Source: Octopus sinensis (taxonomy: Eukaryota). From it: DNA of 61,194 nucleotides. The position numbers and the translations under genes were made by a program. Positions 1 through 61,194 of this stretch are shown here, piece after piece; positions within the stretch are counted from its first letter, which is position 1; every line of letters begins with the position of its first letter. The stretch is from positions 1 through 61,194 of the forward strand of contig NW_021832394.1 in NCBI RefSeq assembly GCF_006345805.1. Direction: 5' to 3'. The notes below the pieces were generated by a model that saw only the letters and a list, made by a program, of their open reading frames with translations, did no database searches and was not told the DNA's origin.

Positions 1-627
1 CTTGACTACCCCTCTAAATGTAACTTTCTAGTGTTTCTTTTATTATTGAGCATTATATTCATTATTAGTTTATCCAGCACGTTTTGCGTCATGAGATACG
101 TTGGCCAAGGTGCGTCTCAGCACTTCGTGCCAAAATGTTCCGGCCATGATCAGCTCGAATACATTGTCCAAGTCCCCCAAATATTTGTTGAGTGGCAGGT
201 ATGATTTAAGGAAAGTTGATTTCTATTTCTAACAGCTCAAGCGATTACTTAAAATACTCCCTAGTTAGATTACTTAAAATACTCCTTAGTTATTACTGCT
301 TTGATACTCTGTTTAGGGCTCCTTTGAGAGTACTGGTTATTTAATCTTAGTTCACTTTTGACCAAAGGCCTTGGCTGTTCTTTCTCTATTGTATAGTCAA
401 TTTAAGGCCAAGTCACGGTTGGAACGCCTTTTATCATATGTCTGCTTAATCAAAGCTAATATGACGATAAGTAACAAGAAGAAAAAGAAAAGACACAAAA
501 ACAACAACAACAGCAATAACAACTACAACAACAAAGGATAGACAATGATTCCGCAGTTATTGAACTGGCCAATTGTTGGCCAATTGTAGCACTGCACACG
601 ATCAGTGAAACAGACTCTATTAAATAT

Positions 628-740
628 TAAATATAATATAATATAATATAATACAATATAATACAATATAATACAATATAATATAATATAATATAATATA
701 ATATTATATTATATTATATATATTATAATATTATATAATA
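628..740. repeat. (ATAAT/ATACA)n pentanucleotide microsatellite
   Basis: Direct reading of tandem ATATA/ATACA/ATATT units. Confidence 0.85.
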
Positions 741-1048
741 CACAGACATGATAAAAATAAATATTCGTGCGTGTGTGTGTGTATATATAGGGAGATATAG
801 AATGATAAATAGATAGATAGATATATGCATAGTAAATAATCACATCATTTAAAAAAAATTAAAATTCTAGAAGCAAAATAATGTTATTTACTACATAAAA
901 AATATAATATCTAATGTTGTGTAGACATGTTTTGTGCTGTTTAATCCGTTTGATTTGTTATTTAATCTGTCTAGGCATCGCTCTAATGAGTAGATAAAAC
1001 GGTATAATGAGGGATGTCTATTTACTTTTGAACTCGGAGTGTCTACGT

Positions 1049-1172
1049 ATGCATGCATGCATGCATGCATGCATGCATGCATCCATCCATCCATCCATCC
1101 ATCCATCCATCCATCCATCCATCCATCCATCCATCCATCCATCCTATCTATCTATCTATCTATCTATCTATC

Positions 1173-1217
<45 letters not shown>

Positions 1218-1222
1218 TTATC
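1049..1222. repeat. Compound tetranucleotide array (ATGC)n-(ATCC)n-(ATCT)n
   Basis: Three adjacent arrays with closely related units. Confidence 0.95.
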
Positions 1223-1242
1223 TTCCTCTTTCAATCTGTGCA

Positions 1243-1647
1243 TACTCTCTTTTTACTCTTTTACTTGTTTCAGTCATTTGACTGTGACCATGCTGAAGGA
1301 CCGCCTTTAGTCAAGGAAATCGGCCCCAGGACTTATTCTTTGTAAGCCTAGTACTTATTCTATCAGTCGCTTTTACCGAACCGCTAAGTTACGGGGACGT
1401 AAACACACTAGCATCGGTTGTCAAGCGATGTTGGGGAGACAAACACAAACACACAAACATACACACATACATATACATATATACGATGGGCTTCTTTCAG
1501 TTTCCGTCTTCCAAATCCACTTGCAAGGCTTTGGTCGGCCCGAGGCTAAAGTAGAAGACACTTGCCCAAGGTGGCACGCAGTGGGACTGAACCCGGAGCC
1601 ATGTGGCTGGTAAGCTAGCTACTTACCACTCAGCCACTCCTGCGCCT
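1243..1647 (-). mobile_element. tRNA-headed SINE, family A, near full length
   Basis: Minus strand starts AGGCGCAGGAGTGGCTGAGTGG (A box), then GGTTCAGTCC (B box), CCTTGGGCAAGTG (CORE-like start), an internal (TG)n and an (AAAAGAGT)n tail. About 10 copies in the window. Confidence 0.9.
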
Positions 1648-1740
1648 ATACATACATACATACATACATACATACATACATACATACATACATACATACA
1701 TACATACATACATACATACATGCATACATACATAACTGGC

Positions 1741-2058
1741 ACTCCATTGGTTACGACGGCGAACATTCTTGCAGAACCGATCAACGGAATCTTTGTTCCT
1801 GAAATTAACTTTTAAGTGGCTGAGAATCCACAGACGCGCGTACCCCTAACGTCGTACTCGGAGGGATTCAGCCTGACACAGAATGTGACCAGGCTGGCCC
1901 TTTGAATAACGGGTACAACTCATTCTTACTAGCTGAGTATACTGGAGTACTGTGAAATAAAGTGCTTTGCTCAAGGACACAACGCAACGCCGGGAATTGA
2001 ACTTACGACCTTACGATCACGAGCCGAATACACCAACCACTAAGCCACGCACCTTCAC
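1741..2058 (-). mobile_element. tRNA-headed SINE, family C
   Basis: Minus strand GTGAAGGTGCGTGGCTTAGTGG...AGTTCAATTCC...GTGTCCTTGAGCAAAGCACTTTATTTCAC...GTAACCAATGGAGT. Homologous to 23571-23835 and 53384-53530. Confidence 0.85.
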
Positions 2059-2454
2059 CCATGCTTACATGCATACATACATACATACATACATATGGGT
2101 GTATGAGATGTCTAACGGTGTTGGACTGGCCAAGGAGTATACAACAACGACACTATCAACCACAAGAAGTAAAGCACACCAACTTGACTCATATCAAAGT
2201 AAAAATGATACTTGTATGTGCATGTGCACATTCATTATGCTAGAAACACTAGCCATATCGCGATCAAATCATGCCCAATTAACTAAAATGTGTAGGACTC
2301 AGATGCATTTCTCCGTGTGACGGATCCCACATGCTGTTCATCTATTACAATTCAATTGTTCAAGCCTCTGAATTGCTTTCTCCTTAAACCAACGAATAAG
2401 TGGTTGAGTATCTCTCAGACACTCGGAACCCTTAATATAGTTCTCAGGTGCGTC

Positions 2455-2580
2455 GTTGAGCTGGCAGAGTCAACTTTGTCTTTCAACATTTAGGGACCAA
2501 GAAAATAAGTATCAAATGGGGTCGATGTAATAACTTAACCCGTCCCACGAAGTTGCTAGAATTGTGCTAAATTTTGAAGC

Positions 2581-2582
<2 letters not shown>
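2455..2582 (+). mobile_element. SINE family B, internally deleted copy
   Basis: GAGCTGGCAGAGTCAACTTTGTCTTTCA...GGGGTCGATGTAA...TTGTGCTAAATTTTGAA followed by (TTA)n. Confidence 0.6.
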
Positions 2583-2622
<40 letters not shown>

Positions 2623-2636
2623 CACCATCATCATCA

Positions 2637-2706
<70 letters not shown>

Positions 2707-2723
2707 CATCACCATCATCATCA

Positions 2724-2757
<34 letters not shown>

Positions 2758-2768
2758 CACCATCATCA

Positions 2769-2813
<45 letters not shown>
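2582..2813. repeat. (TTA)n/(TCA)n array with higher-order periodicity
   Basis: Three ATCACCATCATC interruptions within the (TTA)n run. Confidence 0.9.
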
Positions 2814-2860
2814 GTATATTTTAAAAAATCATAAAGGTAACTAGACTATTATTATTATTA

Positions 2861-3403
2861 TTTAGTGAGAAAGCAGTGCATGCCATCAAAGTGATATTGG
2901 GGTAAAATATACGAAGCCCAGTATAACCATCATGACTACCCGTCTGATAAGGGTACACCAGGCACATGCATCACAAACATATGTGATCTCATATCAAGAT
3001 ACATAGCACATGACCTTGCAGGTGGGGCCCAGTTAGAATTTTCTTCTGGTCGAGTAACCCATCCTGCTCAAAAGGTCCCTGAATAAGGGTTGTTTAAGGA
3101 TGTTGAACGAACCACCCATGTTTCCAAAGGTGAATTATTCAAACCTCTAAGAATCCCTCTCAACACATGGCGGTGATACTTCCCCACTACTTCTGCTCGT
3201 GGTCAGAGATGCACATATCATCATCCACTAAGGGACATGCTCAACTAGTTATGGTCAAACAACTGACAAGCAAATCTGTGGTATTGAGGAGAATATTTGC
3301 TGTAGCCTATCTCTTATACCAAGAAAAAACAATGTACATGATAACACTTCCAATCAGTTAAGATCAGAAGCCATGAGAGCCACTGCCTGGAACTGCATCA
3401 GGG
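2861..3403 (-). mobile_element. Non-autonomous retro-like element E (~540 bp) in a (TAA)n array, apparently full length
   Basis: Minus strand begins CCCTGATGCAG and ends CACTGCTTTCTCACTAA(ATA)n. Five copies in the window, all next to TAA-type repeats. No ORF and no tRNA boxes seen. Confidence 0.8.
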
Positions 3404-3424
3404 TTATTATTATTATCATCATCA

Positions 3425-3490
<66 letters not shown>

Positions 3491-3492
<2 letters not shown>

Positions 3493-3918
3493 GAGTGAGA
3501 GAGTAGTGCATGTCATCGAAATGACACTGGGGTAAAATATACGAAGCCCAGTATACCCATCATGACAACCCATCCAATAATGTTGCACCAGGTACATGCA
3601 TCACAACCATATTGATATGGGGATCTCATATCAAGACTACGCCGCTCAAACATTCCTTGAATAAGGGTTGTTTAAAGATGTTGATCGAAACACACATATT
3701 TCTAGAAGGGGATTATTCAAACCCCAAAGAATTCCTCTATGATGCTCTCCCGCTATTTTTGCTCGTGAACAGAGATGCAGATACCGTCAGCCACTAAGGG
3801 ACATATTCAACTGGTTAAAGTCAAACAACTGATAAGCAAATCAGTGGTATTGAGTAGAATATTTACTGTAGCCCATCTTTTATATCAAGACAAAACATGT
3901 ACCTGATAACATTTCCAA
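3491..3918 (-). mobile_element. Element E, second copy with an internal deletion
   Basis: Colinear with 2861-3350 but lacks the segment corresponding to about 3000-3060. Confidence 0.8.
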
Positions 3919-4854
3919 TGGCCTGGGTCGGATATTCTGGTGTGCGAGATCTGAAGATGGCACCTGACGATTGACCAATACGTCGCAGCCTTAGTAAATG
4001 GCTCTAGCTTTTAGACAAATAACACGCATGTCATTGAAGTTAATGATATTATATTTATCTGAAGGAAAAATAAAGAAAACATGATGCTCTTCTGTGCTGC
4101 TGCTGCTGCTGATGATGATGATGATGACGATGATGATGACGATGATGATGATGATGATGATGATGACGAAATGATGGTGGTGAAAAAGATGGTGGTGGTT
4201 GTGGTGAAGGTAGGAGCATGAATACTGAAGGAAACTGATGGTACTGCTGATGATTGAAAATGTTAATAATGAAGGTATTGGTGGAGATGATGATGATGAT
4301 GATGATGAAGAAAGATGATGATGATGATGATGATGACGATGACGACGACGACGACGACGACGACGACAATGATAATGTTGGGGGTGGTGGCGCTGGTGTT
4401 GTTGGTGACTAACTGATAATCTAGCATTTGCAGCTCCACTTCTTTGTTCAAGGAATGTCATGGAAAGACAAGGGAGAGAATGAAAGAGAGAGAAAGAGAG
4501 CGGGCGAGGGGGAAGAGAGAGAGAGACAGACAGAGAAAAAAGGAAAGGAGAGGGGGAGTGAAAGAGGGAGAGAAAGAGAAAGGGAGAGAAAGAGAAAGAG
4601 AGAGAGATAGAGAAAAAGAGAAAGAAAGATAAAATGGTGGGAGAATGAAAGAGAGAGAGAAATCAGATACCAAAACAATTTACCTGTGGAATTGAGATGG
4701 GCGTGTGTGTGTGTGTGTGAGTATGTGAGCGTGTGCGTGTGTGCATGTGTAATATATGTTGGCTATTCCTATACATTATAATACAGTATATATAGTTGTG
4801 TATACCTGTAGGCATGTATACCCATATATGCATGTATATATACAAACACATAAT

Positions 4855-4942
4855 TATGCATATACAATCATATACATACATACATATTATATATATATAA
4901 TATATATATGTATATATATATATACATATATGTTTATATATG

Positions 4943-5008
<66 letters not shown>

Positions 5009-5060
5009 CATATATATATATATTATATATATATATATGTGTATATATATAATACATATA

Positions 5061-5128
<68 letters not shown>

Positions 5129-5307
5129 TATATATATATATATAGTATATATATGTATATAATATATATAATATACATATATGTTTATATATGTATGTAT
5201 TATATATATATATAATATATATATATAATATATATATATACATATATATTAATATTTATATATATAATATGTATATATAATATATAATATATATAATACA
5301 TATATTA

Positions 5308-5338
<31 letters not shown>

Positions 5339-5385
5339 ATATATACATATATAATATATATACATATATATATAATACTATATAA

Positions 5386-5420
<35 letters not shown>

Positions 5421-5475
5421 TATATATATATACTATACATATATATATATATATATATATTATATTATATATAAT

Positions 5476-5510
<35 letters not shown>

Positions 5511-5516
5511 GATATA

Positions 5517-5556
<40 letters not shown>

Positions 5557-5590
5557 TAAACATATATGTATATATATATATATTATGTAT
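4855..5590. repeat. Long (TA)n-rich compound microsatellite (representative; similar blocks at 5870-6950, 30200-30463, 44650-45290, 48500-49020, 58490-59010, 59590-60120)
   Basis: Direct reading. Confidence 0.95.
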
Positions 5591-5903
5591 ATATGTTTAT
5601 AAACACAAACATGCACACTAACGCAATTTTCTCGCAATTTTGGCAAGCTGCCTCCAAGAATAGTTCTGTTAAGTGATATTCTAAACACTACACCTTAGAC
5701 AGGCCCATGCCAGGAACACCCGCATAATTTGGTGATGTGTGTTTTACACGTAGACGCACCAATTTCTGACTACATTCATACCTCCGTACTCATACGTAGT
5801 TGTACGCATATCCACACACACACACACACATATCCATACGCACACAGATGCACACTGGCAGACACAGACATATATATATATATGTATGTATGTGTGTGTG
5901 TAG

Positions 5904-5965
<62 letters not shown>

Positions 5966-6230
5966 TGGATATATATATACACGAGTTGTATATATGAGTT
6001 TGTTTATGTATATATGAATATACAATTATATATATATACACACAAATATACGCACACACATTCACACACAGATATCTATATCTATCTATTTATATATATA
6101 TGTATATATACATACATATATATTTATATATATATACATATATATATATGAATAAATACATATATATACATAGATGTGCATATCTATACATAGATGTGCA
6201 TATAAGTTATATATATACATGTGTATATAC

Positions 6231-6264
<34 letters not shown>

Positions 6265-6689
6265 TTATTTATGCATGTATGTGTATATATATGCACACAC
6301 ACGCACAAACACGCACACATAGACACACATACATGCACACACACATATATACACATCAATACAGATATGTATACTCATGGAAACATATATGAGTTTTATC
6401 ACTTTCGTAAACACCCATATGAGATTGAAAAAAAAAACGAGAAAATAACGTACGAGATTTATTTACATTAAAACTCTTTGCCATCGAGTGTGTATGTATA
6501 TGTCTGTGTGTGAAGGTGTGTGCGCGCGTACTTGCCTGTGTAAGTTTACATAAACATATATGACTTACCTGAAACAAATACACACACTCACGCATACAAA
6601 GGAATATGTGCGTGTATATATATATATGAGCAGATATATATATATACACGCATATGTATATATATATGAATATATATATATGTATATAT

Positions 6690-6730
<41 letters not shown>

Positions 6731-6766
6731 CATAGGCATATACACATATATTTGCACGTATATATG

Positions 6767-6800
<34 letters not shown>

Positions 6801-6845
6801 CACGCACTCACACGTACAAAGGAATATGTGCGTGTATATATATAT

Positions 6846-6893
<48 letters not shown>

Positions 6894-7601
6894 TATATAT
6901 ATACATATGCATATACACATATATATGCATGTATATATATACATATACGTATACACTTGGCATAGATTTGAATGTGTGTGTACGTATTATCAGTGTATGC
7001 ATATTGGTACGTATGTAAGCGTTTGTGCGTATCTGTGTATGTGTGTGTGTGCATACGTATTACTGCATTTAAACTATTTTCCCCCATTTTCGTTTTATGT
7101 TTGTGAAGCTAAACATTCGCATAATTCCTTAATAGATCAAACACATACACATACACGAATACAACCACACATATATAATATCACACCTGCATCTCATCAA
7201 ACCTCTTTGGAATGCTAAAACCGTAATCGCCTAAGATCCAATCACCACCAATAAACAAACAAGCACAAAAATAAAGAAATGACTGAAATTACCGTATAAC
7301 CAAACCTTCTTTGATGACACTAACTGATCGTGAAAAGTGAGGAATGAACGTGACAGAGAGCCCTATTGCAACATGTTAAGTGTCTCTACTACAACGATGT
7401 GAGAGAACCATTACGTCACAGTGCCCTGAAAAATGTTATGGCTGACTCACACCATGCAATCATTTCGGACATATCAAAAAGATTCTGAAGAATACATACA
7501 TACAAACACAGATGCAGGTATTACATATATATGTAGGTATGTACATTTATGTATGTATGTATGCATATATTTATATATTATATACGCATACACACACACA
7601 C

Positions 7602-7653
<52 letters not shown>

Positions 7654-7732
7654 ATGATATATAAATATATGCATATATACATACATATATGTACATACCT
7701 ACATATATATATGTATATATGCATGCATATAT

Positions 7733-8100
7733 GGGTACAGGACATCAACAAAACGTTGAACACAATAAGAAACAGAAACATAAAAACACAAACAGAAAAC
7801 GAACTTTCTTCGAACAACGAAAAAAACAAAGCGAGAAATGAGACATACAACATAAAGAATATTCCCCTTCTTCAGTTATCCCTGTTTCATTTATTCCGCG
7901 TTACGAAGGTAAGAGCAAGACGCGACTTTGTTGAAACAGTCCTTCCCGCAAAGCACATTAAATAAAATTTGGGATTTTTTGCGGAGGGTGAAAGTGGTAA
8001 CAAGAACAGGACAGTGAGAACAAAACAGTAAAAACAAACGTTGTAGGTTGTTAAGCCAAGACAATAGATAAATTCTGAACGCTAGCAGGACGAGCTTATG
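7733..8100. repeat. Unclassified interspersed repeat-like block between fold-back microsatellites
   Basis: Non-simple sequence starting abruptly after (TA)-type repeats, with self-inverted microsatellite blocks nearby (7526-7706, 8591-8794). Family and strand not assignable. Confidence 0.35.
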
Positions 8101-8339
8101 AAGGAGACAGTATAAACACGTTTTATTTCTTTACGAAGGTAGTAGTCAGAAAGATAGATTCTCTTTAGTCATGTGTCAGCGACAAGAGAGTCTAAGAGGA
8201 GGAGTGAGAGAGAGGGAACGGCGAAGAGGAATGGAGAAGAATAGGGAAGGGTGGGAGAGAAAACCAGAAAGGATGAAGAACAAGAGAGGGAGAAATATAG
8301 ACAGAGAAGAGATAGTAACGATAGAAGAGTGCGCATCGT

Positions 8340-8563
8340 GGATCTTTTCTAAAAGATGGACAGAATTTCTACTTAACTAAATAATTTGAAACTTCGTATA
8401 CTGGTTAAAATTCGAAGAATTAAACTACGTAAAAGTTACAAAATACAATTTTCTCAAAAAAACTAGTTGAAATTAATGTTTTCTTTTGACACATTCTACC
8501 AGTATACGAAGTTTCAAATTATTTAGTTAAGTAGAAATTCTGTCCATCTTTTAGAAATGATCC
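8340..8563. mobile_element. MITE with 66-bp TIRs and 8-bp TSD (Merlin-like)
   Basis: 8340-8405 is the reverse complement of 8498-8563 with one mismatch. CGCATCGT flanks both sides (8332-8339, 8564-8571). Ends are GG...CC. Confidence 0.9.
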
Positions 8564-9647
8564 CGCATCGTAATTATTAAGATAAAACTTACTTGGAAAA
8601 GGATGCGTGGCGTTCGATCATATAATAATAAAAATAATATATAAATATATGCATATATACATATATGTACATAACAACATATATATGTATATATACATAT
8701 ATGTAGATATGTACATATATGTATGTATATATGCATATAATTATATATTATTTACATCATTATATGATCGAAAGGCACGCATCCTTTTCTAAGTATATAT
8801 ATACATATATATATATGCATAAACATAAATGCATATATATATGCATACATAAACACACACACATAAATCGGTATAACTATCATAAGATTCCACCCAATAA
8901 AGAATATATTCTCCTCCTAGCGAAATCTTACTCCTTCAAAGTACTCACAAATACTCGTAAACAACTATATGTTATTACTCAAGCAGACACCTCTTAAATA
9001 AAGAACTATAGAAAAAATATAGAAAAAATATAGAAAAAATAAGCAAAACAGAAAAAACAACAACAAATAAATGAAACTAAACAAAACAAATATCTGATAG
9101 GAGGGAAATGCGCGTGTCATTATATCCCTACACTCTTTCTATGACAATCAATAGGTATCGTGATTTTTCACCTCATAAGGTAGAAAGGTTGTGTCAAAAA
9201 TACAATACTTTCTGCGGCTGCTGAATATATAGCAGTCGGTCACGCGGATTTGGATATGAAAATGACTGAACTAACAAACCCACCGAAATATTACACACAC
9301 ACACGTACGCGCACACATATGTAAGTATTTAAATATGTCGATAGGTATGTATGTATGTATATATATATATATACACAGTCGAAAATTGTGAAGCATGACT
9401 GTCACCACTACTACATGAACCTGAAGATTGCATAATTTAATGCATGAAAGTACTAGTTCAATCAGAATGAACATTTAACATTCTATTAGTTTATTATATT
9501 ATATTATAGTATATTATCTTATATTATATCATTATAAGATTGTAAATAAAACGTGAAAATCAGACAAGGTTGAAATTCCTTTTATTAATATATTCTTCTA
9601 TACACAATCAGCCCCCCGTATATCTATCTATCTATCTATCTATCTAT

Positions 9648-9927
9648 GGGGAAGCTCGTTGTATACATATACATGTGTGTATATGTGTGTGCGCGCGCGC
9701 GTATGTGTGTCTTTGTGTTTGAGTTTGTTTCTCCCACCGCTTGATAACCAGTATTGGTTTGTTTACGTTCTCGGAACTTAGCGGTTCGCCAAAAAAAAAT
9801 AAAGCCGCTAGAATAAGTATTAGATTTAAAAATAAGTACTGAGATCATTTCGTTCAACTTAAACCCTTCAAGTTGGTGCTCCAGCATGGCCGTTGTTCAA
9901 TGACCAGAACAAGCAAAATATAAGAGG
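9648..9927 (+). mobile_element. SINE family A, 3' half
   Basis: AACTTAGCGGTTCG...AGAATAAGTA...GGTGCTCCAGCATGGCCG matches family A. Confidence 0.8.
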
Positions 9928-10361
9928 CAGAAGATTTCGACAAACTAATCTGTTAAGTAACTAAACTGCTAATTCTACGATTAATACTTAATGATTAATT
10001 TAATAATATTAACTAATATTGACTAATCATTTACTATATTCATTAGCTAATCTGTTCGCGAACTCATATGTGAACTAATATTTCAATAAAATAATCTGGT
10101 AATTTGATAATTTTTTCACGCACTAATCCGTTAATTCCAGTTTAGAAGCTAATCCATGAAAGAACTAATCTGTTAAGCGATATCTTAATTGAAGTATCTG
10201 TTAATTAACTAATCTTTTAATCCAACTAATCTGCTCGCCGGTAACTAGAATGTATTAATATTTTTCATTAATTAAGTTGCTAATCAGGTAACTAATTGAC
10301 GAAGTAATAACATACAAACCCACGTATGCAACATCATCATCAGCACCACCATCATCATCAC

Positions 10362-10392
<31 letters not shown>

Positions 10393-10396
10393 GTCA

Positions 10397-10428
<32 letters not shown>

Positions 10429-10429
10429 G

Positions 10430-10464
<35 letters not shown>

Positions 10465-11529
10465 GTCGTCGTCGTCGACAGCGACGACGACGACAACAGC
10501 AACAAGTATAAACGATCCTCTGCATGGTCATCGAATCCGCTCGAACCGTTTATCAGTAGGGCTATTTCTCTAACATAGTTTGCAATTATCTAGAAAACCC
10601 CAGAGCACTACTACTGCTACTACTACAACACTATCCTAACAACACTGTCTCTACCACTCAGTTCAGACACATTTGCAACACTCCAGAATTCCATTACTTT
10701 ACGATCCTATAAACCTTACCTCTTCCAGCAAGTACTGACACATCCACAACAACCCACACCACTACTACATTGCCATCCTCACATCACTCTACCAACTTAT
10801 GTTCGCTCTTCTTAACAGTCACGTGACATCCAGTTATTTTGTTTATTTTGATATGATGTCGGTTAGCGACATTGTCTTTTTTCTACACGCGAAATATACA
10901 GCACCACAGAGTAAAAAAATATATATGGAGAGAAGTAAAGAATGAAAATAATGAGCGAATTTTCTTCATCGTTGAACGGGTTATTACAACTCACATTACG
11001 GTCAGACGCACAAAAAACTTATTTTCCCCTCACTGCGCTCACTTTGAATTCTTTTTTGTGGGAATAACTTTTTATCGTATAAAAATGACTCGTAACTCAT
11101 TTTTACCAAAAAGTGAAAAAAGAATAATAAATAAATGATGATCTCTTGACAGTTTTTTCTGGCACTTTGTGCTACACTTCGCTGTGAGTTGACAGATATT
11201 TGGAAAAATCTCAACGTTGGATTTTGTTTTTATCTCTTGCATTACGCTCCAGCATGCCATATCTACCTTCCACAAAAAAATCCAATATTCACGCTTTTTA
11301 TTTTCACCTGTACTGATTTTTGTCTGGTCATTAGGTATGTTCAATTTTCTTCTTGGGAAGTAAACTTGAATAAACGCAATACTATAGGCCACTATAGTTT
11401 TACCTGCAGAATCAAATTCTTAAATTGTTACTATTTCCATATTTCTTTGCATACGTTTGGATTAATTCCCTACTCAAACCAATTTAGGAATACAATTATA
11501 GCTAATATTCCATATCTGATAAATGTTAC

Positions 11530-11742
11530 TTTTAAATTTTGGCTCAAAGCCAGCACTTTCAAGGGAGAGATAGGTCGATTACATCGACTCTAGTAATCAA
11601 CTGGTACCTATTTTATCGACCCCGAAAAGACGAAAGGCAAAGTCGACCTTGTCGGAATTTGAACTCAGAACGCAAATGCTGACGAAATGCCCATAAGCAT
11701 TTTGCCCAGCGTGCTAACGATTCTGTCGGCTCACTGCCTTCG
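11530..11742 (-). mobile_element. SINE family B (Meta-domain-like core)
   Basis: Minus strand GAGTTCAAATTCC (B box), GTCGACTTTGCCTTTCGTCTTTTCGGGGTCGATAAAATAGGTACCAG, tail GCTTTGAGCCAAAATTTAAA. Confidence 0.85.
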
Positions 11743-12768
11743 TGATGTACTTACTTTAAATATCATGATGGAATAAATTTTATGACACTGTCCCCTCTCC
11801 ACTGTGTTGACACATCCAGAACAGCTCAGAACACCATCCTAAATCGCTCCTAAGCAATCCAGAAACATCAACCTGCCCGGGACATTTCTTTAACACTATC
11901 CTAATGACAGTATATCTCCTTCTCAATCCAGACACATAGAAAGCACCCCAAATACTACTACGACACCACTCTTACAACACTATCTCTTCCACACAGTCTA
12001 CACGTATTTATAACATCCCAAGCAATACTTGTGAGCTGTTCCGTTGCTTTTTGAGTTGTAACAATGACTTATAACCGATAACTATTGCTCTCCTTGTTGT
12101 ACGCGATGCGAGGTAGGCGAGGTTGGAGTGTTACAGACAACACTGTTCAAACAGGGCAGACAACGAGGACCGTCATCCATGGTCATTATGGTTGGTCGGA
12201 GCTAGTATAGAATACAAAAAATATTTGCAGTTGCTAAATAAATGAAATAACACTCTTTTTAAGGAGTTGAGAAACCTACAGCAGCAACTTCTCAATTAGA
12301 ACTGTGGAAGAGGCAGGATAATTTTCAGGGAATTATTGTTTTTACAAAAGAAAAAAGAATGCAGCAAAATACGATGTGGAGTGAGAGAGAGAGAGAGAGG
12401 GAGGGGAGAGAGGGAAAGAGAGAGAGAGAGAGAAAGAGAGGGAGAGAGAAATGGTGACGGCTAGAATGTCTCGATCAGAGGTCAGATCGTCTATGGATGA
12501 CCTGGGACTAAATAGCAACAAACAGAAGAAGCAACGCACCGCTACCATCACGACCACCAGCACAGCCACCAAGAGTAACCGCACCACCACCACCACCACA
12601 CCACCACCACCACTACCACCACCTAAACAACAACAACCTCACAGCCATACTACCATTACCACTTCTATCCTGACGTCCACCAACACTTCCAATCCCCTAA
12701 CTACTACTCCTCCTCCCACGACTACCACGGCTACAACATCACAACCATAACCACAACCATCAATATCA

Positions 12769-12808
<40 letters not shown>

Positions 12809-13165
12809 CCAACAACAACAAAAGCAATAACAACACTACTCTCTCCAGAGTGAAACAGTCTGTAATCTGTAATTAAGATTTAACTGAAACATAATTAATA
12901 ATGAATAATGTAAGGCGAATATTCAATTACTTCTCTTCTACCCTTTTATTCCACCCCTAATTTACCCTCTAACCTACCTCCCTCTTTTTTATCCTGTCAT
13001 CTTCTTTTCCCCTATATCTCTGTTTACCTCGTTTTCCTTTTGTGCTCCTCTCTCACCTTTGCTCTCCTCATTCTCTGTCCTTTTGTAGAATTTCCAAAAG
13101 TGCATAACTTTCTCTTCTTCGGTATTCCAATCTCTTTCTATGTATTTCCGTTAACTCCCTTCTCC

Positions 13166-13240
13166 TATGTATTTGGCCGAATGGATAAAATTCTGTAAAA
13201 TCTAGCACTAAAGATCGTGTGTTCGAATTTACTCATACCG
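13166..13240 (+). pseudogene. Degenerate tRNA-like sequence or orphan SINE head
   Basis: TGGCCGAATGGATAA (A box) and GTGTTCGAAT (B box) at tRNA-like spacing, but the stems do not close. Confidence 0.35.
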
Positions 13241-13265
13241 TTTTAATATTTGCCACGACATATAT

Positions 13266-13454
13266 AGGGAGAGTTCGCGAAAAAAACAAAAGACGAAGAC
13301 AAGTGGTGTAGAAAACAAACAGATGTATTAGTATAACGCTCGGGAATTGAAAAAGTCTTTAACGTTTCGAGCCTATGCTCTTCCACAGAAAGGAACACAG
13401 AAAGAAACAAGAAGAGAAAAAATGTGTGTAGTGGCTAGCGATCTATCATGGCGA
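13266..13454 (-). mobile_element. Short non-autonomous PLE-like element carrying a hammerhead-like fold
   Basis: About 190 bp between TA runs; contains the fold at 13357-13392. Confidence 0.55.
13357..13392 (-). ncRNA. Minimal type-I hammerhead-like motif (A6U core variant)
   Basis: CTTT CTGTGGA A GAGC-ATAG-GCTC GAAA CG TT AAAG: stems I and II pair; palindromic AACGTT. Confidence 0.6.
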
Positions 13455-13628
13455 ATATATATATTGTCAGTTCACCCTGCCGTCGGTAAAAATATGGACT
13501 ACGAAGTCATGTGAAGCAGTCACTTGTGATAAACTGGCGTCAAATTGAAAGAGAATTTACGTCGCACCTATTATATGGTGTTTCTTGACAGAACATTATA
13601 TTACACATTATCCCCCTTCAATGATCTG

Positions 13629-13670
<42 letters not shown>

Positions 13671-14380
13671 CAATCACCCTAGTAATGTCACCGCTGACAG
13701 AATGTTGTCCTAATCAGAGAGCAATTGGTCTTTCTTTCTCTACCTTCTCCATGGTGTGTTTCTCCACGGGGAACATTTTAAACTAACTGCATAAATTCAC
13801 ATTGCTATTAATCTAACAACCAACGCAAGTATACATACATTCCTGCATACTTACATACATATATAAACATACATATGCATATATGGTGTATACAAGCACA
13901 CACACACATACGTATAGATGCATGTTAAATTACGATAAATGTAAACAAACAATATTTGCTTTTAGAAGCGTTGAGAGGTCTTGTAAGATTCAAATAAAGA
14001 AATAATTATTCTCAATCACAGAAATGCTGATAGAACAGCAGGAATCGGATAAAATATCCATTGTACGGAAACTGAGGATAGTCCTCAAAGTAAGAAAAGT
14101 TTGGTATATAAAAGTGCAACCATAGGGAAAACAATACATGGGCGCCAAAGAGTTACATCTTTAGAGGCAGGTGCATTCCGTGCACACACATGCGTGCGCG
14201 CCAGAATACACACCCACCCACCCACACATCCACCCACCCACACACCCACACCATGATCTAAGTGAAAGACACGCAGTATAAAAACATCTGGGAGGTAGTG
14301 TAACTTTTATGTAGAAAATTATAAAATAGTCCATATGCATAATCTATACGCGTAAAGTTTTACTTCTAGCAATAATAATA

Positions 14381-14423
<43 letters not shown>

Positions 14424-14439
14424 TAATAATAATAATAAT

Positions 14440-14745
14440 AAAAGACCTGGAAGAAGAGGTAACCAGAATGTGGAATCTAAAAACAGAAACAATTCCTATC
14501 ATAGTAGGTGCATTAGGCATGATAAAAAAATATTCAGACAAATACATAACAAAAACACCAGGACTTACAAACACATATAACATACAGAAAATTGCACTAC
14601 TAGGCACTGCACACATCCTACGCAGAACACTTTCCATACAATAACCATCAGAGCATCACAACAAATCACAGCACATACCCAAGGCACACAGAGCTGCGCC
14701 CGGTAGTGAAGTGAAAGCACGCTATAAAAAATAAAACTACTGAAT
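14440..14745 (+). mobile_element. RLE-type LINE (Dong/R4-like), 3' fragment, subfamily 1
   Basis: KDLEEEVTRMW...IPIIVGALG...QKIALLGTAHILRRTLS*, then 3' UTR. Flanked by (TAA)n on both sides. Confidence 0.85.
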
Positions 14746-14746
14746 G

Positions 14747-14808
<62 letters not shown>

Positions 14809-15805
14809 TAATAAATGGCAAGAAAAACCTCTCTATGGCAAATACCCAAAGAGAGCGAATAATGCAGATATCGACAAAGCCCTGACCCATCAATGGCTAA
14901 TGGCCTCTGGCTTAAAATCTGAAACAGAGGGGTTTATCATAGCAGCTCAAGATCAATGCCTACCAACAAGAAACTACCAGGCCAACATATTAAAGATCAG
15001 AAGCAGTCCAACGTGTCGTGTATGCAAGCAACAAAATGAAACCATTGACCATGTGGTCTCCAAGTGCAGTCTTCTAGCGCCTACAGAGTATCTCAACAGG
15101 CACGATAGAGCTGCACAATATATTCACTGGGTAATCTGTAAAAACCTGGATTTGCCCCATGAAAAAAATTGGTGGGAACACAAACCACCCCCAGTGCTTG
15201 AAAATGACCACATCTCACTCCTCTGGAACTTCACCATTCAAACTGACAGGAAGATAGATGCAAATCGCCAGACATCATATTGAAAGACTTCAAACAAAGA
15301 ACATGCCTCCTCATTGATATGACTGTCCCAATCGATATAAACGTATCTGTCAGGACCTACCAAAAACTGAGCAAATATAAAGATCTTGAAATAGAAATCA
15401 GCAAAATGTGCAAGCTGAAGACTAAAACAATACCTGTTGTCATAGGTGCCATGGGAATGATAGCAAAAGGGGCTGATAGCTACCTAACTCAGATACCAGG
15501 AAACCCAAAAATGGCAGAAGTTCAAAAGATAGTGCTCATGGGAACTGCTCATATCCTACGCAAAATACTCTCTATGTAACCTCAAGGTTTAAAACAACCA
15601 TAATTTTCGGTTTAAAAAAAAAAAAAAAAAAAAAAAAACATCTTTTTTTTTTTAGACATTCATTAGTACAACATCCCCACCCCCCAAATATATGGCACAC
15701 TAGGCATAACAACAACATGAACTTCCAACCCTGTTGTCTCTTGAGGTCTCTGGGTGAGACTTGGAGCCAACTTGTACAAATATAAAGCAAAAGTCAAACA
15801 TAGAA
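14809..15805 (+). mobile_element. RLE-type LINE (Dong/R4-like), 3' ~1 kb, subfamily 2, frameshifted
   Basis: ETEGFIIAAQDQ, CCHC knuckle CRVC...HVVSKC, RHD, then IDMTVP...KLSKYKDL and LMGTAHILRKILS*. Flanked by (TAA)n. Confidence 0.9.
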
Positions 15806-16254
15806 TAATAATAATAATAATGAAGATGATGATGATGCAATTAAAATAATGGTTCGTAATAATGGCAGAAGGAAAACAGCCTCACTAAAGTCATCAAAGA
15901 AAATCTAAAATGAATGATAAGCGAACAGGAATTCAGTTGAAAGAAATCTTGCAATACAATGTACCATTCTGTAACATTCTTAGTGAAGCAAAAGTTTGAA
16001 GTGTATTTAAGATTGGTAAAGCATAGAGTGATGGGTGGGAAAATTGGATTACCTGAAAAGGCGTTTATAACAGTCGCAGCATTATTTATGCATTCGAAAG
16101 TTTTAGAAACAGTATTATTCAACCATTAAAAGTACATCATTTAGGGTATTTCGGATAAAGAAAGAAGAGAGTTAGGTGAAAGAAATGAAGTTTTCTAGGG
16201 CAATAAAGTACAATTTTTCACAATATGTTACTTGAAATGCGAATGAAAACACCA

Positions 16255-16280
<26 letters not shown>

Positions 16281-16285
<5 letters not shown>

Positions 16286-16488
16286 GTTAATCCAAACAAG
16301 AAAGCACAAAAAAACACAACAATGCGAGGACGTGGAACAAATATAGTATTATTGGACGCTCAGGAAAGAAGGAAAGAAGGAGGGTTTAACGTTTCGAGCG
16401 GAGCTCTTCGTCGGAAACATAGGAGAAGGAAAGATCCAGAGAAGGGAAGACAGAGGAAAAATATTGCCAACGGTACACACGAGGTCAC

Positions 16489-16490
<2 letters not shown>
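16281..16490 (-). mobile_element. Short non-autonomous PLE-like element in (ATGT)n with a hammerhead fold
   Basis: About 210 bp splitting an (ATGT)n array; contains 16384-16418. Confidence 0.6.
16384..16418 (-). ncRNA. Minimal type-I hammerhead-like motif (U4C in this copy)
   Basis: GTTT CCGACGA A GAGC-TCC-GCTC GAAA CG TT AAAC. Confidence 0.65.
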
Positions 16491-16519
<29 letters not shown>

Positions 16520-16525
16520 TGTATG

Positions 16526-16556
<31 letters not shown>

Positions 16557-16709
16557 GCGTGTGTGCATGTGTGTGTGTGTGTTTGCGTGAGAGAGAGAGA
16601 GAGAGAGTGCATGTGTGTGCGCGCGTGTGTACCAAAAAACAGAGGCACTGTATTTATTGCGGGATGCTGATGAGATGGATTGCCGGGTTGCCCAATATAT
16701 CTACAACCG

Positions 16710-17251
16710 TTATGTAATTATTGCGATACTTTTGCAACAAGGAAAAACGGTAACAGCAACATCGTATTGCCAGGAAATTCATTGTATAAGAATTTGAAAA
16801 AGAAGCCACTCAGACTATTGAATAGAGATGGCCTAATTTTGCTCCACGACATATGCACTTACCTACACTCCTCAAACTACTGTCCAAAAGTTGCAAAGCC
16901 TGAATTATGAGATTCTGCAACATCCTCCCTACTCCACTGATATCTCTCATACTAATAAAAAATCATGATATCTCTCCTACTGATCATCACTTATTTAAGC
17001 ATTTTGAGCTTTGCATAAGCAATAAACCATTCTTAAATAGAGAAGAGGTAATTGAAGCATTCGGACAGTTTATCACAACAAAAGATGAATGTTTTTTTAA
17101 AAGATGGAATATATGACGTAGAGAAACGATGGGTGAACGTCATAAATGAACATCGATCATACTTTGATTAAATAAATCAGTTCTCTAACACTTCTGAAAC
17201 ATTTTACTGTTTTTAATCTTTTAAATACCTTTCATATGAAACAACCTACTA
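16710..17251 (+). mobile_element. Mariner transposase 3' relic with probable right TIR
   Basis: LLQQGKTVTATSYC, LILLHD, HPPYS.DISPTDHHLF motifs across frames. Ends TTTCATATGAAACAACCTACTA before (TA)n. Confidence 0.8.
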
Positions 17252-17260
17252 TATATATAT

Positions 17261-17310
<50 letters not shown>

Positions 17311-17396
17311 ATAAATATATACACGTACGCACACACACACACACACACATATATATATGCGTATGTTTATATATATATATAATAATAATGATAATA

Positions 17397-17448
<52 letters not shown>

Positions 17449-17532
17449 CATTAGGGAATATGATTCCAAACTTACAAGGAAAAATTCAATTTAGTAATAC
17501 TAAATCAAATTTCACAATATATGATATATGTA

Positions 17533-17593
17533 TATAAATTAGAGAAGAACCACCATGTAGCAATTCAACATGGTGGTTCTTCTCTAATTTATA
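17533..17593. other. Perfect 26-bp inverted repeat with a 9-nt loop
   Basis: TATAAATTAGAGAAGAACCACCATGT / ACATGGTGGTTCTTCTCTAATTTATA. Confidence 0.9.
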
Positions 17594-17618
17594 ATCATAC
17601 ATACATACATACATACAT

Positions 17619-17721
<103 letters not shown>

Positions 17722-18054
17722 ATATATATTTATATATATATGCGCATTTGTGTCTATATGCTTATGTTTGTTCTCAACTAACCGGAATCTGTTGATTTGT
17801 TCAACTGAAACCATTGAACGCAGTGTCCCACCATTGATACAAGATACAAGTGTCATTCCGGTGACTGTTATTAAAAATGCTGTTATTTCTGTTGGTAAAA
17901 TACTGTTCGTATCTTGAGTACAGAAAGATTGCTGTTGAAAATTATGCGGCAGTTTTTGAAGGAAATATTAAGAAAATTGGATTCTTACGATGCAAAAAAG
18001 ATGATTAAATTATTTTTATTAGAATAATCATTTGGATATAAATAAATATCTTCG

Positions 18055-18432
18055 GTATCTTTTACTTGGTTCAGTCGATGACCTGCGGAGCAGCGACGTA
18101 AAAAGTTTAGTTGAACAAATCTACTCCATTACTTTACATATTGTTTGAAATGAGATACCTATTCTATCGGTCACTATTGCCGAACATCTAGACTACAGGG
18201 AGTGGGACGGTACAAAGTCACAATGGCACACATGCATCTAGATACACATGCACACATACACACATATATATGATTAGCTTCGACATAGTTTCCCCTCTAT
18301 CAAATTTCCTCTGAATCTACTGTTCAGCCCGGGGCTATAGTAGAAAGTACTTATTCAAGATGCAGCACATTTTAAAAGAACCCTAAACCATAGGGGTTGC
18401 AAATCGAGCTTCTTAACTACACAGCTATGCTT
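18055..18432 (-). mobile_element. SINE family A, old diverged copy
   Basis: TTTTACTTGGTTCAGTC...TATTCTATCGGT...GGCTATAGTAGAA is colinear with 1250-1647. Confidence 0.7.
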
Positions 18433-19169
18433 GATGTTCTCACATGGAGATTCTGTAACGATAGGAAGAATGAAAGCAATCGCCACTCGAACGAAACATG
18501 TTGCTGTTCTAAAGAGCAACACTGCTTCCAACATCGTAAAGATTTAGTAATGAAAGATGTTTGGAATATGATTCCAGAATTCCAGAAATGAAAAATGTTG
18601 AAATTTAACCCAAGCTTATAACGACAATTTATTATTTATATTAGCGACAAAGGAAATATTAATACCGAAAGGTAATATTAATTCCCCCGTAAACGCATAT
18701 AAATCCCCTGCCAACTTCAGCACCTTGGGGATTTTTCTCCCCGCTGGCGACATAAATAAACAAGCTCGCATTCTGTACCAGGAACCCATATGAGAATTTC
18801 TCTCAAGGCATCTACCCCTGTAAAGTTTGTTCAAACAGAACATTCACGTTTAAATGGGAATAAATTTATTGTCATCAGTTTGGGAAGAAGAAATGCGAAG
18901 AATGGGTCAAAGTTATGGATTGTGGTTAGTGCTTTGTGCTCATGACCGAAAGATCGTATTTTTGATTCGCGGACCTAACGGTGCGTTCTACTATTGAGCA
19001 AGACACTTCGTTTGAACTGTAAATAAGTTCTAGCAATAACTAGGAAGTTGACATTGCGATGGACCAGCACCCCATTCAGAGGAAGTGTTGTAATTTCAGT
19101 CACTTATACACCATGAAAACTGGATAAATTTCCGGCTTTATGAGTTCTGTAGCTTATGTGTGTGTGTGC

Positions 19170-20125
19170 TTTTAAAGGTTTACGTTGGTTATCAATACAT
19201 CAAGCTTTCAAGATATAAAACCTTTCTGAATTACTTTGAAATTGAATAAAATGGAAATAATGATCCAATCGCCGAATACCGCAAAGGAAAAAAACTTTCT
19301 GACGATTCTTAATGTATAGTAATTTTCACAATAAATGACTCTTTTGATAATTTAGCCGAGCAATGCATAAACTAACCAAATATATAGAAAGAACGAAACA
19401 CTTTAAGCTCCCATTGAATGTTTACTTCTATTGAAAGGGGAAAAACATTGCAAGATAAAACAATTGATTGAAAAAAAAGGACAAACTCTCTTCTGGATTA
19501 GTACAAGTGAAAATATCAGCATCTCGGACAGAAGAAGAAGGCTTTGTGATAAAGGACCTTTTAACATTTGTTTCCTTTTTATGTGAATATTAGCAGAAAC
19601 GATTTCCTTCAAATGTGCTTGCAGGGTGGCCTGCATTTGATTTTTGTTTCTTTTGTATCAAAAGAAATCTCCTATGATTTTTAAGCATCGAGGGTGCAAT
19701 AAATATAGTCGAAAAACACAAAGAGATCGTGATTTCTGATGAGAATAAAAAAAAAGCCTTCCTGAGCTTAATGTCAGCTAATACATTGATTTCAAATATT
19801 TAATAGATGAAAAATATTAACACAAATCGTTGAAAATATTTGAAGATATAATGGCCTACGTTATGAAAAGTGCTAACCATTTTAAGGTCATCTAGCAGAT
19901 TTTTGATATACGTGCAACTTTTCCAGTGTCAAGTGCTGATTGTGAACGCGGATTTTAATTTGATGGATTGAAGCAAATGAAAATCGAGAAACAGATTGTT
20001 AAGAGAGTCATCTTGTTCTGCTTATGCGCATCAAATCCTGCAGACGAAGTAGAAAGGAAACAAACATTGAAAATTTACACAAAAACTAGAAAAAATGCAA
20101 TGTGTAGGAAAGAAAAAAACTAACC
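19170..20125 (+). mobile_element. hAT (ZNF862-like) transposase relic, C-terminal dimerisation domain
   Basis: About 19905-20040 translates as ATFPVSSADCERGF...SRNRL...HLVLLMRIKS with many stops. Boundaries approximate. Confidence 0.65.
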
Positions 20126-20657
20126 TTCCTGGCAGTCGAATGCTAACACAGGGTTTGACAGACTATTTTCTATTTTGATATTTAACTTAACCTTTTGTAA
20201 ACAAAGAGCAAAGGAAATTACTTATTTTTTGTTTTAAGTAAAAGTGAATATGTTCTTTCCATGAGAATTTTTATGTCAAATACAAAACATAAATATGTTA
20301 AGCAATCGTTTATCTCAGCCTAATATACTTATAATGTATTTAGGAAAGAACAAATATAGTATTAAGTAATAATGAATTAATGATAAAGAAGAACCAATAC
20401 AACGAAGAAAAGATTACTTTTACAATAATACATTTATTAATACAGACTACTTGACCTTTTGTTTCGTAAAGTTTAGGCATAAATCAATTCTCGCCTCAAA
20501 ACTAAAAATATTTTCTGCACACTTCACGTTTACAGTTGCTCACTGTCTTGCAAAAACCATCACAAAAATTAGGGGGAAAAATTGATCCGAACCTAAAGGT
20601 TTTCTACATTTAACTTTATGGCTCACTGTACTCATCAGCGTAAGTCTGGATATGCAA

Positions 20658-20925
20658 TCTTTCTTTCTTTCTTTCTTTTTTGCTTTCTTCATTTCTTCAT
20701 TTCTTTCTTAATTTCTTTCTTTCTTTCTTTCTGTCTTTCTTTCTTTCTGTTTTTCTTTCTTTCTCTCTCTCTCTCTCTCCCTTTCTTTCTTTCTTTCTTT
20801 CTTTCTGTCTTCCTTTCTTTCTTCCTTTCTTTCTTCATTTCTTTCTTTCTTTCTTTCTTCCTTTCTTTCTGCCTTTCTTTCTTCCTTTCTTTCTTTCTTC
20901 CTTTCTTCCTTTTTTCTTCCTTTTT

Positions 20926-20984
<59 letters not shown>

Positions 20985-20993
20985 CTCTCTCTC
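20658..20993. repeat. (TTTC)n polypyrimidine microsatellite
   Basis: Direct reading. Confidence 0.95.
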
Positions 20994-21358
20994 ACATACA
21001 TATACACACATTCATTTCAAATAGGTGGTGAGGTATTGAATGAAGCACGTTAAAATATTTAATGAGTTATAATCAGCTAAAGAATAGCGGTTAATTGTCG
21101 TTAAAGACGATTAAATACTTTCAAGATCTATATAGTAGTTATTTCATAGAATATATTTTACAATATTTGTACGTACGTATTTTATCTTAATTAACTGGAT
21201 TCTTTGGATAAAGTGAAAATTAGTTGCTAATAATAAATAAAGCTCCACTGTTGGAACTTGACTATCAACAGTATTAACTGTTACATACTGAACTTCAGAA
21301 AAACATTGCATATTTTTACTGTTCCACTTATAGGCAGTATTTATATAGAGTCTGATAG

Positions 21359-21473
<115 letters not shown>

Positions 21474-21700
21474 GACCTTTTGAGCGGGATGGGTTACTCG
21501 AACTGAAGAAAATTCTAACTGGACCCCTCCTGCAAGGTCATGTGCTGTTTATCTTGATATGAGATCACCATGTCGCGCACATATGGTTGTGATGCATGCG
21601 TCTGGTGTACCCTTATCAGACGGGTGGTCATGATGGGTATACTGGGCTTCGTATATTTTACCCCAGTGTCACTTTGATGGCATGCACTGCTCTCTCACTC
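21474..21700 (+). mobile_element. Element E, 5'-truncated copy in (TAA)n
   Basis: Reverse complement of about 2861-3077; (TAA)n on both sides. Confidence 0.85.
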
Positions 21701-21725
21701 AATAATAATAATAATAATAATAATG

Positions 21726-21772
<47 letters not shown>

Positions 21773-21795
21773 TATAATAATATTAATAATAATAA

Positions 21796-23300
21796 TGAAG
21801 TTTAGACAAAGATTTTACTACCGGACGAAGGGTTGCGCCATGGGGGCACCCATGGCAGTTCATTTCGGTAATGTCTTCATGACGAAATTCGAGACACAGT
21901 TACTGAAGACATTCAAATCCCTTAATGGTCAAGAACCAATACTCTGGTATTGAAGACGTATTTTTTGTTTGGGAAGGATCACAAGATAGTTTAATGGATT
22001 TCTTGCACTTCTGTGACTGTTATGCTAGAAACTATGGCTTTAAGTCCAACATAAAATTTACGTCTAGTTTTTCAAAAACTAGTGTTGAATTTTTGGATAC
22101 AAAAATCAAGTTTTCTGGAGGCACAATAGCGACAGTTATTTTGCAAACCCACGTCATTCCACATTTATCTCCACGGCCGCACCGATCATCTTATTCGGTC
22201 AAATCCGAAATCCCAATTTTTGAGGATAAAACATATTTGTAGTGACATAGGGGACTACTGGAAACATGCAAATGCTTTTGTATATCATTATGTCAAACGT
22301 GGTTACAGTGAATCACGATTAAAGGAAATAGCAAATGAAAAGATTAGCAAAGATAGTCAAAGCTTCACGCGTAATTTTAGCAAACACAATACAATAGATG
22401 ACAGAATTCCTTTAGTGATTAACTGGCACCAACATTTCGCTGACATTTTAAAAGTTTTGCATGAAAGTTACCAGCAAGTGGCGAAAATATATGCTCGTTT
22501 CAAACAGATATTTCCTCAACCGCCTATTGTAGCCTTTAGACGAGATAAAAATATAAGAGAATTATTGACCTCTACATCTGACTCCAAGAAAACGAACATT
22601 GGAGTATCTGCACACTGTACCTTAAAGAATAGCCGCAAGAGAGGTAATCCCTGTTCATTGTGCAACAACATGAGTGAAGTGAATTCCATCAGAAATCATA
22701 ACAGAAATGTTATGATTTATACAGAAGGTGGAACGTGTAAAGATTCCCATTTAGTGTACGCTGCAGAGACGTCAGGCACAATAACAGTAGTTCGACAGAA
22801 CTTGCTAAACATTTCGTTTCAAGCGGCTTCAATTTTGAAGAAGACTTGAAAGTGCATGTTCTCAGAAAATATTCTGAATCTACTTCAATTTTACTTCCCA
22901 GAATGTATGAGAAGAAATATGTTTGCGGGTTATTAACATCACGCCCTGGAGGAATAAATAAGATGACAGGAGAATATCCTCAAATTTATGCAAAACTGTT
23001 TGATTAAATATTCTTCTTTCCCTCTATTCCTTTCCTTTTTTCTGTCGTTTTCTTTTCGCTTGTTATAAAATTGTTACTTAAAAACTGATGATGTGATTCC
23101 ATAAACATGTGGACGCTGGTTGCCCTCGTTCATACTTTACGTTTAAATTTCTATAATTTTGAATTTTTATCACTTCTTATTTTGAACTTGACAAAGACAG
23201 ACTTACTGTTGAAATATCGTTCAACTAATAAAATAACTTACAATCGAATCGCGTTCTTCGTCTTGACTGTTTACCTTTGTGAAGAGTTACGTCAATCCTT

Positions 23301-23301
<1 letters not shown>
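21796..23301 (+). mobile_element. Penelope-like element, 5'-truncated and frameshifted (RT, thumb, partial GIY-YIG region, 3' pseudo-LTR)
   Basis: GCAMGAPMAVHFGNVFM, IEDVFFVW (YxDD region), NIKFT, VEFLD, RGYS, PPIVAFRRDKNIRELL, CSLC...C...LVY, terminal PGGINKM. Flanked by (TAA)n. Confidence 0.9.
23182..23224 (+). ncRNA. Minimal type-I hammerhead ribozyme, U3-A8 variant, in the PLE 3' region
   Basis: TTGAAC TTGACAA A GACAG-ACTTA-CTGTT GAAA TA TC GTTCAA, followed by AATAAA. Confidence 0.8.
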
Positions 23302-23358
<57 letters not shown>

Positions 23359-23360
23359 TA

Positions 23361-23535
23361 ACATTGAAAAATACCTTGGGAATGAGAAACCAGTTTCGAA
23401 ATTTCCCCAAGACACCTGATGAAGCTGGAGGGTATATCAGCCGAAACGTTGTGTTAACAACAAACAAGATGATGACAAATATCCGTCAAATGTAAATAAT
23501 GTACATAATTCCTCATCTCTTAAATATAGAACTAT
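23361..23535 (+). mobile_element. Short hammerhead-bearing non-autonomous element (copy 1; copy 2 at 56110-56270)
   Basis: Two diverged copies in the window share CGAAATTTCCCCAAGACACCTGATGAAG...CCGTCAAATGTAAATAATGTA. Confidence 0.75.
23411..23455 (+). ncRNA. Minimal type-I hammerhead ribozyme, canonical C3-G8
   Basis: GACAC CTGATGA A GCTG-GAGGGTATAT-CAGC C GAAA CG TT GTGTT. Confidence 0.75.
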
Positions 23536-23570
23536 ATCTCTCTCTTTCTCTCTTTCTATATATATATTTC

Positions 23571-23835
23571 AATTCTTGGTGACGCGTTGTGTCCTTGAGC
23601 AAGACACTTTATTTCACGTTGCTACAGTCCACTCAGCTGACAAAAATGAGTTGTACATGTATTTCAAAGGGCCGGCCTTGTCACACTTTGTGTCACGCTG
23701 AACATCCCTGAGAACTACGTTAAGGTGACACATGTCTGTGGAGTGCTCAGTCACTTGCACGTTAATTTCACGAGCAAGCTGTTCCGTTCATCGTATTAGC
23801 TGGGACTCACGTCGTCGTAACCGATGGAGTGCTCC
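23571..23835 (+). mobile_element. SINE family C, 5'-truncated
   Basis: GTGTCCTTGAGCAAGACACTTTATTTCAC...GTAACCGATGGAGTG. Confidence 0.85.
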
Positions 23836-23838
23836 TTA

Positions 23839-23909
<71 letters not shown>

Positions 23910-23911
<2 letters not shown>

Positions 23912-24069
23912 GACGAGTTTCTTTTAGTTTCATCTACCAAATTCACTTACAAGTCTTTGGTCAGCACCAGGCCATAATTGAAGACAGTTGCCCAAGGTAT
24001 CACGCAGTGGGACTGAACGTGGAACCATGTTGTTGAGAAGCAGGCTTCTTACTACACAGCCATGCCTGT
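23910..24069 (-). mobile_element. SINE family A, 5' half
   Basis: GCCCAAGGTATCACGCAGTGGGACTGAAC...ACACAGCCATGCCTG. Confidence 0.8.
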
Positions 24070-24454
24070 GTAACATCTTCCATAAAATACTTCATAATCA
24101 ACATGAATTTTGGAGTTTTAAGGAGATTCTCAGTCACTTTTGTTTATAAGGTATATCGTAACTATCCTCCGCTGTTGGTTTGCGAAAGCATAAACTTCGG
24201 AATGTAGCGTGATGCCAGAGTCACGAGGCTAAGAGAGGCTAAAATCATTATTGAAAAATTAACATCATCCTCAATATTACGAGAAACGCCCTTGCATAAA
24301 CGCTTTGTAGTAAGCAGAGTATTTATCTCACAGAAGTTTGTTGAGATTTTCTTGTCTAGCGAGTTTGGAGTCGCATGGAAGTAGATGCTGTTTGAGGAAT
24401 TCGTTATCGACGTTCAAGATAATAACTTCATCACTTTTAAGCTCTTATGCAATG

Positions 24455-24671
24455 TACGAGGTGGTGCCGAAAAGTTCCAAGCTTTAAGGGTGTCGTGAAA
24501 TACTTGGTTGGAGGCCGAAATTCATGAGTTGTTTTACAGGGCTTAGAAAACTGATGTCGTCTGCAATAAGAGTGTGAATCTCAGAGGAATACGTTAAATA
24601 AAATCATAATTAATGGATCCTCTTGTATTTTCTTTTACCCAGAGCTAGCAACTTTTCAGTACTCCTTCGTA
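24455..24671. mobile_element. Mariner-type MITE with degenerate TIRs and TA ends
   Basis: Left end TACGAGGTGGTGCCGAAAAGTTCC versus reverse complement of the right end TACGAAGGAGTACTGAAAAGTTGC. Confidence 0.65.
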
Positions 24672-25018
24672 TTTATCTGTTACCGTTGTGTACCAGCTGC
24701 TGTTTGATTGATAATAGACGACGCACAATGGTTATGTGAAGTACTAAGAAACCATTCCACCATTTTTCCATTCTGAGGCAGATTTCTACTAATCTCACAG
24801 TTTCTGTTGAAGCTTCCCGTTGAATTCAGGAACTTTTGGGCTTTAGTGTCCATGGCCTAATCCAAATGTTGGTAACGATACAAGTACCGCTAGTGTATTT
24901 TGGAATATTGTTATAATAAGGAATTTTAAAACTCTGTTATAGAATTTTACTGAAACCTTTTCTTGATACTCATGGGTAAACACTTAATAGGTACTTTCGG
25001 AATATCAAGCCGTTCATG

Positions 25019-25066
<48 letters not shown>

Positions 25067-25339
25067 ATACACTCGTACGCACGCACGCACTCATACACAT
25101 ATACACACACACACACATATATACACACATATATATATATACGCGTGTGTTTAGATGAGTGTATGTTTACGTACGTAAGTATACACACACACAAATAAAT
25201 ATGTATATTCATATACATATATGTATATATGCACATATATATATATATATATATACATACATATAAATATATATATATATACGCACATGCATGTATATAC
25301 ACGCACATGCATGTGTATACAAAAAGTTGTTTTACCTGT

Positions 25340-25718
25340 TACTTTTCTCGGTCATTACTCTATCGTTCTTTTGCCGAACCGCTAAAGTACGAGGATGTAA
25401 GCATACCAACACTGGTTGTCAAACGGTGTAGGCGAGAAACACAGATGCAATTACACACATTCACACACACACGCACGCATACACACGCACACACGCACAC
25501 ACATTCACACACGCACACACACACACGCTCGCACACACACACATACACACACACATGCAGAACTGGCCTCTTTCAGTTTTTGTCTACCAAATCGACTCAA
25601 AAGACCTTGGTCTGCCCAAAATCATAGTAGCAGATTCTTGCCCAAGGTGTCACGCAGCGGAACTGAACCCGGAACCATGTGGTTGGGAAGCAAACTTCTT
25701 ATCTCACGGCCACACCTG
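25340..25718 (-). mobile_element. SINE family A
   Basis: TTTGCCGAACCGCTAAAGTACG...GCCCAAGGTGTCACGCAGCGGAACTGAACCCGG. Confidence 0.85.
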
Positions 25719-26423
25719 TATATGTGTATACATACACACACACATGCATACGTACATACATACATACATACATACATACATACACACACACTCACACACA
25801 CATTCAAATATGAATATGTGACTGTGTATATCTGTCTGTCTCTATATATATGTAAATACACACACACACACACACATATATACATATAAATATGCATATT
25901 TGGAGACATATTTGTAAGTGCGTCTATATATGTGTATTCATGTCTATGTTTTTTCAGTATGTATGTATGTATGTATGTATGTATGTATTTTATTTATTTA
26001 TTTATGTATGTATGTATGTATGAATGTATGCACGTCCATGTGTATTTATGTATTTATGTACATATGTACATATGAATGCATGTATGGATATATATGTGTG
26101 CACGAATATACGTAAGCGTACCTGCGTATGTTCCCACAGTAGACATGTTTTAATCACATGAAAAGCTGTACATCTCTCGATTTGCTCCAAGCAGCATGTC
26201 ACGCACAATGATGCTGCAGTCCTCATGGCGGTGAATTGCATTTTATGTCACGTGACAAACGTGCGTCAGAGGTGCAGTTTTGCACTTGACGTAATTCAGC
26301 TGCAAGCTACACCCTCCCTCCCTCCCAGACTCACCTCATCTTGTACAAACATCTTCCTACTTCCACCGCAACTATTGGCCAACAAAAGCCGCCACCGCCG
26401 CCACCACCACCACCACCACCACC

Positions 26424-26469
<46 letters not shown>

Positions 26470-26817
26470 TAGTCAAAATGGTCATATGTAGATGTCCGAA
26501 CTTTGTGATTTAATATTCAGTTGTTTGTTTATTTGTTGTTGCCACTTAGCCCTGGTCACAATTGATCAACTCAACCTATTGCCAATGGCATTCCATCCGT
26601 GACAATCTTGTCTTTCTCTTTGTGGCCACTGAAGCTAAAGCCTCATTATATTTAGTGTCCTTTTGTTTTTAAAATACGATGGCGTGTCATTTGAGGGAGA
26701 TGTAGCTGCTATTTCTAAGCGATCGAGTAACCTCGTTTATGTTCCCGCATTACCTTGGTTGTTATTGTTTCGTAGCCAATAGTGGTGTTGGTGGTGGTAT
26801 CTGTGTTGTTGGTGGTG

Positions 26818-27045
26818 AAGGCGGCGAGCTGGCAGAAACGTTAGCACGCCGGGTGAAATGCTTAGCGGTATTTCGTCTGCCATTACGTTCTGAGTTCAAA
26901 TTCCGCCGAGGTCGACTTTGCCTTTCGGGGTCGATTAAATAAGTACCAGTTACGCACTGGGGTCGATATAATTGACTTAATCCGTTTGTCTGTCGTTGTT
27001 TATCCTCTCTGTGTTTAGCCCCTTGTGTGTAGTAAAGAAATAGGT
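26818..27045 (+). mobile_element. SINE family B, full length, tail type 3
   Basis: AAGGCGGCGAGCTGGCAGAAACGTTAG...GAGTTCAAATTCC...TTTAGCCCCTTGTGTGTAGTAAAGAAATAGG. Confidence 0.9.
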
Positions 27046-27344
27046 ATTTGTGTTGTTGTTGTTGGTGGTATTTGTGTTGGTGAATGTGTTTATGCTGGTA
27101 GCGGGATTTGTGTGGTGTTGATGGCGATGCTTATGTTGATGATGGTGATTGCTTTGGCAGAGGTACAACAACCATCAGTATTTCTGATGGTAGTAGTGTA
27201 TGTGGTGGTGATAGTTGTAACGGTACTTGTGATGGTAGTGGTGCTTGTGATGGTGATGGCTAAGATGGTGCTTGTGGTAATGGTGATGATGATGGTTAGA
27301 TACCCCTGTGTATGTATTACTGCTGTTGATGATATTGTTGTTAT

Positions 27345-27748
27345 TACTCTTTTACTCTTTTACTTGTTTCAGTCATTTGACTGCGGCCATACTGGAGCAC
27401 CGCCTTTAGTCAAACAAATCGACCCCAGGAATTTATTCTTTGTAAGCCTAGTACTTATTCTATCGGACTCTTTTGCCGGACCGCTTAGTTACGGGGACGT
27501 AAACACGCCAGCATTGGTTGTCAAGCGATTGGGGGGGGGCAAACACAAACACACAAGCACACACACGTATATATACATATATACGACGGGCTTCTTTTCA
27601 GTTTCCGTCTACCAAATCCACTCACAAGGCTTTGGTCGGCCCGAGGCTATAGTAGAAGACACTTGCACAAGGTGCCACGCTGTGGGAATGAACCCGGAAC
27701 CGTGTGGTTCGTAAGCAAGCTACTTACCACACAGTCACTCCTGCGCCT
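27345..27748 (-). mobile_element. SINE family A, full length
   Basis: Highly similar to 1243-1647. Confidence 0.92.
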
Positions 27749-29515
27749 ATTGTTGATGTTGTTTAACCCCAGGTCACCCTTAACCATATAGATCAATGAT
27801 GAAAAAAGTTCTAGCCGTGACGATCATCCTCTCTTTTTTATATTCGGAATCATATTTTAAGATGGAGGATGTAATTTACAAGATATCAAAGCCAACGGAC
27901 GGGCTTCTACGTTTTAATTCAGTTTGCTAGAAATAACAGCCAAATCTCCCGCCCACACCACCAAATCTACCCCTGTCATCTTAAAAGAGGAACACATCGG
28001 ATAATGTGGTTATGGGTTACCATCAGATAGGAAAATGTCGAGGGGAGGCATGGCTGGAATGGTTCGATTAGGATTGGCTAGAAGCTAAACAACAAAAATA
28101 TTTACTGCTACTACAACAATATCACCACCACCACCACCATCATCATCACAACAACATCAACAACAACAGCAACAACATTTGCAACAAAACAATGCTACCA
28201 GCAATGACGATCAAAACGCTACCACCGCCAACTACAAATCGCTACACCACCAAATACAACCGTACCTACCACCATAAACACTGCCGTGCTACCGTCACCA
28301 CCACCACCGCCACCACCACCACCACCACCACAACTAACAGCAACAATGAAAACACCATCAACACCACAACGACCAAGATAAACAAAACAACTTTTATAAC
28401 TCCATAACCATAACCAGCGTCATTAATAACTACAAAACCACCACCACCACCATCAACAACAACATCAACAACAACAACAGCAAGAACAGCAACAACAACG
28501 ACGACAGCCACTGCATCACTACCAACAACAGAATGATAATAACAGCAATAACAATAATCCCAGTAACAACCACAAGAGCTATTAATGCATTACGGCCATT
28601 AGCTATCACAAGGATAACAAAATCTATAACATTAACCAAACAACAGAATTAACACCAACAAAAATTCTAGCAACGTCCAGACCGTTTGTGTAAACGTAAA
28701 CAACAGAACAAAATGTAACATGAAAACATAACAAAACAAAATATCATTAAAACATTGGAACAAATGCAAGAAAGACGAAGGCAACAGTAAAAACATTAAC
28801 AACAACAGCAACAACAATAAACTATATAAATAGCTGAAACAAATTGAAGCTAAATTGCAGTTAGGGGAGTATGATATTTTGTACATTAATTATATTTAAT
28901 CCCTCAAGGGATTTTGTTATAATCGCTACTCTGGGATTAGATGTAATCCCTGCCAGAATTATCACGGCAGGTTAAATAGCTAGCCACTACTTTAAATTAT
29001 AGCAAGACATTTCTCAAACGGCAGTTTAGTTGCATTTGAACGACATTTTGGAACCGACCGGTGATTTCTGTACGCATGTGTATGAGCGAGTGAACATACA
29101 TACAAATGTACGTATATACATATATACATGCATACATACTTACGTGCATACATACATAGATGTTTGACATTTAAGTATATAAGGGTATGTCTTGATATGA
29201 AATTATGTTTATGAGAAGAAATATATAAAGCAAAACATACAAATCTGCGCGCATACATACATACATACATACACATACATACATACATACATACATACAT
29301 ACATACATACAAGAATGCATACATACATACATACATACATGAATGCATACATACATACATACGTGCAAAATTAGCCTGTTACTGAGGCTGAAATTCTAAT
29401 GAAGGAGCCTTGGATTTAGGGTAGAAACCAGCTCTTTCTCTGACAACAATAAATCTTGATATAAGACTGAATAGTGACGGATATACATATAGGTTTATAG
29501 TCATATATTCACGTT

Positions 29516-29552
<37 letters not shown>

Positions 29553-29885
29553 ATATATATATATATATATATTATAGTTACGTATTTATATGTGTAAATA
29601 TATATTACGTGTGTGTGTGTATGTGTGTTCATATGCAAGTATGTATCAATGTAACATGAAAGAGATATAGGGTGAATTTTGGCGGAGAGAACAGAGAAAC
29701 ATAATGAAACTATATCTCGAAGTACGAATACGACCATGGCCATCACTACCACCACCACTTCTACTCACTTGAACATATGGTATCATTTAAAACAAGACGA
29801 TTGTTTACAAATGTATATAATAATGTATGTTCTTTCACACCTGAAAGACAAAAGACTTTTATAAATACAAGCACACACACACACG

Positions 29886-29931
<46 letters not shown>

Positions 29932-29935
<4 letters not shown>

Positions 29936-30197
29936 CGGAGATGTACTTGCATAGCAAGTGACTTGATCTGAGATCGTGTGCTGGAACGAAAACAATTGCA
30001 GCGTGGAAGGTGTTTATAAGCAATTTAAGAAACAAACAAAACCGTTAGATTCACTTCAACGTATAAAATTTAATTTGTCAACATATTTTCGTCGCGACCG
30101 CGACCTGTTCACTGACAATTGAATTTAAATGTTGAAGTGAATCTAACGGTTTTGTGTGTTCTTAAATGGCTTATAAACACCTTCCATGCTGCAATTG

Positions 30198-30199
<2 letters not shown>
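29932..30199 (-). mobile_element. Fold-back non-autonomous PLE-like element in (TA)n with a central hammerhead-like fold
   Basis: 29991-30080 is inverted at 30113-30199; the centre is described at 30075-30118. Confidence 0.7.
30075..30118 (-). ncRNA. Minimal hammerhead-like motif, G3-C8 swapped core
   Basis: TTGTCA GTGAACA G GTCGC-GGTC-GCGAC GAAA ATAT GT TGACAA. Position 16.1 is G rather than U in this copy. Confidence 0.55.
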
Positions 30200-30243
<44 letters not shown>

Positions 30244-30335
30244 TATATATATTATATATATATATGTATATGTATATGTATATATATAGTATATGTATAT
30301 GTATATATATATCTATATATATATATATATATATC

Positions 30336-30419
<84 letters not shown>

Positions 30420-30486
30420 CATACATACATACACACATACATACATACATATATATATATATATGAGCGCTGTTGTTCGCTTGAAG

Positions 30487-30840
30487 CATTGTAATAAAAA
30501 ATTTGAAAATAAAAGAAAAATATAGAAGGCTTCCAGCAATGAAGAAAGTTTTACAAAATCCTTTATATTTCAGATGCAAGACTCATCTTCAGAAGGAAGC
30601 AGTATACGAAACGTTTTGTTACACTGAAAGAGTTGCCAGCGTCAGCAATTGGAGAGTTGTTGCTATTGTTACTAGCCCAAACGCTGAGTAGTTTCAACAA
30701 AGTAAACAAATCGGTGTAACTAGACATTCATTCTTGGACTGCTGTCTTCGGAGGAGGGGCATTTGCGCCTGAAATATAAAGGTTTTTGTAAATTTTCTGA
30801 ATTTTTAGAAGCTTTCTACATTTGCCTTTTCGTTTCCTAC
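30487..30840. mobile_element. Diverged inverted pair of hammerhead-bearing units (PLE-like inverted pseudo-LTRs)
   Basis: Minus 30559-30597 TCCTT CTGAAGA T...GAAA TA TA AAGGA and plus 30745-30782 TCTT CGGAGGA G GGGC..GCCT GAAA TA TA AAGG, with homologous flanks. Confidence 0.6.
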
Positions 30841-31082
30841 ACATACACACACACACACTCACATGTATGTATGTGAGTGTGTGTGTGTGTGTGTCTGTGG
30901 GGGGGGGGAATTATTAGTAAATTATTTGAGTGTTGCAATGCACGTGTAATTTTCAAGGCTACGATCATACTATCACAATGCAATTATATAAATGTTTGCA
31001 TACAACCATCCTTACATACATACACATATGCTTGCATCGATACAGACACGCACACGTACAAACACAAGCAAAACTATTAGCA

Positions 31083-31153
<71 letters not shown>

Positions 31154-31290
31154 TATTTCCTTGACATAAATTTAGACTTAAGACGAGTAAACGCAATCCC
31201 AGCAGAGAACATAGGCCCCCACTTAAATCTAACCCCCTACCACAGAGTCCCTCATCTATCACCAAACGGAAATATATACATTATTCTTAG

Positions 31291-31668
31291 CACTCCGTCG
31301 GTTACGACGATGAGGGTTCCGGTTGATCCGAATCAACGGAACAGCCTGCTCGTGAAATTAACGTGTAAGTGGCTGAGCACTCCACAGACACGTGTACCCT
31401 TAACGTAGTTCTCGGGGATATTCAGCGTGACACAGAGAGTGACAAGGCCGGCCCTTTGAAATACAGGTACAACAGAAACAGGAAGTAAGTTTGAGAGAAA
31501 GTTGTGGTGAAAGAGTACAGCAGGGATCACCACCATCCCCTGCCAGAGCCTCGTGGAGCTTTAGGTGTTTTCGCTCAATAAACACTCACAACGCCCGGTC
31601 TGGGAATCGAAACCGCGATCCTAAGACCGCGAGTCCGCTGCCCTAACCACTGGGCCATTGCGCCTCCA
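31291..31668 (-). mobile_element. tRNA-headed SINE, family D (shares its 3' half with family C)
   Basis: TGGAGGCGCAATGGCCCAGTGGTTAGG...GGTTTCGATTCC head, unique middle, then TTGTACCTGTATTTCAAAGGGCCGG...GTAACCGACGGAGTG as in family C. Confidence 0.9.
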
Positions 31669-31689
31669 CATATACATTAGAGCAGCCCC

Positions 31690-32260
31690 TATTATAATGA
31701 TAAGCTACTTGAAATGGTTTCACTTACATACGACCCGACTCACCAAAACAAAAATAGATTTGAATAGACACGAGGAAAATCGTTTAATTCACCGCACAAA
31801 GCCGTCGTCATCAAAACGTAACCAGTAACTTTTTACCTCTAAGATTCGATACTCAATCATACAGTAATCATCTCATAAATCAACGTTCGATATCCGTTCA
31901 CGTGACCAGTCACGAATATATTGCCACACCAACAAACTCAGCAAACTTAACATAGTCGGACAACATCGAAACAAGTTATAAGGGTGTATCAGTAATTACC
32001 TTCAAGGATTACTTCAATCAGAATCTCCGCTCATTCAGGTCAAAGAACAACATTTTCTGTCACAATTCGTTTGGAAACCCAGAGAGTAAGCACAGTCCCT
32101 CCACCAACACCTTGGAGCATAGTTCATTGTGCCAAGCTATAATTTAACAAGGCGCAAAAGTATGGGATTTGCCTAAACAAAAAAATTTTAAAGCATGAAA
32201 TAAACCTGCAAGACCTCTTAGTCGGAAGTTACTCTGAGAATCTACTTAAAATTCTCAGAT
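31690..32260 (+). mobile_element. Highly degraded Penelope-like thumb/GIY-YIG relic
   Basis: Near 32113 translates WSIVHCAK/YNLTRRK..ICLN, resembling the PLE endonuclease motif WSI...A.PY.....C.LCL.EK. Confidence 0.4.
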
Positions 32261-33193
32261 ACCCGAATGTTGCGGTCAGTAAGAATTGTTTCGAAAGTAC
32301 TGACTTTAAAACTTTTCTAACCCCTTTGAAGTCAAAAGACTCGAGTCTTCTACGATATACAATAAGGGAAGGACTCGAGACTTCTACGATATACAATAAG
32401 GGAAGGACTGTTGCCTTACAGGTTATAGGACGAACAAATACTAGACTAGCCAATCTCATAAGGGCGCTGATAGCCTTCAAATTTGCTAGCATCTTTCACA
32501 ATTTCATAATATAGTCTGCATGACAGAAACCTGTCTGACCTAAGAATGGAGTTATTTAGAGTCTGTTTTATGAAATATATTCAAATAAACGTATTTAAAT
32601 ACGCACACACATACACACACAAACACAGACACACACAAACTCAGACACACACAAACACAGACACACACATGCAAACACACACGCTAACCCACACATTAAC
32701 ACGTACTAACACACACACACATATGGTAAATCTGAATACAGAAGCATCTGGTTTCATGGGCAAACATTAGCAAGCGTGACAATCATGCATAAATTTTAAT
32801 AAGCTTTTTTTTTTATCACAGACGTAAAATGATATATTATATGCATATATGTATTTCATAATATTACAATAAAGTGAATGTGACTATATGTATTCTTGAA
32901 GACTAGAGTGACTCTAGCAAGATGCAATTGTACATACATACATATATACATACATACATACATACATACATACATACATACATACATGCATAATACATAT
33001 ATATATAGATGCATATATATATTTACATATATATATGTATATATAGATTCATGTATGTATTTCTATGTATACATATGTATATATATGTATATATAACTAT
33101 ATATATACATGCATATATAAATATGCATGTATACGTGTATATAGTATATATTTATCCGCATATCAACGATATATATATGTATATAAATATACA

Positions 33194-33244
<51 letters not shown>

Positions 33245-33670
33245 ACATATATGTATATATACCTAAATCCCGCACACACACATATGCATATAAAAGCAAG
33301 CTCATTCCATTCTTTTTATTTTACTGCGCGTGTACATGCATGCTTCTATCTATATCTATCTCTCTCTATATGTGTGTATATATATAGAGAGAGATATGTA
33401 TGCATATACATGTATATGCATATTTTTATATATATGTCTATATACCTGTTTGTATATATCTATATATCTATGTGCCCATATATTATTTGTGTACATACAT
33501 GTATATATAGGTGTTTATAAGTGTGTATACGTACGTCAGAAGCATTGTTCCAGCCGTTAAGACCAAGCATGGGGAAACTAACCAACTGTAAAACAAAAGA
33601 GAGAGAAAAGATATCTAATTCACCGTCAGGCTCAACAAACAATCATCATCTTCATCATCATAGTCATTAC

Positions 33671-33709
<39 letters not shown>

Positions 33710-33821
33710 TATCATCATAAACCTTCTCGGCATCATCATCATCATCATAGTTTTCATTCTCATCTGCATCACCGTCATCGCTATCATTGTCGTCATCATC
33801 ATCATCAACATCATCATGCTT

Positions 33822-34520
33822 AAACCACAATATGATTTATTGCTTCTGGTTGTCCAGTTCGGGCGAAGAATGAACGCATACACATGTATGACAATGTTGG
33901 GATCTAGATGCTGTGGAAGCTGCGCCAGCAGTATGCAATGTCAACAAGAACAACTTGGTATAAACACATCTCAGAATATATGACTCCAACAACGGGAGCT
34001 TGGTCTATATTTACTCTGCGGTAAAGCAACAATACTCTGGGATATGCCAATACGCGCTTATAGAACGATCAAGGCTAATAGGCCTGATATTGTTGTCACA
34101 GACTACCAAGAAAGAAAATGTCTAATATTCGACATATCATCAGTCCCAACAGATGACAATATATCCCTAAAACAAACGGAGAAACTCTCAAAATATTAAG
34201 ATCTAGAAATAGAGATAAACAGAATGAGGGGCCTGAAAACAGGAACAATCCCAATAGTAATAGGTGCATTGGGCATGGTTAAAAACGTGCAGACAAATAT
34301 ATAAAAAAAAAAAACGGGGATTTACAAATATATATGTAACATACTTCATTATCATGCTTCATAATGCTGCAAGGCAGCGCACACGCCCTACAGAAAAACA
34401 CTTCCAACACAGTGAAGATAACAACACTAAAACAGTCCACAGTGCATACCCAAGACACACAGAGATACTCATGGACGCGCAGTGAGAACACTTAATATGA
34501 AAAATAAAGCCACTAGATAA
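33822..34520 (+). mobile_element. Dong/R4-like RLE LINE 3' fragment, degraded (subfamily 1-like)
   Basis: SGCPV, LWDMPI, ANRPDIVV, TEKLSKY.DLEIEI, IPIVIGALG. 3' UTR resembles 14645-14745, with a (TAA)n tail. Confidence 0.85.
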
Positions 34521-34542
34521 TAATAATAATAATAATGATATA

Positions 34543-34579
<37 letters not shown>

Positions 34580-34776
34580 CGACGATGATGATGACGACGA
34601 TGATGATGATGATAATGGTGATGCTGCTGCTGCTGATGATGATGTCGATAATGTCGATGATGATGATGATGATGATGGTGGTGATGCTGCTGCTGATGAT
34701 GATGATGTCGATAATGTCGATGATGATGATGATGATGGCGATGATAATGATGATGATGGCGATGATGATGATGATA

Positions 34777-34815
<39 letters not shown>

Positions 34816-34923
34816 TCGATGATGTCGATGATGATGATGATGATTATGATGAGGTCGATGATGATGATTATGATGAGGTCGATGATGTTGATTATCATGA
34901 TGATGATGATAACAATAACAAAT

Positions 34924-35300
34924 GCTCTGATGCAGTACATGGTACTTGCTGTCATGGCTTTTGATCACAACTCATTGGATGTGTTATGATCAAAAGCCAT
35001 GACAGCTTTTGATCATGAAGTGTTATGTACATTGTTTTGTCTTTGTATAAAAGATAGGCTACAGCAAATATTCTGCTCAATACCACAGATCTACTTATCA
35101 GTCTTTGGGCCATAACCAGTTGAGCATGTTCCTTTTGGCTGATGGCATGTGCCTCTCTGATCACATGTAGAGAAAGAAGGGGGGACATCATAACCATGTG
35201 TTGAGAGAATTGTTTGGGGTTTGAATAATTCACCTCTGGCTGCCCAGTCCTGGCTAAGAAGGAATATATTCACAGACACGACATTGTTGGGACCTACATA
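34924..35300 (+). mobile_element. Element E 5' part fused to a 65-bp LINE fragment
   Basis: Matches element E up to GAATAATTCACCTCTGG, then TCTGGCTGCCCAGTCCTGGCT...ACCTACATA (SGCPVLAKKEYIHRHDIVGTYI). Confidence 0.8.
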
Positions 35301-35310
35301 ATAATAATAA

Positions 35311-35491
35311 TTTCAAAATTTGCCCACAAGGGCAGCTTGGATGCTGTTGGGATGAGTCGATTACATCGACCCCAGTGTTTAACTGGTAACTATTTTACCG
35401 AAAGAATGAAAGACAAAGTCGACCTCGGCGGAACTTGAACTCAGAACGTAGCGACGGGAGAAATACTGCTAAGCATTTCGTCCAGCGTGCT
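35311..35491 (-). mobile_element. SINE family B, tail type 1
   Basis: AAAGTCGACCTCGGCGGAACTTGAACTCAGAACG. Confidence 0.85.
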
Positions 35492-35499
35492 TATTATTA

Positions 35500-35604
<105 letters not shown>

Positions 35605-35611
35605 TAATAAT

Positions 35612-36072
35612 AAGTTGGTGAAAATGAACAATATAAGATCGTATAGGACATAACCATCCAGTGTGACCATTTTATTTTTGTAGAAAAGAAGAGCGAGGTA
35701 ATTATTACGAGTATTGCTTCACTGTGGGACCACAGTGAATGAGAAGGCAAGTGAGAACGTGGAAAAATATCAGGAGCTGAGGTGGGGAATCAGGAGCGTA
35801 TGAAGAATCAGGCACGTAGGAGTTGGTCCCATTGTGGTTGGTGCTCTGGTAGCAGTTAGTAAAAGACTGTATGCATGGCTTGATAAGCTAGGAATTATCA
35901 TCAGAACATGGCTGTTGCAGACGATAACCTTGCTAGGAACAGTAAGCATTCTAAGGAATGTGTTAGAAAGTTGAAGTAATGACCAAAGGACCGTTGGTCA
36001 TTCGATATGGCTCGCGTTTTTTTTTTGGTATAGTGTCGGTATAACATCTGCCAGAACAAATGTGTCAATGAA
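35612..36072 (+). mobile_element. Dong/R4-like RLE LINE 3' fragment, subfamily 3
   Basis: DITIQCDH, EKYQELRW, PIVVGAL, WLDKLGI, LLGTVSILRNVLES*. Preceded by (TAA)n. Confidence 0.75.
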
Positions 36073-36087
36073 AAAAAGAATAATAGT

Positions 36088-36292
36088 GGTTTCAAGTTTT
36101 AGTACAAGGCCACCAGTTTTGGTGGAAGGGGTTAAGTCGATTAAACCGGTCCAGTACTCAACTGGTACTTATTTTATCGACTCAGAAATGATGAAGTGCA
36201 AAGTCGGCCCCGGCGGAATTTGAACTCAGAACGACAAGATGGTCGCTAAGGATTTTGCCCGGTGTGTTAACGATTCTATCAGCTCACCGCTT
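36088..36292 (-). mobile_element. SINE family B, tail type 1
   Basis: CTGGTACTTATTTTATCGAC...GGCGGAATTTGAACTCAGAACG...CAGCTCACCGC. Confidence 0.85.
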
Positions 36293-36357
36293 CAGTAACA
36301 GCCGCAGCAGCAGCAACAGTAGCAACAACAACAAAAACAACAGCAACAACAACAATA

Positions 36358-36573
36358 ATGGTTGGGCTACTCAACCTGAAGAAAATTCTAACTGGGTCCC
36401 ACGTGCAAGATCATGTGCTGTTTATATTGATATGACATCGCCACGTCGCACACATATGGATGCGATGCATGTGCCTGGTGTACCCTTATCAGACGGGTAG
36501 TCATGATGCGTATACTGGGATTTGTATGTTTTACCCCATTGTCACTTTGATGGTATGAACTGCTCTCTTACTC
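36358..36573 (+). mobile_element. Element E, 5'-truncated
   Basis: GAAGAAAATTCTAACTGGG...GTACCCTTATCAGACGGG...CTCTCTTACTC(AAT)n. Confidence 0.85.
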
Positions 36574-36609
36574 AATAATAACAATAATAATAATTATTAT
36601 TGTTATTAC

Positions 36610-37475
36610 TTATTCCTTTATTAGCCACAAGGGCTTACATAAAACAACATTAAAAGATATGCAACAACATGAAAAACAGCACAAAACGATGCAAAGGGTT
36701 TTCCGCGTGTAAACAATATATAAGAATGACAATTAAACAATACAAAACTCCCAAGCGAGGGATGCTTTAAAGGTACTTGTGGAAAACTCCACAAAAGTCA
36801 TAGATACCTGGTCAACAGAGCAAGAACCCTTATTTTACTTCTTCACAGGTGTATACTCAGAATTATACTCAGAATTTCATACTGGCCATTCTTTCAACAG
36901 TAACCCATCTTTCAACAAACTCACTAGAGGGCAAGACTTCCTTTTCAAGTGAAACTTGAAAAAGTTGACGAAGGTTTGACCATAGAGGAAAGTGTCTGAC
37001 TTTAGCCCTTTCAAACGAGTCCTCCATACTACCTCTTTCGCTACAGACACTAGACAAATAAAAACTGCTTACCCCACCTCGCCAAAAGGAGGGCGGTGGG
37101 GCAATCTTCATTATTGATTCAGCTGATAGCCGCATCTGTCCTACACGCGACAGCAAGTGTTCAACATAAACCCATCGGTCAGCAATCCTAGGGCACTGGA
37201 CGAGGGTGCACAGAACGCTTTTCGTCGCTCTGCGTGCTCCTTGGGCAGGCCCGGCTAACGGCGCTTCCGTGCCTGCAAAATTTATCCCAAGCAGGCAGCA
37301 CCCTTCGGTAGCATAGCCAGGCAAAGGATTTCTGGAAGTTATCCATAGGCCCAGGCCTGAAAGTTCTCCAAAGCAGACCGGTTAGCTGATCTTTGTCGAC
37401 GCCTAGAGTTTCTCCGAGAACGTCGTCGCACTTCCCCTCCACTATCCCTCTCTAGAACGCTAGAGTGGAGGAAAG
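36610..37475 (-). mobile_element. L1/Tx1-like LINE 3' fragment (C-terminal Cys/His domain and 3' UTR)
   Basis: FQKSFAWLCYRRVLP..DKF...ACPRS..SDE / VLCTLVQCPRIADRW resembles the zf-RVT/CCHC end of L1/Tx1 ORF2. Ends AGCCCTTGTGGCTAATAAAGGAATAA. Confidence 0.75.
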
Positions 37476-37539
37476 ATGCTATTGTTTTGCCTACGTAAAT
37501 ACATACATACATCTACTTATATATATGTATGCATATATA

Positions 37540-38212
37540 TCTATATATATAAAACTCAACTTGTGTGTCTGTGTGTGTATCTATGTGTGTGTGTCTGTGT
37601 GTTTAACTTCCCGGCACATCTCCTAGCCAACAAATCGTAGAACCACCAAAAATGGGTCACTTAAAGTTTAGGCGAATGAAAATTGAACTGCGCTATTTCT
37701 GTTCCGAAATTCATCTCACAAGTGCAAAAATCGATAATGTGTTTGTTTAGGCCTTATCCCATGCATTGAATATTGAACTTTACTCAGTCAGCTGTATAAC
37801 GTGAACTGTGTTCACCACGCGTAAATTGCATGAAAAAAAAATCAAGATATAAAAACGAATCGTCGTAAACATTGTAGAAATTCGGCAAAGAAATGAATTT
37901 TTGGGATGTAGCCTGGAGGGTTTTTTCGTATTAATCGTTTGGACTTTGTGAACACATACCAATTGTTTTCATAACATTTTTAACGGTTTGAATTAAATGT
38001 GACCATTTTGCGTTGACTCTGCAGTTTTAATCACTTTAACCAAATTTCAGCAGGCCGGATTTTTGATCATCACGATACATCGCCAGCGACTCCCTGAAAT
38101 TCTCCCCTGAAATCCCCGTTGAGAAATCTATTATATATATAATAATACTTTGAATGTGACTCCGAGAAAGAGTAAAAGTAATTATCCGATGAACGACGGG
38201 TATTACTGCTAG
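37540..38212 (+). mobile_element. Non-autonomous Helitron-like element
   Basis: A|TCTATATATATAAAA start; degenerate hairpin CCGATGAACGACGGG, then TGCTAG|T. Ends resemble 55053-55446. Confidence 0.55.
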
Positions 38213-38948
38213 TATGTATATATATATACATACAAACACACATATATATATGTATATATATATACATATATATATATTTAGAGAAAGTGAGAGAGAGAGA
38301 AAGGGAGATAGAGAGAAAGAGAAAGAAAGAGAGGGTAAGAAAAAAGGTGAGAGAGAGGGTGAAAGAGAGAAAGAGAGAGAGAGACAGACAGAGTGTGTGT
38401 GAGAGAGAGAGAAAGAGAGAGGTCAGTAGACATTCGTAGATTGTATTCAAAAGTATAGTGTGCAAAATGAAAGTAGAAGAATTTAAAATATCCTCAGATG
38501 GAGCGACATCTGATGAAACCATTAAGAAACTACAATAACGCCCTACAAAAAAGCGAATTCACGGATAAGACTACTCTCAGTCCTAGTATGGAGAACTCCT
38601 GGCGCAAAAATCAGAGGAAGAATATGAGTTGCGTTCTAACCTCGTGCAATTAACAATTCTTCCACATAAAATCAATCACAGTCCAAAAAAAAAAAAAAAT
38701 TATAAAATTCGCATTGACTCCAATTCGTGAAAACAGTTTTAAACTATTCAGACGATTCAAGTGACAAATAATTAAGGTTTATTTAATATTAGTGCCTGGA
38801 TTAAAATGATACATCTCAGTTCGAAACTGGTGATTTGTTTTCTCGTCGCATCATAAAATGCACTGAGAAAGGAGAAATGGAAACGCTAAAATTTGACTTA
38901 TTCCAAAGCTATTTTCTGTTGGTCGTCTACTCATTTCGGGTGGTTGTA

Positions 38949-40239
38949 CGAGGGACGTTCAATAAGTAATGCCTCTGACCCACTTGCAGTTATTTGATCT
39001 AGCTGAAATTTTGCATGTACAATCATTTATATCTCTAAAGAGTAAGTGGCAAAGTGCAGCTCTGAATGAATTGTGGTTTCTGATTTACAGGTGTTTGAAC
39101 CGAGTCAAGTGTGAAATGGAGCCTGTTGAGTGTCGAGCAGTGATCCGGTTTTTGTATTTGAAAGGACGCACACCACGGGAGACTTTTGATGAAATGAAAG
39201 TAACTTATGGTGATGATGCCCCATCATATGACCTTGTAAAACGCTGGCATCGTGAATTCAAACATGGTCGGAACTCTATGGAAACAGCTCCCAGATCTGG
39301 TCGCCCCCTTCTGCCATTGATGAGGCATCTGTCCGTCATGTTGAGACTGCCATTTTGGAAGATCGACGCATAACTATTCGCCAAATAGCCCATGAGGTCA
39401 AGATTAGTACCGGGTCTGTGGAAACTATCATTCATGACCATTTGCATATGCAAAAGGTGTCTGCCAGATAGATTCCCAGGTTGCTCACGCCTTTCCAGAA
39501 GCAAGATCGCGTCGAGTGCTCGAGGGTGAATTTGGAGATGTGCCAAGAAGATGAGTCAAAACTTTTCAAAAGACTGATTACACAGGATGAAACCTGGGTC
39601 CATCACGATGATCCAGAGACCAAAGCCCAGTCAATGCAGTGGAAGCACCGTGACTCACCCCCTCCAAAGAAGGCAAGGGTGCAGCCCTCCGCTGGCAAGG
39701 TCATGCTCACAGTCTTCTGGGACCAGGACGGAGTAGTGATGACAGATTTCCTGGCAAAGGGTACCACAATTGCAGGAGCCTATAATGCTTCGCTTTTGAG
39801 GAAATTAAGAGAAGTTATCAAAATCAAGAGGCGGGGCAAGATCAGCAAAGACATCCTCCTCCTGCAGGACAACGCTCCGGTCCACAACTCGCTTGTCGCC
39901 AGATCAGAAGCACAGGCGTATGGCTATGAACTCCTCCCAATCCCCCCTACTTTCCTGACCTTGCACCCTCTAATTTTCACCTCTTCCCAATCATGAAGTT
40001 GTTTTTGAAAGGAAAGCGTTTCCCAGATGATGCAGCCTTGATTTCTGAAGACACGTTGAGGTTGGAGGACCAAGCTGGGTTCTTCTACAAAAACGGTCTC
40101 CAGAGCCGCATCAAACGATGGGAAAAATGCGTAACTCTGGGTGGTTCCTATGTAAAAAAAGACTAATAACTGTGCCAAGTTTCGTTGCTCTACTGCTATG
40201 GGAAGTGGGTCAGGGGCATTACTTATTGAACGCCCCTCG
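38949..40239 (+). mobile_element. Full-length mariner transposon (1291 bp, irritans-like), inactive
   Basis: 37-bp TIRs CGAGGG(A/G)CGTTCAATAAGTAATGCC(T/C)CTGACCCACTT with 2 mismatches; TA on both sides. Confidence 0.95.
39116..40166 (+). pseudogene. Mariner D,D34D transposase pseudogene
   Basis: MEPVECRAVIRFL HTH, TQDETWV, LLQDNAP, PDLAPSNF (third D changed to N). Frameshifts and a TAG in the WIPR motif. Confidence 0.92.
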
Positions 40240-40909
40240 TATATTACCGAATTTCTGATATATCCCGGTATTCAAATAATTTTACTTCATCAGAAGCTGG
40301 GTTATGTGACAAAAATAGAAACAAAAATTGCAGAAAATACAAGGCGGGAGAAGTAAAAATAGTGGTAATGGCTACTATTCTGCCAGTGTTTATTAATGCC
40401 ATATTACGCGTCTACCAACTTTGGATCACAAACAACTATAAAATTCAGTAATATATAAGCAAGTATATCTTCATGAACTTTTATCACTAGGCCACAGCTT
40501 CAGAAAAAAAAAACAGACAGGAGGAATGCCACAATCCTGTCTACCTACATATGTCAATTAAAAGATTGCCCCAACAATTTCAACACCAGGTGGTCAACTA
40601 AAATGCAAAGTAAACACTATTTCAATGTCACTAGAAACCTCTACTGAAAAGTATCTTATGCTAAATACAACAAAACACTGAAGCAGTGCGTTAGGAGTAA
40701 CATACAAATGTCTCCACAGAAACAAATATAGCCAAGTCATATAGCGAAGTCAACTTACACACACACACGCAAACATACATACACACACTCACACGCACAC
40801 AAACACGCACACTCAAACATACACACAGTTAAGCACACACACGCATAAATATACATCTAACTATATATAGAGAGACGGATGTATAGATATCTATATAAAT
40901 ATATAAATT

Positions 40910-41005
40910 CACTTCTGTTGGTTGCCAGAACGTTCGTTATTATCGACAGTTTTCGGCCATCTTGTAAACGTCTGAACCACTCATACACTTGTGTGTAGCT
41001 CATAC
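40910..41005 (-). mobile_element. Mariner HTH fragment
   Basis: [18 protein letters not shown], homologous to 41820-41917. Confidence 0.7.
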
Positions 41006-41109
41006 AAATATATGCATATATATGTATATATAAATATATGTATGTATATATATATATATACATATATATAAGTGTATGTATGTATATACATACTCACATA
41101 TACTTACAA

Positions 41110-41173
<64 letters not shown>

Positions 41174-41215
41174 TGTATATGCATGTATATATATATATTT
41201 ATTTATATATATATA

Positions 41216-41246
<31 letters not shown>

Positions 41247-41289
41247 AACACGCAGTTATACATGCGTGAACTTAAGTAAATCGAAGCAT

Positions 41290-42045
41290 ACGTGGTCTGA
41301 TCAATAAATGTCCAGCCTGTCGCCATAGTAAGAAAGCTAGTGCACGTAGATTGAAGCCACTTGGCAAAGATTGACCTTGAACTCTGTTTTGTATACGCAC
41401 TAAGTTTTAACGTTTATCTCACTTTCGCTGTTTACAGCAGTGCTTGGAAGGAAGGTGTGTAGCGTCTGATCGTCGCATTGACAAAGATAGAGAAAGTTGA
41501 GTAGAAAATCTGCATAAAATTTTGCCAAAAGCTTGGCAATACCTGCTCAGAGGCCTACGCAAAGTTTTCAAGAAAGCTTTCATCCTTCTCGACACAATCA
41601 AGGAGATCTTGTGCAATTGAAACCCCGAGTGTCTTTTTGGTCAGCTGAAAGCAATCCTCGGACAACCTTGGCAGACACGCTTCTCATACCCAAATCTTCA
41701 GTGATAATGGACTGAACTGAACCGTAACTAATCTGCATATCATCGGATAACTCGCGGATGGTGATTCGACGATTCCCCCCCCCCACTGCATTCATATCTG
41801 CGATGCTTTTCTCAGTTCTGTTGGTTGCGGGTCTCAAAGAACGTTCGTTAATATCGACATCTTTTCGGCCGTCTTAGAAACATCTGAACCATTCATACAC
41901 TTGTGTGCAGCTCATGCACTTTCTGCAAATTTGCGTAGGCCTCTGAGCAGGTATCACCATGAGAGCTTTCTCTGTCATGGTTATGCAACGATCACACGCT
42001 ATAAACTTTCCTTCCAAACACTGCTGTAAGCAGCGGATGTTGACT
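41290..42045. mobile_element. Mariner derivative made of two 5' ends in inverted orientation
   Basis: Plus 41290-41570 (TACGTGGTCTGATCAATAA, ICIKFCQKLGNTCSEAYAK) and minus 42045-41565 (same 5' region, RRITIRELS, LGMRSVSAK). The right end abuts a SINE. Confidence 0.75.
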
Positions 42046-42055
42046 AGAATATTAT

Positions 42056-42238
42056 TAAGGCGGTGAGCTGGCAGAATCGTTAAAACGCAGGGCGAACTAT
42101 TTAGCTCAGAGTTCAAATTCAGACGAGGTCGACTTTGCCTTTCATCCTTTCGGAGTCGATTAAATAAGTACCAGTTACGCACTGGTGTCAATGTAATCGA
42201 CTTAATCCTTTCCCCAAATTGTGCTTCCAGTAGAAAGG

Positions 42239-42242
<4 letters not shown>
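42056..42242 (+). mobile_element. SINE family B, tail type 2
   Basis: AAGGCGGTGAGCTGGCAGAATCG...GTGCTTCCAGTAGAAAGG(ATT)n. Confidence 0.85.
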
Positions 42243-42274
<32 letters not shown>

Positions 42275-42291
42275 ATCATCATCATCACCAT

Positions 42292-43074
42292 CATTCAGTA
42301 GTTTTATTTTTATAACGTGCTTTCACTTCACTACCGAGCACAGCTCTGTGTGCCTTGGGTATGTGCTCTGGTTTGCTGTGATCCTCTTATGGTTACTCTA
42401 TTGAAAGTGTTTTGCGTGTGCAGTGCCCAGTAGTGCAATTTTCTGTATGTTGTATATATTTGTAAGACCTGGTGTTTTTGTTATGTAGTAGTTGTCTGAA
42501 TATTTTTTTATCATAACCTAAAGCGCCCACTATGATAGGATTTGTTTGTTTTCAGATTCCTCATTCAAGTAACCACTGTTTCCAGGTCTTTTTATTTTGA
42601 AAGTTTCTCCATTTCTTTTAGAGAAACGTTCTCATCTGCTGGTATTGATACATCAATTAGAAAGCATTTTTTTCTTCTTGATCTCTGACAACTATATCTG
42701 GCCTATTGGCCTTAATTTCTCTATATGTGTGTATTGGCATATCCCAGAGTATGATTGCTTTCTCGTTTTCTGTGACCTTTTCTGGCGTGTGCGTGTGCTT
42801 ATACCATCTGTTTTCTGTTGTTATTCCATAGTGTTGGCATAGCTTCCAGTGTATGTAGGTCCCAACACTGCCGTGTCTGTGAATATATTCCTTCTTAGCC
42901 AGGACTGGGCAGCCAGAGATAATATGATTTATTGTTTCTTGTCCATCTCCACATATTCCGCAGTTACTTATTTTTTTTTTTCATTGTATGTTTTTGGTAT
43001 TTTCTGGTGGGGAGGCTTTGGTCTTGTGTTGCAATTAAAAATCCTTCAGTCTCTGGTTTGAGTCCTTTGCTTTA

Positions 43075-43075
<1 letters not shown>
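42292..43075 (-). mobile_element. Dong/R4-like RLE LINE 3' fragment, subfamily 1
   Basis: 3' UTR is the reverse complement of 14645-14745; encodes HIISGCPVLAKKEYIHRH, LWDMPI, ANRPDIVV. Confidence 0.88.
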
Positions 43076-43126
<51 letters not shown>

Positions 43127-43163
43127 TATTATTATTATTATTAGTATCATTATTATAATATTT

Positions 43164-43350
43164 AAGGCGGCTAGGTGGCAGAATCTTTAGCACACCGGGC
43201 AAAATGCTTAGCGGCATTTCGTCCGGATCTAAGTTCTGAGTTCAAATTCTGCAGAGGCCGGTAAAAAAAAGTACCAGGTGAGCACTGAGGATGATGTAAT
43301 CGACTTAGGCCAAGCCTCGAACGTGCTGGCCTTGTGTCAAAATTTGAAAT
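43164..43350 (+). mobile_element. SINE family B, internally deleted, tail type 1
   Basis: AAGGCGGCTAGGTGGCAGAATC...GAGTTCAAATTC...GGCCTTGTGTCAAAATTTGAAA. Confidence 0.8.
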
Positions 43351-43370
43351 TAATCTTACCATCATTGTCA

Positions 43371-43407
43371 ACACCACCACCACCACCACCGCCACCGCCA
43401 CCGCCTC

Positions 43408-43440
<33 letters not shown>

Positions 43441-43567
43441 CTCCGCCTCCGCCGCCGCCGCCGCCGCCGCCACCTCCACCATCACCACCACCGCTGCCGC
43501 CGCCGCCGCCGTCACCACCACCACCACCACAACCACCACCGCCACCGCCGCCACCACCACCACCGCT
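43371..43567. repeat. GC-rich (CCA)/(CCG)/(CCT) trinucleotide array
   Basis: Direct reading. Confidence 0.95.
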
Positions 43568-44800
43568 ACACTCGCCGTTACTGCAATCACACTCTTCTCC
43601 GAGCGGAGGTAATTACACATTACGTTGATTTATTGAAATTAGAATGCCAGTGAAATAATTATGAAGCCGTACACCTCTACAATCTCGCCTACATATTCGC
43701 CTCCATCACCATCGTATAACCAATACTACAACTGTTCACCACACCATGCCATGACCGTAGTACCATCGCTGCACCATACTACACAATATCATGCCATACC
43801 ACATCTTGCCATAAAGTTCCCATACTATCTCGCACGATATCACAGCATATCACACCAGTCCATGCTTATTATACGCAACACTAAACCACCCGACCACTTG
43901 GCTTATGACGTCACCGTTACAACTGCCGCCGCTACTAACTACAAGGTGAATTATCGTCATCATCATCGTCAGCATCGTCATCATCATCATCATCATCATG
44001 ATCATCACTATTATCATCATCATCATCATCCTCATCATCATCGTCGTCGTGAGTATAGCCATGGTCATCGTCATCACCACCACTGAAACCACCACCACCA
44101 CCACAGCTATCATCACCTACCACCACCACTACAGCCACGACGACCACCAACACCCCCAAAACCACCATAACCACTACCACCACCACCGCTGCCACCGCCG
44201 ACACTACCACCACTGCGTGAACACGACACTGATGTCCAATACAACCATCAAGATCAGTACTGTGACTTCACTCAGCTCCGACCCTCACAACAAAGATCAT
44301 TTTAGTGACCCCCTCCCCCCACTACTACTGTCAACCCCCCTCCACCACCACCACCATTACCTCACGCTACGCATTTTTCGATTCGAAATCAATAAGATAT
44401 GCAAACTAGTTTGTTTGTTCCTCCTGGGTTTACCGTTGATTGAACTCGTGTGATCCTGTTTGGCTTTCATTCGTTGAGTTTATAGTTCAAGTAGGGAGAA
44501 GGATGAGAGAGAGGGAAAGGGGAAGAGGGAGAAAGAAATAGAAAGCGTGAAAGAGGGAGAGAGACACAGGGGAGAAGGGGAGAGGGGATGAGATATGCGG
44601 GGATAAAGAGCGAGGTTGAAAGACTATCGATTCATTGCATAGGTGGATGATATATGGGAATACGTATGTATGTATGTATGCATGTATGTATGTATGTATG
44701 TATGCATGTATGTATGTATGTATGCATGTATGTATGTATGTATGTATGAATGTATGTATGCATGTATGTATGAATGTATGTATGCATGTATGTATGTGTG

Positions 44801-44832
<32 letters not shown>

Positions 44833-44954
44833 ATATATATTATATATATATATATATATATAATGTCTGTATGTTTATGTCAACCCCGATATCGCAGTAT
44901 ATATGTTCGCAAACGCATATATAAGCAGGCGTACACAGAAACATCCCCACATAC

Positions 44955-44999
<45 letters not shown>

Positions 45000-45978
45000 A
45001 ATGTGTGTGTGTATGTATATATAGACATATAACACATATATATACACACATATATATATACATATACACACAAACACATATATATACATACACACACATA
45101 CATATATATACATATACACACACATATATACATATACATACACATATATACATATACACACACACATATATACATATACACACACACATATATACATATA
45201 CACACACACATATATACATATACACACACACATATGTACATATACACACACACATATATATATGCACACACACGCACACGCACATATTTTATAACCATGC
45301 ATATATTTTATGACGAAGCATTAAACGTAATGCTTTCAAGAATGATACTTATTTTACAAGAAATAAGTTTAATATTGTAAACGGACAAAAGTAAGAAACG
45401 ATATATAGCGATGTAATTCCATCCATAAACTCAATATCGGCAAAGTTCCCTTAAATCTAATATAGAAATATTTTCTTAAACAACACGAATAATGAAAAAT
45501 GTTTGACAAAAACAATATCATAATTTAGTTATTTCCTCTCTGCTAATTTTATATCTTCTTTTTATCTTCGCTTTATTGTTATTCTATTTTTTTGTATCCT
45601 ATATATAAGTATGATTTAATTGTACGACTGTAACAGATAATCAAATAGCTTGTTCGATTCAAAAAACGTATTGCTGTCATTCATCATATATTTTTATACT
45701 AATCTCCACAGTATTGGAATCGCTAAAACTGTTTATTAGTTCCTCCGCTACTGTTTGTAGAAAAGGAAGATTCATCTCAGTTTGGCGATTGAGAAGTTTT
45801 ATGCAACACTAGATGGTACTTAATTAGTTATTTCACACTAAAATACACCTGAAATTATTTACGGTCTCACCAAAATGAGTAACTGTAACAAACCACAAGA
45901 TAACTATCGTATTGTGTGTTCGTTTGCTGTTAATGAAATGATTGTCAAATTAGTCATTAGATAATAAAACTTAGATAA

Positions 45979-46096
45979 GCACAGGCGTGGCTGCGTGGTA
46001 AGAAGTTTGCTTCCCAATTACATGGTTCCGGGTCCAGTCCCGCTGCATGGATCTTTTACTATAGCCTCGGGCTGACCAGAACCTTGTGAATGGATA
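45979..46096 (+). mobile_element. SINE family A, 5' part
   Basis: CAGGCGTGGCTGCGTGGTAAG...GGGTCCAGTCCC. Confidence 0.8.
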
Positions 46097-46164
46097 AGAT
46101 ATATATATTATATATATATATATATATTGAAAATACCACATGCTTTCACACACCAACTTTCTCA

Positions 46165-46218
<54 letters not shown>

Positions 46219-46235
46219 CATACATATATATATAT

Positions 46236-46314
<79 letters not shown>

Positions 46315-46461
46315 ATATATATATATAAAACTGTGCTATATATATATATATATGTATAGGAGGAGTCATGTGGAATTGAGAGTCGCTGATGAAGTCACAG
46401 GATGTGTGACGAAATGTTTCAAACAAAGTACACTAAAATAAGAATAATAATAAAGCTGAAG

Positions 46462-46742
46462 TACGTTCTGAGTTCAAATTCCGCCGAGGTCGACTTTGCC
46501 ATTCATCCTTTCGGGGTTGATTAAATAAGTACCAGTTACGCATTAGGGTCGATATAATTGACTTAATCCGTTTGTCTGTCCTTGTTCGTCCCCTCTATGT
46601 TTAGCCCCTTGTGGGTAGTAAAGAAATAGGTCTTTACGTTCTGAGTTCAGATTCCGCCGAGGTTGAGTTTGCTTTCATCCCTTTGGGGTTGATAAATTGA
46701 GTACCCAAAAATTTCGGGCCGTATGCCTAGAGTAGAACAGAA
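46462..46742 (+). mobile_element. Two tandem 5'-truncated SINE B copies (tail 3, then tail 2)
   Basis: Both start at about TACGTTCTGAGTTCA. The first ends GTAGTAAAGAAATAGG, the second TGCCTAGAGTAGAA. Confidence 0.85.
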
Positions 46743-46975
46743 TCAGGGAGTTGTTATTAAGAGAGATGTATCTAGGTGTGGGTGCATTAACTGGTATCCC
46801 TTGAAGAAATTTGTCCAGCTATCGTTTGAAGATGATGAGATCTTTAATTTATTTTGGGATAATGTTGAATAGAGCAGAACCCGAGAAAAAGAAAATTTAT
46901 TACCGTGAATTTATGTGTTGTAAGCTTGAAATGTTTTTGCACGTGTGTATGTCTGTGTGTGTGTGTGCTGGGGTG

Positions 46976-47311
46976 GGGAGGCATATGTTACATGGCTGCA
47001 GCGTGTTTGTGCGTGTGTATGTGTATGTGTGAGTGTGTGTGTAGGGGCCACATGTTACATGGCTCTAGTGTGTGTTTGTATGTGTAGTGAGCACATGTTA
47101 CATGGCTCCAGCGTGTGCGTGTGTGCAGGGGTTATATGTGACATGGCTCCAATGTGTGTGTGTATGTGTAAGGGCATTATGTTACATGACTCCAGCGTGT
47201 GTGTGTAGTGGGCATATTACATCCTCCAGCATGTGTGTGTAGGGGGCATATGTGACATTGCTCCAGCATGTGTGTGTGTCTGTAGGAGGCATATGTGTCA
47301 TGGCTCCGGCG
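46976..47311. repeat. Minisatellite: 8 copies of a ~28-bp core separated by variable (TG)n
   Basis: Core approximately GTAGGGGCATATGTTACATGGCTCCAGC. Confidence 0.85.
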
Positions 47312-47452
47312 TTGGATGAATTCTGAATTCGATGCTAAGGTCGTTTGGGTAATACTGGTGGTATATTCTCAACACGTTCATATCCCAAGAATTTCAGCCT
47401 GATGACAGAGCGATTCAACTTTGTGATTTTATTTCTTTCTTGTTTTGGGTAT

Positions 47453-47778
47453 TCTGAAGGATTTAGTCAAACAAATCGACCCCAGGACTTATTTTTTTGT
47501 AAACCTAGTACTTAAGCCTAGACTATTTTCTTTACGAGGACGTAAACATACCATTTACGGTTGTCAAACACAGACACAAGGACACACGCGCATGTTTGAC
47601 GGGTTTCTTTCAGTTTTCGTCAGCCAAATCCATTCAAAAGGCTTTGGTCGTCCCGGGGCAATAGTAGAACTTACTTGCCAAAGGTGTCACGCAATGGGAC
47701 TGAACCCGGAACCACATGATTAGGAAACGAGTTTCTTGTCACACAACGGACTCCTGCGGCTATAGCCACGCCTGCCCC
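47453..47778 (-). mobile_element. SINE family A
   Basis: CAAATCGACCCCAGGACTTAT...GGGACTGAACCCGGAACCA. Confidence 0.8.
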
Positions 47779-48546
47779 TATATAGACTAGGAATATATAT
47801 AAAAATGATATGAAATTATAAGACCCTATAATAAATAAAAATTTATGTAATATTTGTATATTTGAAACACATAATATTATTACATAAATGCAGATCCTTA
47901 ATGGGAATTCAGAAACGATCTCGTGTTTTTTCGCACAGAAACACAAATTGTTGAACATTAAGATGTTAAATGGTTATATAAAATTCCTTCTAATCAAATT
48001 CATAACTTACACATTTTTTCCCTACGCCATGTAATAATTATATATCTAGAGATTAATCAGTCAAATAACCAATTATCAACATTGAAAGTATTTAAAAATC
48101 ATTTGTCTACTTCATTATAATTTTAAACATTATCCCAAATACGTTTTATATTACCATATTCGTATCTCTTCTTTATCGTTGTTATAGCTTTCATTTACTT
48201 TTGTATTCTATATAAGTATCGCTTAACTGTATATCTGTAATAGATAATCAAATCGCTTGCTAGATTTTAAAACGTCTTTGCCGTGCATGTGTATATTAAT
48301 CTCCACCATATTCGAGGCACTAATACTGTTTATTAGTGCCTCCGATTTAGTTTGCAGAACCGGATGATGCAACTTAGTTTAGCGATTGTAAATTCTCACG
48401 CAAGAATAAATGATATCCTATCTCTTAAATCTTTTGAATCGAATTCTTATTCTTTTTCTCGAATTTGTATGCACCAACGTGCACAGTCATCTGTTGTGCA
48501 CATATATATATATACATATATATTATGTATATATACATATATATAC

Positions 48547-48594
<48 letters not shown>

Positions 48595-48940
48595 TTATAT
48601 ATACATATATATATATATTTATATATACATATTTATATATACATATATATATATACATACATATATATATATGTACATACATATATATATATATACATAT
48701 ATATACATACACACATATATGCATACAAATATATACACATATATATACACGTATATACACATATATACACATGTGTGTGTGTGCGTGTGTATGTGTGTGT
48801 GTGTATATACGTATGTATATATATGTGTATATGGATATATATATGTATATATTATATATATATGTATACGTATATAGGTATATGTAATAATCTATATCTA
48901 CCTATCTATCTACCTATCTATCTGTCTGTCTGTTTGTCTT

Positions 48941-48997
<57 letters not shown>

Positions 48998-49325
48998 GTA
49001 TCTATCTTTCTATCTATATTTGTATTTATGATGTTAAGCCTTCCATGTAAATGAACGACATAACATCGGTTTTGTCTATTTTCCTTTTTCATTTATCTTC
49101 TTTCTTCCTTCTCTTTGACTCTTTGATAAAACGTTAGATCCTCTTCTCTTTCTTTCATTGGCGATTTATTCCCTTTGTGCACATTTCCTATTGTTGTTGT
49201 TATTTCCTTCGTTTACTATGTCTTCCATTTTCCGCCAGAATGTTTTGCTTGTCTGACTGAATTATTCCTTTGTTTGTCTCCGACTTCTCTAGATAATAAT
49301 CTTACTCGTTTATTTTTCTTACATA

Positions 49326-49722
49326 CGCAGGCTGTGTGGTAAGAAGCTTGCTTTTCAACCTCATGGTTCCAATTTCAGTCCAACTGCGTGTCATCTTGGG
49401 AAAGTGTCTTCTACTACAGTTTCGGGCCGATCAAAGCCTTGTCAGTGTATTTAGTAGACAGCCACAGAAAGAAACCCGTCGTATATATGTGTGTGTGTGC
49501 GCGCGCGCACGCGTGTGTGTGTGTGTGCCTCTGTGTGTGTTTGTCCTTCACCATAGTTTGACAAGCAGTATTTGTGTGGTTATGTCCCCGTGATTGACAG
49601 AATAAATACCAGGCAGGCTCACAACAAAAAGTGTCCATTCGTTCGACTAAAATTCTTCAAGGTGATGTTTCAGCAAGGCCGTAGTCTAATGTCCGAAACA
49701 AGTAAATGAATAAAAGAATAAG
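49326..49722 (+). mobile_element. SINE family A
   Basis: GGCTGTGTGGTAAGAAGCTTGC...AAGTGTCTTCTACTA...GAAACAAGTAAA. Confidence 0.8.
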
Positions 49723-50282
49723 AGAATAAAAAAAACAAAAAACATGACAACCGCATCCTCGTTCTCAAGTAAAGCCATCGCCTGAAGCACTTGAGAATGG
49801 GTTTCATTGGAGACCTGGTATGTGAGCAGTATGGGTGTGGATTATCAAACAGGCAAATGAGCAACACTGCGGGGTACAAATGTTACACATGTGATTGCCT
49901 TCAACAATAGGAGCAACTTGTCGGTCATCATGTGGCGTTTCAGCACCCCCTCCCCCGACTGATGACAGGCAAAGCTAGCCTCAGTTATGGTATGCTCTTA
50001 TGCTCCATATGATGTAATCAAGGTCAAATCTCCGCATCTGGTTTCTTTTATAACTTTTCAGTTGTGCAATTTTGAAACGGACTCCCCCACATTCCTCACA
50101 TTTTCTTCTTTTGTTTTTAACTGAAACGCTGTTAGTAACCTCAAAAAAAGGAAAAAAGAGAAAAAAAGAAAAAGGCAAAGAAGACTAATATTAATAGCAA
50201 TATTGAAAACAATGACAATAAGGGCTCGGAAATGAACTGCGAAGAAGTCTGGCATACATACATACATACATACATACATACA

Positions 50283-50313
<31 letters not shown>

Positions 50314-50351
50314 TCACATACATATATGAGTGTGTGCGTGTATATATATAT

Positions 50352-50760
50352 ACTCTCTTTTACTCTTTTACTTGTTTCAGTCATTTTGACTGTGGCCTTG
50401 CTGGAGCACCGCCTTTAGTTGAGTAAATCGACCCCAGGACTTATTCTTTGTAAGCCTAACACTTATTCTATCGGTCTCTCTTGCTGAACCGCTAGATGAC
50501 GGGGACGTAAACACATCATCATCGTTTGTCAAGCGATGTTGGGGGACAAACACAGACACACTAACATATACTTACACACACACTCACACACACATACACA
50601 CACACACACACATATATATATACGACGGGCTTCTTTCAGTTTCCGTCTACCAAATCCACTCACAAGGCTTTGGTCGGCCCGAGGCTATAGTAGAAGACAC
50701 TTGCCCAAGGTGCCACGCAGTTCGACCGAACCCGGAAGCGTGTGGCTCGTAAGCAAGCTA
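50352..50760 (-). mobile_element. SINE family A, missing about 25 bp of head
   Basis: Highly similar to 27345-27722. Confidence 0.9.
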
Positions 50761-53383
50761 CATATATACAACTACATACCACTTCAGTTGATCTTGCCTA
50801 CTCCACTGCTGGTGCAGTTCACATTTTCTCCAACTGTCAAATCCTGATTGTGCCACTGCAACAGAGGATCGGGGAGTCGAGACGGTGCCTATGTCTGCTT
50901 GTGACTACATTGGCGCTCAAAACAACTAGCGAATGTATGGAAGATGTTACTCTTGCAGGTTGCAATCTAGCTTTGTTATATAAATACACACACACACACA
51001 CACATACAAAACACACATACACACACATTTATCTATATATATATATAGTTCCATACACTACAGGGGAGATAAATGCTCCACATCGCGTGAGACCACAATA
51101 CTAGTCTAGTTACGCTTAAAACTAACCTAGACCAATATAGTCATCTCGCTCGATGTGAGACGGTTATCTCCTCTGTCAGTGTATGGTGCTGTACTTCCTT
51201 GCGGCCAAGAGGTTTCTAACTCTTATTTCTAGCAATGTAGGACTACACTGCACCATCAGTCACAATTAGAGACAAGTGAAGTTTTCCTTTTTGGTTATGT
51301 GTGTTTGTGCGTGCGTGGTGTTTGTGTACTTTTTGTCTCTTTTCTATTAACTTCATACTGTTTACCTATATATCCTATATGCATATCTACATTTTATCTA
51401 TATTCTCTTATTCTGTAATTGGTTCCGCTCTTTGAGCTGTGAACATGTTGGGATGCTATCTTCAAATGCTTCATCGCTTACTGCTTATTTAAGATTAAAT
51501 TTATGAACGATATTATAAATCATTTTCTCGATATGAAAATAGATCCCGTGGTTAAATTACAGAGTTCTGAGCAGTCAAGAGCTTTATACGAACTGACGAT
51601 TTCATATTTTGTTAAAGCCCTCATCGGGATTCGATTATTTTTCTTTCTCACCAGAAAAGACGTATTGCGCAGTATTTTATAGTATTTAATTTTTGTTGGG
51701 ATGCTATACATGATTTTAATTTCATTGCAGTGCAGTACAGGCTACGCATATAAATGTACGTGACTCATTTCTATAGTGATCTGCAAGGATCTTGTGTGAG
51801 TCGTTATTGATAATATCATTACCGCTAGAATGAGCATCTACGTTGTCACTCGATCTTCAAGAAAAAGAAACCGAAACTTTCTCAACCTACGTCATTAAAA
51901 AAAAAAGACATATTGAATTACGTAGTCCGGGACACACTATTCCGAGAAAAAATAATCCTGAATGGTAATGGATTGAATACCTTTGATCATAGATTTGCTG
52001 GAACCGAGATGTTTTGAGGCCAAACATCTACAATAATCACAACAAAGAGATCAAAAAAGTCACTACCAGTGGAACACTAATGCTACTAAACACAAAATGA
52101 AAAGAAAACATTTTCACCACATAAAAAATATGACATCCAGTAAAATAAAACCTGGATGGATTAAATAGATAAATAAATAAATTTGAAACGCATGATGATA
52201 TGTTGCTAAGGATACGATGGTAGATAGGCCTGGAATGGATGGTATTCATCTCTTTCAGTGTAATCAGTTTCCCGCAATTGTTGTCTACATTGTGTGTTTT
52301 CACTGTACAACGTGTTCTTTCACTTGTGTTTCTGTTCTTTGTGTGTTTCTGTAATTGTCCTCTGTATGTATGTATGTATGTATGTATGTATGTATGTAGT
52401 ATGTATGTATGTATGTATGTATGTATGTATGTATGTATGCATGCATGGATGTATGTATATATGTATGCATGCATGTATGAATACGTGCATGAATGCATGT
52501 ATATATATATGTATGTATGTATGTATGCTTGTATGTATGTATGAATATATGCAGGCAGGCATGCATGTATGTATACACTGCATGTATCTATGTATGTTTG
52601 TATGCATGTATGAATGCATGTATATAAGAATGTATGTATGTATGTATGTATGTACGTATGAATGCATGCATTTTTTTAGTTCTGTGTGTGTGTTTTATGC
52701 AAATGTGTGAATGAATGTTATTTTTATGGGTGTATATGTGTGAGAGAGAGGAAGTGTTTCTGTGTGTGAGAGAGAGAGAAAAGGGAGAGACAGAGAAAAT
52801 AACAAAAGGAGCAACAAAGTATAACTTTTGGTGACTAAAGGATAGAAGAGCAGCAGAAAGTGAATATAAAACGGGTATTAACTATGGAAAGATCCATAAT
52901 TCTAACAACATAAAAAGAATACATAAAACTGGAACAACTAGTGTGTTTATACTTATTATCTTTCATTTGGCATTGGGTGAATTTTTAATATTAGTGTGAT
53001 TTTCCTGTCACACACTTTCTTAATTCCCTCTTCATTTCTTTATGCCGCATTATATTAGTTTATTTTGCTGCTATGCATTTTTACGGATGGTTCACATTTA
53101 ATCCCCAGCCTTCAACATCCGTATTTAAATTAAAATTTTTGTTTTCAGTAAATTTGCGTTTTCTTGATGTAGAATTAGCATATTTGTCTAATCTCATATT
53201 CATATTTATGTCTTTGATGAATTTACGGGTTGTATTTCGTAGACTTTGTGTTATGCTATTGAATGATAGCTGTGTGCAATAAGAGCTCTGTGGGTTGTGA
53301 TAAATTATTGGCTTGAGATCGTATCATAAAAATTTATTGTATAACACAATAAGAGCTGTAAGAGCAGTGTTATACTATCGAGT

Positions 53384-53688
53384 GTGAAGGCACGTGACTT
53401 AGCGTTTAGGGTAATCGGTTCACGTTCGTAAAGTCGTATGTTCAATTTCCGGCGGCGTATTTGTCCTTGAGCAAGACACTTTATTTCACGTTGCTCCAGT
53501 CCACTCAACTGGCAAAAATTAGATGTACGTTTAGGTTGTTCTGTTGCTATGAGGAGACTGGAACAACAGGAAATGAAATGCTTTGCACAAGGACACAACA
53601 AGGACACAACACTCTACCTCATCCAAAAAGTGAACTCAACATTACGATAATGAGCCAAAGATCCTCCAATCACAATGCCACGCACCTA
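53384..53688. mobile_element. Two SINE C-type 5' halves in inverted (tail-to-tail) orientation
   Basis: Plus 53384-53530 GTGAAGGCACGTG...TCCTTGAGCAAGACAC; minus 53688-53555 AGGTGCGTGGC...GTGTCCTTGTGCAAAGCA. Confidence 0.65.
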
Positions 53689-54723
53689 GATCGGTGTTAG
53701 ATTTAATGCTTCACATTCTGCTTATTTCCACTTCACAATTATTATCCGGAGAATTTCTCGATCTTCAGAGATGTCATTTAGAGAACAAAGACCTCGTTCT
53801 TGTTCTTTGTAATGATATCAGGTATGTTCTCCTTCTAAGTGTGGGCAGATATATCTCTTATTATAAAAGGCAGATTTTATCTGCCTCCCCTTTGGGAGTT
53901 ATAGAAATCTACAATATAGGATTTCTTCAATTACAATTTACCTAGCATTTTTAAGAGTACAATGCATCGCGTCATGCCAGGTCCAGTTTTTAAAATTTAA
54001 ACTCCAATTAAGCAAAATTTACAGAAAACTCACATTCTGGTGTGTGTGTCAAATGCTTTTCTTAGTCTGGTTTACACCACACGCAAACGCACACACACAG
54101 TGTGCAACGAATAAAATGAAAGTAAATAGCGACAGAGTGATTTGAGGAAGACTAAACTGAAAGTATTAAACCACTACTCAAAAAATAAAAAAACACAGCA
54201 AACAGAAACAAATAAATACATAACCATTTACTCCTCACACAATTTCTTAATTAGAATTTACCTAAGATTTTTCAGAGTACTTCAGTGGGTGATGCCATAA
54301 AAAATTTCTTTCAATTTTACCACCAATTAAGACAAAATTCGAGAAAACTCAATATTTTAACATACCACTCCGAAAGCATTGATGTACATGTGCGTGCGTG
54401 AGTGTGTGTGTGTCATTCCTCACACACCACGCACACATACATATACAACTACATACAACTACATACACATACAACACGTGTGTGTTGTTATTAGTAAAAA
54501 AGGCGCAAATCACAACTCACTTATCATTCCAACACATTTGCAAAAGACACACGGACGGACAGAAAAGGTAAATTGGTTTTTATTTTACTCTGGTATATTT
54601 TATTAATAATATTATATATATATATATGTATATATAATTGCAGTATGAAACAGTGTTTATGTATAAACAGACGACACTTTATATAGTTATTATAATAAGA
54701 GATTAATAAATGTATGCATCCGT

Positions 54724-55040
54724 TTAACCCTTCGTTACCAAGCCGCCCGAATTTACCTATTCATATTTAAATGAGAATATCAGAGCAAATCTCTTTAGTA
54801 CATTCGTGAAAACACGTATTATACTTCGTAAACACTTCAACTACAGTTTTGTACAAAAATCGAAGGGTAATTTTAATTCCTTTGTGAATTATGGATATTT
54901 TTTACCGAAATTTGTTCCTATTGTGTTTTCAAAATTTGTAATTCTGACAAAAAATGGATACGAATTCATTATATCAAGCAGCGAGTCAGAATTCGAAGGA
55001 TTTTCTACTGAAGACCTTCATAAATCTAACTCTATGACTG
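54724..55040 (+). mobile_element. piggyBac-like left end
   Basis: TTAA|CCCTT start and an acidic SSSESEFEGFSTED-coding stretch. No right end found. Confidence 0.4.
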
Positions 55041-55052
55041 AAAAAAAAAGCA

Positions 55053-55446
55053 TCTTTATATAAGAGTGAAGTTGTGTGTCTGTCTCTACGATTTAGATTC
55101 CTAACTACTCCCACATTTTGCGGTGCAGTTTAACCAAAAGCGGGTATCTTATAGTCGTGATTCATATCGAGCCCTTCTGGGTATTAGCGTGCGTCTACGA
55201 TGAGTCTACGATTTAAAAAAAATGTACCATCATATTTTTCCATTTTAATGCATTTTTTTCGCTTTTATATAAGGGAAGTAACTCTCTAAAAATATCTACG
55301 ATGTGTCAACGATTTAAAAAAAAATTTATCTTAATTTTTTTTCAATTTTTAATGCATTTTTTTGCTATTTTTTGGCTATAACTCTCTAAAAATGCTAATA
55401 TAGTTATTTCCCTTACAACCCGAGCAACGCCGGGTGATATTGCTAG
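55053..55446 (+). mobile_element. Non-autonomous Helitron
   Basis: A|TC start, subterminal hairpin ACCCGAGCAACGCCGGGT, CTAG|T end, no TSD, internal ~100-bp tandem duplication. Confidence 0.8.
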
Positions 55447-56109
55447 TCCTGTATAATCATAACCGTATGGTTTACCTGAATCATTTGTAAGCGGTTGGGT
55501 TGTTTGAAGTAAGTATTCAATCGACAAAATCGACATCAATACTGACTGACACTCAATTTATCGGAAAACCGAACGAGAAATGGTAATATCGGTTCGAACA
55601 CAGGGCGCAAAAATAACTTAAAATATAAACAGCAAGGTATTTTGTCCAGCGCCTCATCAATCCTGTTGTGCACTGCCCTTATTTTGTTCTAATGAGTTTA
55701 CACAAACCCGGCACCCAAGTAGTTTTAGCAAAGAATATAGTCGATTAAAGTGGACCTAGATTTCAGTGGAAATTATTTTATCGAGTCCGAAAGAAATGTG
55801 ATGTGTACCCTGGTGAAAGTTGAGCCTATAACAAAGACTTACTTATTTCATCACCGTTAGATATTGCTTCCGATACTCTACCGACTCTACCATCTACTGC
55901 TGTCTTCAATATTGACAAAGTCGCACCTACGGTAGACTGCCTCATATCCAGCACTGCTGGAAACAGAGAGATGCCAGATAACTGAATTTTCCGGATATCT
56001 GATCATAATATTCTAAATTACCACAGTGCTTTACAAAATTTAGCAAAATTTTATTTATGTACAGCCATAATATCATTAATATTCTGAATATAGTAGGAAT
56101 GAAAGAAAT

Positions 56110-56270
56110 AGGAAGAATTATGTACATTATTTACATTATTTTAGGAATGAAAACCCGGGTTCGAAATTTCCCCAAGACACCTGATGAAGGCTGGAGGGTA
56201 TATCAGCCGAAATGTTGTTTTAACAACAAACATGATTAGGACAAATATCCGTCAAATGTAAATAATGTAG
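56110..56270 (+). mobile_element. Short hammerhead-bearing element, copy 2, preceded by an inverted copy of its own 3' end
   Basis: Hammerhead at 56176-56220: GACAC CTGATGA A GGCTG...CAGCC GAAA TG TT GTTTT. AATTATGTACATTATTTACATT (about 56116-56137) is the reverse complement of the element 3' end. Confidence 0.75.
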
Positions 56271-56339
56271 GAAGAAATAGGAATGTAATTTAAATAAAGA
56301 AGTTATATTAACATTTACAGCTGTTTCACAATCTTGTTA

Positions 56340-56690
56340 CTTATATATGCCCAGTCGAGAACTCCGCATACCGGAAGCCAGCAAGTGTATGGGGTCATCA
56401 GGAAAGAATGCGTGCCGTTTCGGGGCCTACCTCTCGATGGCATCAATGCGCACCGGCTCCCGTCACTGATATGAAGCCCCGCTTGCTAGATCAACAGGTT
56501 ATTAAATAAAGCTCAATATTTCTCTAGCCATCGCTCATCGTCTCTTTTTCACCAAATCCAGTGGCTAGCCTTCTCCACTGTAGTTTGGATATCGGTCATG
56601 GCGGTATTGACTTTACGATAAGTTAGGCCTAACGATAACAACAGTCGTCTCACACTGTGTCCAACAAACCCTCTGCAACCGACTTCGATT
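56340..56690 (-). mobile_element. HERO-like RLE LINE extreme 3' fragment with a structured 3' UTR
   Basis: IEVGCRGFVGHSVRRLLLSLGL...VEKASHWIW, a C-terminal motif I associate with HERO-type elements. Confidence 0.7.
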
Positions 56691-56937
56691 CTTGGTCCAC
56701 ACTTACCTTTCGCTAATCGGATACTCTCTTTCACTCCAAATAATTCCTCTCGTGTATCGTAAATTGAGCTTGATAATTTTCCCAGTTTCTCCACTGTAGA
56801 GCCTGTCATTTTATAAAGAGCTCGACATACTCATTTATATAAAGGTGCTGAGAATGGAACTAAGAAGCAAAGCATCGGAACGATTCATAGTAGTTGAAAA
56901 ATCAACTCTACTACAGCGAGTAAGCTGGACACACACA

Positions 56938-56978
<41 letters not shown>

Positions 56979-57371
56979 TATATATATAATATATATATAT
57001 AATATATATATATGCATAGGCAATAGATAATAAGTTAGTTGTCCTTCAGTCAGAAATAAAACACATTCAATGTAAGTAATAGAACTGGTATATATTTATT
57101 TCTTCAGCCACTATATAACTACTCAGAATGTGGAATATTGCTACCAGAGAATATATGGCTGGAAGCACAAGCACACACGCCCCCCCCCCCCCACACCACA
57201 CACTATACAAACACGCATATCATCAAGCAATTTACTGGTTATGGCATATAGCTGGCCAGAATGTTTCCGTTGCTGATGACATTTCGGTGATGACATTCGC
57301 GATTCTGATCAGTTGTTCTCTTCGTGGTGCAGTTTTTGTGCTTTCGAAGTTCTGACAACTTTTTTTACATT

Positions 57372-57597
57372 GCGGCGAGCTGGCAGAAATGTTAGCACGC
57401 CGGGCGAAATGTGTAGCCGTATTTTGTCTGCCCGAGGTCGACTTTGCCTTTCATCATTTCGGGGTCGATAAATTAAGTACCAGTTACGCACTGGGGTCAA
57501 TGTGATCAACTTAATCCGTTTGTCTGTCCTTGTTTCTCCTCTCTGTGTTTAGCCCCTTTGTGGGTAGTAAAGAAATAGGTATTTCGTTTACCGTTAC
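57372..57597 (+). mobile_element. SINE family B, tail type 3
   Basis: GCGGCGAGCTGGCAGAAATG...TTTAGCCCCTTTGTGGGTAGTAAAGAAATAGG. Confidence 0.88.
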
Positions 57598-58486
57598 TGC
57601 CTCGAAGATGGCAAAAGAGTGAAAAGAAACTGAGTGAAAACATTTTGGGGGAAGATAGAAAAGAAAAGAAAATGAAGAGTTACCCTCCATCGATTGGTGC
57701 TAGTAATGAGCGAAGTATATAAGCATTTGTATGTATTGTCACACAGTTTACACGCTTCGCTCATGGCCATCACAAATGAATGGGTCTTGGGCATTGCCTA
57801 CCCTTCCGAATAAAAGCTAAAAGACAAAGGGAAAATAATAAAGCAAAACTACTCAATAAATGTCTTTAAAACGGTTATATGTTTTATTGATTGTCCCTAG
57901 AAAAAGGAAAAAGCAGAGCGTACTTCGACAAGATTCGAAACTCAGAACGTAAATAGACCAGACTAAATATAGCATGGAATTTAGTACGGTCGTTTTCGAA
58001 TGCTGTCAGCCATCATTCTCTACGTTAAGCTAATAATAAATACTAGGAACAATGTATTCGTATAGGATTATGAAGAATCCTCAATATATTAGATATTATG
58101 TATTTATTTATTCCATTTTCAGATGGTCGTAAATTACATTCACTTTCTCCATATCAAGCATAAATCATCGCCAGTGCTCTGTTTTATGTACGTTTGCGTA
58201 TTAGCTTCTGACAACTTAATATTATAGCATGTGTGATAGAGGACATTTTGTAAACTATATCTCCATATGTCCGTCTGTTTGTCTGTCTGCATGTCAGACT
58301 ATTTCTGCTCATATCTATATATTTGATAGTTTTTCTTGTTTGTCTTTCACACTTATCCTTTCTTCTCGTTCTCCATATTTCCCTCTTTCACAAACATGTA
58401 CATACTCTCTCATTTTTATATCGCTTTCTGTGTCTACTAATCTTTATATATATCATTGTACTTTTTCCCCACGTGCCTTCTCTCCA

Positions 58487-58519
<33 letters not shown>

Positions 58520-58573
58520 ATGTATGTATGTATGTATGTCTCTCTCTCACTCTCTCTCTCTCTCTCTCTCTCT

Positions 58574-58620
<47 letters not shown>

Positions 58621-58796
58621 GTATATTTATATATATATATATATATATGTATATTTATGTATATATGCATATACGTACACACGTATATCTATATCATGCT
58701 AACGATCTATTTCCTTGTTTCTACGACTATCTATCTATCTATCTATCTATCATCTATTTATCTATCTCTCTCTCTATATATATATGCATACATCAC

Positions 58797-58850
<54 letters not shown>

Positions 58851-58856
58851 CACATG

Positions 58857-58900
<44 letters not shown>

Positions 58901-58926
58901 AGAGAGAGAGAGAGAAGAGATAGATT

Positions 58927-58976
<50 letters not shown>

Positions 58977-59600
58977 CAGACATAGAGATAGACAGACAGA
59001 CAGACAGACAGATAAATGGAAAGATAGGGTCTATTGATCCGGCAATCGATCTATAAAACTAGTATTTTACCCACATACAACCCTATGGACAAACGCATCA
59101 TCTCTCTTTCTCCTTATATAAACACAAACACACACCCACAACTTCAGAAATAAATTGTATTTATATTTATCTATATCTATATCTATATGCGTGTTTGAGT
59201 GTATTCGTGTGTGTGTGTGAGTGCGTGTGTCTCTGTGTCTCTGTGTGTGTGTATGTGTGCTTATATATATGGTTGAGTGATCCCCATTATATTTGCAGAT
59301 CACATCCCAATATATAGCACTTACCTGTGTTTACACGGCACTTTATTATGTAAACAATATGCAAATATTCGTCTGTGTGTCCATTATCTGTCCATTACGC
59401 GTGCATATACCTACCTACCAACATAAAGATTTATACAACTCATATATATATATGTATATATGCGTGTATATGCCTATATATATATATATATATAGACACT
59501 CACACGAACTAAGATACCAATGCCTACACCCATTAACTAATAAATATATATACATACACACAAATGCAAATACATGTGTATGAATATACATACATATATA

Positions 59601-59792
59601 TATGTATATATGCTCACACATGTGTATATATGTATACATATGTGTATATATATGTATATATGCTCACACATGTGTATATATGTATACATATGTGTATATA
59701 TATGTATATATGCTCACACATGTGTATATATGTATACATATGTGTATATATATGCTCACACATGTGTATATATGTATACATATGTGTATATA
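59601..59792. repeat. 50-bp higher-order tandem repeat (3 exact copies and 1 shortened)
   Basis: TATGTATATATGCTCACACATGTGTATATATGTATACATATGTGTATATA at 59601, 59651 and 59701. Confidence 0.92.
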
Positions 59793-60060
59793 TATGTATA
59801 TATATATATATATATACATGTATATTTATATATGTATACATATGTGTATATATATGTATATATATATATATTATATATGTATATTATATATGTATATATA
59901 TATTATGTAGTATATATATATATATATATATACATATTATATATATATATATGTATATATGTATACATATATATATATATATATGTATATATGTATATAT
60001 ATATATATATATATATAATATGTATATATGCATATATATATATATATATAGGTATTATGC

Positions 60061-60095
<35 letters not shown>

Positions 60096-60763
60096 TATAT
60101 ATATATATATTATATATGTACATAACCATACATGCAAGCACACATACGCACACACAAATATTACAATAATAAAAGGAACCAATAATTTGTTGAAAAATAT
60201 CAGCAAAAATCATTAAAGAATCAAATAAACAAATAAAAAAAACTTAATATAAACTAAGAATCCATAATCATATATTGTTTCAGTGAAAAATCTCAAGTTT
60301 ATATTTAATAAATGTTTTTTCCCCTTAGTATTATCCGCCATATGTCGCTTAATGTAACGGAATGAACAAGAACTGTAAAATATCCATAAAAAGGAAAGAA
60401 AGAAAAAAAACTATCAAAGCAAACATTAAAAACCGAACAAATGTATATTGAAAACAAAAGTACAAAATGTCCTCCGAAACGAAGAGATATATAACAGCCG
60501 ACATCTGTCGGTCACTGAAATAATATGATATATAAACATTAAGGAGAAGACAAATGTTAATAATGATAATGATAATCAGAAAAAGGAAAACAGATCGAAA
60601 TATAACAATATTTATTGTTTGTGAACAATGACATGGGGTTTCCTGTATTTTTATATGGCAATGTGTAAATTTGAGCGAATTGATGTTTGTGATGTGACTG
60701 GGACTATTACTGCGTTTTATATAGACACCGGAAGGAGGAAGGGTGAAATTGACACTAACTCCA

Positions 60764-60777
60764 ACGACGACGACGGC

Positions 60778-60838
<61 letters not shown>

Positions 60839-60918
60839 GTGGTGGTGATGATGATGATGATGATGGTAATCTTGATGATGGGTGGTGGCGTTGCTGGAGG
60901 TGATGATGATGATGATGC

Positions 60919-60959
<41 letters not shown>

Positions 60960-61194
60960 GTGATGTTGATGGTAATGTTGATGATGATGATAGTGGTGGG
61001 GGTGATGGAGGAAGCGATGACGAAGACGATGATGATGATGATGATGATGCCCTTACATGTACCACTGGTGATTATTATTATGACGGAGATGGTGGTAGCT
61101 GTGTTGATTGTGATGGTGGCGTTAGAGCTCGTTGTGGTGCTAATGATGGTGACGACAACGACGACGACGGCAACGACGATGATGATGACGATGA
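60764..61194. repeat. (GAT)/(GGT)/(GAC) compound trinucleotide region (similar at 4095-4375, 10330-10500, 33642-33817, 34540-34915, 43950-44215)
   Basis: Direct reading. Confidence 0.9.

Follow-up and report, generated by a model that had tools for sequence, protein, structure and literature searches.

Does the hammerhead motif that precedes an AATAAA hexamer in a contig of Octopus sinensis (NW_021832394.1) belong to a Penelope-like element (PLE), and could this copy still act as a ribozyme? The window, that is, the whole stretch of DNA analysed here, is 61,194 nt long. A preliminary description had placed in it a U3-A8 minimal hammerhead with a perfect 6-bp stem I, a 5-bp stem II and predicted cleavage after 23218, at the 3' terminal region of a PLE relic. 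A check of the sequence located stem I, the core, the GAAA box, the UA-UC stretch and AATAAA as described, and the proposal is supported. The parts of the motif are as follows.

23182..23224 (+): minimal type-I hammerhead, from the descriptor match and the predicted fold
23182-23187 (+): 5' arm of stem I, TTGAAC, paired with 23219-23224
23188-23194 (+): core TTGACAA with the U3-A8 pair, from the sequence
23195 (+): unpaired extra A between A9 and 10.1, from the sequence and the fold
23196-23200 with 23206-23210 (+): stem II, 5 bp with a 5-nt loop, from the fold
23211-23214 (+): GAAA box, from the sequence
23215-16 (+): TA, from the sequence
23217-18 (+): TC, in which C17 is 23218 and the predicted cut follows C23218
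23214-17 (+): palindromic AUAU, from the sequence
23219-23224 (+): 3' arm of stem I, GTTCAA, with 6/6 Watson-Crick pairs
between the 3' arm of stem I and AATAAA at 23227-23232 (+): CT spacer, from the sequence

The catalytic boxes of the PLE minimal type-I hammerhead are present as the U3-A8 variant of the core, GAAA and UH, and AUAU supplies the palindromic 15.1-16.1 positions, with no or a tiny loop 3, that characterise the hammerheads of PLE pseudo-LTRs. Stem I is perfect as claimed. Stem II was likewise recovered, together with two details that had been omitted: the extra A at 23195 and the pair that closes helix II, 10.1-11.1, which is a G-U wobble rather than G-C in the predicted fold. 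By all sequence features testable here except a G-C closing pair, the motif is assigned to the PLE minimal hammerhead class.

A short motif of this kind might be a random match within AT-rich sequence. Both strands of the window were scanned with a strict descriptor (stem I of at least 6, stem II of at least 5, palindromic helix III), and the 23182-23224 site was the sole match. The same descriptor matched in 0 of 400 locally dinucleotide-shuffled windows and in 0 of 20,000 shuffles of the 293-nt 3' UTR. Relaxing the stems (at least 4 and at least 4) gave 0/400 and 1/20,000, respectively, and the loosest version with stem I (at least 3 and at least 3 bp) matched in 9/400 shuffled windows. The minimum-energy fold of the 47-mer was the hammerhead scaffold. 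Its stability (z = -2.0, 9/200 shuffles) is weak evidence taken alone, and that of 101 nt gave z = -0.06. A chance match would be consistent with such modest z-scores and with the silence of Rfam, which returned 0 matches at the gathering threshold for the entire window, the motif thus lying outside the Rfam hammerhead families, and 9 matches at E<=10 for 22900-23700, none of them to a hammerhead family. The shuffle counts argue against it, as does the location of the motif on the correct strand and in the expected place behind a PLE ORF: the hammerhead core begins 181 nt past the stop codon, on the same strand as the RT-EN ORF. The chance reading is effectively refuted.

The ORF itself is a relic. 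When homologues were mapped back onto the window, four collinear segments in different frames were obtained, from 21795 to the stop codon at 23005-07. These segments and the boundaries of the insertion are listed below.

21701..21796 (no strand): (AAT)n microsatellite, located where the element is truncated on its 5' side and the likely insertion target
21795..21950 (+): PLE relic, RT motif 4 region in the first frame, the 5'-most homology (tblastn 35-53% identity; HMM iE 2e-16)
21949..22137 (+): PLE relic, RT motifs 5-7 in the second frame, from homologue mapping
22133..22768 (+): PLE relic, thumb, linker and first half of GIY-YIG in the third frame (HMM iE 2.4e-53)
22616-22663 (+): C-x11-CxxC linker, from motif positions
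22765..23007 (+): PLE relic, C-terminal endonuclease half, from homologue mapping, with the TAA stop at 23005-23007
23008..23301 (+): U-rich 3' UTR (126 T of 293 nt), the presumed 3' pseudo-LTR, with a putative boundary given by the flanking microsatellite
23302..23361 (no strand): (TAA)n microsatellite marking the presumed 3' end, which lies 84 nt beyond the cut site and carries no poly(A) tail

A frameshift at ~21948 falls within the catalytic RT motif and breaks it, a second frameshift lies near 22135, and near 22768 a deletion with a change of frame has removed the YIG-containing stretch. No homologue aligned 5' of 21795, and the element is therefore 5'-truncated; no further PLE coding piece was found within the window, and self-BLAST of the window revealed no second copy of the element. 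The four ORFs of the relic gave nothing significant against Pfam at the curated cut-off. The 239-aa frame at 22130-22846 identified 1282 related proteins at E<=0.001, the longer of which bear RVT_1 and GIY-YIG, as does the best long homologue match; the relatives are 30-45% identical across most of the ORF. A PLE-type RT is followed by GIY-YIG, collinear across the four frames, which is the arrangement of PLEs with a C-terminal endonuclease. The claim of a PLE coding relic upstream of the hammerhead is hence confirmed by homology (tblastn, HMM and the 1282 proteins). It had further been claimed that the locus links the hammerhead directly to a PLE ORF; the motif does lie 3' of the relic, but the link had already been published (PMC4209133).

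The sole two named homologues come from bivalve molluscs. The linker reads C-x11-CxxC in the relic and in the related proteins P0006 and P0008 and C-x12 in P0007, and is missing from several other relatives. In contrast, the RT-EN linker described for the Neptune and Nematis clades is CX2-5CxxC (PMC8557442). A GTDB scan with the homologue alignment gave 40 pattern matches, 0 of which were confirmed, and one with a degenerate motif pattern gave 0; blastn of 22900-23300 against phages found no match. The genome is AT-rich and microsatellite-rich.

A box about 100 nt upstream of the hammerhead, at 23085-23110, had been put forward as a decayed second motif that might once have been its partner. 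The letters are present, with the box at 23085 and AAACATGT at 23103-23110.

23085..23111 (+): CTGATGA box with hairpin and palindrome; by fold and pairing test non-functional as a hammerhead, and probably a remnant or a chance occurrence

As a former cis partner, this box would have allowed intramolecular dimer cleavage within one pseudo-LTR. The site does match CTGATGA exactly, with a hairpin of 3-4 bp and a palindrome of 6 nt, and a motif of this grade was recovered in 60/10,000 shuffles of the 169-nt upstream UTR, 29 of them with the palindrome, using a descriptor that had been tuned post hoc. The pairing test contradicts the proposal: the box is without G12, has G at 17, forms 0 bp of its own stem I at the junction and cross-pairs by 0-1 bp with the arms of the main motif. 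Moreover, its 6-nt palindrome is mismatched to AUAU, the region folds otherwise, and loose matches of this type numbered 15 in the window where 12.6 were expected, or 12 rather than 5.9 if a palindrome was demanded, counts that include the real hammerheads. Strand exchange demands a near-identical partner. We consider a former partnership extremely unlikely, and that the box is a remnant is itself unlikely.

Two further hammerhead candidates occur in the same window. A canonical C3-G8 minimal hammerhead at 23411-23455 (+), with a 5-bp stem I, a CG palindrome and U17, belongs to a separate repeat that begins directly after (TAA)n. A second copy of that repeat lies within 56141-56269 (+), is 91% identical over 129 nt, and shows damage to stem I and a CpG change within helix III. 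The 23411-23455 hammerhead was rejected as a partner of the main motif, as stem I cross-pairs by 2 bp only at the junction and helix III is mismatched. The third candidate, at 9416-9460 (+), has a C3-G8 core, a 6-nt palindromic helix III, A17 and a U-U at the base of stem II; it sits in a short island that has no PLE coding sequence close by, and its stem I arms are nearly identical to those of the main motif. The arms of the two would cross-pair by 6 and 5 bp, but by inspection the 6-nt palindrome is incompatible with AUAU, and this candidate was rejected as well. A broad descriptor matched the window three times, all palindromic and all on the + strand, compared to 27 matches (2 palindromic) in 200 shuffled windows. 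A CTGATGA box at 46386-46420 (+), followed by a hairpin and GAAA then TGTT and with no good stem I, is possibly another decayed hammerhead.

A ~230-nt repeat at 21473-21700, which we take to be SINE-like and which is also flanked by (AAT)n, has copies near 2864-3077 (-), 3493-3636 (-) and 36360-36573 (+), with 85-88% identity between copies; our impression is that the repeats neighbouring the relic belong to octopus families. Apart from the ORFs of the relic, 145 of the 210 non-low-complexity ORFs that reach 55 aa or more were scanned with Pfam. Among them were a decayed mariner/Mos1-type transposase at 38966-39993 (+) with HTH_48 and Transposase_1, LINE fragments at 14744-15280 (+) and 42660-42980 (-) with zf-RVT matches under the curated cut-off, and a sub-cut-off Connexin match at 50139-50423 (+) (E 4.4e-5) that is possibly a hydrophobic chance match. 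No clear host gene was found among the 145 ORFs.

Could the copy at 23182-23224 cleave? Pairing A15.1 with U16.1 across 2 nt is a disallowed hairpin, leaving helix III unable to close in the monomer, and therefore the motif could act only as a double hammerhead. Neither the self-BLAST of the window nor the descriptor scan detected a second identical copy at the locus. The motif had been called intact, a word that holds at the level of sequence but not for helix III, which cannot form in the monomer, nor for a locus with no second copy. In the published model for the class, the monomer is uncleaved and dimers cleave weakly (PMC4209133); the dimer assay in that paper used a C3-G8 family. Nearest-neighbour energies (ViennaRNA) were -11.6 kcal/mol for the double hammerhead, whereas two monomers gave -17.0 and a non-catalytic dimer gave -19.6; these energies ignore Mg2+ and core contacts and are not decisive. 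The low rank of the calculated catalytic dimer agrees with low activity, though it is unreliable as a test.

A full-length parent would be expected to carry a pseudo-LTR at both ends, as published elements suggest (PMC4209133, PMC6765202). Two motifs of one transcript could then pair via the palindromic AUAU and exchange stem I strands, giving a double hammerhead that would slowly cut both sites and free a unit-length RNA. The downstream cut would remove AAUAAA, plus any poly(A) tail made from it, from the coding RNA. In the full-length element the other pseudo-LTR would serve as the partner; here it is lost. The present copy was presumably reverse-transcribed from uncleaved RNA and then inserted into a (TAA)n tract, an origin we infer because the copy appears to extend 84 nt beyond the cut site. 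If these 84 nt belong to the element, the source RNA had escaped the cut at 23218 and continued past the hexamer. A parallel exists in the Poseidon element of the anole: insertion was unimpaired by ribozyme mutants and unprocessed RNA was the main substrate, and reverse transcription, with starts at +111-118, began 85-92 nt downstream of a cut that lies at +26 (PMC11167929).

It is likely that the U3-A8 hammerhead, 181 nt past the stop of a broken, 5'-truncated PLE, was inherited as a 3' pseudo-LTR ribozyme, with a predicted cut after C23218 only when a second identical copy is available, and that it is probably idle here. A different account would have the host maintain this copy as an active ribozyme, for example within a host transcript. 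The motif is indeed unbroken next to an ORF with two frameshifts, a frame-changing deletion and a damaged catalytic motif. Nevertheless, short motifs often outlast neutral decay: the chance that all 35 core and stem positions stay unchanged is 0.34, 0.17 and 0.025 at assumed divergences of 3%, 5% and 10%, and other repeat pairs of the window are 85-91% identical. The motif may look intact because it is short and the copy moderately decayed, and selection is unneeded. Two more unbroken or nearly unbroken hammerheads sit in unrelated repeats of the window. Helix III is disallowed in the monomer, the published monomer did not cleave (PMC4209133), and no clear host exon was found among the 145 ORFs scanned, a search that short exons would escape. 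Maintenance by the host is thus highly unlikely, and the motif of this copy is probably an inert leftover.

The preliminary description had also read the AATAAA 2 nt after the fold as a poly(A) signal. The sequences that bear on this are listed below.

23227..23232 (+): AATAAA, which may be a poly(A) signal, the 3' strand of distal helix I or both, from the sequence and the fold
23177..23181 (+): TTATT, able in predicted folds to pair with 23227-23231 as distal helix I past a 2-nt bulge
23253..23282 (+): U/GU-rich tract, candidate downstream element of a poly(A) signal, 15 T of 30 nt

A poly(A) signal is plausible, given the tract that follows the hexamer, but the alternative distal pairing and a genomic copy without an A-tail leave it a candidate. 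The hexamer starts 2 nt past stem I, and a random position in the shuffled UTR had AATAAA within 10 nt in 81/10,000 cases. With the U/GU-rich tract 21-50 nt beyond it, both the hexamer and a candidate downstream element of a poly(A) signal are present in the sequence. The distal helix TTATT/AATAA appeared in the minimum-energy folds and in the 101-nt centroid and was missing from the 131-nt centroid. In Fig. S3 of PMC4209133, an AAUAAA at most 3 nt from, or overlapping, the 3' arm of stem I was counted by eye in 9 of 56 motifs from six phyla (Alatina, Adineta 1, the Cotesia bracovirus PLE, C. remanei, Lottia 2, Oikopleura, Saccoglossus 1, Xenopus 2 and Chrysemys), and a term search found polyadenylation unmentioned in the main text of that paper. 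The arrangement of hammerhead and AAUAAA is thus recurrent among the published rows and little discussed in the literature searched.

These observations would fit a coupled functional unit, in which the hexamer is the poly(A) signal of the element, partly hidden in distal helix I, and cleavage determines whether an mRNA with a tail or a unit RNA without one results. The close spacing, the downstream tract, the pairing of the hexamer with 23177-81 in the minimum-energy folds and the nine published motifs all point this way, and the Clec2 ribozyme is known to remove a poly(A) signal (PMC6765202). On the other hand, the A-rich strand may just complement the U-rich 5' flank of the published consensus. 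A distal helix of this kind arises by chance in 402/10,000 shuffles (4%), and it is absent from the larger centroid. The genomic copy, which has no A-tail, seems to run ~70 nt past the hexamer, and other hexamers, AATAAA at 22953 and ATTAAA at 23003, lie upstream. A weak hairpin at 23264-23289 that overlaps the U/GU tract was not significant (z = -1.2, 21/200 shuffles). We therefore regard a coupled unit as less likely than not; AATAAA may equally be an A-rich distal strand of helix I, an equally simple reading of the predicted fold.

The U3-A8 pair could in principle be a product of decay rather than a family trait. Here, the family core would have been the canonical C3-G8, and U3-A8 would have arisen at this site by two transitions after insertion, one of them CpG decay at positions 7-8. 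Because position 7 is C, a canonical ancestral G8 would lie in a CpG. In the repeat copies of the window, 9 of 32 CpG-context columns had changed, against 28 other substitutions in the remaining 310 (~threefold), and U3-A8 is rare among published motifs (2 of 56 rows in PMC4209133, counted by eye). This origin would require, however, a second, non-CpG transition at the exact partner base with the rest left perfect, and the UTR is without CpG depletion (o/e 1.56). Entire U3-A8 families exist (PMC4209133), and our rough estimate of the odds is ~8:1 against. A C3-G8 ancestor is very doubtful. A literature search found no work that treats hammerhead, C3U and G8A together.

Among 14 relatives of at least 900 aa, an N-terminal ExNPGP occurs in 8, including every one of the 8 of at least 1187 aa, and a DCG motif also occurs in 8 of the 14. 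Eight proteins of 1187-1461 aa (P0007, P0011, P0014, P0016, P0017, P0028, P0029 and P0117) have the N-terminal 2A-like ExNPGP, and most of them have a Ulp1/C48-like cysteine protease preceding the PLE RT. In P0016, residues 300-480 are similar to Peptidase_C48 clusters, with a feature score of 0.96 and the family assigned to 39% of the members of the top cluster, and a profile from ten such proteins gave a weak match to a solved Ulp1-like protease (E = 0.028). A tree was built from search hits only, 38 of 157, picked for coverage and length or score. In it, the relic forms a group with P0007, which has both motifs, and a short chimeric protein, at a support of 96/89, and lies within a clade of 23 rows (97/91) that contains most of the ExNPGP/DCG proteins; some members of this clade lack the motifs, possibly through truncation. 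The closest match, P0009, with 68% across the stretches that matched, is 332 aa long and joins a piece of this PLE family to cadherin domains; it is either a mis-predicted gene or an exonised PLE fragment. The 2A-like and Ulp1-like N-terminal part is absent from the window.

Ulp1 domains occur in the non-LTR elements NeSL and Utopia (PMC4640811), and 2A is known in APE-type elements. A PLE with Ulp1 or an NPGP/2A-like motif was found neither in the main text of PMC8557442 nor in the rest of the literature searched; Repbase, subscription papers or supplements may record one. The most far-reaching interpretation would be that the relic represents a Penelope lineage absent from the literature searched, with a full-length protein that starts with a 2A-like ribosome-skipping motif and a Ulp1/SENP-like protease. 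Its U3-A8 hammerhead would be coupled to a poly(A) signal concealed by distal helix I, and dimer cleavage would switch the RNA from one form to the other, either an mRNA with a tail or a unit-length template lacking one; this coupling would recur, unremarked, in about one-sixth of published PLE hammerheads. Taken as a whole, this is quite unlikely.

The motif is real and well-formed, probably inert, and represents a known ribozyme variant in a known setting. Truncated Penelope elements have left minimal hammerheads by the thousand in the genomes of invertebrates; this is one more of them, and a tidy example with good stems, an attached coding relic and a U3-A8 core. The role of PLE hammerheads is still an open question (PMC8557442, PMC11167929). 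If the coupling to AAUAAA were general, it would suggest a testable role in polyadenylation control, not in making a template for transposition. The apparent 2A-like and Ulp1-like N-terminus of the parent family may be more unusual than the hammerhead.

Cervera & de la Pena 2014 (PMC4209133) describe U3-A8 PLE minimal hammerheads, an extra base following A9, a palindrome of 2 nt and copies that stand alone at the 3' end, so that the U3-A8 variant was indeed found on a PLE here but was not new. The consensus in that paper has a palindromic 15.2-16.2, a U-rich 5' flank and an AU-rich 3' flank; in its Table S1, 5'-truncated copies commonly carry the motif at the 3' end only, and G-U at 10.1-11.1 was counted by eye in 8 of the 56 rows. 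In Schistosoma mansoni, the U3-A8 variant has ~1,300 matches, mostly solitary and attributed to truncated PLEs (PMC4209133). The S. mansoni set (families 3 and 4, the latter tied to Cercyon) and the octopus motif share the UUGANAA core and extra A, GAAA-NN-UH, the 2-nt palindrome and the absence of a helix III loop, and in both cases the motifs lie in PLE terminal repeats and are mostly solitary (PMC4209133). They differ in host and PLE lineage; the octopus motif has a longer stem I of 6 bp, a UA palindrome where theirs is CG/GC, G-U at 10.1-11.1 and AAUAAA after the fold. Among the minimal hammerheads of metazoan PLEs in Fig. S3 of PMC4209133, those of Nematostella vectensis(1) and Latimeria(2) have the same UA-UC junction, and Nematostella(1) also shares the three inner stem I pairs, AAC/GUU, whereas the cores of both rows are C3-G8.

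The Poseidon PAc element of Anolis carolinensis also carries a pLTR hammerhead, and its genomic ends lie ~85-92 nt past the cut, compared to 84 nt here (PMC11167929). In contrast to the octopus motif, PAc has a C3-G8 core and an ORF that starts inside the ribozyme, while there is no ATG in the 84 nt past the octopus cut; protein-assisted cleavage was tested for PAc (PMC11167929), and cleavage of the octopus motif is a prediction. The natural U3-A8 hammerheads of Perreault et al. 2011 (PMC3088659), which come from a general all-domain survey, have the same compensatory core pair and were reported active in vitro. Finally, the hammerhead in the 3' UTR of mammalian Clec2 cuts, as predicted here, between the stop codon and the poly(A) signal, but it is discontinuous and belongs to a host gene rather than to a retroelement repeat (PMC6765202).

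What the first reader, a model, noticed from the sequence alone, without database searches (positions are those of the whole stretch)
29991..30199. G3-C8 swapped hammerhead sitting in the loop of a ~90-bp fold-back
The minus-strand core GUGAACA is the reciprocal swap of CUGAAGA, followed by a perfect GUCGC/GCGAC stem II and GAAA-AUAU. The long inverted arms run right up to stem I, so the inversion junction coincides with the ribozyme helix. This suggests stem I complementarity guided a fold-back or template switch during insertion (inference). Caveats: the 5' strand of stem I may come from the inversion itself, and U16.1 is G in this copy.
Basis: partly seen in the sequence, partly recalled or inferred. 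Interest (0 to 1): 0.7.

Follow-up and report, generated by a model that had tools for sequence, protein, structure and literature searches.

The report
Penelope stump with swapped-core hammerhead
This is a 266-base folded-back stump of a Penelope-type jumping gene, likely from an octopus, built around a small hammerhead-shaped RNA motif whose two paired core letters are swapped across the repeat family; the motif is predicted to cut RNA in intact copies but is likely dead in this one, and the folded-back layout is already known for these elements.

Summary
Observation confirmed: the arms match at 81 of 90 columns and enclose a minus-strand minimal type I hammerhead with G3-C8. The element runs 57 bp further than reported (to about 29934). 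It is the end of a high-copy Penelope-like element (PLE). Its 31 codons match the N-terminus of Octopus proteins that link to full RT + GIY-YIG ORFs. The layout (head-to-head inverted partner, tail at one end, (TA)n target) is the published PLE insertion pattern. Contigs of other copies keep the stem I 5' strand, show no other letter at G3 or C8, have U16.1 (over 98% of depth in each run) and a longer loop II. So the swap is a family trait and this copy is decayed. Hammerheads of related PLEs carry C-G, U-A or A-U at 3-8 (9 of 9 distinct motifs paired). The junction lies in the 6-nt stem I microhomology (0.4% by chance), so microhomology-guided joining is likely. But only 1 of 7 other readable inversion joints falls in stem I, so a ribozyme-guided rule is not supported. 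Cleavage is untested. The new part is a natural G3-C8 core, not found in the papers I could search.

The parts
29889..29933 (.). (TA)n microsatellite, left flank; insertion target (any target-site duplication is unreadable)
   Evidence: sequence; loose ends at 29937 in all three DNA runs are AT-rich (table 7)
29934..29990 (-). 57-bp one-sided 'tail' at the element's outer 3' end, absent from the inverted arm
   Evidence: covered at the highest depth; matches the PLE tail in PMC8557442 and PMC11167929 (30-40 bp there)
29991..30080 (-). Direct copy: from the predicted ribozyme cut site through the 5' leader into the ORF start (left arm)
29932..30024 (-). First 31 codons of the PLE ORF (start codon is ATT in this arm; ATG in the family and in the right arm)
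   Evidence: 94% identical to P0002 residues 1-31; 30022 A>C in about 88-99% of depth in the four runs
30075..30118 (-). Minimal type I hammerhead: stem I 6 bp, G3-C8 core, extra G at 9.1, 5-bp stem II, palindromic stem III broken by G16.1 in this copy, predicted cut between 30081 and 30080
   Evidence: family has U16.1 and a longer loop II
30113..30118 (.). Junction microhomology (TGACAA on +): reads both as the native stem I 5' strand and as the first bases of the inverted arm
   Evidence: table 8 (pieces 16, 24, 30, 32 stop at 30118)
30113..30199 (+). Inverted 5'-truncated copy (right arm): starts at the predicted cut site within 6 nt, contains the ATG at 30166, ends 89 nt downstream of the cut
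30200..30260 (.). (TA)n microsatellite, right flank
   Evidence: sequence

Best explanation
This is a 266-bp stump of a high-copy Penelope-like retroelement, likely from an octopus, inserted in a (TA)n tract with a head-to-head inverted partner and a one-sided tail; its minimal hammerhead carries a family-wide G3-C8 core that is predicted to cut only as a dimer, and the inverted arm was likely made during insertion by annealing at the 6-nt stem I repeat. Shown: PLE identity, G3/C8/U16.1 as the family state, decay of this copy (G16.1, shortened loop II), and the junction inside the stem I microhomology. Inferred: reverse transcription began at the tail end and stopped at the outer edge of stem I. 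The cDNA 3' end then paired with the stem I complement 33 nt back on the same strand and primed the mirror arm, which ends at the element's second 3' end. Stem I acted as one convenient short inverted repeat among several; ribozyme chemistry is not needed. Confidence in the PLE identity and the natural G3-C8 core alone is about 0.95; the figure given includes the fold-back route.
For: PLE identity: the 31 codons hit P0001 (Octopus bimaculoides, 81%, E 5e-5) and match P0002 (O. sinensis) at 94%. P0002 residues 25-223 align to the full-length ORF P0005 at E 4e-25. Of the 29 long homologues, 29 have DKS and YxDD motifs, 25 a C-x(2-5)-C-x2-C linker and 24 a YxGE[TS] motif. Pfam at E<=0.1 finds RVT_1 in 4 and GIY-YIG in 3 of 26 aligned members. 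High copy: 6,443-10,682 contigs laid per DNA run. Family state: 30082 C>A in over 99% of depth in three DNA runs and 98% in the fourth run; no other letter listed at 30106-30112; loose ends and insertions at 30096 show a longer loop II. Covariation: a descriptor that did not ask for 3-8 pairing gave 10 hits (9 distinct) in 80 related PLE loci (382,752 bases), all Watson-Crick at 3-8: C-G 5, U-A 3, A-U 1. All have the extra 9.1 purine and a palindromic stem III. Layout: inverted 5'-truncated copy, tail at one end only and (TA)n targets are described in PMC8557442; palindromic junctions and self-priming in PMC3846280. A second 3' end at 29992 followed by TA repeats is seen in two other records (table 5c). 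Microhomology >=6 nt occurs at 0.4% of random breakpoint pairs. Stem I is the lowest-energy fold of the cDNA strand.
Against: The route is not determined. The same junction results from two cDNAs joined at stem I, or from a later deletion between two TGACAA direct repeats. The DNA hairpin is weak (-5.7 kcal/mol, z -0.9). Other joints in the family are scattered (1 of 7 in stem I), and only 15 of 90 joints and 12 of 39 'letters between' rows were shown. No listed contig spans the window's junction. Depth over the core (0.3-7 thousand) is far below depth at 16.1 (9-309 thousand), and 2 of 42 variant rows were hidden. Relatives have only 1-4 contiguous stem I pairs, and a stricter descriptor found none in 28 loci. 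No cleavage or expression data. No DNA joining this hammerhead to the 3' end of its own ORF was seen.
Confidence: 0.6

Rival explanations
1. Same PLE, but the inverted arm was copied from a self-cleaved RNA. Its cDNA ended at the cut site, and that end annealed to the stem I complement on a second cDNA made from uncleaved RNA (twin priming). The junction would be a fossil of cleavage in the cell.
For: The inverted arm's 5' end coincides with the predicted cut (30081/30080) within the 6-nt ambiguity. One other joint (X3, 29973>30117) starts its inverted arm 1-3 nt from the cut with a different partner end (table 5c). Paired 3-8 in 9 of 9 related motifs suggests the active fold is selected.
Against: The other 6 readable joints start +9/10, +18, +24, +32, about +40 nt from the cut, or inside stem II; 1 of 7 is about what even scatter gives. 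No RNA reads begin or end at the cut site of the anole PLE, and ribozyme mutants still insert in vitro (PMC11167929).
Confidence: 0.18
2. Same PLE, but the insertion first had longer head-to-head copies. The centre of that unstable palindrome was later deleted between the two TGACAA direct repeats (stem I 5' strand of one copy, stem I 3' strand of the other).
For: The copy is old (arms differ at 9 of 90 columns) and already has a deletion in loop II. Microhomology-mediated deletions are reported in Penelope copies (PMC3846280). It explains the 6-nt microhomology equally well.
Against: No longer allele was seen; no listed contig covers this locus, so this is untested. It needs an extra event.
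Confidence: 0.17
3. A miniature inverted-repeat DNA transposon with 90-bp terminal repeats, the hammerhead-like core being a chance look-alike.
For: Long inverted arms, a TA flank and small size look like a MITE. Rfam gives no hammerhead match.
Against: The arms encode the N-terminus of a PLE RT-endonuclease. One arm has a 57-bp tail. No listed contig spans the whole fold-back, although thousands cover single arms. The motif fits the PLE hammerhead anatomy and 0 of 60 shuffles reproduce it.
Confidence: 0.02
4. An assembly or library fold-back artefact.
For: No listed contig spans the junction.
Against: Chimeric fold-backs give near-identical arms. Here each arm has its own differences from the family: left 30022 and 30035, right just after the junction.
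Confidence: 0.03

Closest known systems
Minimal (dimeric) type I hammerheads in the pLTRs of metazoan PLEs (Cervera and de la Pena 2014, PMC4209133)
   Same: Type I; extra nucleotide between 9 and 10.1; G10.1-C11.1; short palindromic stem III; 5-6 bp helices; mostly found as solo truncated copies; pairs on opposite strands noted.
   Different: Core pair is G3-C8. That paper reports C3-G8 and a U3-A8 variant only, in the two parts of the text read and in the supplement passages returned; one supplement file was not searchable.
EN+ PLE insertion architecture (Craig et al. 2021, PMC8557442; Arkhipova et al. 2013, PMC3846280)
   Same: Inverted 5'-truncated copy head to head with the direct copy, tail at one end only, pLTR including the first codons, microsatellite target, short overlap or palindrome at the junction.
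   Different: Reduced to 266 bp with no ORF body; tail 57 bp rather than 30-40; junction sits exactly on hammerhead stem I.
Neptune/Nematis-type PLEs (zinc-finger-like linker between RT and GIY-YIG)
   Same: 25 of 29 long homologues carry C-x(2-5)-C-x2-C; in the two sequences read (P0005, P0009) it lies between RT and endonuclease; microsatellite insertion bias.
   Different: Clade not placed by a tree; no named reference proteins were available.
Engineered C3G/G8C hammerheads (Frangieh et al. 2024, PMC11167929) and natural U3-A8 cores (Perreault et al. 2011, PMC3088659)
   Same: Watson-Crick exchange at 3-8; the double mutant partly restores cleavage of the anole PLE ribozyme.
   Different: Here G3-C8 is the natural state of an amplified family, with U rather than C at position 17.

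Membership tests
EN+ Penelope-like element | ORF with PLE-type RT and C-terminal GIY-YIG endonuclease | tested here: met
   Met for the family through a protein chain (window codons to P0002 to P0005). This copy itself holds only 31 codons.
EN+ Penelope-like element | pLTR containing a hammerhead upstream of the first codons | tested here: met
   Predicted cut lies 56 nt upstream of the ATG. Related loci have the motif about 100-300 nt after the ORF match.
EN+ Penelope-like element | Inverted 5'-truncated partner and one-sided tail | tested here: met
   compare PMC8557442.
EN+ Penelope-like element | Target-site duplication or microsatellite target | tested here: inconclusive
   (TA)n on both sides; a duplication cannot be read.
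Neptune/Nematis clade | Phylogenetic placement of the RT | not tested
   Linker motif present in homologues; no tree built, no named references.
Minimal type I hammerhead | Core U4 G5 A6, A9, G12 A13 A14 with a Watson-Crick 3-8 pair | tested here: met
   G3-C8 in the window; no other letter listed at 30106-30112 in four runs.
Minimal type I hammerhead | A15.1-U16.1 pair, H17 and palindromic stem III | tested here: not met
   Not met in this copy (G16.1). Met in the family: U16.1 in 98 to over 99% of depth, giving a 6-nt palindrome and U17.
Minimal type I hammerhead | Stems I and II native to the element | tested here: met
   Stem II 5 bp; stem I 5' strand kept in contigs of other copies (pieces 16, 24, 30, 32).
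Minimal type I hammerhead | Self-cleavage (as a dimer) | not testable with these tools
   No assay; only contigs were available, which cannot show RNA ends.
Non-LTR retrozyme | Tandem non-coding units, each with a type I hammerhead | tested here: not met
   Single motif, no tandem copy in the window; downstream sequence is an ORF start.
MITE | Non-coding terminal inverted repeats, with the whole unit repeated | tested here: not met
   Arms encode a PLE N-terminus; no listed contig spans the whole unit.

The most novel reading that the evidence does not exclude
A natural G3-C8 hammerhead, in a PLE lineage whose ribozymes use all four Watson-Crick pairs at 3-8, cleaves the element's RNA in the cell. 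The inverted arm here is a DNA copy of the 3' cleavage product, joined through stem I, so such junctions are a genomic record of PLE ribozyme activity and of how PLE inverted ends are built.
Probability: 0.18. Interest if true: 0.72.

Novelty: new variant of a known kind. Interest (0 to 1): 0.42.

Why it matters
Whether PLE hammerheads cut in vivo is open: PMC8557442 calls their function unclear, and PMC11167929 found no RNA reads ending at the cut site. The 3-8 pair belongs to the active fold (established knowledge; PMC3088659). Finding it as G-C in an amplified family, and as C-G, U-A or A-U in related elements, is comparative evidence that the catalytic fold is under selection. It extends natural core variation beyond the U3-A8 in the papers read. 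It also means C3-G8-based searches miss whole families (Rfam missed this one). A family that lays thousands of contigs per run offers a cheap test of whether 5' ends or inversion junctions pile up at the cut site or at stem I. The fold-back itself is ordinary PLE architecture.

Tried and rejected
No own genome was held, so copies could not be collected directly. Exact-pattern scans gave 9 prokaryote and 4 viral matches to the core motif, all chance hits without stem II or arm similarity. An arm pattern gave 0 matches in metagenome, genome and viral contigs. Rfam: only microRNA-type hairpin matches far below gathering score in the window and nothing useful in 10 related loci. Run search: no RNA holder on record; one run guessed to be RNA laid 1,229 contigs, which is no evidence on expression or cleavage. 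'Opposite strand' joints at 30016-30041 to 30150-30159 were rejected as mapping artefacts of the two arms around an A-run. Joints with 'between: not known' (3 rows) were left out of the breakpoint tally. Whether both arms came from one template could not be settled from contig depths. A strict descriptor needing >=4 contiguous stem I pairs found 0 motifs in 28 related loci. The descriptor was written after motifs were seen by eye; it did not ask for 3-8 pairing and misses other hammerheads in the window. The MAFFT alignment of the motifs shifted the window row by one column and was not used for pair counts. Pfam found nothing in 7 single long proteins at E<=0.01; PDB sequence searches gave nothing for P0003 and one weak RT match for the profile. 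No related loci in viral contigs. Earlier-finding look-ups by sequence and place were empty. Lunse et al. 2017 and Przybilski and Hammann 2007 are not held.

Full report
Observation. The window is AT-rich and full of microsatellites. On the minus strand, 30118-30075 reads as a minimal type I hammerhead: stem I UUGUCA/UGACAA, core G3 U4 G5 A6 A7 C8 A9, an extra G, stem II GUCGC/GCGAC, GAA, then A15.1 to G16.1, and U17 (numbering is the standard one, recalled). The arms 29991-30080 and 30113-30199 match at 81 of 90 columns. The RNA fold has z -17.95 and its long helix runs straight into stem I. In 60 block-shuffled windows a descriptor gave 0.05 hits per window with a paired 3-8, and none with both stems at 5 bp or more. 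The element extends 57 bp past the left arm to about 29934 and lies in a (TA)n tract.

What the element is. The minus strand from 30024 gives 31 codons. A search of 1.84 billion representatives returned one hit, an Octopus bimaculoides protein (81%, E 5e-5). That protein led to O. sinensis P0002, whose first 31 residues match the window at 94%, and to O. vulgaris P0003. P0003 found 29 ORFs of 680-1222 aa, and P0002 aligns directly to one of them over residues 25-223 (E 4e-25). All 29 have DKS and YxDD, 25 have a C-x(2-5)-C-x2-C motif and 24 have YxGE[TS]. Pfam at E<=0.1 matches RVT_1 in 4 and GIY-YIG in 3 of the 26 aligned proteins; 7 single proteins gave nothing at E<=0.01. This is the layout of an endonuclease-bearing PLE with the linker described for Neptune and Nematis (PMC8557442, passages); the clade was not placed by a tree. 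The window is therefore likely from an octopus (inference from the named proteins).

Other copies. No genome was held. Twenty of 24 listed runs, in three coded organisms and 13 studies, hold part of the stretch. I laid 4 of them at 80% likeness (contigs only). The three DNA runs laid 10,682, 8,590 and 6,443 contigs. At 30082 over 99% of depth in these runs (98% in the fourth) reads A on the plus strand, which is U16.1 and makes stem III the palindrome AAUAUU. Loose ends and insertions behind 30096 show that loop II is longer in the family, apparently by 5 nt. No other letter is listed at 30106-30112, so G3 and C8 appear to be the family state; depth there is only 0.3-7 thousand and 2 of 42 variant rows were hidden. 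Four listed pieces reach 30118 and stop there, with 272, 14, 5 and 0 letters left over. The first (depth 210) does not continue into the arm, so TTGTCA before the core is native. Record orientation was inferred from a piece whose depth matches a listed joint. This copy has lost U16.1, a position usually considered essential (PMC3088659, passage), and is likely dead.

Covariation. An alignment of the long proteins fetched 79 metagenome loci and 1 from a genome bin. A descriptor that did not ask for 3-8 pairing found 10 hits in their 382,752 bases, 9 distinct because L016 has the motif at both ends. All pair at 3-8: C-G in L015, L029, L055, L056 and L086; U-A in L016, L017 and L027; A-U in L019. 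All have the extra purine at 9.1 and a palindromic stem III, as listed for PLE hammerheads in PMC4209133 (parts 1-2 of 4 read). Against this: contiguous stem I in these relatives is only 1-4 bp (1 in L019, the weakest), a stricter descriptor found none in 28 loci, and the descriptor was written after a look. The window family has U17. PMC3884650 (passage) notes that a G3-C8 variant does better when position 17 is not C, so U17 may be a compatible partner (inference, one family).

The fold-back. An inverted 5'-truncated copy next to the direct copy, a tail at one end only and (TA)n targets are the published PLE pattern (PMC8557442). Palindromic junctions were read as self-priming in PMC3846280 (passages). 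Two adjacent RT start sites explain the tail in PMC11167929 (parts 1-2 of 4). Here the two outer ends are about 29934 and 29991/30199; two other records also end at 29992 next to TA repeats (table 5c; they may be one locus). The inner junction lies in the 6-nt stem I repeat, so the direct copy starts at the outer edge of stem I and the inverted copy starts at the predicted cut site. Random breakpoint pairs reach 6 nt of inverted microhomology 0.4% of the time, so microhomology was likely used; but 11 such sites exist in the 185-nt element.

Other junctions. Seven other head-to-head joints with readable middles start their inverted arm at +1-3, +9-10, +18, +24, +32 and about +40 nt from the cut, and once inside stem II (tables 5 and 5c, mapped). 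Only 15 of 90 joints and 12 of 39 'between' rows were shown, and 3 joints of unknown middle were left out. One of 7 in stem I is about what even scatter gives. Inverted junctions in L015 and L029 lie 33 nt upstream of the core and within the ORF end. So stem I guidance fits this copy but is not shown as a rule. I favour cDNA fold-back at stem I during insertion. Twin priming with a cleaved RNA and a later deletion between the two TGACAA repeats give the same sequence and are not excluded. An artefact is unlikely, since each arm has its own changes.

Comparison and novelty. Eight searches of the held library returned no report of a natural G3-C8 hammerhead or of Octopus PLE hammerheads among the listings and passages seen. 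PMC3088659 and PMC4209133 report U3-A8; the C3G/G8C double mutant partly rescues the anole PLE ribozyme. A supplement search of PMC4209133 returned 4 passages with only C3-G8 cores, and one file was not searchable. Lunse et al. 2017 (seen only as a reference in PMC6765202) and Przybilski and Hammann 2007 (reference only) are not held, and the first may already list such cores; repeat libraries were not checked. PMC13282606 (passages) lists Penelope families in O. vulgaris with no mention of ribozymes; bioRxiv 10.64898/2026.07.22.740005 (part 1 of 5) covers tandem retrozymes, which this is not. Earlier AI notes of this scan describe similar PLE stumps and G3-C8 candidates in other genomes; they are leads, not support. 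Verdict: a real, decayed PLE stump of known architecture, carrying a likely new natural core variant; interest 0.42.

Noticed in passing
window 21797-23230 (+): Broken PLE of another family (RT and GIY-YIG-like motifs read), followed at 23188 by a U3-A8 minimal hammerhead with 5-bp stem II and 6-bp stem I.
   Followed up: partly
window 23417, 46386, 56181 (+); 20638 (-): C3-G8 hammerhead-like cores with an extra base at 9.1; 23417 and 56181 belong to one repeat family; 20638 is weak.
   Followed up: no
L019:2810-2838 (+): Candidate A3-U8 hammerhead core behind a related PLE ORF, with palindromic stem III but only 1 contiguous stem I pair; an intron-acceptor-like stretch lies just upstream.
   Followed up: partly
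L015:1-61, L029:2141-2265, L033:305-452: Inverted partial copies upstream of or around related PLE ORFs; the junctions of L015 and L029 are not at stem I, L033 was not mapped.
   Followed up: partly
L014:493-1165 and 5610-6053: 105-bp tandem repeats at the end of a related PLE ORF; no hammerhead found there by the descriptors used.
   Followed up: no
L093: A PLE RT-endonuclease contig inside a Desulfobulbaceae genome bin, likely host contamination.
   Followed up: no
P0002 (protein record): The O. sinensis gene model joins the PLE N-terminus to a methyltransferase domain: a chimeric annotation or an exonised PLE.
   Followed up: no
window 38966-40271, 41598-42029; 14330-15579, 42657-42980; 56549-56830: Mariner-like transposase fragments and non-LTR retrotransposon C-terminal fragments, judged by eye.
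   Followed up: no
window 29934-30199 family: Most listed variants among copies are C>T or G>A, many at CpG sites, suggesting methylation-driven decay.
   Followed up: no
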